Origin: Eledone cirrhosa
Taxonomy: Eukaryota
NCBI GenBank assembly: GCA_964016885.1
Contig: OZ024743.1
Location: 162,006,001 to 162,070,000 of the forward strand
Length of the DNA: 64,000 nt
Direction of reading: 5' to 3'
Of this stretch, positions 1 through 64,000 are shown one piece after another. Position 1 is the first letter of the stretch. Each line of letters starts with the position of its first letter. The position numbers and the translations under genes are program-made. Below the pieces are notes generated by a model. That model was given only the letters and a program-made list of their open reading frames with translations. It did no database searches and was not told the DNA's origin.

Positions 1-1053
1 CGCAGAAACTGATAGAAACACGCATTGAAATGTTGGTGTTAGAACTTCTAATGTTCGCATATACGATTCTTTTGGCACAGTATATTGGTACAAATACTAA
101 TTATTATGAAAGATTTTACTACAATTTATATTACTGTTAGAACTATGAAATAGGAATTGAATTTCTTGCATTTATTTAAGTGAAGAGGTGAAATCGTATG
201 ACATTCATGGTTTACCCAAGAGCATTACCGATATAAGCAAAAAATAAAATGAGCACAACTAGGTATTTTAAACTCAGCAGTGCTCACCACACCACGAGTT
301 ATATTTTAGCAATGTTTTTCTTACGTTCTATTCGTGATACATACAAATAGCACACAGGCAACTGTTACAGCATATACCCTTTAACAGAAATCTGTTTTGA
401 ATTCTCACAGCACTGATATTACTATTTAGCAATAGACTATAGTAATGATATAATAAATTAACACCTTTGTCCACAGACTGAGCTACTGAATAAAGAAGTC
501 TCATTCTAGTTAAACATTTTCTTTTATTTACCACATGGAATCCAACAAATAGTAAATTGCTGTTGAACACTTTGTAACACTTATGTATTTTCATGAATAT
601 GTTTACATTTCATTTTAAAATGTGATAAAAAGTTAGATGGAGTTGTCATCTGAAGTTGAAAAAAAAGCAACAAAAACATATTTCATAAAGAGAAAAGAAC
701 CAAAAAATAAATAAAAAGCTTTGATATTTCAAGGAATTATGAACCCTGAATGTTGTATATCTTTATATAATATATGACATATCGACTTTAAAATATCTAC
801 TGTCAGTCAGTACCTATAAGAAAGGAGTTTCGTTGGTGCATCATTCTGGAGCGAGGAGAGTAAAGGAGGCAGCTAGTGAACATCTAACGCTACACCCACT
901 CTAAAGAGAACCTTTCACTTTCCTTAAATTTTGAGCATATCTCCCCGACCCGAAGTCCGAAAAGCAGTTTAATTCCGCTTTGCAAAATTTCTTTCGGATG
1001 CCTTGCTGTCAGTAAGGTAATAGTTAATATCTCATATTATTATTTTATTATTA

Positions 1054-1288
1054 GGGCGGTGGATTGGCAGAATCGGTAGAGCGTCGGACAATATGGTTAG
1101 CGGCATAGAGTTACGTCCATTTACATTCTGATTTCAGATCCCGCCGAGGTCAGCTTTGCCTTTCATCCTTACAGTGTCGATAAAATAAAGTACCAATAAT
1201 GCATTGGGGTCGATTTAATTGACTTTCCCTTTTCCCCAAAATTGCTGGCCTTGTGCCTAAATCAGAAACCATTATTATTATTATTATT
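1054..1288 (+). mobile_element. tRNA-derived SINE (family A), full length
   Basis: Head GGGCGGTGGATTGGCAGAATCGGTAGAGCG (A-box-like), degenerate B box, body CCGCCGAGGTCAGCTTTGCCTTTCATCC...GATAAAATAAAGTACC, 3' TGCTGGCCTTGTGCCTAAA and ATT tail; seven or more copies in the window. Confidence 0.85.
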
Positions 1289-1294
1289 AACTTT

Positions 1295-1406
1295 GGTTAA
1301 CTTTGCCTTTCATCTTTACGGGGTCGATAAAATAAAGTACCAGTAATGTACTGGATAATTGCTGGCCTTGTGCCTAAAGTAGAAACAATTATTATTATTA
1401 TTATTG
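1295..1406 (+). mobile_element. SINE family A, 5'-truncated copy
   Basis: GGTTAACTTTGCCTTTCATC...GCTGGCCTTGTGCCTAAAGTAGAAACAATTATT, same as the 3' half of the other copies. Confidence 0.8.
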
Positions 1407-1409
1407 TTT

Positions 1410-4640
<3,231 letters not shown>

Positions 4641-4679
4641 ATACTCTTTGCGGGTCCATTTCATATATATATATATATT

Positions 4680-5160
4680 TCATCACTCTCACAGGCCCTA
4701 ACGGGTCATTCCGTATCCGCCAATCCTTCACCTACACATCCACCCACGTTGTCTATGCCTTTGGTTGTTCCCTTTGCAGGTCCTTATACATCGGACAAAC
4801 GGGACGCCGTATGGCGGACCGTTTTGCTGAGCATTTGAGGGACATACGACTCGGTTTGGATACTCCTGTCGCTCGTCATTTCCGTTCTCCTGGTCACTCT
4901 TCCCTATATGTCTCAGTCCTGGATGTCCCTTTACATCATGGATCACAGCCCTCGCGCACCAGGACTGAACAGAGTCTGATTTACCGCCTTGGGTCCTGTT
5001 TCCCTCATGGACTCAACTCACCTCCCAATTTCTTTAATATCCCATCCATTGTCACACATGCGCTTTTACATCCACTCCTAGATTCCTATGGCTCCCTTAT
5101 GGTCAGAAACATATACTTTTACAGATAATACAGACCGACAAAATATGCACACTCCACTTT
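4680..5160 (+). mobile_element. Penelope-like element 3' fragment (GIY-YIG endonuclease)
   Basis: HVVYAFGCSLCRSLYIGQTGRRMADRFAEH...VARHF...EQSLIYRLGSCFPHGLN; begins at a (TA)n tract. Confidence 0.85.
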
Positions 5161-5235
5161 TCCCTTCACAGCTCTGTATACACACAAAGACACCCTTATT
5201 TTAACATACTTTTGCTCATAGCTTCGGACATACAA

Positions 5236-5330
5236 GCACACACACACACTCTTTTACTTACATATACACACACATATCTTCTTAGCTTCGTACGGACGTA
5301 TAACACACACACACACACGTACACACACAC

Positions 5331-5412
<82 letters not shown>

Positions 5413-5456
5413 ACTTATATATACACACACATATCTTCTTAGCTTCGTACGGACGT

Positions 5457-5550
<94 letters not shown>
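5236..5550. repeat. (CA)n microsatellites with a duplicated ~55-bp spacer
   Basis: CTCTTTTACTTA...CATATCTTCTTAGCTTCGTACGGACGTATAA occurs twice between CA tracts. Confidence 0.9.
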
Positions 5551-5552
<2 letters not shown>

Positions 5553-5875
5553 CATACGCACGCGCACAAGTATAGCTCTTTATACAAAACGATTTTTTTT
5601 CCATTTCAGGTAGACGCGCTCCATCATCCACGTTTCTAAAAAAATAATTCATACACAAAACGCCAGCATCAACAGTTTTCCAAGAGATGTCAACATGAAT
5701 GGACCTGTTATTTTTGTCTAAAGACATTTTTTCCAATTCCACCCCGCCTGTCCTTTCAATTTATCTTATTTCTCTAACGTCCGAAACTTTAAGACCCTCT
5801 TTCTGTTATTTCAAGCGTTAACCTAATATATTCCTTCAATATACTGTACCGATTGTGTCGTTATTTCTGTTTACC

Positions 5876-5960
<85 letters not shown>

Positions 5961-5975
5961 ACACACACACGCACG

Positions 5976-6006
<31 letters not shown>

Positions 6007-6018
6007 CACACGTATATG

Positions 6019-8138
6019 TAGATAAATCTACCAAAATAAACGGTAGTGTCCAATCCGTATGAAGAACTCAATGTAATCCAAATATAGAAGATATCATGAA
6101 AAGAGAAAATGCATTCAAAGTTTAACGATAAATATCATAGGAAAACAGTCAAGATAATCAGACTAAAACATCAATTAATCTAACTAAACCTATATATAAT
6201 AAAATCACTAATAGTAACTCTCTCAGTAAACCTCCAGATACATCATATAAATATAAGAAACAATGTCGAAACCGTAATAGACGGGTTACTTGGTATAATG
6301 CTCTATTTAATCTACAGATTAAAGACCATATCCCTAAAAAATTCTTTGCTATCCTAGAGAAAAATTTCACACCAAACCATAAATACCATCAATTTTTAAA
6401 TAGATCTACTGTCAAATTTTCCTACTCCTCTACCAAGAATATATAACAGAATATAAGTGCGTACAACACATATAAGTGTAAAAAAACATAAATATACCAC
6501 CAACACATCAAACCAACCATAGTAATACTAAAGTAAACCTAAACAAACCACCTTCTTCTTCACCTATAATAGACTCCACACCTACTTTAATAAACTCTAC
6601 ACCTACTTTGACTAATAATCTCCAAAACAAACAAAGTTCTACTAACTCCACATCCCCTAAACTATCACCCACCAACAACCTGTCTAACCTTACTAATCTA
6701 ATTAAAACCCATTCTAAATCATACATTAATGAAAATAGTAACAATAATAACACTATAGATAACACAATTAACTCTACTGACACAATATTTACGAATGCTG
6801 TAACTGTAGAATCAAAAGAAATTGCCCATTAAAGGGAAATTGTCTTATTAATAATATAGTCGATAAATGTGTAGTTAGTACTAAGGACTCCACTCAATCC
6901 TATATAGGAGCTACGTCTAACCAATTTAAAGTAAGATTTAATACCCACAAACATAGTTTTAAAAATGCCGCATTAGCTAAAACAACCTCATTGGCTGAAG
7001 CAATTAATAATTATAGAAAGAAGGGTATTGATTACAACCTGACCTGGAGCGTGCTCATAAGGGCCACTCCTTATCAAAATAGTAGATATGAGTGTAGGTT
7101 ATGCTCCCAAGAACTATTTGAAATCATGAAATCTAATGATATCCTATTAAATAAGCGACAGGAATTAATTATATCATGCAATCATAGAATTAGAAAAACC
7201 TTCAAATACTATAAACTTAATTAATATATACCTCACTCTTATATTTTACAAATTATTATAATTAATTAAAAAAAAATTTTTTATTTAGTTTACCTATAAT
7301 TAAATATTTACTACAAAGAATTTCATAATTTTATTTCCCTCTTGCAGCTCACTTTACCTAAAGCTATCTTTAACCTCACTACTTCTTTTAACCGCATCCC
7401 CTATCTATCACATTTAATACCTAGGATTAGTAAATATAATTAATATCTTTAATATTATGGTTGTTTAGATAGATACACTACTTTTTATAAAATTTTATCT
7501 ATTTCAGTCTTTCTATATATATATATATATATATATATATTTTTTACTTCTTCTTTATTTATCACATCCATAAGAATTAATATAATTTTAACTCTGTAAG
7601 TATACCTATCAATTAATTTAATTTTCTTTTATGTATCTAGGTTCCTTAAAATTTAAACAGGAGTAGTATTTCTCACTAACACTCTCATCCCACAAAAAAA
7701 TGTTTTCCCTTCGTTTTTAACAACATTCTTTAATAACATCAATTTATTTTGTGAATCCTTCACTATGTCATTAACTTGAGCTCATTTTAACCCCTACCTT
7801 TCTCTTCCCCATTCTTTTCATTCAAAGCATAAAGTTACATTCCTCCACTCCTAGCATAAAGTTTCTACTACGATTATTCTATCAACTTGACCTCTAACTA
7901 TTGGTCAATTCAAAACCTGTTCCCAAACAGACTTTTTGTATTAATACTTTCTTTCAATAAACATACTTCATCATTTCTGAAGATGGCATATATAAGTGAA
8001 GGTATGTATATCTCCTCTGATAATTTGTAATTTTTTTTACATAGATCTTTAATATGATATACATACCAACATTCACATATATATCCCAGAAACGATCGTA
8101 AAATGATGGTTTTTTAATATAAGGAACCTGTTCTTTGT

Positions 8139-8145
<7 letters not shown>
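6019..8145 (+). mobile_element. Degenerate Penelope-like element (Naiad-type C-terminus) with 3' pseudo-LTR
   Basis: RVTWYNALF..FLNRSTVKFSYS; CNCRIKRNCPLKGNC; YIGATSNQFKVRF; CRLCSQE..LLNKRQEL..CNH (6991-7224); HHR near the 3' end; ends in (TA)n. Confidence 0.8.
7969..8108 (+). ncRNA. Type I hammerhead ribozyme with long stem II
   Basis: CATCATTT-CTGAAGA-TGG...CCCA-GAAAC-GATC-GTA-AAATGATG; 8-bp helix I, palindromic loop III. Confidence 0.8.
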
Positions 8146-8169
<24 letters not shown>

Positions 8170-9532
8170 CTTTCAATGAATTGAAAGCTGGTATTTCCTT
8201 AATCGAATCACAACAGTATTGTCACTGTTTGATATCTAAAGAGAGCATGATTAAATTACAAAAGACTGCGGATGACTACAATTTTATAAAATTCAAAAGC
8301 AACCTCAATTACTATCCCATCTCCCTTTGAATTATGTTCTCCTTGTCTTGTCCTTTTCCCTTCTTAGTAACCCTTTACATTTTAGTGGTTTTATTGCTGG
8401 AATTTTATTTCTGCTCTTCAACACTGTAAGCTAACGAAAGTCCATCATACTTTTAGATAAGACTTTCGTCAGAACATTCAACCCTCGTTTCTCGGAAGAG
8501 AGACGTCCCACAGAGTTGCTCTAGTAAGCAGATAGATGTAGTGCTTAAGTTGGCAACTCGATAAATGTTAGCTAAAGGAGAGCTTCACTTTCAACCTTCA
8601 ACTTTCAACTACTGACTATGGCAACGAATACAGCCACACATCTCGATTCACTGAGATAAACATACTCAATTCATTTGCCAGAAGTCACAAACATCTTCTC
8701 AGTGCTCTTACTCTTGGATGTTTCTACCAAACTTGTACTACAGTATATATATATATACATACATATATATATATATATAAATGGAAACTATATTTATAAA
8801 ACCATATTTATTATATTAAAATCAAGTGGAATATATTGATATCTCTAAATCATAATATCTATAACATTTGCTATAATTCCACTTCTTAAAATATATACGT
8901 ATATAATTCTAATTTTTAAAAAATTTTAATTGTAATTTTAATTTTAATAATTTTTAATTCTTAATTTTTATTTCTTTAAAAATGACTTATCTCTTATAAA
9001 TTATTAAAAAAAAAGAATTTTCTCAAATTTTTCAATATTTTTTCAATATTTTTTAATAGATTTATAACCACTAACTGATTCTGGCTAAATGTATCTTTCA
9101 ACATCTATACTTATTTTGACTAAATAGTCTCACACTAACGAATAAATAAATTAAACTGGAATTTTCCGTATCTTCCTATTTTAAAACATATACATATAAA
9201 TATTCTTATTAACTCAGTTAATTTAATTTAATTTAACTTAATATTTATTTACATTAAATACAAAACCAATATCCCTCATAACTCATTAGAACAATTATCT
9301 ATAATGTGATACACCCATCTATCTATCTATTTATTTATGTATTTATTTATTTATAACAGAAAATATATTATAAACGGATTTTAAACAACTTATAATCGTA
9401 AATACACGTACTATTAAGATATAAACTTTGAATATATTTCCCCCAAATTAACGTTATTTGAGTTTTATTCATCTGCTCTTGTTTCTTTCTTCTCTCTTTC
9501 TCGTACTATTTTTTATCCTTCTCCTCTTATCT

Positions 9533-9645
<113 letters not shown>

Positions 9646-9796
9646 GTCGTTTAAATAAACGGTTGTTTTTACATATTCATTTGCATATTCACACATAAGT
9701 TTGAAAAATCCCTAATATATTTCCACTATCCAGTGAATTTCCAACCGATAAGGTATGATTTTCATGGGTATGTCTCTATTTATAAAACAAACTTTG

Positions 9797-9860
9797 TATT
9801 TTATCTGATGAAAGCGTACCAAAGTTGCCTTGGTACCCTTTAAATATATATAATAAAATA
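9797..9860 (+). ncRNA. Degenerate hammerhead ribozyme (GAAA changed to TAAA)
   Basis: TATTTTAT-CTGATGA-AAGCGTACCAAAG ttgc CTTGGTACCCTT-TAAAT-ATAT-ATA-ATAAAATA; the downstream flank matches 8778-8815 and 49525-49600 in reverse complement. Confidence 0.6.
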
Positions 9861-9980
9861 AATATGGTTTTATAAATATAGTTTCCATTTATCATTGAAT
9901 ATTTAGTCCAGTAACTTGTTGAGTGCTCTAAATCAGTTATAAACATTTATATTTGTTGGACTTCCAACAAATTAAATACC

Positions 9981-10079
<99 letters not shown>

Positions 10080-10500
10080 AACATCTACGGCAGGCTGGAA
10101 AGACACAACCACAAACAATTTTAAGCTTTCTGGAGACGTGTGATAAATAATTAAGTATTGCAGTCAGCATATATATTGTAGTCAGCATATGTACACTAGT
10201 ACACTATTATAATAGACGCAGCAATATATATTGAAGCCAATAAATTCTTACTTTCCTTTCTCGCCGAAGTCTATATTTTTGTTGGTGCAATACTTCATTC
10301 TTGCTCTTGTGTTGTCATGCGAGCAGAACTGACTGGCAATTCTGCTGATATACAAATCTGGCTGATCAGTGGATCTGCTAATATGCAGATCTGACTGATC
10401 AGTTAGTCTGCTAATATGCAAATCCGGCCGATCAGTCACTGTGTATTTTTGAAAATAGCATATATTTTCACTAGCTCTGACAATTTGGCAGGTGAACACT

Positions 10501-10550
10501 GAGCTGTACTGATGAAGGGTGATACCCAGAAATATTAGTGTCTACAGTTC
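10501..10550 (+). ncRNA. Type I hammerhead ribozyme in a short PLE-LTR-like unit
   Basis: GAGCTGTA-CTGATGA-AGGGT gat ACCCA-GAAAT-ATTAGT-GTC-TACAGTTC; the sequence just 3' of it is inverted at 10291-10331. Confidence 0.75.
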
Positions 10551-10711
10551 TGTTCGCATGCCAACACAAGAGCAAGAATGGAGTGTTCATTCTACTGATG
10601 GCTATAAAATTGAGGTTTGTTTCCAAAATTGCAAACGAATCGAATGTTATTATTAATATTCGAAAAACTCAGATTACATTTATTGTATTCAGCCATGTAG
10701 AGCGAAATTTT

Positions 10712-10842
<131 letters not shown>

Positions 10843-10875
10843 TATATATATAATATATATATATATATATGTATA

Positions 10876-10913
<38 letters not shown>

Positions 10914-11332
10914 GTAAGTATATTTAGAAACAGCGAGCGAGTTTTAAATTAGAAATAGAAGATTTTTCCGTATTTTTTACTAAAGAAATTTTAGCTTGAT
11001 AGTGGCGTTTAGAACCCTCTAAAAAATGGAAGAAATGTGATTATTGACGTACATAGTTGGTATTCTATAAGAATCCAGCTTCTAAAGCTCATAGCAAAAA
11101 CAGATAAACAGATAAACAGATAAACAGATAAACAGATAAACAGATAACCGCTAAAGAACGAGAAACGCGTCGATTATTCCCCTTTGTTTTTGCTGAAGCT
11201 AGATATGTGACTATAGTCACTACCTTAAATTCATAGTGAAAGGCCTTCAAAATGTTTTAAAATAAACATACAGTATATTATTAAATATACAATACTTGAT
11301 TCATATATACATCGTTATTTCAGAGCTTCAAC

Positions 11333-11396
<64 letters not shown>

Positions 11397-11436
11397 ACGT
11401 GTGTACGTGCGTTTGTGTGTGCGTGTGTGTGTATGT

Positions 11437-11480
<44 letters not shown>

Positions 11481-11743
11481 CGATAGCTGCCGGTGTTTTT
11501 GTATAGCTACGGCTTTCTAAATGTTTATTTATAGACATACCGTATTTCTTTAGAAATACAAAATTCCGATACATATCTGTATACAGCTATGCTCGAAGCT
11601 AAATTCTAATTCTATTCTATTATAAGTTGAACCAACTGATGCAGCTTTATATGCAAATGAGATTAATCACCTCATTTACACAGACGAGAAAACTATATAT
11701 TCTCGCCTGTTTTCAATGTCCAGCAGTTGCAACAGCGAGGGTG

Positions 11744-11787
11744 ATCGTCCTGATGAGAATCAGTTCAGTTCGAAATGCACCGACGAT
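11744..11787 (+). ncRNA. Hammerhead ribozyme with decayed cleavage site
   Basis: ATCGTC-CTGATGA-GAAT cagttca GTTC-GAAATGCACC-GACGAT; lies within a unit bounded by ~90-bp direct repeats (11484-11573 and 11828-11920). Confidence 0.6.
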
Positions 11788-11929
11788 TGTCCCCCCTTGC
11801 TTCTGCTAGACACTGCCAGGCGGCGGTAGCTGCCGGTGTTTTTGCATTAGCTACGGCTTTCTAAATGTTTAAAACATAAACATACCACATTTCTTTAGAA
11901 ATACGAAATTCCAATACATCTCTCTCCCC

Positions 11930-12018
<89 letters not shown>

Positions 12019-12233
12019 TGGACCACTTTTATAATTTTTCTCCTTATGTAGAGAACAAAACGTTGAATAATGCTACTAATTTTAGTGGCAGTATCAACAC
12101 GTTTATAATAAACAGCTATTATCTGCGACCTGATTTTGCGTGTGTGTCATTTTAACGGCTTGACCGCATGCGTTGGGCAGGAAGCGAAATATTTATTTTC
12201 TGTAAGGCTGGCAACCTTATAGTATGGAAATAA

Positions 12234-12313
12234 GCTGTCTGAAGATTCATTTCTTTCCATTGGAAATTCTCTGGATTTCCAATATTTGGAATGGTGAAAC
12301 CGTCGGTAACAGC
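12234..12313 (+). ncRNA. Type I hammerhead ribozyme, copy 1
   Basis: GCTGT-CTGAAGA-TTCATTTC...GAATGGT-GAAAC-CGTCG-GTA-ACAGC. Confidence 0.8.
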
Positions 12314-12693
12314 AATAGAACAGGTGATTATTTAAATCGTTTTTTAATTTATTTAGAAATTTGTTTGATAACCGCTTGCTCCGCTCTTTTTATATTGTTC
12401 TCAAATTAGTACCATCGAACCACAAATATTATAAACACCTTGCATATTTCTACAAGTACTTAGTGCCTGTTGAAGTATTCATCCACTTTTATAATTTTTC
12501 TCCTTATGTAGAGAACAAAACGTTGAATAATGCTACTAATTTTAGTGGCAGTATCAACACGTTTATAATAAATAGCTATTATCTGCGACCTGATTTTGCG
12601 TGTGTGTCATTTTAACGGCTTGACCACATGCGTTGAGCAGGAAGCGAAATATTTACTTTCTGTAAGTCTGGCAACCTTATAGTATGGAAATAA

Positions 12694-12773
12694 GCTGTCT
12701 GAAGATCCATTTCTTTCCATTGGAAATTCTCTGGATTTCCAATATTTGGAATGGTGAAACCGTCGGTAACAGC
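12694..12773 (+). ncRNA. Type I hammerhead ribozyme, copy 2
   Basis: GCTGT-CTGAAGA-TCCATTTC...GAATGGT-GAAAC-CGTCG-GTA-ACAGC, 460 nt after copy 1. Confidence 0.8.
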
Positions 12774-13052
12774 AATAGAACAGGTGATTATTTAAATCGT
12801 TTTTTAATTTATTTAGAGAATTGTTTGATAACCGCTTGCTCCGCTCTTTTTATATATATATATTGGTCTATTGATTTTTCCCTGGATTTCACTAAATTCT
12901 GTGGATGAATCTATATCCTGATTCTCTTTGAGATGAGTTTGAATTATTTTTCCCACATCTTACGTTAACTATTTTTCCCATTTTGACGCTATAGTCACTT
13001 ATATATTATGGAATACTGTTGGCTTTTCGCTACAATGTTTTCTATACCTTTC

Positions 13053-13101
<49 letters not shown>

Positions 13102-13103
<2 letters not shown>

Positions 13104-13740
13104 GCAACAAAAAACTCTACCATACATCTCCACACACAAAACCCTCAACAATGAGGCATTCGACACCATCCTCCAGAACATTCCTTTACTAAAAAGAGAC
13201 CCAATAATGAACTATATCCTCCAAACACACAACATCATAAAGAGCAAAAGACAACCCAAATCCATAAAAAACATCCTCACACAAGCCAAAATCCAACAAA
13301 CCCTCACAATGAACCCTACAGTAACAAAATGAGGAAGACCCAACTGTGGAATATGCATAAATCTAATAGAAGGTTCAACATTCCAATTTAAACAAGGACA
13401 ACGTTTCACAGTTAAACACAACTTTACATGTGCATCTGAAAACCTTAACTATGTTTTGACCTGCTCAGGTTGTCAAGAGCACTACATAGGACAGACAAAA
13501 AACAGCCTTCGTCAACGTATGACCGTCTATAAATCACAAATTAAAATACAGGAATACAGAAAGATTGCATTTAGTGAACATATCGCCAATTGTGCTCTCA
13601 ACCAACATCCAAACTTTAAAATTTTCCCCATTTACAAATTCATAGACAACGCTACTTTCATCCAACGTACCAATAAGGAAACACATTTCATTAATAAATT
13701 TCAACCCCTACTTAATGCTCTAAAAATCGGACCAATCTAA
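13102..13740 (+). mobile_element. Penelope-like element 3' fragment (Cys-rich linker plus GIY-YIG)
   Basis: One frame reads LPYISTH..KRQPKSIKNILT..K*GRPNCGIC..FTCASENLNYVLTCSGCQEHYIGQT..ETHFINKFQPLLN. Confidence 0.85.
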
Positions 13741-14015
13741 AACTGCAACAAACAATCAAACATTTACAAGAGTTACCTCCCTCACACCCTGCCTAATCCT
13801 TTTTCTTAAATAAATTAAATATCACCCAGCAAGAAGGGAAATTAAATAAATTAAATATCACCCAGCTAAAAAGGGAAATCATATCAAACCTCAGTCCACC
13901 ATTTGCCTCCATCACGGAATCATGGATCAACTAAGCACTCTTGCTATATTAACACATTTTGATCTGCTTAACTTCAATGACTTTGCTTGTAAATAACATT
14001 ATTTTTTCTTCCACA

Positions 14016-14200
14016 GGGCGGTGGTTTGGCAGTATCGGTAGAGGGTCAGACACCATGCTTTCCAGCATAGTTACGTCGCTTTACGATCTGAGTTCAAATC
14101 CCGCCGAGGTTGACTTTGCCTTTCATCCTTACGGGGTCGATAAAATAAAGTACCAGTAATGCACTCGGTAATTGCTGGCCTTGTGCCTAAAGTAGAAACA
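14016..14200 (+). mobile_element. SINE family A with 18-bp target-site duplication
   Basis: A box TGGCAGTATCGG, B box GAGTTCAAATCC; ATTATTTTTTCTTCCACA at 13998-14015 and 14201-14218. Confidence 0.9.
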
Positions 14201-14593
14201 ATTATTTTTTCTTCCACATTGACTTTTTACGTTCCACATTATGCACGTTTTTTTTCCTTTTTCTTTTTTCTTTTCACTTCATAAACCTTGTTTGTAAATA
14301 ACATTATTCTTTCTGCACCTTCTGTTTAACATGTGCGACACCACACTAATACATTTCACTATCATTTGATAATGTATAAAAATGTTGAAACCGGTAATAG
14401 ACAATAATTAAATATATATATAGATAAATAAATGCCATTGTTAAATAATAAATAAATCAACTAATATCTTAACACTTCACACAAAGTAAAACATTTCGTT
14501 TTAATCATTTTCTAACCCAGAAAAAGAGAGAGAGAGAAGCAAAAAAGGAAAAAAATATATTTTTCTTCCTAATAATCTTCTCTTTCTCCCTGT

Positions 14594-14634
<41 letters not shown>

Positions 14635-16040
14635 GTCAGGTCACTCTTCAGTACAACCTGTGCATGGTTTGGTTGTCACTCTGATATAAAATCTACGACT
14701 TTGTTTGCATCCAATTATGTAGACAGGTTCTTCTTTTTGGGCAAATGCATTCGATGTTCAGAGGGATTGCCCCGAGCAAAGCTTTTCCTTAAAAAAGCTT
14801 CAAGCACAGGCAAGTTTGCGAGTCTCATGCTTAAGTTTCAAGCGAGGGCCTTACTCGAAATCAAGTTGCAGACACATCACAATATATATATATATATATA
14901 TACAAACTTTTTCCGCAGATCGGTCAGAACTTCAAACTTCAAACATGTTTCACAAAGGATGGTATAATAGTGAAATAATTAACTAATTAGCAGTGAGTTA
15001 ATCAACTTTTTCTGCTTTTTGCCCATATGAGTCTGTGAGTATTGATTTATTATTTTTTAGATCGTACAGGCAAACTTTATGTTGTTGAATTAAGATATTT
15101 CATTCTAGCGATTTTATTAGTCAATTGCAACTAAAACATGTAAATGTTCATCAAATATTAATTTATTCTGCTCAGAAGCGATTCTTAGAGCTGAAATGAT
15201 TGTAAATGACCCCATTGAGTCTAAACTCTAAGCTATTTATATATATATATATATATTAGAGTTATGACTTTTTTACTTTTTGTAAATTAATTGATTTCCT
15301 GTATCATTCGATGAACTTTTGATAAAAAAAATAATGGAAAAAGATTTAATTTAGTCTATTTCTTAAAAGTGTCTCCCCCAACACGAAATTTCTAAAGTTG
15401 TACATAAGTATAATAGTACTATGACTTTCTGGAATTTCTAGTACTTTCTGAAACCTTCTAGAACTTTCTGAAAATTTACGACGTGCATTTTGTGGGAGTA
15501 TAAAAGCCTGAGCGCTGGATGGGTTGTCATTTAGATGAGACGAATGGGAAAAGTGTGTTGTGTTTGTGATAAAATATTCTTTTTTCTTTCACAATATACA
15601 AGCTTCCTGATTAAGAAAGGAAGCTGTTGATTTGCTGAAAGATTCCCAAGAATTCATTTTTAAGCTTAATGTCTCATAAAAAGGTGCTTCTACCACTGAA
15701 AGAAACGAATGGATCTGGATGAAGAATCTCATAAGAAAAGAAGGACTGTTTCACAAGAAGAACACTCATTGAAAAAAAAAAGCAGGATACCACTCAAAAT
15801 ACAAATTGTTGGTCGCTATCTGTTCATTGGAGCATCCATCAAAGGAAGGAAAAATCGTATAAAAGAAATCACTAAAGTAGCAAGTTTATGGCAAAAAAAA
15901 TTAAATTTCCCAAATTTATCAACTTATGCCATAAAAAGTCATACAAGCAAAACTAGATCACGTGTTAAGCTGAATGTGTGAAACGAGGAAAATATGATCC
16001 ATTGAATGAAATTTTTGACGTCACGATGAAGCCCAGTACT

Positions 16041-16238
16041 TAATAATAAATTGTTTCTACTTTTGCCACAAGGCCAGCAATTATTCCAGTGCATTACTGG
16101 TACTTTATTTTATCGACCCCGTAAGGATGAAAGGCAAAGTTAGCCTTGGCGGGATTTGAACACAGATCATAAAGGGAGGTAACTCTATGTTTCAAAGCAT
16201 GGCGTCCGACCCTCTACCGATACTGCCAATCCACCGCC
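16041..16238 (-). mobile_element. SINE family A, full length
   Basis: Reverse complement of the 14016 copy. Confidence 0.85.
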
Positions 16239-16274
<36 letters not shown>

Positions 16275-16275
16275 G

Positions 16276-16880
16276 TTTCTTTATTGGCCACAAGGGCTAA
16301 CATGAAGAAAAACATTACAGACGGCACAGAACGGTACAGGACGATACAAAGTGGGTTTTGGCCGTGTAAAAAAGGGTATAAGAAGATAGAAATATCAAAC
16401 AAATTCAAACAACAAAAATTCCCCAATAGGGGGGAAACTTCCAAGGGTCACTCGTGGCGAAAACCACACAAAAGACTACGGCTACCCTGACCACCAAGGC
16501 AAGCGCCCTCTCCCAGTTTTCCACTCCTCAGTCTACAGGCACATACTCAGAGCGGGCCCGTTCACTCGGACCAGACTCGCCACTTTCACCCACCTTTCAA
16601 CAAACTTACTAGAAGACTGCACTTGTCTCTCCACCCTGATTTTCCCCTTCAAGTGAAATTTGAAAAAGTTAATCAGGGATTCGCTGAAGAGGAAAATATC
16701 CGTCTTCAATCCTTTCAACCTTGTCCACCATACAATCTCTTTCGCCATGGCCACCAGGCAGATGAAAACTGCCTGCCCTTCGTCCTCCTTAAAGGAGGAC
16801 CACGGGGCTATCTGCACAATGGACTCAGTCGATAACCGGATCCGTCCTACACGTGACAGCAAATGTTCGACATAGCTCCA
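16276..16880 (-). mobile_element. Tx1-like LINE 3' fragment
   Basis: ORF 16533-16862 (MAKEIVWWTRLKGL..ERWVKVA..VNGPALSMCL) is homologous to the ORF2 C-terminus at ~47460-47794; AATAAA then (TTA)n tail. Confidence 0.85.
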
Positions 16881-17004
16881 TAATAATAATAATTGTTTCT
16901 ACTTTTGGCACAATGCCAACAATGAACCAGTGCATTACTGGTACTTTAATTTATCGACCCCGTAAGGATGAAAGGCAAAGTTAACCTCGCCGGGATTTGA
17001 ACTC
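16881..17004 (-). mobile_element. SINE family A, 3' half
   Basis: Reverse complement of GAGTTCAAATCCCGGCGAGGTTAACTTTGCCTTTCATCC... Confidence 0.8.
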
Positions 17005-17049
<45 letters not shown>

Positions 17050-17052
<3 letters not shown>

Positions 17053-17445
17053 GACCTGACCTGGTGGTTGTGGACAAAGAAAAAAGATCGTGCCTGATTG
17101 TGGACGTGGCCTGCCCATTCGACACGAGAGTGCAAGAGAAGGATAGGGAGAAAATTAACCGATACCAGGACTTAAAGTGGGAGGTAAAAAGGATTTGGAA
17201 CTGCCATGAAGTCAAAGTGATCCAGATTGTCATAGGCGCACTGGGGACTATCTCCAAAAGTTTCCAGGGATGGTTAAAGAAAATCGGCCCCTTCACGCTT
17301 TTTGGAACGCTTCAAAAGGCATGCTTGTTGGGAACAGCAAGAACCCTCCGATACGTCCTGAATATCTGAGGCTGCAGGTAGTGGCTTGATATTCATTCCA
17401 ACAAACTTTCCAGTTAACTAACATCAATGACTGAGACTCAAGGAG
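17050..17445 (+). mobile_element. R4/Dong-like RLE domain 3' fragment in (TAA)n
   Basis: RPDLVVVDKEKRSCLIVDVACPFD..EKINRYQDL..IVIGALG..QKACLLGTARTLR (PD-(D/E)xK-type endonuclease); (TAA)n on both sides. Confidence 0.85.
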
Positions 17446-17453
17446 TAATAACG

Positions 17454-17488
<35 letters not shown>

Positions 17489-17644
17489 CCCTCTGTAAGA
17501 ATGATAAGTTGTAAATTATATTCAATGTGGTGTATTAACTGGCTTACCAATGTATACAGTGAATTTATTTGCCCTAGGTGCCAGGAAGAGACTCGGCATA
17601 TATTAGAAACAATACTGAAGGAAAAGGAAAAAAAAAATAATGAT

Positions 17645-18720
17645 TTCATTTATTGGCCACAAGGACCAACATGTAGGGTACAATACAAAGATAAGGGCAG
17701 TGGGGGTTTATAATAAGATTGAGTGAAAATGTACAATAACAAAACCAATTTAACAATGAAAAAACATAAAATAAACTATTTATAAAAATAACAAAATAAA
17801 TTCCCCAATAGGGGGTGAACCACCAAGGGGCGTCTCAGGTACCCCACCAATCCTGAACTACTAGACGCTTCTAGGGCACTCGGGGAGGGCACCCCTCTCC
17901 TCCTCAAATTAACCAGCCTACAGGCTCATGGTCAGAGTAGGCCCACTCACACGGCCTTTCTCGCCACATACCGCCACCTTTCATCAAATGGACTGAGGGA
18001 CAGCACTTCTCTCTCCATCTTTACCTTCCTTTCCACGTGAAATTTGAAAAAGTCGATGAGGGATTGGCCGAAGAGAAAAGTGTCTGTCTTCAGTCCTTTC
18101 AACCTGGTCCAGCACACATTCTCTTTCGCAACTACCACCAGACAGTGGAAATATGCCTGCCCTTCCTGGCCAAAAGAAGGCAGCGGGTCGCTCTTCACTA
18201 TGGACTCGGCTGATAGCCGGATCCATTCTACACGTGACAACAGCTGTTCGACATAACTCCACAAATCAGTAATGCACGGACGCTGGACGAGTGCGTGCAG
18301 AACGGTTTCGTAGCTCTGAAGGTCCGTCTTGACAGCCCTTCCGTGCCTGTAGAGTTTATCTCGAACCTGCAGTGCCGCCCGGTAGCACTACCAAGTGAGG
18401 GATTTCTGGAAGTTATCCATCGTCCCCGGCTCGAAAGTCCTCTGGAACAGACTGATCAGTTCGATTTCGTCGACGCCCAGAGCCTCTCCGAGTGCGTCGT
18501 CGCACTTGCCCACCACTAATCCTCTATAGAACTCGAGAGTGGAAGTTCCACTGACCACATTGCCCGCCTAGTAGAAGGCAGTGAGTGCCTGGCAACATTA
18601 CAAATGCCAGTCGCCCAGTCTCGGTCTCTTCTTGACCCAGGACTGCAGCTCAGTCAAAGAGACGAGCTGCGGAAAGGCCCGTCTGACAAACGGCAACTAC
18701 ACCTGTTCACCATTTAGGCA
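17645..18720 (-). mobile_element. Tx1-like LINE 3' fragment
   Basis: ORF 17947-18264 and upstream pieces are homologous to the C-terminal part of the 44333-47794 ORF2. Confidence 0.85.
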
Positions 18721-18724
18721 GAAT

Positions 18725-19495
18725 AGGGAGATTCCCAGAACGACTTCCTGACAATGATATCGATCAGCATGGCTAACTATCCTGGCTCGGAAGTGTTGGT
18801 TTGAAAACAGAGACTGAGGTACTCTTAGTTGCTGTACAAGACCAATCTCTAAACACTCGGGCCTATCGACACAGAATAGTGGAAGATGGGACTAGCCCTC
18901 TATGCAGAATATGCTACAAATACAATGACACGGTAAATCATGTTATCTCCGAGTGTCCATAGCTGGCCAAAACTGACTATATAGAAAGACAACCGCATTG
19001 CCAAATATATGCACTGGATGCTTTGCCGCTCTCATGACATTCAAACCTCTGAGAAATGGTATGAACATCAACCAAAAACGTCATGGAAAAGGGCAACAGT
19101 CCAGATATCATCATAAAAACAAAACAGATCGGACACGTAGCCTTATAGATATGTACATACCAGTTGACAGAGTACATCTGCAAAAACAATGAAAAAACTG
19201 TCAAAATATAAAGATCTGGAAATAGAGATCAACCGCATGTAGAAGATGACCACAAACCCTATCCCTGTAGCATTAGGATTAATACCCAGATCATCAGACC
19301 TGCACCTTAGCCTCCTTCCCCGCAAGTTCAACAAATATGAGCTACAGAAGATCGGGCTACTAGGAACAGCACATATTCTCAGACGAGTTCTCTCTCTACA
19401 ATGAAAACATCTATTGCCCTAGGTTCAAGGTCTGAACCCGGCAATAGAGAAACAGAACTGAGCTAAACGAAATAAAATTTAAATAATAATAATTT
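18725..19495 (+). mobile_element. R4/Dong-like LINE 3' fragment
   Basis: AVQDQSLNTRAY..PLCRICYKYNDTVNHVISECP (CCHC), KLSKYKDLEIEI, QKIGLLGTAHILRRVL; short TAA tail. Confidence 0.8.
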
Positions 19496-19775
19496 AGAGA
19501 ATATTCCGGTTGGATATGAGATATCAAATTCATAATAATTTCTGAATTAGATACAAAATCAAATATTCTGGAGTCGTATACATTCAATTCAATCGAAACA
19601 CGCATACGCATAAATATATGAATGCATATTTCTGTGTGTATATATATATATGTGTGTGTTTGTGTGTGTGTCTGTGTGTCTGTATGTATATATGTATGCA
19701 TGTGTGTATGTATGTATGTATGTATGTATGTATGTATGTATGTATGTATGTATGTATATATGTATGTATGTATGT

Positions 19776-20382
19776 CAGGTCACCAGTTGGCGCTACTGGT
19801 AACATGTATCCCAGTACAACCTGTCCCATGGTCGGGTCGTTGGCGACTAAACTGGCAACCCTACCAAGGTTTCTTGGTGAGGAGGGTGACTTTGGACATC
19901 CTGCAGGACTAAAAACAAAACCTGTCAAAGGGCAAAGGCGCTCTTAAGAGTCAATGGCCATCCAAAATCACCGGGAGAGATGACCCCTTAGCCTTTGTCA
20001 AGGCAGAATTCTAGGAGAAGGAAAACTCTGATATAACACCTGCAACCCTGATGGTATCCAATGATGTTGACTTGTTCTTCTTTTTGGTAAATATCATCTT
20101 GGTTAAGAGAGTGGGACTGGCTTTGTGCAGTGCCTTTGCTCACTATAAAAGCTTCACGGCACAGCCATTGCTTTATATCTGGAAATCTCTCTGCACTTGT
20201 CGTCACATGGTACCATGGGCCCAGCACTATGTGTCAATAATTGTCACAAGTATAGTGTCTGTACCAGAATTTTCAAGTCGCTGGCTGGACTAAAAAGTCA
20301 CACTCGTTCAGCGCATCGGTAGGGGTTCTCCTACATGGATATAAAGTAGTGGCCGTACTCGAAAACGATTTGGCAGCCACCA
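19776..20382 (+). mobile_element. ~600-bp non-coding interspersed repeat (family B, possibly RTE-derived)
   Basis: Starts CAGGTCAC...CGCTACTGGTAACATGTA.CCCAGTACAACCTGT; related copies at 26183-26655 (-), 28540-28710 (-) and 14637-14680 (+). Confidence 0.6.
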
Positions 20383-20516
20383 TGCATGTATGTACGAAAT
20401 TATGTATATACTACGTATGGGTTCATATTTACCTACACATTTATTTTAATATATATATTCTATTATTCTATTACGTGTTCCAGACTGAGGCCATACATAC
20501 ATACATGCATACATAA

Positions 20517-20680
<164 letters not shown>

Positions 20681-20697
20681 TAACGGAAACTTCAATA

Positions 20698-20782
<85 letters not shown>

Positions 20783-20926
20783 ATATTTAAAAGTTAAACA
20801 AGGTTCAATGAATAAATCAAAGAATGAGATTTACAATAGATTGGAAGCACTCAACTGCAATGGTTTTCCAGAGTTATTAATATTAATTCAAAATATTAAC
20901 AAAATAGATATTCTTGTCATCAAGTA

Positions 20927-20993
20927 TATTTTATTATACATATTTCAGAGGTACTGAGTTAAGTTCAACAGTACGACCTCATCAGATAAAATA
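20927..20993 (-). ncRNA. Hammerhead ribozyme in the inverted pLTR copy
   Basis: Reverse complement of 25321-25387. Confidence 0.75.
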
Positions 20994-21168
20994 AGATGAT
21001 GCATGACATACCCGACATAGTAGAAAACCACAATCTATTGAGTGCTTCCAATCTATTGTAAAACTCATTCTTTGATTTATTCATTGAACCTTGTTTAACT
21101 TTTAAATATATATAGCTCCCAGCAGGTTGAGCGCTTTTCTCTACAATAGATTGCATATTTAATAAATA

Positions 21169-23432
21169 ATGGAATTCTTCACATTCCCGACATCTCTCAA
21201 GGATATACCAATACCATCTAATGAAGAATACATGGGGAAACTTATAGAACAAACAAACTCTTTTATAAGAAGAGTGAGATGGCGCGCATTTCATTTCGAT
21301 AATAAAGAAGCTAAAAGAAAAACCAACAGCAATTATTTTGAAACTATCTTTAAATCCAGAAAAAATCCTCCATACAACAAACTCCTGGAGGATTTTGAAA
21401 CTGAAATGCTCAATATACTTAAGAAAATTAAATTCAGGAAAAACCCATATATATGTCACCAATACCTTAGAACTTTAAAAGAAAAAATCTCGGATATAAA
21501 AAAAGTTAATAAAATATTGGTAAAATCTGACAAAACAAATAATTTATATGGGATAAATAAAGAAGAATAGAATGATTTGATTTTAAAAGAACTAAGGAAA
21601 AATTATAAAAAAAGCCCCGGCCGAAGATCTTACAGACATCAATAATGATGCATATAAATTAATTGCAAAATTTGGAATTGAAGGAAGAACAGAGCCCCTT
21701 ATACCTAGACAGCCGACGATCAATTTTAAAGATCACAAAAGAAACTTTGAGGAAGACCTGCCAGTTAGACTGATTGCTCCATCCAAATCGGATATTGGAG
21801 TAATCAGTAAAAATATTATTGATAGAATTCTACCTATTTTGAAATTGAGGTCTAAATTGAGCTTGTGGAAAGATACAAATGAAGTGATTGATTGGTATAA
21901 AAATATAGATGATAAGAAAAACCATAAATTCATCCAGATGGACATAACAAGCTATTACTCTTCCATTACGCCTAACCTACTAAATAAGGCTTTATCCTAC
22001 GCTTACAAACATACAGATCTAACTACGGATGAAATCGATATCATATTAACTGCTAGAAGAACTCTAATTAACTTCAACAATGAGTATTGGACCCGTTCAG
22101 ATAGGAATAGAAACTTCGACATTACCATGGGCTCATCGGACTCAGCGCAAGTCACGGATCTTCTGAGGATTTTCATTTTAAATATGATAAATAGAAAACT
22201 GCCGGAGATTACCGGTGGTTTATATAGGGACGATATTTTATTTACGGTTGTTAAACACAACAATACAGATCTAAATAGGGTAAAGAAAAATATAATTGAA
22301 TTCTTTAAAAATTACGACCTTAAATTAGAGGTAGAAAGTGGTACCAAAATAGTTAATTTCCTTGATGTTACCCTTAACTTAAACTCTGGTTTTTATTACC
22401 CTTTCCATAAGCTCAATGAAAACTTAAATTACGTTAGTTATTACTCTAATCACCCTAAATCTGTGAAAAATGCAATTGTAAATAGTGTACAGAAACGCAT
22501 AACTAGAATATCTGCCAATAAATCAATATTTGATGAAAAAGCAGGATATTATAATGATGCGCTAAGAAAGGGAGGTTATAAAAATAATATAGAATATATA
22601 GACAATAATAATCCGAATCTTAATCCTGATAAAAAGAATAGTAATATGACTGGCATATATAAACGAAATTCTAAAAATTATAATTCAAACACCTGTACTG
22701 TGAATAAATCGGGGAAAAGAACCAGAACTAAATCAGTTATATGCCCCCCCCCATGCTTCTGTAGCAGTAAGAACACCACTAGCTAATCTATTCTTTAAAG
22801 CTTTAGATAATTCCTTCCCTAGTCAACATAAATACCGTTCCATATTTAATAGAGACACAATTAAGCTTTCTTATTCTACAACTATGAATATGGCCCAAAA
22901 CATCGCTAAACTAAATAGTAGAATTCTAAACCAAAATCAGCATAATGCTGTTAATAATAGTGTTAATATAAATAATAATAAATCGAAATGTAATTGTATA
23001 AATAAACCAGATTGCCCTCTGCAAAATAATTGTCTGGATAGAAATCTGGTGTATAAATGCACCGCAAAAACAAATAACAACACATACAACTACATAGGGG
23101 CAACTTCTTCGACATTTAAATCGAGATTTGCGAATCACAAATGCTCATTTTCGAATTTTAATAGGAAGTCTTCGACTTCTTTATCACAACGTATATGGTC
23201 ATTAAAAGACAAAAATTTAAAATACTCGATTTTTTGGATGAAGCTATGTAATAGTAAAATCTACTCGAACTTGTCTATATCAACTAACTGCAACCTCTGC
23301 ACAAAGGAGACCCTATTAATAATTACTAATTATGAAAACTTAATTAACAAAAAAAGTGAATTATTCTCAAACTGCCTTCATAAAGCTTTGTCTACATTCC
23401 AAGCCTCACAAAAAGTCAGGAATAAACACTAA
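21169..23432 (+). pseudogene. PLE RT plus GIY-YIG polyprotein, one stop and frameshifts
   Basis: Three consecutive ORFs carrying RT motifs and a GIY-YIG domain. Confidence 0.85.
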
Positions 23433-25320
23433 ACAAACAGGTTTTAATTTTTGACGTCTCTTATCAACTGTTGGACCTAAAACGTTATAACAGTTTATAA
23501 AACTTTAATAATACTTTATTTTCTAATCATTTATGATAGAATTAATGTTAGAATGAAGGATCCTGTTTAGGTATATAAACATATTATTTGGTAACTTGTT
23601 CACTTGATAAATATGCACACCTTTGGATTATTTTAGATATTTATAATTTAGATTCGGATCTTTATTTATTTGTCTCTGTTTTAAATATATAATTTGAATA
23701 TTTAACTTGTAAGATTACCGGTTATAATTGAACCGTAGATCATTCATGCATTTATATATTTTACTCATTTTGGGTATGTTTTGGGGACTCAGAAAGTTAG
23801 ATTTGCACTTATATATTTTATATTTATCTAGGTATAAATATAACAAACCATACTAGTCGACAAATATTGGTCTCTCTCTCCACTGAACTGGAGGTAAAAC
23901 TACAATTATAGCATTACTAATAATGATTATATTTATTTATTTATTAAATGTATATCGTTTCATTAATACCTATAATACTCTCTCTATATAGTTGTACAAA
24001 TATGTTTATCTAGTATAATAACATATTCGTAGTTATATTTATAAATAATTTAGATACTCAAATGACTCTCTATTGTTATAAGTTAGATATTCCCTGGATG
24101 TTCGAAATTATATAATGATTATTACTTAATTTAATATTATTTAATTTATTTTAATTAAATTTAGATTACCTTCGGCTTTTTCAAGTTTTTAGCTCCTCTT
24201 TCTACCACATTCACTGGACATTTTAGAAGTATCTTTTGTCTACTATATATTAAAACCCTATTATATTTTAAACTATATTTTTAATATTGGGCATTTTTAA
24301 GTTTCGCAAACAATTCATTATTTTTCACTTTTTATTTTTATTTTGTATCTCGCCCTTATCCTTAGGACTCATGTAGTTTTGACTTATATATTTATAGTAC
24401 ATATCAACTAAATGATCCTTTTACAATAATTGATATAAAACATTAATTGTTAACAATATTTTCAGTAACTTATTTATTATATTGTATTATTGTATTATGT
24501 TATGTATATTTGAAAGGTATCACCTTAAGGCTTTAGACAATATAATCCTTGTATATTTTTTTGATTAACACATATATGTAATTTAAAATTCAGACTTCTT
24601 TAAGTTTAATTATAAGGCCTGTTGATCCTTTAGGCACTCAAATTGTTAATCATAAATTCTTTAATAATTATAACTAATTATTTTATAAATTATATTATAT
24701 AAACTGTTGTCAATATTATAAATAATTTTTGATAAAGTTTACCTTCGTGAGGTTGTAAAAACATTATGTTTTCTTTCTCGTGTTTGTAAATCCTTTAAAT
24801 TTGATTTCATAAAATTTGAATTTTAGAAATTAAACTTGATAGTATAATTTAATATTAATACAGATACCTATTAACTTTTAAAACCTAAAATATTATTCAT
24901 TACAACTTAAATTAAATATTTTGAATATTAACGGTCAACTAAATAAGTTTAGATATATATTGTATATATGGTCTATAAACTTGAACATAAATTATTCCCC
25001 TTTGTCTCTCTCTCTCTCTCTGTGTAATCAACTCTCTTTTGTCTCTCGAGGCACCTACTAACTATATTATCCCATCAACTGTTTCTTCCTCTATGCTTTC
25101 CTTTCTTTCCTCCTTCTTCAGTAATTTAAATTATTTAACAGTTATATTGATGCCAAGTATTTTTTAAGCTGTCTCATACGCACCCTCTCTATTGTATATA
25201 TTATATATTTTTCTCATGTTCTCAATATTAGGGTATAAATATTGAGTCTTGTCATATATTACTCACTACCATGACTGAATCTTAACCATCTACTCTGTCA
25301 GGGTATGTCATGCATCATCT

Positions 25321-25387
25321 TATTTTATCTGATGAGGACGTACTGTTGAACTTAACTCAGTACCTCTGAAATATGTATAATAAAATA
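25321..25387 (+). ncRNA. Type I hammerhead ribozyme in the PLE pLTR
   Basis: TATTTTAT-CTGATGA-GGACGTACTG...CAGTACCTCT-GAAAT-ATGT-ATA-ATAAAATA. Confidence 0.75.
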
Positions 25388-25427
25388 TACTTGATCACAA
25401 GAATATCTATTTTGTTAATATTTTGAA

Positions 25428-25483
<56 letters not shown>

Positions 25484-25877
25484 TTTGTCTAGTTAATTTC
25501 TACGGAGTAAGAAGAAAAATTAGGTAAATTTTATCTGACTTTTTCAAACTTATATTTTTAATATAGCTCTGATTAATAATTATTTATTTAATTCATTCAT
25601 TGACCCACACCGTTGAAGGTAGGCTACACTCATATATGCATCGATGCTTATGTTTAAATATATATATGTGTTCCTTTTGAATTTGTTCTATATTCCCTTA
25701 CTGTTGCGTAAATTTAGGCGGTACCTAACTTCTTCTTCTAGCAATGAACTCACTAGCCACTGGTCTACCCTTCACAACAACAATTCTCTCTTGACCGCTA
25801 GCCACGTGATGATTTTCACCCTTTTCGAATTTGTTACTAACGGCGATCACTTTGGAAATTTCGGTCCTAACTGAGGG

Positions 25878-25965
25878 AGTCTCTTGATAAGCTTGAAGCC
25901 TCATGGATAATGCAACGATTAGACATTTCCACAAATTACGAGCGAAACTGTCGACAGTCGAGACT
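25878..25965 (+). ncRNA. Hammerhead ribozyme, U3:A8 core variant
   Basis: AGTCTC-TTGATAA-GCTT...GAGC-GAAAC-TGTCGACA-GTC-GAGACT; helix III ACTGTCGACAGT is self-complementary; host unit 25481-26110 has terminal direct repeats. Confidence 0.75.
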
Positions 25966-26182
25966 AGGGGATATTTTGGTAACATTTATCTATTATTTCT
26001 CCAAACTTACATTTTAAACTTAGCTCCGTTTAATTGATTATTTGTCTAGTTAATTTCTACGGACTAAGAAGAAAAACTTGGTAAATTTTATCTGACTGTT
26101 CTCCGAAACTGTGTGTGTGTGTATGCATACACACACACACACCCACACACAGACATATATACTGTATATATATATATATATA

Positions 26183-26655
26183 TGATGGCTGCAACTCGAT
26201 TTGGAGTAATGCGATCGCTTGATACTTAAGCATGAGAATTACGGACGCGGTATTTTTAGTCCTGCTAGGACTTTGTCCAGCACTTACCATGCATCGCAAA
26301 AGTGTTACATATCAAGCGATGCCAGTGCTTGAAGGTTTTTTAAGTGAGGAAAGGCTTTGCACGGGACCAATGCCACTCTCTGAACATCAAATGCGTTTAC
26401 ACAAAAAGAAGAACTGGTCTACATCATTGGATGCAAACGATGTCGCAGGTTTTGTATCAGAGTGACTTTCTCTTAGAGAGATATCTTAATGAAGACTAGG
26501 AGACTCTCGTCCCAGAAAAAAGAAATACGATTTATTAGATGGCCGTTGACTTTCCTGAATTCCTCCGCCCTTTGACGGGTTTAGTCGTCGACGACCCGAC
26601 CATGCACAGGTTGTACTGGGTTACATGTTACCAGTAGCGCTGAAGAGTGACCTGC
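26183..26655 (-). mobile_element. Repeat family B copy
   Basis: Reverse complement begins CAGGTCACTCTTCAGCGCTACTGGTAACATGTAACCCAGTACAACCTGTGCATGGTCGGGTCG. Confidence 0.6.
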
Positions 26656-27108
26656 AGTATATATATACTGCATGCACGGGAGGAATGACAACTCTCAGTT
26701 TTCGTTTATTTGCTCGATGAAGAGAACCGCTTCTCCTCTTTTTAGATCCCCTTACATGATCTATACTAGATTATGTGGATAAGAATGCAGTAAAGGATGC
26801 CTATATCTCCTTTCTTAAGAACACCGACCCCCATATGTTACGCTGAAGAATATAGGTAATATATAAGGACATAGGCTACAGTGTTTGTATCCAATTTTAG
26901 ACCACGTAGGGAAATCTAGAGAGTAGGGAAACTTGAATATGAGTTTTGTAGATTGGTAGCTGGAAGGAACCGGTAGTTAGCGAGGTAATAGAAGAAAGGT
27001 AAGACAGAATGGAAAGGATAAGGTTGAACTAGTATTTGTATATATATATAAGTCTATTACTCTAGTACGTGTTTCAGCCGACAGACTGAGACCATACTGG
27101 GGCACCGC

Positions 27109-27171
<63 letters not shown>

Positions 27172-27267
27172 AATGAATTAAAGACTTAGTTAATATGTAA
27201 TCAACTGACTTATGTGTATAACAGATACGAAGCACTCAACAGTTAATATTTATCTGGATTATTATGG

Positions 27268-27505
27268 TAATAATAGTATTAAACGAAAGATATACACTCT
27301 GTATCATCATTATTTAATTCATTATATATATTTCGGGGATGCAAAAATTTATGTTTAACATATATCAGAGCATGCCATCTTCACATATGTCTGAAGAGAG
27401 CATGCTCTGATTTATGTTAAACATAAATTTTTGCATCCCCGAAATATATATAATGAAAATAATAGTGATGATATAAAGTATATATCTTTTGTTTATTACT
27501 ATTAT
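27268..27505. repeat. Fold-back palindrome containing an HHR core
   Basis: Arms of ~115 bp; plus arm reads CTGAAGA(27391)...GCATCCCC-GAAAT-ATAT-ATA. Confidence 0.8.
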
Positions 27506-28773
27506 ATATATATATATATTACCATTTTAGTGTATATTAGTGAGCATATGTGTGTAGGTCTACGTGTGTGTATAATATTTGTGCATGTGAGTGAATGTAT
27601 ATATATAAGTAGGTGTATGTGTATGCCATATGCACACCTGGGATTGTGTACATATGTATTTACAACCGCTAATCGATTGGGTTTAGAGGATGATAGTCCA
27701 TTTGCTTTGTTTTTTCAAGGAAAGCACACGCATTTCAAAGCGTTTATGCAAATCTATTCTAAAGACGACTGCAATAGAAATATTCTCCGTCTCATAGAAA
27801 CATATCAGGTCTATGTATTTGTACAGGATTGCTGATATTATTGGAATATTCCACCAGTATTCCTTATTTTTAAAGGTGTTGAATATAGAAATACAAGTTT
27901 GATGTTTAGATACCGTGATTGAGTGATGCATACAAACAGGAAGAGTGGTACCACATGTATATATGTGTATGCGTTTAGAGTAAGTAAATATGCGCAGAGT
28001 TCTGGCAGAAACAACCGAACTATGAAGTGCAAGAAAATTGATAAAATAGGGGCATGAGAATGTCTTGTAAGATCACAGTGACTGAAGTGAAGTGTAGTTG
28101 TTGATTTGAAAAAATAAAATCGTCTAACATAAAATTATTCCAAGTTGCATAGGGAAAGGTTGAAGAAGAGTCTATCCCTGTATATGAAGGTCTGCTAACA
28201 TATTCTAGTACAGAAACTTATTTTCTGGCACAGTTTAGCATGAAAATAAGAATATTTTCATCTTAAACTAATAATTACGATAGCGTGTTGGATCAAACCA
28301 ATATCATATATGTTGCCTCATGCTCTGAATACACAAGAATACCCTACGCTCTTCCTCCACACACAATATCCAACCATTCTCACAAAGCACAACAATATAT
28401 TAGATCATTTACATTTTCGGCTTTTTATACTGACATCATTTGTTGATATTTTTTGTTTACAAAATGTTATAAGAAAATTATGTACAAGCTTGTAACTAAA
28501 CTTCACATTCACATATATGCAATATACATGCATACATACATGATGGCTGTTCCCTCATTATCGAGTATGGCCATTGCACGATATAACATTATTAATAATT
28601 ATTAATTAATGCTACCCTGAAATGCTTGTGCGTGAAAATTTTTTTTAAAGTGAGGAAAGCCTGTGCACTGAGCCAATCCCACTCTCTGAGCGACAGTAGC
28701 TATAACCCGAAAAGAAGAAAAGATCAACATCATCGGTAACATACATGCATACATACATGCAAAAATACATACA

Positions 28774-28821
<48 letters not shown>

Positions 28822-30021
28822 TACAGTGTATTGTACACTAAACCCAAAAAGAAGCTATGACCCAAAGTAGGGCTATTGAAATTGAAAAAAACAAACATCT
28901 TTACTGTAACTCTGTACAGCATCTTTTTATATGGAAAGAAAACATCAAAAGTCGGTCAAGAAGATAGAAATATTTTTTCTGACAATTTAAAATCTACTTG
29001 ATTGATTTTATTGTGTGTAGCAGGCAATTTCCAAATCGAGGCCAATAAAATTCTTAATTTTTCAATTCTCTATTGAATGATGAGAGAATTTGCTGTACAA
29101 ATTATTATAAATAAGATACCCAGATGATGTTATTTAAAACTATATACATTTTACAAGAAATAATAAAAAATGTGGTAAGAGAAAATCACGATTTTTAGGG
29201 AGTGATCTACATACGCTTCAGGAATTTCACACTCTAACAGAAAGGGAGCAATGGATTTGGCTGAGATTTAAAAAAATTAATCCCCAAACATCCGCAATCA
29301 TCGTTTCATTCTGATATAGATAACTTCGGTTACCTATATTGTATTAATAGATAATTTGGTTGATGCATAAGGATTGCTAGATTTGATCCTGAGATTGCAT
29401 AGTTTTATATTGATCCCATATTACTAATACAATATTGGTTTCTATCAACTATGTACAGAGACCTTTTATTTGTAGGCAAAGGGAAAATTGGATATGTGGA
29501 GTTCATGAATGTTCTAAGGACATTAGTAGTGAAATTGCTTCAACTTAGAATTTAGACTCTGTTGCTGACTCATTCCACAGAGAGCCAGCTAGTTACCATA
29601 TTATTTCAGTACTTCACTAGATAGTGTATTCCTATAACGTAGACAAGTATTTGATAAAAAAAATTTTGTAGATGTCGAAGTAAAAAAAAAATATTACAAA
29701 GGTTTAAAAAAAAACTAATGATTACTTGTTTTGCTATCAAAGACTGGTGATCGAGATTGGTTTTCAAGTCAGAATGTTTCGTATAATTCGTAAGATTGTT
29801 CTTAAAAAAGAATCATGAAAATAACAGATTGGTGTTGGACAAATCTGCTATTTATCCTCAAGAGACATTAACTGCAATCATAAATAAATAATATCTTGTC
29901 AAAGAATCAATAATATTCTTAAGAAGTGTTGTTAGTTAATCAGAGAACGAAACACCTGACATTCCAACTATACCATAATTGTTCTTACATAAATTTTCGG
30001 TGCTTACATTATTAAAGTAGC

Positions 30022-30116
30022 TTAGCTGAATTTGTTATACTCCGTTGTGTTGAGAACTAGATCTGTGGACATCGGTGTGTATATAAAAGTCTCTTCTGTG
30101 GATGATTTGTTATGTG
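30022..30116 (-). CDS. Candidate last coding exon of a host gene
   Basis: Acceptor TGTTTTCTTTTTCAG; the phase-1 frame reads (A)HNKSSTEETFIYTPMSTDLVLNTTEYNKFS*, matching the phase of exon 41582-41668; lies in unique-looking DNA; a GTAAGC donor follows 30008. Confidence 0.4.
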
Positions 30117-31230
30117 CTGAAAAAGAAAACATCAGAAACATTTGAGAGAATACATTGGATTATTACATGCAATAAAAATATTGAATGAATATATAGCAAT
30201 ACGGATGGGATACAATAGTCGTATTAGAAAGTTAAACCTTTGAATTCACCAGATTCTGTATTGATATGTATCCGAAAGAGTCAGTTCAATATAGTTAAAA
30301 AGAAAGTATAATATTGATTGCTCTTTGGGTCGGGCTTCCTCCTAGTATTAAACTTATTAGTATTCTATCACAAAAGAACCAGTGTTGGAATTAGCTTGTG
30401 GGTCACGCTCCTGGCAACATCTGTTAATTTCTTCATTCATTTTAATTCCATATCATTTCATTTCTATTGTTTTCAATAGATTTATGTGAATTTTTTTACT
30501 GCATCAAAAACTGCCCTCTCTGTTGTGTGCAACTTTATTTTTGGGGAGTGGGAATATGTTTGAGTTACAATTAATTCAATATTTTGTGATTTACTGTGCT
30601 GGTTTAGGTGTTGCTCGTGCTTGTAAACAAATAATCATATGAACATTAATGCACTGAGCCAATGTTTGTGTAACTGATTGCGTTCTTCAAAATATTCTTT
30701 GATATATGGATTAAATTTGTTGTAATTTCATATGGTTAATATTCATATAATCGTTTTCCTTAAGGTATTCTTTTAAATATTAAAAAAAAACATAATTTTA
30801 AAATATATTAATTTTTTCTTTACCATAGAATAGTGGATATGGGTTAACCAGTAAAGTCATTATGATTTATTTTTACTTTTAAAAACAATCGTGTAGGCTT
30901 CAAACATAGAAACATCACCTTGCTACTCCCAGTCCAATGCAGTCATGTTTGCATAATTAAGCGTATTCTTTACAGAACTACGTATGCTAAGCACCTCAGC
31001 AATCGAGGTGATATTGTTCCATTTACTTGATATATATTCGAATCGCTTTCGCGCATGCGTCCACGAAAAATATAAAACACTAATTTTCTGAAATCATTTA
31101 TGAGGTAACGTTTAATACAGAATGCAAAGAAAACTGGAAAATCTCTATTATTCATTTTGACATTGAATTCAGATAACGATTTATAGACACACAAATATGA
31201 CATTTTATCTACTTATTTATATATACATTT

Positions 31231-31575
31231 TACTCTCGTGTCTCGAATAATCACCCCCGCCCCCCAGTCACACTTATTAATTTTTCAGACCCCACCCCAC
31301 CCGCTTATTATATTTTGCTAATCTATCTCCGGCGAAATTTTAATTTAAGTGGTAGCATTCCTGCGACAATCAATTTTCTTTAGACATAAAAAAAACATTA
31401 CAAGCAATCTCATACGTTATAAAATAAATCGGGTGGGTTGGGGGTCTCAATACTTAAGCTAAACGACTGATTCTGGTTTTTAAAAAAAATCAAGGGAGAC
31501 TACCTAGGAAAATTATCTCCCCCCCCCCCCGCTCCGCGCATTCTAGCCACCACTATTATGTGGGACCCGAGAGCA
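31231..31575. mobile_element. MITE (Tc1/pogo-like terminal inverted repeats)
   Basis: TACTCTCGTGTCTCGAATAAT versus the reverse complement of the right end, TGCTCTCGGGTCCCACATAAT. Confidence 0.55.
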
Positions 31576-31689
31576 CATATTTATATAATTTTCTACATTT
31601 ATTCATAATTTTATATATCTTTATGTAAATAAACAGTCTAAACTAAGGGTTGTTTTTAAAATAATTCAACAATCTGTTTCCATAGATAT

Positions 31690-31890
31690 CATCGGTAGAG
31701 CGTCGGACACCATGCTTTGCAGCATAGAGTTACGCCCCTTTATGATCTGAGTTCAACTCCCGCCGAGGTTAGTTTTGCCTTTCATCCTTACGGGGTCAAT
31801 AAAATAAAGCACCAGTAATGCACCGGGGTCGATTTAATCGACTTTCCTCTACCCCCAAATTGTTGGCCTTGTGCCTATAGTAGAAATTAT
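31690..31890 (+). mobile_element. SINE family A
   Basis: ATCGGTAGAGCGTCGGAC...GAGTTCAACTCCCGCCGAGG...TGGCCTTGTGCCTA. Confidence 0.85.
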
Positions 31891-32745
31891 ATATATCCGA
31901 ATTCGATCGCTTCCAAGTAACATGACTACAAAGAACAAATAACCATTGATTCAAGATTTTCGAATTTTTCAAAACTGTTGCGCACACATCCATTAAGAAA
32001 TTGTATTATACGTGGAAAAAATTAATACTTATCATACACATCTGTAAATACAAACGTCATGAAATTATTTTTGCAATGAAATTTATGGATCTTATAAGGT
32101 GGTGAATTGGCAGAGTCGGTAGAACGTCGGATAGAATGCTTTGTGGTATTTGTTTCAGCCTTTCGTCCTTTCGAGATCGATAAAAACATATAATTCTAGT
32201 ATTGGGTTGATTCTGCCTCTATATCTCTTTCTCACTCCATTCTCTCACTCTCTATCCTTCTCTGGAAGAAATTTGCTGTGTTCAGATCTGAAGAGGAGAT
32301 GGGCTCTGTCAGGTTTCAAAAATGCCCTAGAAAACGCCGTATGTCAATATAGCGTGCCTACGACTCCATCAGGAGTTACGGGGCCATGCATATACATATG
32401 CATCTTGTAGTGCCTGCCAAAATTATTTCAGACATTTATCTTCTTATAATGTGCACTTTAAAAAGAATAAAAGCAACACAAAAACAGAGACAACAAAAAA
32501 GGTGCAACATTTGTCTGTCTAGAAACAGTGATTAAAACATGTCATACAAATGTAGTCTTCCGAAAATAAATCAAAATAATATTTCTAATGTTTGAGCTTC
32601 GTTTCATCGAAGGAAATCACCAGGAAAGTTTTCTATATTAAATTTGTTGTTTACACTCTACTAATGTATTGAGTACCTTACTTATTGTGGTTACCCCCTA
32701 TTACACTCGGGACTCACACACACACACACATGTATATATATATAT

Positions 32746-32897
32746 AGAAGTGGTTACAAAACAGTTAGTTCACCATACCGAGAACAATAGTTTCACCTTA
32801 GCGGATCCTCAGCTCATAATGCATTACAAGCTGAGGATCCGCTAAGGTGAAACAATTGTTCTCGGTATGGTGAACTAACTGTTGTGTAACCACTTCT
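32746..32897. repeat. Fold-back palindrome with a minimal HHR on each strand
   Basis: Plus: AG-CTGAGGA-TCCGCTAAGGT-GAAAC-AATT-GTT-CTC (32829-32863); minus copy at 32780-32815; related motif at 33751-33787. Confidence 0.8.
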
Positions 32898-33462
32898 ACC
32901 TAACTCGTCCCATGGACTGAGTGCTCTACCACTACGGATATTACCTTCCAGTGTTCTACCACTATATGTGTATATAGGTTGGAAGATCACTGCTGAAGAA
33001 CTAAATTTATTCATATGTAACCCATTTGCAACCACGCAGCACGCCATGTTTTCATATTTATATATATATATTCCTCCGCTGTGACCCGTCTGTTTCTTTC
33101 TTGCTGCTTTCCCTTTTTCTCTATATCTCTCACTTCCTGTTACCCCCTCTAACAGTCACTCTCTCTGTTAGCCTCTTCCTCACACTTTCACTCACTCACT
33201 CACTCTCTGCTACTCCCTCTCCTACTTCCTCCTGTTTGACCTGTGCGAAATTCTTTCCTTGCTCACATTTCGACCAGGTTTGATGGTCTTTATTCTCTCT
33301 CGTCCACGATTTCACAGAACTTTACTGTCTCGCTCGTTCCCCTTATTTACGTGTCTCAACGACACTTTTTAGCTGTTGCTCGTACCAACCGGTGGTATAT
33401 GGTCTTTAAAGCGATGAAATACCAATGAAGGTTGGAAGATCACTGATGAAGGACTAAATTTA

Positions 33463-33504
<42 letters not shown>

Positions 33505-33596
33505 AATTGTCCAGAGGAAACGAAGCTCAAACATCAGAAATATTATTTTGATTTATTCTTTTTATTGTTTCCATTTATCTTCTATTTCTAACTCTA

Positions 33597-33635
33597 TCTT
33601 CTGATGAAGGACTAGCGTCCGAAACGTTACTACTC
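33597..33635 (+). ncRNA. Minimal hammerhead ribozyme
   Basis: TCTT-CTGATGA-AGGAC tagc GTCC-GAAAC-GTT; a sister remnant at ~5779 (GTCCGAAACTTTAAGAC) supplies the AAGA helix I partner. Confidence 0.65.
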
Positions 33636-33797
33636 TCTACCTGTTATTTCAAGCGTTAAAGTAATATATTTCACCCTGGGGAAGTGACTATTTCTGCACA
33701 TGCTTATTCATACAGTTGTTTTTCCTTTTCCGTACAACCTCATTTAAACTGAGTTGATGATCCGAATAAGGTGAAACAATTGTTCTTGGTAATGGTG

Positions 33798-34262
33798 AAG
33801 TACAGAATATGATAGTGGTGGTGGTGAGTAAGTGTCCATATAAGGATGCTGTGGTGGATTTAGTGCTAACATGAAAAGTCATATTCGAAACACATAGATA
33901 CATGTAGAGAGTCTGAGGTAGTGACAGATAAAAGAAAAAGCAGTAAATTAGAAATTAATTGGGAGATACTAGTATGAGACCCAAGGACTAAGGGTGGATG
34001 GTGAAGGGGGAATTTTGACAAGTGTGTGTGTGGTAAATGTTTTGCTGATTGTCTTGTCTTAATGGGGTTGATGTGGATCTCATACTAATATCTCCCAATT
34101 AATTTCTAATTTATTGCTTTTTCTTTTATCTGTCACTACCTCAGACTCTCTACACGTATCTATGTATGTTTCGAATATGACTTTTCATGTTAGCACTAAA
34201 TCCACTATAGCATCCTTATACGGACACTTACTCACCACAACCACTAGCATATTCTGTACTTA
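33798..34262. repeat. ~185-bp inverted repeat with ~90-bp spacer
   Basis: 33798-33982 is the reverse complement of ~34076-34262. Confidence 0.85.
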
Positions 34263-34464
34263 AATGCTCTCACTTATTCTTATTTCTTTATATTTTTATT
34301 ATTTTTCCATTTTCTTACTTTTTTATTGTATCTTTTTTCTTACTTTTTAATTTTTACATCCGTAACTTCTTTACCTATTTATCATATATTTTATTATTGC
34401 TGTTAGTGTTTTGATTATACACTATTTCTCTATATATATATCATGCAATGTATGAATTATTTTT

Positions 34465-34575
34465 GTATTCTGAGGATTTGATCAGAGGTAAATAATGTAA
34501 TGGAGATCGAGTGACGCAACTTCCAGCGATTAGCGGCCTCTAGACTCACCTGATCAATGAAACAATTGTCAATAT
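34465..34575 (+). ncRNA. Type I hammerhead ribozyme with long stem II
   Basis: GTATT-CTGAGGA-TTTGATCAG...CTGATCAAT-GAAAC-AATT-GTC-AATAT. Confidence 0.75.
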
Positions 34576-34625
34576 CTGAAATAAAACCCCTTGTTGTACA
34601 GTCAACCATGTTACTCTTCATTCTT

Positions 34626-34670
<45 letters not shown>

Positions 34671-34831
34671 TAGAATTGGAGCTCTGAAATAGCAATATAT
34701 ATATGAATGTATATATAATGTATTTTGCAATACACTTTATGCTTAATTAAAAGCATTTTGAAGACCGTATGCTATTGTTTTAGAGTAGTGACAAACTCAC
34801 TTACTTTAATCTCAGCAAACAAGGGGAGATA

Positions 34832-34876
34832 AGCCGACAAGGCCTTGTTTCGCATTTATTGATGCTTATCAAGGCT
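34832..34876 (-). ncRNA. Hammerhead ribozyme, U3:A8 variant
   Basis: Reverse complement of 35247-35291. Confidence 0.8.
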
Positions 34877-35246
34877 AACTACTCCCTCCTGTCTACTGAG
34901 ATCACTGATGTTATATTCTTATAGAATTCTAGTAAATAATCAGGAACTGATTATACAGAGCGGTTGCCGGTCAGGCAGAAATTAAAAATTTGAATTGGAG
35001 CTCTGAAGTTTGTCACTACTCTAAAACAATAGCATACGGTCTTCAAAATGCTTTTAATTAAGCATAAAGTGTATTGCAAAATACATTATATTTACATCCA
35101 TATATATATTGCTATTTCAGAGCTCCAATTCTAATTTTTAATTTCTGCCTGACCGGCAACCGCTCTGTATAATCAGTTCCTGATTATTTACTAGAATTCT
35201 ATAAGAATATAACATCAGTGATCTCAGTAGACAGGAGGGAGTAGTT

Positions 35247-35291
35247 AGCCTTGATAAGCATCAATAAATGCGAAACAAGGCCTTGTCGGCT
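35247..35291 (+). ncRNA. Hammerhead ribozyme, U3:A8 variant
   Basis: AGCC-TTGATAA-GCAT caataa ATGC-GAAAC-AAGGCCTT-GTC-GGCT; helix III ACAAGGCCTTGT is a palindrome. Confidence 0.8.
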
Positions 35292-35559
35292 TATCTTCCC
35301 TTGTTTGCTGAGATTAAAGTAAGTGAGTTTGTCACTACTCTAAAACAATAGCATACGGTCTTCAAAATGCTTTTAATTAAGCATAAAGTGTATTGCAAAA
35401 TACATTATATATACATTCATATATATATATATTTCGTTTCTGAATTTGTTTAGCAAGATTCTTTATCTGAAAACGTGTGTTGAAACCGATATTGTTATAC
35501 TTTGGGAGGGTCATGTTGCCAATAAGAAACACACGCACCAGTTGCTTTCACTTTAATTT

Positions 35560-37590
35560 ATTATAATAAATTTATAAATTTAGGAATTTATAAATTTCCG
35601 GTTGGTTGGTTGGTTCCACAACCGGATAGTTGTTTATATATTGTCAAAGTTCTTTCGTCACACATTCTGTGACCTCTTCAGTGACTGGGGATTCTTTTCT
35701 TTGTTTTTGTGCCTCTCCTTTGTTCTGTCCTACGCCATTTTGTTTCTGTGTGTGTGTTGTGTGTTCAGTCTGCGCATGCGCCACATCTGGGTGTCTGTGT
35801 GTGTTTATATTCGTTTATTTATTTGTTTATTTACATGTCACAGGTTGGTTGTTTGTTCTATGTGCGTGTGTGTTTTCATTTTGTCCTTAATTGTAAGTTG
35901 TGATATTGCTGTTCCACTCATATTTTCTATTTAATTTTGGTTGTAATTCTTTTATGTTTATTGCCTATGTGATTTGTCTAAACATTGCGTCTTTTCTGTG
36001 TGTAGATTCTATTTTCATTTCTATGTTCTCTAATTTACCCTTATGTTCTATTTTAGCATGTTGGTAGAGTACAGATGATTCTTTACTATCTTGAAGGTCT
36101 CGGCAGTGTTCATTTATTCGTTCCCCTACACTACGAGCTGTCTCACCTATGTACACTATATTTTTGTCTCTACATTGTCCTTCAGTACATCTTATGCTAT
36201 ATACTACATTTCTAGTTTTACAGTTAATATGGGGGCTTAATTTACAGGTTATACATTTTTTATCTATACAGAGGGGTCTTTGAAAAGGGTATGTCTTGCT
36301 AATAAGTGTTTTTACGGAGGTAGCTGGTCTTTCTACTATCTTAATATTGAGTTTATGTTTATCTAGGGCCCTTCTAAATTTGTAAGCTAATTCACCTCTA
36401 GGGGTTGTATCGATGAACATTACACTCTGGTATTTATTGCTATCATACCATGAGTTTATTCTATTAGCCTTATTCCTAGTTCTTTCTTTTCTATTCCAAA
36501 ATTTGCTCCTATACAAGGGGCAGGTCCCATTTGTGTCATTATTTACCATTTTTTCCCATTTGGTTCTGGCTCCTCTAAACACTCTGATTTTATCTCTCTG
36601 ATTGTAACCAGAGAACTGCATACGGTGGATGAAGTGTTGTATGTGTCTATCTAGTTCTTCGGGGTTGCACATGCGGGACACGTTTCTCATCACCCGTACC
36701 AAATCCGCAATCAGTATGTTGATTTTGGTATGGTCCGAAACAGCTGAGTTTCGGTGGATCAGATATTTGGAAGTCATGGGTTTGGCATAATGGGAATGGA
36801 GGATTTGTTTTTTGTTGTTAATGGTATCTAACCAGAGCTCTGTGTCTAGTACAGGTAATCGATGGTTGGGGTGTTTGCTTGGGTAGTCTATAGTAACTCT
36901 AATACTCTGGTGGATGGAGTTAGCTCTTTGCTGGATGCTTTCCATTGTGTTTTTCTCTAATTCCTGACTGTTCTCTAGTGGGGGGGTTTTAACTACGATG
37001 TTTATATCATCAACGTAGCGGGAGTACATTATCAGGGTTATGGGGTCTTCTAATTGTTCTTTAAGTTTAAGTTTAAGTCTACTGTCCCACCATACCATGA
37101 ATAAGTTAGCTATGTCGCCTGCAATGCTAACACTAATGCTGCTCCTTCCTCTTGGGCATATGTTTTTCCATTAAATTTGAACATATGTTCCTTAAGGGTT
37201 AATTTTATGCTGGCCCCTACCGCATGTGCAATAATTTTCTTCAGTTTATCGTGGTTTTCGGGTGTCCGTATGGCTCTGGTCCACCCGTTCCATCTATCTG
37301 TGTGGGTTTTCTTGGCCATTGAGGTAAAGGTAGGTGGTCTGCCTCTTGCTGGTCTTGTAGGGCACAGGTTGCTAAGGTCATATGTGTCTAGGTAATTATT
37401 ACTATAGGTAAGTTTAAGTAGGAGTCCCAGCTCACTGGTATCAATCCCACGGAACTCAACATTGCTCTCACTGATCATTTCTACGCATTTCTCCACAGCA
37501 AAATCCACGTCAATAGATGGATACAGGGACACAACATCCATACTACCTATTATGCAGTTTGTTAGGTCCCTAGATCGGTTACTCTCGCCG
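35560..37590 (-). mobile_element. 5'-truncated Penelope-like element
   Basis: MDVVSLYPSI (RT motif A), YSRYVDDI, LPVLD, C..KKCITC..CKTRNVVYSIRC..VYIGETARSVGERINEH (GIY-YIG) in ORFs 37110-37541 and 35965-37098. Confidence 0.9.
35643..35685 (-). ncRNA. Hammerhead ribozyme in the PLE 3' pLTR
   Basis: Minus strand GTCA-CTGAAGA-GGTCAC agaatgt GTGAC-GAAAG-AA-CTT-TGAC, downstream of and co-oriented with the PLE ORF. Confidence 0.75.
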
Positions 37591-37597
37591 ATTCTAT

Positions 37598-37701
37598 ATA
37601 GGAACGAGTAGGACCCCGACGGCTGAACTCAAGCCGTTTCGACGGCGAATTAGCCGTCGAAACGGCTTGAACTCAGCCGTCGGGGTCCTACTCGTTCCTA
37701 T
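37598..37701. repeat. GC-rich fold-back palindrome centred on an HHR stem II
   Basis: Near-perfect 49-bp arms around GAATTA; right arm reads GCCGTC-GAAAC-GGCT tgaactc AGCC-GTC-GGGG, the 3' half of an HHR. Confidence 0.8.
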
Positions 37702-38309
37702 TACCCACTCTACTACCCTAAGTATTGAGTACTTTGGTGCGTTATGGTCCACCTGGTTCCTTACCACATCTCCTTCGTTATATATATATATATAATACAT
37801 AGATACATGCTTACACACGCCACATGCATATTCACAAATATGTATGAGTAGACATATGCAGAAATTTGGAAATAATAAAAGCATTTACAACTGTTCAATG
37901 AACAGCTACATCAAATATTTATAGAAGATATAATATTCAACAAAACTCTCCCCTACTCACCCGTGCATACACATCCATAAGCCAAAGTCATTTTAGCTTA
38001 AATCTAAGTAAATTCCATACGTACTTTCCACATTGTTAAACATTTTTCTTGCTGCTAAGCAAAGCCAAGGTCAGAAATATAGTTTAGTGTATAATATATA
38101 TTTATTTATTCATTTATTTTCTACATCTACCTCCCAAAAGCCATTTTAGGTTAAATCTAAGAAAATTGCATATATACATTCCCCATTATTGAAAATTTCT
38201 TCTTGCTGCCAAGCAAAACGAGGGGCAAGTCAAATTAAAATGGAGAGTATCATATTTATATATTCATTATTTAGTCATAAATTTTCATAGAAAGTGCTGA
38301 GGGAATAAA

Positions 38310-38590
38310 TTTATAGAAATATAGGATAATCAATCGCAGAAAATAACTGCAACCACAGTCAGTTGCGATAAAATAACCTATCAAAATAGGGTAAAGACCT
38401 TTAGAAACGGAAAAAGATCTGGGCAGCCGATATCTGAGAGATATGAATTTCGATTCCCCGAAGCGGCCGCCGACAACATCTTTTTCCGTCTCTTGTGGCC
38501 TTTAGCCCATCTATATAGGCTATATTATAACAACTGACTGTAATTGCAATTATTTTCTGCGTCTGAGGTTCCGACAACTTCTATAATTCC
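38310..38590. mobile_element. Degenerate palindromic MITE-like element
   Basis: CGCAGAAAATAACTGCAACCACAGTCAGTTG..GGAAAAAGAT versus ATCTTTTTCC..CAACTGACTGTAATTGCAATTATTTTCTGCG. Confidence 0.5.
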
Positions 38591-38675
38591 ATTTAGTCAA
38601 ATACGGCGTAAGCACATGTTACTACCTCATTTTCAAATTCGCTAGCCGTTTGTAAACAAAGCCTGCTTTGTGTCG

Positions 38676-38741
<66 letters not shown>

Positions 38742-39379
38742 GTTTATGTGTATGAATATGTATGTACTGCGTGCGTTTTCACGTATGCACGTGTATGTAC
38801 GTATATAGATGTGTGTATGTATATTTATAATTGTATAAATCTTAACTATTATTAATAACCCCTGTCATTTTCGTTCAACACATTTATTTACACTATTCTT
38901 AACTCCGGAGCTGAGAATCATTCGTTTCTTAAATAGAATATTAGTCTAATGACTCCATTCATACCATAAACGGGATTTTGGTTTTTTGTCTTTGCGTGAA
39001 ATTGTTCCCATCGTTCCACATAACGACGTATTATCTTCGCTTTTTTTCCCGTTCATTGCCGGGGAACGTCTTTACGAACCAAAGTATCGTCTTTCTGTTT
39101 TCCTTCGGTTGCAACGTTTTTCCAAATATTTACTTCAGCGTTCACAGATTGATTTTTTTTAATTTCAGAAGATTGCGTTAAGGGTAAAAGCAACGATTCT
39201 TTGCTTGAACTTTTATTTGTTATTTTAATAAATATTTTCTCTATGGTTTTATATATTTATATATATATTATCCTTATCGAACCCTCTTCGGATTTTAGTC
39301 TTCACATTTATTATTATTACTATTTGGCTCCTTCGGTCGAGCACTCTTTAGACTTCAAATCAACATACAGAAACAACAC

Positions 39380-40462
39380 CTGAATATTTCTACAAAGAAC
39401 ATACGCGTACCTAGCAGGAAAACGTATTTAAAACTACTTATTCAAAAAACGGATTCGTTCCTTAAAAGGTTGCATTGGCGCGCCTTTTATTTCGACCACC
39501 AGGATAAGACGGACAGTAAACAGGATAAATTTAGGTTTATAACTTATAATAACTATCCTAGTAACCTAGCTTTGTTACCTTTCGAAAACGATGTCTTAGA
39601 ACGCATACGGAGTATCAAATTTCGGAACAGGAGCAATTTCTTCCAACAGGACCTGAAGAATAGAATTCTATTAAGGATTCAAATGCCGTGCACATCCACT
39701 CCGACACAACTGGTAATCTATATCAAGTGGAGCGCAGTACATACCATTAACTGCTACACAATGCTGTAACCAAGGATTTCCGGAAAACCGATCTGAGTGT
39801 TATTAATGACATCAACGATGCTGGGTTTAAAATCACTTCAGAACTCAACATCCAGGACCGGACCTCTGGACCCTATTTCTCCCCACTTTACCCTGAAGGA
39901 TCACAAACCTAATTTCACTAACAACCCATCTATTCGGCTAATTAACCATACGAAGTCTGATTTAGGTAGACTTAGTAAAAGAATTTTAGATAGAATTATA
40001 CCCGAAATTAAAAGCTTGGCCCCGCTTGCACTGTGGAATAATTCTTTCGCAGTGATTGATTGGTTCAATGGCATATGCAACAAGGAACATTGCCGTTTTA
40101 TCCAATTTGACATCAACAACTACTACTCTTCCATCACTTTACCACTTCTTAGATCTATCAATTTCGCTAAAACGCTCAGGTGGTTAAGGATTTCGAAGTT
40201 GATGTCATCCTAAATACCCGTAAGTCGGTGATTCCTTTCGGGGACTCTATTTGGATAAAAAAATCTAATAGTACCCCATTCGACATGAGTATGGGCGCCA
40301 GCGATTCGGCGGAGGTTACAGATCTTATCGGCCTTTTCCTACTTTTCTCTATCAAAAAAGAATTCCCTAATGTAGGCGGCGGCCTGTACCGCGACGACGT
40401 TCTTTTGACCATGATCAAATGCGGTCCCTGCGCTTGCGACAGGTTTAGGAAAGAATCCACAG

Positions 40463-40465
<3 letters not shown>
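39380..40465 (+). mobile_element. Penelope-like element N-terminal/RT fragment (same clade as 21169)
   Basis: LHWRAFYF, TLKDHKPNF..IRLIN..KSDLG, FIQFDINNYYSSI, MGASDSAEVTDLIG, GLYRDD; truncated at (TA)n. Confidence 0.85.
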
Positions 40466-40527
<62 letters not shown>

Positions 40528-40576
40528 TAGATAGATATATAGATAGATAGATAGATAGATAGATATATTTCTTTAT

Positions 40577-40630
<54 letters not shown>

Positions 40631-41059
40631 TAACATATATATTTGAAAATCTGTCAGTTATATACTTTACATCTCAATAAACAAGATTGTTTTAAATCCA
40701 ATTTAGAGAAGCTTATAAATATAAATATGGAAATATCTTTGGTTAGTCTGTGCCTTATTTAAGATATTCACACACAAACACGCACACACATATCTATATA
40801 TATGGGGGTGTATATGGGTGTATGCGTGTGCATCCTTGTGTTTAAGCTATAGTTTCCTGCGAGATGTTTCCAGCGGTAACTGTACCAATAGATGTATATA
40901 AAAGTAAGCTTCAAACATCCTATAATCAGTTGCCCGAGAATTGGTTACGTGAAACTTAGCGATTCGAACACTCAGTTTTGAATAAATATTCTACGCTACC
41001 CTGTCACATTGACTACTTTATTCCGATTAATTGCATTTATACTAGCTTTTCGCACAGTC

Positions 41060-41175
41060 TTCTTGTATAAAATATGTTAACTCGAGGATACTGTAGAAGG
41101 CACATGCACAAGGTACCACGTAGTAGGATCGAACCCGTTGTGAGGCAGAATTCTTGACTAGACCGATATGACTGA
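41060..41175 (-). mobile_element. Second tRNA-derived SINE family, fragment
   Basis: Minus-strand B box GGGTTCGATCC followed by TACGTGGTACCTTGTGCATGTGCCTTCTAC. Confidence 0.5.
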
Positions 41176-41581
41176 ACATCTCTGAGAATTACGTTAAGGA
41201 TACACGAGTTTGTTAAATTCTCATTTCATGAGCAGGATGTTCAGTTGTTCCAACGCCCGGGACTCTCATTGTCGAAGCCGATGGAGGTCCATTCTATCCA
41301 TGATATATATTTACACTTAAATATACAGAGACAATACGAATTCCCTATTTTTGCCAGTGTCACATCAGATTATCATTGATAAGGGACGATCCTATAACTG
41401 TTTAACCAATTGACCGATTTACTAACTACGCAACCAGTAACAGCTCAAACTCTGAAATGTACTCAACTGATATTAAGAAAGTAATAAGAGGGAAATTCCA
41501 TGAAATAATATTTAGACTAGTTGCCACCGAAAGCTCATGAATCGTAAAGATAGAAACAGGAAAAAAATGTTCATCACTTAC

Positions 41582-41668
41582 CGTAATTAGGTTTCACTAA
41601 GGTGATATTCTCTGATGGAGAAACTTTAGGCATTCCTGTTCGAATCTTGTGGGTTGTTATTTTTCTAG
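41582..41668 (-). CDS. Candidate internal exon of a host gene (87 nt, phase 1-1)
   Basis: Acceptor TCTTCTTTTTGTTTGACAG, donor G|GTAAGT; open frame RKITTHKIRTGMPKVSPSENITLVKPNY. Confidence 0.55.
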
Positions 41669-41742
41669 CTGTCAAACAAAAAGAAGATATATGTATATGC
41701 ATGTATACTCACGCGCGCGAACACGTACACACAGGCACACAG

Positions 41743-41801
<59 letters not shown>

Positions 41802-41802
41802 A

Positions 41803-41916
<114 letters not shown>

Positions 41917-41995
41917 TATATTATATTTTGAGAATAAACTCTCAGTCGTTTACAATAATTCAGCTCCAAGAAAAGGGGCATTTCCGAGCAGTTAA

Positions 41996-42225
41996 ATACA
42001 TTAAAATATATGATAAACACAAAACGTGTTTGCATTGTAACAGACAAAGTTAGCTATTAATGAAATAAACTAATTAAAGTGAATACAATTTGTCTGTCTC
42101 GATATAAGTCAATATTGACTTATATCGAGACAGACAAATTGTATTCACTTTAATTAGTTTATTTCATTAATAGCTAACTTTGTCTGTTACAATGCAAACA
42201 CGTTTTGTGTTTATCATATATTTTA

Positions 42226-42231
<6 letters not shown>
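41996..42231. repeat. Perfect 236-bp palindrome with no spacer
   Basis: Centre at 42113/42114 (..GATATAAGTCAAT|ATTGACTTATATC..); arms match by eye. Confidence 0.9.
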
Positions 42232-42292
<61 letters not shown>

Positions 42293-42600
42293 AATCACCC
42301 AAACCAGGTCAGCAAATTACTTCTATGTGGGCACAAACGTATAAATATATCTACCACTACACATGTCTACGCATACACAAATACATATATATATATATTT
42401 ATATATATATCTATCTATCTATCTATATATACAACCCTGACCTAGTTCTCTCTCAGTTTCAGATGACAACAACCCTGACCTAGTTCTCTCTCAGTTTAAG
42501 GTAATAATTACCCTAACCTAGTCCTCTCTCAGTTTTAGATAACAACAACCGTAACCTAGTTCTCTCTCAGTTTAAAATAACAACAACCCTAACCTTAGAT

Positions 42601-42626
42601 GTAGCCACAACTACACAAGAATTTGA

Positions 42627-42667
<41 letters not shown>

Positions 42668-44369
42668 GCAACAATAAAGACAACAAAAACAACAACAACA
42701 CAAACGTCACAAGTATCCACACACCAAACGAGAAAGACAACAACAACAACAAAGATGAAAACAACTCAAACGACGAGAAACAAAACAATACTAAAATCCA
42801 AAGCGAAAACAAAATATCTTTTGCACAAACGGCTAAATTATCAGTCGCGTATGTGCTTGAAGATATTTCAAAAGCAAAAGAAATGCTGGAAAAAGCCAAG
42901 AAATATGTATCTTTTGGCGAAAACGGTTCGTTTTCTATACATTCACCTCCAGAACTAAAAAAACAGACGGAATTACGAACTGTCGTATTCCGAACAATTT
43001 AAAATAAAACAAAGAAACCAGCGCAACCATCTCAAGCCGAAATTCAGTTAGTCTTGAAAGACGCGATGAGAGACATCACTTTTATACAAAAGGATAAACT
43101 CTATGGGAGTTTATCCATATTGATGAAAGACGAATTGGCGTCGAAAAAATACTCTGTGTCGCCAATTCGGTCCACACACTACACCTTCTTCCCCACCTAC
43201 ATGGGTAAAAAAACCCAGAGGATATGGATAACCACCATCACCCCAAACATAAACTACTGGTGGTTACTAACCGGCTTCCTCAATTTAGACGAGGACAACC
43301 TCATTTCAATAGGGAAGGCATCCGGCGACGCGTTCAGTGGAACGAGCATCGAAGTTCTGACCCAAATAAGGCCAGAACGTATCGCCCAAATCCCTGAGCG
43401 CGTCATGCTGGATGACCGTACCCACCTCAACATTATTGTGGAGGGTAGGCGTCCCTCCTGTTACCTCTGTGGCAATAGAGGTCACCTGAGGGCTGCCTGT
43501 CCCCAGCTCACACAGAAAAAAACACTGCTACCAACACCAACACCGCCCCAACAACAACAACAAAAACAACCACAACAACAACAACAAAAAACAACAACCC
43601 CACCACCACCACCACCACCACAACAACAACAACAACAACAAACACGTGAAGAAATAACACAGAATACCGTCCCACCCAATCCCTCCCCACCCAAAACAAA
43701 TACAAAAACACACACCGCAAACACTACCAGAAAACATACCCCTCCCACCCAACAAGGAAGACGAACCCCTTTCGTCGCAAGACGAAAAAGATCCCTTCCA
43801 ACAAGTAAAAAGAAAGAAGAGGAGACGCACCACAGACACACATGTTAATGTTAACTTTAACCCCCCCCCCCCAAGAGAACACAAACTACACACAAACCAC
43901 CCCTCCCTGTCACACAACACTATCTGCTACACAAAAAAAGACCTTACAATATACATACATGAACACAGACAACAAAGAATTACGGAAAACAATTTCAGCA
44001 AACCCTTCGGTCCAAACCGAAGGGCCTAACTTTAAAACTGCTGTGGGACTACCTCATTTAAAAATGATAAAAGTCCCAATGCACTTGTACAAAACACTGA
44101 AAATAAATTTCACGGAGGACGTGGGCCCCCCCCTGCGCCAAACCAATCAACCGCGTCCTCCTAAAAAATTTCACCCCACCCCACCCCACCAGACACCCAC
44201 TCAACCACAAACACCCCAACCCCACTACACACCGATGCCCCTTCACTTCCACAAACCACCACCCCACCCAACAACCCATCCCCAACCAGCATGGAAATTG
44301 AGCGGCCCGTTTCCCGGGACGCAGAGAGGTAAGTGCCTTTTCTCCTTACCACCAACATGGCTGTGCTAA
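42601..44369 (+). pseudogene. Tx1 ORF1 (gag-like CCHC knuckle), with a stop at 43000 and a frameshift
   Basis: Asn-rich N-terminus, ISFAQT..FGENG, EGRRPSCYLCGNRGHLRAAC; homologous to 62227-63742. Confidence 0.8.
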
Positions 44370-47300
44370 GAGTAGGGTGTCTAAATGCGCGTGGCCTGGG
44401 CTCGTCTTGGAAGCAAGCAATGCTTCTAAATGACCTCAGGTCACAATCTATAAATGTGATGGTTATCTGCGAGGCCCGGATCAGCAGCATGCGACAGCTA
44501 GCCCCCACCTTTGACGACTTTGAGATGCACGCATCTCTCTGTCAGCCCGGAGGTGGGGGTGGGGTTGTCGTTCTGCTGCAAAAACATATGGGCCTTGCAA
44601 CACAGATAGTTCACTTGGACCCAGGTGGTCGACTGGTGGTGCTGGACCTTGGCAGTGGTGAAGGTAGAGCCTTTAGGCTGGTAGCCGCATATGCCCCTTT
44701 TGGGACTGAGCGGCCCGACTTTTTCCAGCGTCTGGAGTCTTTTCTAGGGACGTCCCGTTCCCTGCTTTTAGTGGGGGATTGGAATGGTATCCTGGATGCA
44801 CGTTGGGACTATGCAGGGGCATGTCCCGATAGAGAGGGGTGCAACAGCCTCAAGGGGTTACTCGGCCGATTTGACCTGGCCGATAGATTTCGACTAGATT
44901 TTCCGACGGTGCCAACCTGGTCTTGGTCAAATCGCAGCGGATCATCTTGGTCGTACCTAGATAGATTTTTAGTTAGAAATAAGGACAGGGACTTTTTAAG
45001 TTGTCCAGAAATGCTCATGGTTGGCTATTCAGACCACAAGTTGGGGACCTGCATGGTCAACCTTGATAGAACGCATAGACAGGGCCCCGGTTACTGGAAG
45101 CTCAACTTGTCCTTGCCGGCAAGTAGAGCCTACAGGGATCGGATTAGTACGTTAGTTAAGGAACGGTTGACTGGAGCGATCGTCAACAGCAGGTGGTGGG
45201 TATCTCTAAAGAGAGAGATTAGAGTAGTCTCGATAGAATTTAGTAAGGTTCTAGCTGCGGATAGGAATAGGAAGGAAAGGGAGCTAATAGATAGAGTAGA
45301 AGAGGCTATTAGAAGCGGCGACGTGGCCAGAGTGCTAGCGTCGAGAACGGCTTTGAGCCAGTTTTTCGACGCGAAGCACGAAGGCTGCGTTGTCCGAAGT
45401 AAAATACGTGCTCTAGGGAACGAGGGGGCCAAAGCTGTTAGCTGGGCCCGCGTGACAGAGGCCAACAGTGGAACTAAATCCACCATCCGGTCTTTGCGAG
45501 ACCTGGATGGACGGGCGATTCTTGAGCCTAAGCAGATGTGTGAGGCCTTTCAAAGGCACTTTGCCCGACTGTTCGGGAGGGGCGGGGAGCCGGTTGGGAA
45601 CGTGGACTTCGGTCCATACCTCGACGGCCTGCCGCGCCTCTCGGACAGGGAGGCGAAGTCCTGCGAGGAGCCGATTTCGGCCGCTGAGATAGAGGACGTG
45701 CTGAGCCAATGCGGCAAACGCAAATTCCCGGGTCTCGATGGTCTTCCTTACGAATTATATCTAGCTATGCCGGACTTGTTCCCCGATCTCCTCGAGGCGG
45801 TCTACTGCAACTGGCAACAGAACGGGAGAATTCCCTGTACTGTGACCAAGGGCATAGTCACGCTAGTGAGGAAGGACGAGAACAAGGGGGACGAAATAAG
45901 TAACTTCAGGCCCATAACTCTGCTAAATACAGAGTTACAGATTTTGGCCAAGGTGCTAGCAAAGAGGTTGGCGCTTGTCGTGGGCAACCTGGTGGGAGAT
46001 CCGCAGACATGCGCTATCCCGTCCAGGTCCATCCATGACAACCTCCACCTCATGCGATACATCATAGAGAGGGTTGGGAACGAACCCGGCTTTGGTGGGG
46101 CTCTGATCAACTTGGATCAATCTAAGGCGTTCGATAGGGTCGACCATGGTTACCTGGATGCGGTGCTAGCGGCGTCAGGCTTCGGACCCGTTTTCAGGGG
46201 CTGGATCACTGCTATGCACAGCAGCCGCATCTGCTCTAGGGTCAAGGTGAACGGCTACCTCTCGGAACCGTTCAAAATCGCGCGGTCCATCCGACAAGGG
46301 TGCCCTCTCTCCTCCCTTCTGTATGTGTTGACTCTCGAGCCACTACTGCGGAAGTTGGAGTTGTTGCAGGGCATCCCTTTGGAACCGGGATTGCGGAAAG
46401 CGGTGTCGGCCTACGCCGATGACGTGACAGTAATGGTGTCGACGGCCTCCGAAATCGAGGCGGTCGGCACCTTACTGGAGGAGTACGAAAGGTTCACAGG
46501 GGCTAAGCTGAACCGGGACAAGTCGATCGGTTTGCAACTCGGCACGTGGAGGGGCAGACCGATGCCCTCCGATGGTGTCGTCGGACGCTGGACGGAGGGC
46601 CCGGTGAAGTTGCTCGGGGTCTGGTTCGGACCGGACCTCCAGGTGGAGAAAAACTGGGCGGAGGTTACGAACAGGGTGTTTGCACTGACCCAGAAGTGGG
46701 CCAGTTGCAAACTATCCCTGAAAGGTCGGGCGGAGGTGGCGAACACCTACATAGCGTCCGTCATCTACTACCGCCTGACCGTAGTGCCCTGCCCAAGGGA
46801 AACCCTCACCAAGATGGAGCGCGCACTCTTCCAATTCCTTTGGAAGAAGCGGGCTCCTATGGTGAGGAGATCCATCTGCTGTCAACACCCTTCGAAAGGA
46901 GGGCTGGGGATGCCGTGGCTAATGATGCGTAAACACGCATTAAGGCTACGGCACCTCTACGTATTCCTCACCGGTCAACCGGTGTGGGCCTCGTTTGTGA
47001 GACGAACCTTTCCCAGACTCGTCTCACTCACCGAGCTGCAATCCTGGGTCAAGCAAAGACCGAGAAAACTGGGCGCCTGGCACACTGAGTGTGCCCAGGC
47101 GCTCACCGCCCTCTGGCAGGCGGATCCGGTTATCAGTGGAGACTCCACCGCAACATTCTATAGAGGGCTGGTACGCAGCAGGTGCGACGACGCCCTCGGA
47201 GAAGCCCTAGACATGGAGGAGGACGAACTGGCCAGCCTGTTCGGTAGGACATTCAGCCCGGGACCTATGGACAACTTCCAGAAGTCCCTGGCCTGGCAGT

Positions 47301-47794
47301 GCTACCGAGGGGCTTTACCCGTTCGAGAAAGGCTCTACAGACACGGGCGCCCGGGTAGGGACCCCGCCAAAAAGATCTGTCCCAGATGCGTGTGCGACGA
47401 GGAAACCGTTGCACACGCATTGGTACACTGCTCGGGCGTAGCCGATCTGTGGGGCTATGTCGAACAACTGCTGTCAAGGGTGGGGCCGATCCGGTTGACC
47501 ACCGAGTCTATTGTAATGATCAAGCCGCCTCCCCCCTTCAAAGATGAAGCAGAGGCGGTGTTTCTGTGCGTAATAGCCATGGCGAAAGAGGTTGTATGGT
47601 GGACGCGTCTGAAAGGACTGAGGTCAGGCACCTTTCTCTCTGGCCAACAACTGGTCCGTTTCTTCCGATATCATTTCGGAAGAAGGATCAGGATGGAGAG
47701 AGAGGTGCTCCACCCCAGTCGTTTTTATGAAAGGTGGGTGAAAGTGGCGAGAATGGCCCGTGTGAATGGGCCTTCTCTTTACATAAGCCTGTAG
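44357..47794 (+). CDS. Tx1/L1 ORF2: APE endonuclease, reverse transcriptase and C-terminal CCHC
   Basis: LNARGL, ICEA, VGDWN, YLDRF, SDH (APE); PGLDG, FRPITLLN, LDQSKAFDRV, RQGCPLS, AYADD (RT); CPRC..ETVAHALVHC; uninterrupted. Confidence 0.95.
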   Translation: MAVLRVGCLNARGLGSSWKQAMLLNDLRSQSINVMVICEARISSMRQLAPTFDDFEMHASLCQPGGGGGVVVLLQKHMGLATQIVHLDPGGRLVVLDLGSGEGRAFRLVAAYAPFGTERPDFFQRLESFLGTSRSLLLVGDWNGILDARWDYAGACPDREGCNSLKGLLGRFDLADRFRLDFPTVPTWSWSNRSGSSWSYLDRFLVRNKDRDFLSCPEMLMVGYSDHKLGTCMVNLDRTHRQGPGYWKLNLSLPASRAYRDRISTLVKERLTGAIVNSRWWVSLKREIRVVSIEFSKVLAADRNRKERELIDRVEEAIRSGDVARVLASRTALSQFFDAKHEGCVVRSKIRALGNEGAKAVSWARVTEANSGTKSTIRSLRDLDGRAILEPKQMCEAFQRHFARLFGRGGEPVGNVDFGPYLDGLPRLSDREAKSCEEPISAAEIEDVLSQCGKRKFPGLDGLPYELYLAMPDLFPDLLEAVYCNWQQNGRIPCTVTKGIVTLVRKDENKGDEISNFRPITLLNTELQILAKVLAKRLALVVGNLVGDPQTCAIPSRSIHDNLHLMRYIIERVGNEPGFGGALINLDQSKAFDRVDHGYLDAVLAASGFGPVFRGWITAMHSSRICSRVKVNGYLSEPFKIARSIRQGCPLSSLLYVLTLEPLLRKLELLQGIPLEPGLRKAVSAYADDVTVMVSTASEIEAVGTLLEEYERFTGAKLNRDKSIGLQLGTWRGRPMPSDGVVGRWTEGPVKLLGVWFGPDLQVEKNWAEVTNRVFALTQKWASCKLSLKGRAEVANTYIASVIYYRLTVVPCPRETLTKMERALFQFLWKKRAPMVRRSICCQHPSKGGLGMPWLMMRKHALRLRHLYVFLTGQPVWASFVRRTFPRLVSLTELQSWVKQRPRKLGAWHTECAQALTALWQADPVISGDSTATFYRGLVRSRCDDALGEALDMEEDELASLFGRTFSPGPMDNFQKSLAWQCYRGALPVRERLYRHGRPGRDPAKKICPRCVCDEETVAHALVHCSGVADLWGYVEQLLSRVGPIRLTTESIVMIKPPPPFKDEAEAVFLCVIAMAKEVVWWTRLKGLRSGTFLSGQQLVRFFRYHFGRRIRMEREVLHPSRFYERWVKVARMARVNGPSLYISL

Positions 47795-48068
47795 GTGGAA
47801 AAGAGGAAGGAACGAGGGAGCACCCCCTCTCTGTGCTCCTGAGGAAAAGGGTTGCACACTTTTTTCGGGGGTGTGTGCGACCCCCCAAGGCGCCTCCTCT
47901 CTATTGAGGATTTTGTTACAAATTTTATTTTTTGTTATATTTTATTTTATTTTATTTTTATATTTTGTTATTGCCTCCTCCTTATTGAGGACGCCTTTTT
48001 GTGTAAACTCCCCCCCCTTTGTACTTGTCCCACTTTTGATGCCCTGGTGGCAAATAAAAGAAACATAT

Positions 48069-48113
<45 letters not shown>

Positions 48114-48194
48114 ATGGTTGCAATAAATGCGTCCCGTAGGAGGTATGCCGTTTGAGTACTCGATGCTCGCGCAGAGCAGAGTATATTATTATAG

Positions 48195-48595
48195 ATAACG
48201 AGGAATCAATGATGCATCAAAACACAATTTATTAACATACCTTACATATGTTTCTCAGACGATCAGCTCAAGGCAGGATCTGTGAAAGATCGAACCTGAC
48301 TCTGCATACAAAAGTTCCTCAGATATGTTTTGCACTTTGAAAGCATTTCATCCGATTGAAACAATTCGATCCGTTCCATCGTCAACAATTGACATCATCC
48401 TATTAATACGGCCTTTTCATTGGTTAAGAATTTCTGGCGTCACCGCACTCCTTTGACCACTCAAATACATCCACTGTCTGCAGTTATTCACGCGTGACCT
48501 GTCAATCACCCAAACCTGGTCAGCAAATTTCTACTATGTGGGCACAAACGTATAAATATATCTACCACTACACATGTCTACGCATACACAAATAC
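48195..48595 (-). repeat. PLE-LTR-like unit with HHR, inverted partner of 52795-53168
   Basis: ~380-bp reverse-complement match; HHR at 48234-48328 (-); a further fragment at 42289-42385. Confidence 0.8.
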
Positions 48596-48840
48596 CGACA
48601 CATACACACACATATATATATATATACACACACACATACATACAAACACCCGTACCCGTGCACACACATATATACATATATGTGTACATACACATACATA
48701 CATACACACACGCATACACACACATATATATACATACACATATATACATACTCATATATATACACTCGCATAGATACATAATCCTAAATTCACACACCAC
48801 ATGTATATCTACGCGCACATACCTACACATATGTACACAC

Positions 48841-48900
<60 letters not shown>

Positions 48901-49143
48901 GTATAGATATATATAATTGAGTTCTTAAACACGTGGTTAAAATACCTAACAGGGTTCAATGACCAGCGTGTATATTATTTTATATTTCATGATGACCTCC
49001 CCTTCCCTTTTGGGGACAGTGGGAAATTTCTTTTTGAAGGACTACTGGCTTTTCAAACTTAGCTGTCCTTCTAGCACTGACGGAGACCATCACTAATTAT
49101 TAATATCGATGTAATTTTTTTATATCGATATATTGCATGGGCA

Positions 49144-49266
49144 TCCACTGATGAGTTATAAGGCCCCACTTGTGTGTATATCTATGGACTATATACAAGT
49201 TTCTACATAACCTGGACATTATTTATCCCAACTTGTAGAAATCTTATAACGAAACGATTGTATGGA
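49144..49266 (+). ncRNA. Type I hammerhead ribozyme with long stem II
   Basis: TCCA-CTGATGA-GTTATAAG...CTTATAAC-GAAAC-GATT-GTA-TGGA. Confidence 0.8.
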
Positions 49267-49600
49267 AAGAAAGAGAGATTTATTTAATTATGTCTCATAT
49301 AAAATAATACAACCAGCTATCCACGGAATACTGTATAGTTAGCACCCCAAACACATAATTGGGATTATACTCAGGTATACCCTAATATTTGTTGAGTGAG
49401 ATGGAGTTGGTCAGAGTATCGCTAAAAGCTTTCTCTGTTAATGTATTAAATATATATATATATATACATGGAAAGTTATATTTAAATTGTTGGGTTAACA
49501 ATGAGTAAATATTTATAACTGATATAAAAGCACTCAACAAGTATTTGGAGTATATTTATGATATTAAATAAATGGAAACTATATTTATAAAACCATATTT

Positions 49601-49664
49601 ATTTCGTTATATATATTTCAGGGATATCATATTAACAATATGTTATGCCTTCTTCAGACAAAAT
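49601..49664 (-). ncRNA. Type I hammerhead ribozyme
   Basis: Minus strand ATTTTGT-CTGAAGA-AGGCATAACATATT..AATATGATATCCCT-GAAAT-ATAT-ATA-ACGAAAT. Confidence 0.7.
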
Positions 49665-49810
49665 ACAATATAAACAGTCTTATAAATAAATAGATACGAC
49701 ATACCTTTCAATCACCTTGCATTTGGGAGGTTGATTTGGCAGGTTGATATATATATATATATATATTAAGAGAGTAAAACAAAGAAGCCTTCAATACATC
49801 AAAAGTCTTT

Positions 49811-49855
49811 ATTAGCCGACAATGTTTCGTCCTATTAGGGACTCATCAGGGCAAT
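49811..49855 (-). ncRNA. Hammerhead ribozyme, inverted copy
   Basis: Part of the 145-bp inverted repeat 49765-49910 / 50230-50375. Confidence 0.85.
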
Positions 49856-50284
49856 TCAAACAACAAGAAGTAATAACGGCAGATACAAGCCAGAAGCTCC
49901 GAAGAATATTGCGTGTACATATACAGATGTGTGTATTGTTGTAGGTGTATGTGTGTGTGTGTGTGCACACATATATACATATGCATAATGTACCTTTTGA
50001 TTTTCCATTGTAACTTTAATGTTGGTAAAGGTATAATTATATTATATTACATTATATTATATATGATTCCTGATCTATATAACCACTTTTGTCTAGCTCT
50101 AGTTTTTTTTTGCTTTGGACTATATTTGTAATATGGTTCTTAATGTCACATACATCCTTAGTAATTTTCATTATATATTTTTATTATTTTTATTATATAT
50201 TTTTGCAATACTTTAGTATATGTACACTCCATATTCTTCGGAGCTTCTGGCTTGTATCTGCCGTTATTACTTCTTGTTGTTTGA

Positions 50285-50329
50285 ATTGCCCTGATGAGTC
50301 CCTAATAGGACGAAACATTGTCGGCTAAT
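50285..50329 (+). ncRNA. Canonical type I hammerhead ribozyme
   Basis: GCC-CTGATGA-GTCC ctaata GGAC-GAAAC-ATT-GTC-GGC; perfect consensus core. Confidence 0.9.
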
Positions 50330-50476
50330 AAAGACTTTTGATGTATTGAAGGCTTCTTTGTTTTACTCTCTTAATTTTTCGGCTCTGTTTAACTACATGG
50401 AGCTATATCCTTTTACTGTCATTTCTATAATACGAAGAGGGTGTTTAACTCCAACACGCTCCAGTATTTTAACCTT

Positions 50477-50507
<31 letters not shown>

Positions 50508-50996
50508 ACATACATATATCCCTACATACATGTGTATATGTACATAGACACACACACATAGACACACACATATATATACGTATATATATATACACACACG
50601 CACATAGACAGAAATACATATACACACTCACGTACACACACACGCGCACATATACGCACATATACATATATATATACACACACACACACACATATATATA
50701 TATATGTGTGTGTGTGTGTGAATACATGTATACACACAGACACATATATCTCTGCACACACTCCCACACATATATATATACACACATACATCCACGCACG
50801 CATATAGATACATGACGAGCGTATGGCTGTGTATGTACGTGTGTATGTATGTGTGTAGAGACAGATATATATATATGTATGTATATGCGCGCGTGATGTA
50901 GGTGTGTATATATATATGTGTGTGCAGAGATATATGTGTCTGTGTGTATTCACACACACACACACACACACATATGTATGTAGGGATACATGTATG

Positions 50997-51027
<31 letters not shown>

Positions 51028-51059
51028 CTGTGTGCGTGTGTGTGTGTGTGCGTGTATGG

Positions 51060-51165
<106 letters not shown>

Positions 51166-51195
51166 CTGTAGTTGTGTATGCGTAGACATGTGTAA

Positions 51196-52794
51196 TCTAT
51201 ATATATAAAACTGTGGTTGTCTGTCTGTCTATCGATTTTTGGCACACATCTCCTCTTAGAATCTCTCACGGAATTGCACCGAAATTGCTATACTTGTACA
51301 TTGAGCCCTAGCGAAGACATCGGAAAAAAAAATTTCAAATTGACCCACCCTATGTGACGAAATCGAATATAATGTATCGATTTTTGAGCGTAAGTTATCA
51401 GTTATTTCCCTTTGTTCTGTTTACATTGAGCGTCTTACGTAAAAAATTACGCTGGCTTTAACAGTTGTCGAGCCAGCAAAATATTGACCTGCAAAATTCA
51501 TCAGTTCGAACACTAAGCTTCCGTTTTGCTTCATTTCCATTTAAAAGCATTTTAAAACAATATTTTTACTTGAAAACAAGTCTATTTAAAGACTACGTAA
51601 AACAAGCAAATATTTCGTCGTTAGGCGTGCAGACAGACAGTCGCGCAGACAGACAGTCGTGCAGAGAGGTGATATAGGCGTGCAGACAGACAGTCGTGCA
51701 GAGAGGTGATATAGTCGTGCAGACAGATAGTCGTGCAGAGAGGTGATATACGCGTGCAGACAGATAGTCGTGCAGAGAGGTGATATAGGCGTGCAGACAG
51801 ACAGTCGTGCAGAGAGGTGATATAGGCGTGCAGACAGACAGTCGTGCAGAGAGGTGATATAGGCGTGCAGACAGACATAACTGATAATTTGGTTACGCTA
51901 ATGTTTTTCTCTGCGTTGCAGTGTTTACATTTTCGATCTTTGTTAATAAATAACCAGTGCAGTTTCTAACCCCAGCATCCTCTTTTGTTATAACATTCGG
52001 GTTATCGTTATGTTTTCTTAACTTCATAAGGCATATTGTTGGTTGAGGGAATATTAATCAAAAACACCACATGCAAGTCTGCACAGTAGACACTACAGTT
52101 TTTAAGCCAAGAAAGAAACTTAACATTGTAACTTTAACACAGCTTCATCAGTTCGAACACTAAGCTTCCGTTTTGCTTCATTTCCATTTAAAAGCCTTTT
52201 AAAACAATATTTTTACTTGAAAACAAGTCTATTTAAAGACTACGTAAAACAAGCAAATATTTCGTAAAAAAAAGCAAAAATTATATAAGTTTATTTAAAA
52301 TATATGTATCTGTAAATTTCGTTAGGCGTGCAGACAGACAGTCGTGCAGAGAGGTGATATACGCGTGCAGACAGATAGTCGTGCAGAGAGGTGATATAGG
52401 CGTGCAGACAGATAGTCGTGCAGAGAGGTGATATAGGCGTGCAGACAGACAGTCGTGCAGAGAGGTGATATAGGCGTGCAGACAGACATAACTGATAATT
52501 TGGTTACGCTAATGTTTTTCTCTGCGTTGCAGTGTTTACATTTTCGATCTTTGTTAATAAATAACCAGTGCAGTTTTTATCCCCAGCATCCTCTTTTGTT
52601 ATAACATTGGGGGTTATCGTTATGTTTTCTTAACTTCATAAGGCATATTGTTGGTTGAGGGAATATTAATCAAAAACACCACATGCAAGTCTGCACAGTA
52701 GACACTACAGTTTTTAAGCCAAAAAAGAAACTTAACATTGTAACTTTAACACAGCTACTGAGCGACCCCGAGCAACGCCGGGCTTTACTGCTAG
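51196..52794 (+). mobile_element. Non-autonomous Helitron
   Basis: 5' TCTATATATATAAAA; 3' hairpin CCCGAGCAACGCCGGG then CTAG; inserted between A and T with no TSD; internal ~650-bp duplication and 37-bp minisatellite. Confidence 0.85.
51624..51876 (+). repeat. 37-bp minisatellite (second array at 52325-52488)
   Basis: GGCGTGCAGACAGACAGTCGTGCAGAGAGGTGATATA repeated. Confidence 0.95.
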
Positions 52795-53033
52795 TGGTAG
52801 ATATATTTATATGTTTGTACCCACATAGTAGTAATTTGCTGACCAGGTTTGGGTGATTGACAGGTCACGCGTGAATAACTGCAGACAGTGAACGTATTTG
52901 AGTGGTCAAAAGAGTGCGGTGACGCCAGAAATTCTAAACCAATGAAAAGGCCGTATCAACAGGACGATGTCAATTGTCGGCGATGGAACGGATCGAATTG
53001 TTTCAATCAGATGAAATGTTTTGAAAGCGCAAA

Positions 53034-53125
53034 ACATATCTGAGGAACTTTTGAATGCAGAGTCAGGTTCGATCTTTCACAGATCCTGCCTTGAGCTGAT
53101 CGTCTGAGAAACATATGTAATATGT
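53034..53125 (+). ncRNA. Hammerhead ribozyme with branched or irregular stem II
   Basis: ACATAT-CTGAGGA-...-GAAAC-ATAT-GTA-ATATGT. Confidence 0.65.
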
Positions 53126-53397
53126 CAACAAATTGTGTTTTAATGCATCACTGATTCCTAGTTATTTATAATATATATATAAATGGCGTAGACATACAAT
53201 ACAACAGGAGGAAACATATATATGTATTTATATCTGTAATTTTGACCGTTGGTCAGTCAGTGATAAACATTGATGGCCAAATGAATTAATTATGGAGATA
53301 TAAAAGATACAGAAGCGAAAACCAACCAAACAGTGAGTGTGTCCCGTTATTATTTCTGGCAATATTATTACAACAATATGACCCTCCCCAAGTATAT

Positions 53398-53462
<65 letters not shown>

Positions 53463-53656
53463 GATAAATCTACCAAGAGTTTACGGTAGTGTCCAATCCG
53501 TATGAAGAACTCAATGTAATCCGGATATCATGGAAAGAAGAGATGCAATGAAAAATCACTTTCGGTGAAAGATAAACGGAATACAGAGTCAAGATAAAAT
53601 ATAAAAAAAATAATGAATAAAACAATGAAACAGTTCCTTATATTAAACAAAAAAAG

Positions 53657-53810
53657 TTCATTATTTAACGATCGTTTCTGGGATATATATGTGTTAGAAT
53701 TGGCATGTATATTTAACAGATCTATGTACAAAATTATACAAAATTATACAAACTATCAAAATTAAATATACATCCCAACTCATATATATGCCGTCTTCAG
53801 AAATAATGAA
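53657..53810 (-). ncRNA. Hammerhead ribozyme with long stem II
   Basis: Minus strand TTCATTATTT-CTGAAGA-CGG...CCCA-GAAAC-GATC-GTT-AAATAATGAA; 10-bp helix I. Confidence 0.8.
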
Positions 53811-54064
53811 ATATATTTATTGATAATAACAACAATTCAAAATTACAGGTCTGTTTGGGAACAGAGTTCAAATTGACCAATGGAAACACAAAAAGTTTAT
53901 ACAGTTAGGTGTGTGTATATATGTAAGTAACTTCGTTCACAGATATGCATAAAAATATATGTTCACATGCATACGCATGCCGAAAAGATGTATGTAAATA
54001 CAAAAATTCAGGGCTAATGTCTCTGTATGTTTATAATCTACAGATAAAATACATATACGCATAT

Positions 54065-56140
<2,076 letters not shown>

Positions 56141-56413
56141 TATGCGTATATGTATTTTATCTGTAGATTATAAACATACAGAGACATTAGCCCTGAATTT
56201 TTGTATTTACATACATCTTTTCGGCATGCGTATGCATGTGAACATATATTTTTATGCATATCTGTGAACGAAGTTACTTACATATATACACACACCTAAC
56301 TGTATAAACTATTTGTGTTTCCATTGGTCAATTTGAACTCTGTTCCCAAACAGACCTGTAATTTTGAATTGTTGTTATTATCAATAAATATATTTCATTA
56401 TTTCTGAAGACGG

Positions 56414-56593
56414 AGGTCTTGGCAGTATCGGTAGAGGGTTGGACGCCATACTTTCTAGCATAGTTACGTCCCTTTACAGTCTGAGTTCAAATCCCGCCGA
56501 GGTTAACTTTGCCTTTCATCCTTACGGGGTCGATAAAATAAAGTACCAGTAATGTACTGGGTAGTTGCTGGCCTTGTGCCTAAAGTAGAAACA
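56414..56593 (+). mobile_element. SINE family A inserted in an HHR core, 17-bp TSD
   Basis: ATTATTTCTGAAGACGG at 56397-56413 and 56594-56610; the inverted arm at ~53790-53810 shows the empty site. Confidence 0.9.
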
Positions 56594-56741
56594 ATTATTT
56601 CTGAAGACGGCATATATATGAGTTGGTATGTATATTTAATTTTGATAGTTTGTATAATTTTGTATAATTTTGTACATAGATCTGTTAAATATACATGCCA
56701 ATTCTAACACATATATATCCCAGAAACGATCGTTAAATAAT
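56594..56741 (+). ncRNA. Hammerhead ribozyme regenerated by the TSD
   Basis: ATTATTT-CTGAAGA-CGG...CCCA-GAAAC-GATC-GTT-AAATAAT. Confidence 0.75.
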
Positions 56742-56798
56742 GAACTTTTTTTGTTTAATATAAGGAACTGTTTCATTGTTTTATTCATTATTTTTTAA

Positions 56799-56874
<76 letters not shown>

Positions 56875-56877
56875 TAT

Positions 56878-57590
56878 AATAAGCATACACGCTAGCTTGG
56901 CCGTATACTAGAGCTTCGTCTATGCTGTACTAAAATTTATATTTACTCCTAGAATTAACGCTTAACTGATTAATTTTATTTGATGATTCTATTGATTAAT
57001 TAATTGTTTAAGTTTGTTTGATAACTTCTAGTCGAGTGCTTTATTCGGTTTGAATAAGGGGATTCATTCCTTTATCTCAAATTAGAATACACCGCCTAAG
57101 CGGGGGTTACCTCCCTTCGGACAAAACCATGTGTCTGTGGCGACCTTTAAAGTCACAACATACCCGCTTTGGCTAAGAACGAAAGACTTGCTGAAGAAGT
57201 AAATCCTATGTTCTGTCGTCAAAAACCATTATATTGCAGACTGCTGCAATAGGAATTTGTCGATCATGGATTTGCAGAAACTTAGCGCTGTCGCTGCGTG
57301 CGATTTTGCGATCAATATTGTGGAAACACTATGTGGATTATATATTTTACACCCAGCCTCAGCGTTATGTCCAGGTCAGTAAAAAATCTTTACCTGGGTC
57401 CTGTATTTTCGTTGCTCTAGTGATGCGGTCGGACTGCCGACTGCTATATCTAATTTGCTAAGCTGTCTGAACATAATGTTATACTCTGGGGTCTTACCTC
57501 ATATGAGTGCTAAAGCTACAAACCGAATAAGCATACACGCTAGCTTGGCCGTATACTAGAGCTTCGTCTATGCTGTACTAAAATTTATAT
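56878..57590. repeat. ~650-bp unit with 64-bp terminal direct repeat, in (TA)n
   Basis: AATAAGCATACACGCTAGCTTGGCCGTATACTAGAGCTTCGTCTATGCTGTACTAAAATTTATAT at both ends. Confidence 0.8.
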
Positions 57591-58004
57591 ATATATATAT
57601 ATAAATAATTAGAATTTTATTTCTTACCCGAGCACAGCTGATATATAAATGTAAGTATGCACACGTACACACATATATATATATATATACATCCACACAC
57701 ATATATACATATGTACGTATGGGTTATACCGAATATTAATAATAACGTTCGATTCGTTTGTAAACAAATGGCCCGATTTGAAGCTGTGTCGTGTCAGAGA
57801 CCGATCGTCATTTGTTTGTTCAACACTGGCTTTGAAGAACGATCAACATGCTTCTGGGTCATTACTCTTCATTAGACTGTATACCTCTGCCAGTCTGTTG
57901 AACGGCTGAAAATATATAGTATTTTCTTAAGTGCACATTGGCTGAGTAGCCTCATTTGCATACCGAGCGAGTTACGGCTGGCCTTATCGATTATTAAAAA
58001 TAAA

Positions 58005-58105
<101 letters not shown>

Positions 58106-58143
58106 CCATCGATTCTATCTATCTATATATCTATCGTTGATAG

Positions 58144-62048
<3,905 letters not shown>

Positions 62049-62059
62049 CTCATCTCTAT

Positions 62060-64000
62060 AGACGTGTGCCAGTTCGCTGGTAAGTTTTTATTGATTTTCT
62101 GCGTAAGAAATCAAAGATTTATTGTTAAATTTGATACTATTTTATATCTTGACCCCACGTCTGGACCTTTAGACGGTGGGTCAACTCGTCTTCACCTCTC
62201 CCTGGGGTGAAATTTTCATTTGAAAAATGTTTTCGGTGAAAAATTGTAAACAAATGTTGCATTCAGTCATGGACGCCGCGTCCAGTACTAGAAGTGGTGG
62301 AGAGGCGGTAAGAGTGTTAAGCTCGCAGTCATCTCCTCTCACCACCTCATTGAAAGACGTTAAAAATGTCGTCCGTTTTGAAAACACGTTGTCGAACATT
62401 AATTGTAACACCAACACCAACACGAACACCAATAACATGAAAAATGTGAACAACACCAACCAGAACAACAACAACAATAGCAACAATGATAACAACACCA
62501 CCAACAACAACAGCAACACGAACAACTCCACAAACAAAGAAAAGATTTCCTTTGCACAAACCGTCCAAAAGACGGAACTGTTTACATATCTTGACATCTC
62601 CAATGCTAGGGAGTTGTTAAAAGAAGCAAAACAATATGTAATTTTTGGTGAGAGTGGTGCTTTCAGCATCACTTCTCCTCAACAGTTACGTAGAGAAACT
62701 ATCCTAAAAACAATAATTTTTAGGACAGTTTCAAATGTGTCTAAAAAACCAGTCCATTTATCCCAAAACGAAATTGAACTGGTTCTGAAAAATTCAATGA
62801 AGGATATTGCCTTCATCCAAAAAGGTAAACTTTTTGGAAGCATTTCGGTGCTGATGAAAGACCAATTGACGGCACAAAAATATTCTGTGTCGCCAATTGT
62901 GCCCCCCCCCCTTTACACCTTTTCCCCCACATATATGGGAAAAAGAACCTCAAAAATTAAAATTTCAAACATTACACCAAACCTAAACGTCTGGTGGATT
63001 TTGACTGGCCTCATCGATTTCGATGAAGACACAACAATTTCAGTGGGAAAGTCCTCCAGAGGCACATTCAATGGTACAACCTGGAAGTTTTGGTCCAAAT
63101 AAGGCCCGAATGGATAGCTAAAATACCCCAACTTGTGCCTCTGGATGGGATTTCATACATAAACATTTCTGTTGAGGGTAGGCGGCCTTCATGTTACCAC
63201 TGTTTAAGCAGTGGTCACCTGAAGGCTTACTGTCTTCAGCTAGCTGCAAAAAGGAGGCACTACTGCCAACACCCAAAACAACAACACAACCACCACCACT
63301 ACCACAACAACAACAACAACATGCAAACATAACCAAAGCAAGAACAACAAACCAAACTGCAAGCACAGTCCCACCCAACCCCACTACACCTAAAACCACT
63401 GCAAAAACACCCACAAATACAACAGCTCCCCAAAACATACTCCTTCCAAATAACACAGACACCACAACGGACGAGGCCCCCTCATCATCACCAAGTGACG
63501 ATGAGGGAGAGCCTCTCCGTTCGAAAAGAAAAGACACCACAAGAACAAAAAAGAAACAAACATCACTACAAACATACAACCACCAACACAAACAACACAA
63601 ACATTACAAACAAAACCCTCCCGTCCCGAAAACAAAACCACGACATCACACCAAACACAAACACCTGCAACAAAACGAAAGCTCACACAAGAACAACAGA
63701 CAAAAACCAACACAATACAACAAGAACATTACACATACATAAACAGTGGAAACAAAACTTTAATGGAGGTCATCTCCTACGACCCTCCGGTGAAAACCGA
63801 AGGGAAAACGTTTTCGAACTGTGCAGACAGACCTTATTTAAAGATCATTAGGGTCCCTACGGACACCTATAAGTCTTTAAAGGAAAACTTTCCTAAGGAC
63901 GTGGCTAATCCTTGTGTTAAACCCATTAACCGCGTGCTTTTAAAATGTTTCCCCACCCTCACCCCAGACACCCCCTCCCCACCAAACATCTCCGTCCTCA
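62060..64000 (+). mobile_element. Tx1 LINE 5' part (5' UTR plus frameshifted ORF1), running off the window
   Basis: ORF 62227-63102 and EGRRPSCYHCLSSGHLKAYC; begins directly after (TATC)n with TAGACGTGTG, as at 58144. Confidence 0.9.

Follow-up and report, generated by a model that had tools for sequence, protein, structure and literature searches.

Within the window, by which we mean the whole 64,000-nt stretch of Eledone cirrhosa DNA that was analysed, a (TA)n tract carries two inverted copies of a 319-nt repeat (Table 1). An earlier note, made from the letters alone, had described two over-length, near-identical, non-coding copies with a period of 319 embedded in (TA)n, and this description holds, with 1.07 units in the left arm and 1.32 in the right. 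Its span of 34668 to 35421 is slightly short, as the right arm extends to ~35428, where it merges into (TA)n. We took window positions 35008-35326 as the reference unit U (319 nt). The unit has 34% GC and its longest stop-free frame is 46 codons, i.e. it is non-coding. The earlier description of a young, non-coding, hammerhead-bearing unit is supported.

The arms stand head-to-head, with a 5'-to-5' joint at 35007/35008 where one base is common to both. This junction occurs only once in the assembly, and no short contig bridging it was found in the independent contig sets. The right arm is truncated on its 5' side at U1 and stops on its 3' side at what we call the 'short' fixed end, while the left arm is truncated at U109 and stops at the 'long' fixed end. 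Both have terminal direct repeats with period 319 and are bordered on their outer side by (TA)n, from which the last ~10 nt of the right arm are indistinguishable. The two arms differ at four sites and in their ends.

Table 1. Features of the two-armed locus and its immediate neighbours (window coordinates).
Feature	Position	Strand	Remarks
Neighbour: 3' end of another repeat	34440-34629	+	Hammerhead-like motif read by eye
Left (TA)n target tract	34630-34667	.	
Left arm	34667-35007	-	U109 round to U130; 341 nt, 1.07 units; 98.8% to unit
One-sided tail (U103-U130)	34667-34694	-	Outer end of left arm only
Complete 121-nt intron-like stretch	34684-34804	-	GT donor 34804, AG acceptor 34684
Second hammerhead copy	34832-34876	-	Core from 34872; predicted cut after C17 34836
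Right arm	35008-35428	+	U1 round to ~U102; 421 nt, 1.32 units; 99.5% to unit
Right-arm intron-like signals		+	Donor 35319, acceptor 35120
Distal 12-bp stem	35221-35232 with 35303-35314	+	Extends stem I, encloses hammerhead
Minimal type I hammerhead	35247-35291	+	Stem I 35247-35250/35288-35291
Right-arm hammerhead U3-A8 core	35251-35257	+	Predicted cut after C17 35287
Right-arm hammerhead stems		+	4-bp stem II 35258-35271; palindromic stem III 35275-35286
Right (TA)n tract	35419-35432	.	Also part of neighbouring element's 3' end
Neighbour: broken coding Penelope-like element	35433-37628	-	RT-like frames, GIY-YIG, own unrelated 3' end

The unit and its two neighbours have only the (TA)n tract in common, and the Penelope-like element (PLE) on the right has no similarity to the unit. 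An apparent unit-like 3' end in this neighbour was an artefact of masked letters and disappeared in a profile comparison. The neighbour's 3' end (35433-35700, minus strand) has ~10x the summed contig depth of the unit (contig sets X2 and X3), hinting that its family is very abundant.

Several other elements were seen in the window. A tRNA-like repeat at 10915-11055 (minus strand) represents a second non-coding tandem family with a ~257-nt unit and 3210 candidates, which has a head-to-head layout and (TA)n ends as in the 319-nt family (loci L152-L175, e.g. L174). In four of the five loci tested, ARAGORN reads its tRNA-like segment as tRNA-Ser or -Phe; no hammerhead was noticed in it by eye, and a literature search gave nothing specific. 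The family may represent a repeat with a tRNA head that is mobilised by enzymes of the Penelope type. This repeat was considered as a parent of the 319-nt unit and rejected, as it is a different family. At 10915-11338 it is joined head-to-head to a copy of an older 319-nt subfamily (11060-11338, plus strand), which carries a (AAACAGAT)6 expansion through its hammerhead, and the join is possibly the product of two RNAs in one insertion. Positions 11478-11920 hold a non-coding unit with a ~342-nt period and a hammerhead-like motif, read by eye, near 11750-11770; its 3' region matches the 319-nt family profile weakly (E 8e-5). Further hammerhead-like motifs, at 33545-33600, 20935-20985 (minus), 25329-25379 (plus) and 49608-49657 (minus), are probably the ends of other Penelope-like copies. 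In addition, there is an unrelated inverted repeat at 33798-34261 (~200-nt arms, 89-96% complementary), as well as a 1153-codon open frame at 44333-47794 (plus strand) with endonuclease- and RT-like motifs by eye. The latter is likely a young non-LTR retrotransposon and has a broken relative at ~58200-61700.

Predicted hammerhead and intron-like stretch

The hammerhead core in each arm reads UUGAUAA. Rfam HH9 matches both hammerheads weakly (E 0.013 and 0.06, under the gathering score), and the Rfam search at the gathering score returned no match. U3-A8 cores, and pairs of hammerheads on opposite strands 100-700 bp apart, have been published for PLEs (PMC4209133). Across subfamilies, 94% of the cells in the hammerhead plus distal stem are paired, compared with 36-47% in slid controls. 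In the covariation sample (11 hand-picked copies from five subfamilies), both partners are altered in 13 of 24 pairs (0 of 500 shuffles), a signal that is strong but carries no probability, because the structure was drawn from these same, related sequences. Judged by these alignments, the predicted hammerhead is maintained by compensatory change across five subfamilies.

When folded as a circle, the unit gives a z of -5.6 (60 shuffles). In the lone monomer the hammerhead is not formed and an alternative pairing is preferred (z -1.0 to -1.7). A short frame from stem II to just past the acceptor was also read by eye, and we assign no protein to it.

The 121-nt stretch that is complete in the left arm is intron-like in sequence. 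Its donor (GTAAGT, GTGAGT or GTATGT, depending on the subfamily) and its AG acceptor are conserved at a spacing of 121 nt in 8 copies from five subfamilies, and introns are known to occur in PLE repeats (PMC4209133). A genome search for spliced copies with one of the donors, allowing up to one mismatch, found none. The short 3' end falls inside this stretch, and therefore its template would be unspliced.

Fixed 3' ends, dispersed copies and a satellite

In the 3.0-Gb genome the unit has 1991 candidate places, 40 of which were scored and gave 172 matches at 90-100%. Exact hammerhead copies of two young subfamilies number 174 (the window's subfamily, with a strand balance of 89/85) and 1703; older subfamilies, at 75-87% identity, have an identical layout. 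Exact junctions of the long end (U128) with (TA)n occur 342 times and those of the short end (U102) 473 times, with none in the control, it being noted that both counts were selected for (TA)n by design. In a sample unselected for target, most outer arm ends likewise abut (TA)n.

The earlier note had read the two permutations of the unit as the signature of a circle. Plotted across the genome, the 5' starts of the copies are indeed scattered, as truncations round the unit, but the 3' ends are fixed at two sites ~26 nt apart; the two permutations at the locus are the product of these two ends (U102 and U128) combined with random 5' truncation. In the long-end sample, which combines the first 30 loci with 60 more from the listing that lie on the two largest contigs, 88 of 90 loci are anchored and 70 of these 88 are inverted. 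The partner end of the inverted loci is at U99-102 in 54, of the long type in 3 and elsewhere in 13, so that, among the 57 loci that can be classified, 54 combine a long with a short end (P about 4e-10, as a rough figure, vs. independent choice). Among 30 short-end loci, 8 of which repeat the long-end set, 29 are anchored and 20 inverted, with a long partner in 18. The resulting tail is ~26 nt by alignment, and up to ~36 nt if the short end is taken as the start of the internal TA tract.

This is the footprint known from PLEs, in whose insertions a 5'-truncated copy lies inverted and a tail of 30-40 bp is often confined to one end (Craig et al. 2021, PMC8557442), and whose protein cuts AT-rich DNA and extends both strands, two internal RNA starts defining the tail (Frangieh et al. 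2024, PMC11167929). The hallmarks of this type of insertion, namely the inverted truncated copy, the one-sided tail and the AT-rich or microsatellite target, are all present in the 319-nt family. A coding PLE in the same genome, L260, is likewise two-armed, with one long and one short 3' end and a tail of ~40 nt. The geometry of the arms marks the enzyme and not a circle, because L260 and the published layout of PLEs (PMC8557442, PMC11167929) are equal to it, and the argument from permutation is not supported. The Penelope-type inverted integration proposed in the earlier note is borne out by the two-armed loci with their fixed ends and one-sided tail. Two coding PLEs, at L260:1460-4725 and L252:58-3655, are almost perfectly palindromic (99.7% and 98.6%), the 5' truncation point being identical in the two arms of each.

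The fixed position of the 3' ends, the scatter of the 5' ends and the hundreds of dispersed loci form a pattern of retroposition, which is indirect evidence that the family was dispersed by reverse transcription in trans. We are confident that it spreads by non-autonomous retrotransposition driven by PLEs.

Many arms exceed one unit (42 of 88 long-end arms and 29 of 70 partner arms). In the window's subfamily they reach 2.8 units, with up to three hammerheads in tandem among the first 100 of the 174 copies listed, and loci with 3-6 units are present in the family. Arms longer than 3 units display local DNA duplication, with variants common to some of the units (L177, L180, L182). One large array (G000:C2:207686320 to beyond 207735499; L178, L183-L186) comprises at least 148 units over at least 48 kb, in which 316- and 304-nt units alternate and higher-order repeats occur, together with four copies of an inserted ~185-nt repeat. 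It grew out of one arm of an ordinary two-armed insertion. As a source of the dispersed copies it was rejected, since the array's markers are absent from all dispersed loci checked.

Nature of the RNA template

The predicted cut (U280/281) is passed by 68 of 88 long arms and 48 of 70 partner arms. Of 234 crossings of this site, 232 have one of three haplotype lengths and show no scars. 5' ends fall within 5 nt of the cut in 10 of 184 cases, a count that includes the L064 row, an alignment artefact (6.4 expected, P 0.11), and within 2 nt in 3 (2.9 expected); there may be a weak excess just 3' of the cut. Since the arms cross the cut with neither significant pile-up nor scars, these data argue against linear cut monomers.

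The passes within a locus are also uniform. Subfamily-diagnostic sites are discordant in 2-3% of comparisons within a locus vs. 49% between loci. In a set of 123 loci (after removal of 11 duplicates and 9 long-arm loci, and also of short or diverged arms and of the TA-rich U76-105), 20 rare variants occur in every pass of a locus, 16 of them across both arms, vs. ~0.6 by chance. Variants confined to one pass recur 29 times in the window's subfamily, where 25 are expected by chance, and 27 times in subfamily B, where 15 are expected, a mild excess. RNA-editing scars were considered and rejected: A>G and T>C number 7 and 3 among the rare all-pass variants, and 53 and 44 among the one-pass variants (P 0.42), which is no significant difference. 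Reads over 35287/35288 would not be decisive for a circle, because genomic tandem copies span the same site. Overall, the family-wide patterns modestly favour a circle over other templates, and we lean slightly towards a monomeric circular RNA.

The most serious rival, which we hold to be the less likely explanation, has the same PLE machinery copying an uncut linear multimer from a few short tandem master loci, with the hammerhead acting late or trimming RNA ends. Units do duplicate locally, therefore homogeneous multimers could arise without a circle and furnish new masters; such duplication is visible in the family, loci of 3-6 units exist, and the one-pass excess in subfamily B is in keeping with it. 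The lack of pile-up and scars at the cut fits this explanation equally well. In vitro, an anole PLE inserted normally even when its hammerhead was mutated and used mainly uncut RNA as substrate (PMC11167929), cleavage by minimal hammerheads of the PLE type was poor (PMC4209133), and 8 of 9 Xenopus retrozyme dimers gave no cutting (bioRxiv 10.64898/2026.07.22.740005). Internal priming, however, requires RNA downstream of the start site (PMC11167929), from which we infer that linear copying would shorten the element in each generation; therefore something must rebuild uniform multimers from monomers, and a circle does so simply. The daughters of an uncut multimer should accordingly shrink, yet the window's subfamily retains arms as long as 2.8 units, and no long array was seen in it. 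Furthermore, all passes are uniform within each of the subfamilies, of which there are at least five, and within each of many haplotypes; the large array is a sink, and the hammerhead has been preserved by compensatory change.

Linear monomers cut by the hammerhead, with the RT jumping from end to end without ligation, would explain both the uniform passes and the conservation of the hammerhead, and could account for the ten 5' ends close to the cut. We regard this as improbable, given that the pile-up is not significant, that nearly all crossings are without gained or lost bases, and that most long arms extend beyond the cut.

More doubtful still is the proposal that the unit is merely the pLTR of a coding PLE outside our sample, its copies being truncated insertions. 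The minimal U3-A8 hammerhead, the intron-like stretch and the tail are all pLTR traits (PMC4209133), and the GIY-YIG loci examined cover a small fraction of the candidates. Against it, each unit has another unit upstream, in arms of up to 2.8 units and more, and three same-strand neighbours are set apart from it by inverted arms or (TA)n. In the loci checked, no RT plus GIY-YIG frame lies in the unit or is attached to it: an upstream coding flank common to solo arms was found in 0 of 31, coding attachment in none of 29 older-subfamily loci, and an attached match to the unit in none of 73 PLE 3' flanks or 50 GIY-YIG loci (of 10,596 candidates). Within these flanks and loci, the unit is never part of a coding PLE, which is the outcome that the earlier note's reading called for.

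A DNA-level repeat (satellite fragments or a foldback) or an assembly artefact is scarcely credible: one satellite of at least 48 kb does exist and the window junction is not bridged by short contigs, but hundreds of dispersed copies have two exact 3' ends on (TA)n, the satellite itself starts with a two-armed insertion of the ordinary kind, further inversion joints in the family recur in independent contig sets, and the arms of the locus differ at their four sites and in their ends.

Returning to the circular template, our reading of the locus, which we hold by a narrow balance of belief, is one insertion of the 319-nt hammerhead repeat, pasted into (TA)n by a PLE RT-endonuclease from monomeric circular RNA. 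Read-through transcription of a tandem copy would give an unspliced multimer RNA, which paired hammerheads would cut into ~319-nt monomers that are then ligated into circles. A PLE protein, likely a dimer, would nick both (TA)n strands, one DNA end priming at ~U128 and the other at ~U92-102; the latter may be a second intrinsic start site or reflect base pairing to the (UA)5 tract inside the unit. Both RTs would travel round the same template, across the ligated cut, and dissociate at random points, and the cDNA ends would be joined with little or no homology. Occasional later expansion of one arm at the DNA level may convert an insertion into a satellite.

We extend this, tentatively and with our doubts slightly prevailing, to the whole family. 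Each two-armed insertion would be the footprint of one PLE dimer, its two RTs jointly circling a single hammerhead-made RNA circle from two set starts, one per cut strand. The family would then be a freed pLTR (hammerhead, unspliced intron and start sites) that has persisted over five or more subfamilies as a parasite based on circles and is able to seed satellites.

Each ingredient of the 319-nt family is already in print. The new details are the intron-like stretch, for which the search gave no spliced copy, and the satellite grown from one arm, which shows a satellite of at least 48 kb born from a retroposed copy. In this family, a repeat that consists purely of a hammerhead unit bears the insertion footprint of PLEs, and its start sites are mapped; the circle-copying step is therefore testable with a defined 319-nt RNA. 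In addition, the near-strict pairing of long and short ends constrains how the PLE dimer uses its two start sites.

Comparison with known systems

In L1 twin-priming, a head-to-head inversion also arises by priming at both DNA ends, and there the two parts derive from separate regions of a single linear RNA. In contrast, both arms of the 319-nt element cover the same unit, from fixed starts.

The family is closest in its insertions to endonuclease-bearing PLEs and their pLTRs, with which it shares 5' truncation, partial tandems, an inverted 5' copy and a tail at one end (PMC8557442), as well as AT-rich or (TA)n targets and two RT start sites (PMC8557442, PMC11167929). The minimal palindromic hammerhead, including the U3-A8 core, is likewise a pLTR feature, and introns are found in pLTR repeats (PMC4209133). 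Unlike these PLEs, the 319-nt element is frameless and its tandem unit is the whole element. Its long/short pairing is also nearly strict, whereas the anole PLE in vitro has start sites alike on both strands, with no strand preference (PMC11167929). Non-autonomous PLEs such as MRC1, from the algal Chlamys group, have a 3' end similar to that of an autonomous family (PMC8557442). They belong to a clade described there as having no canonical hammerheads, and differ from the 319-nt unit, for which no autonomous partner was found in the loci checked.

The other close relatives are the metazoan non-LTR retrozymes (Cervera and de la Pena 2020, PMC7229834; Li, Clavereau and Pollet 2026, bioRxiv 10.64898/2026.07.22.740005). 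These too are non-coding tandem units of 150-450 nt with GC below 45% and one type I hammerhead each, they range from dimers to long arrays, and they share their genomes with PLEs. The 319-nt family has such a low-GC, non-coding tandem unit within this size range, with one predicted type I hammerhead per unit. In coral, mussel and axolotl, retrozymes occur as circles of 170-400 nt, and the same work put forward that PLE or LINE enzymes copy such circles by target priming (PMC7229834). Mobilisation by PLEs from a circular template, giving tandem DNA, is in both sources a proposal rather than a demonstration, as far as their relevant sections go, and insertion ends are not mapped in those of PMC7229834. 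Our literature search, which covered sources other than subscription journals, Repbase/Dfam and preprint supplements, found no account of a retrozyme from a cephalopod or with mapped ends.

The coral, mussel and axolotl elements have a canonical hammerhead (PMC7229834), and the 2020 definition of a retrozyme asks for one with loop-loop contacts; the 319-nt unit instead has the minimal PLE-type variant, with its U3-A8 core, palindromic stem III and sub-gathering Rfam score, and falls outside that definition. The definition of 2026 also admits minimal hammerheads (bioRxiv 10.64898/2026.07.22.740005). Further differences from metazoan retrozymes are that the 319-nt copies are mostly two-armed inversions with fixed ends and contain an intron-like stretch. 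On its sequence features, the 319-nt family behaves like a non-autonomous PLE and at the same time fits the 2026 sequence definition of a non-LTR retrozyme.
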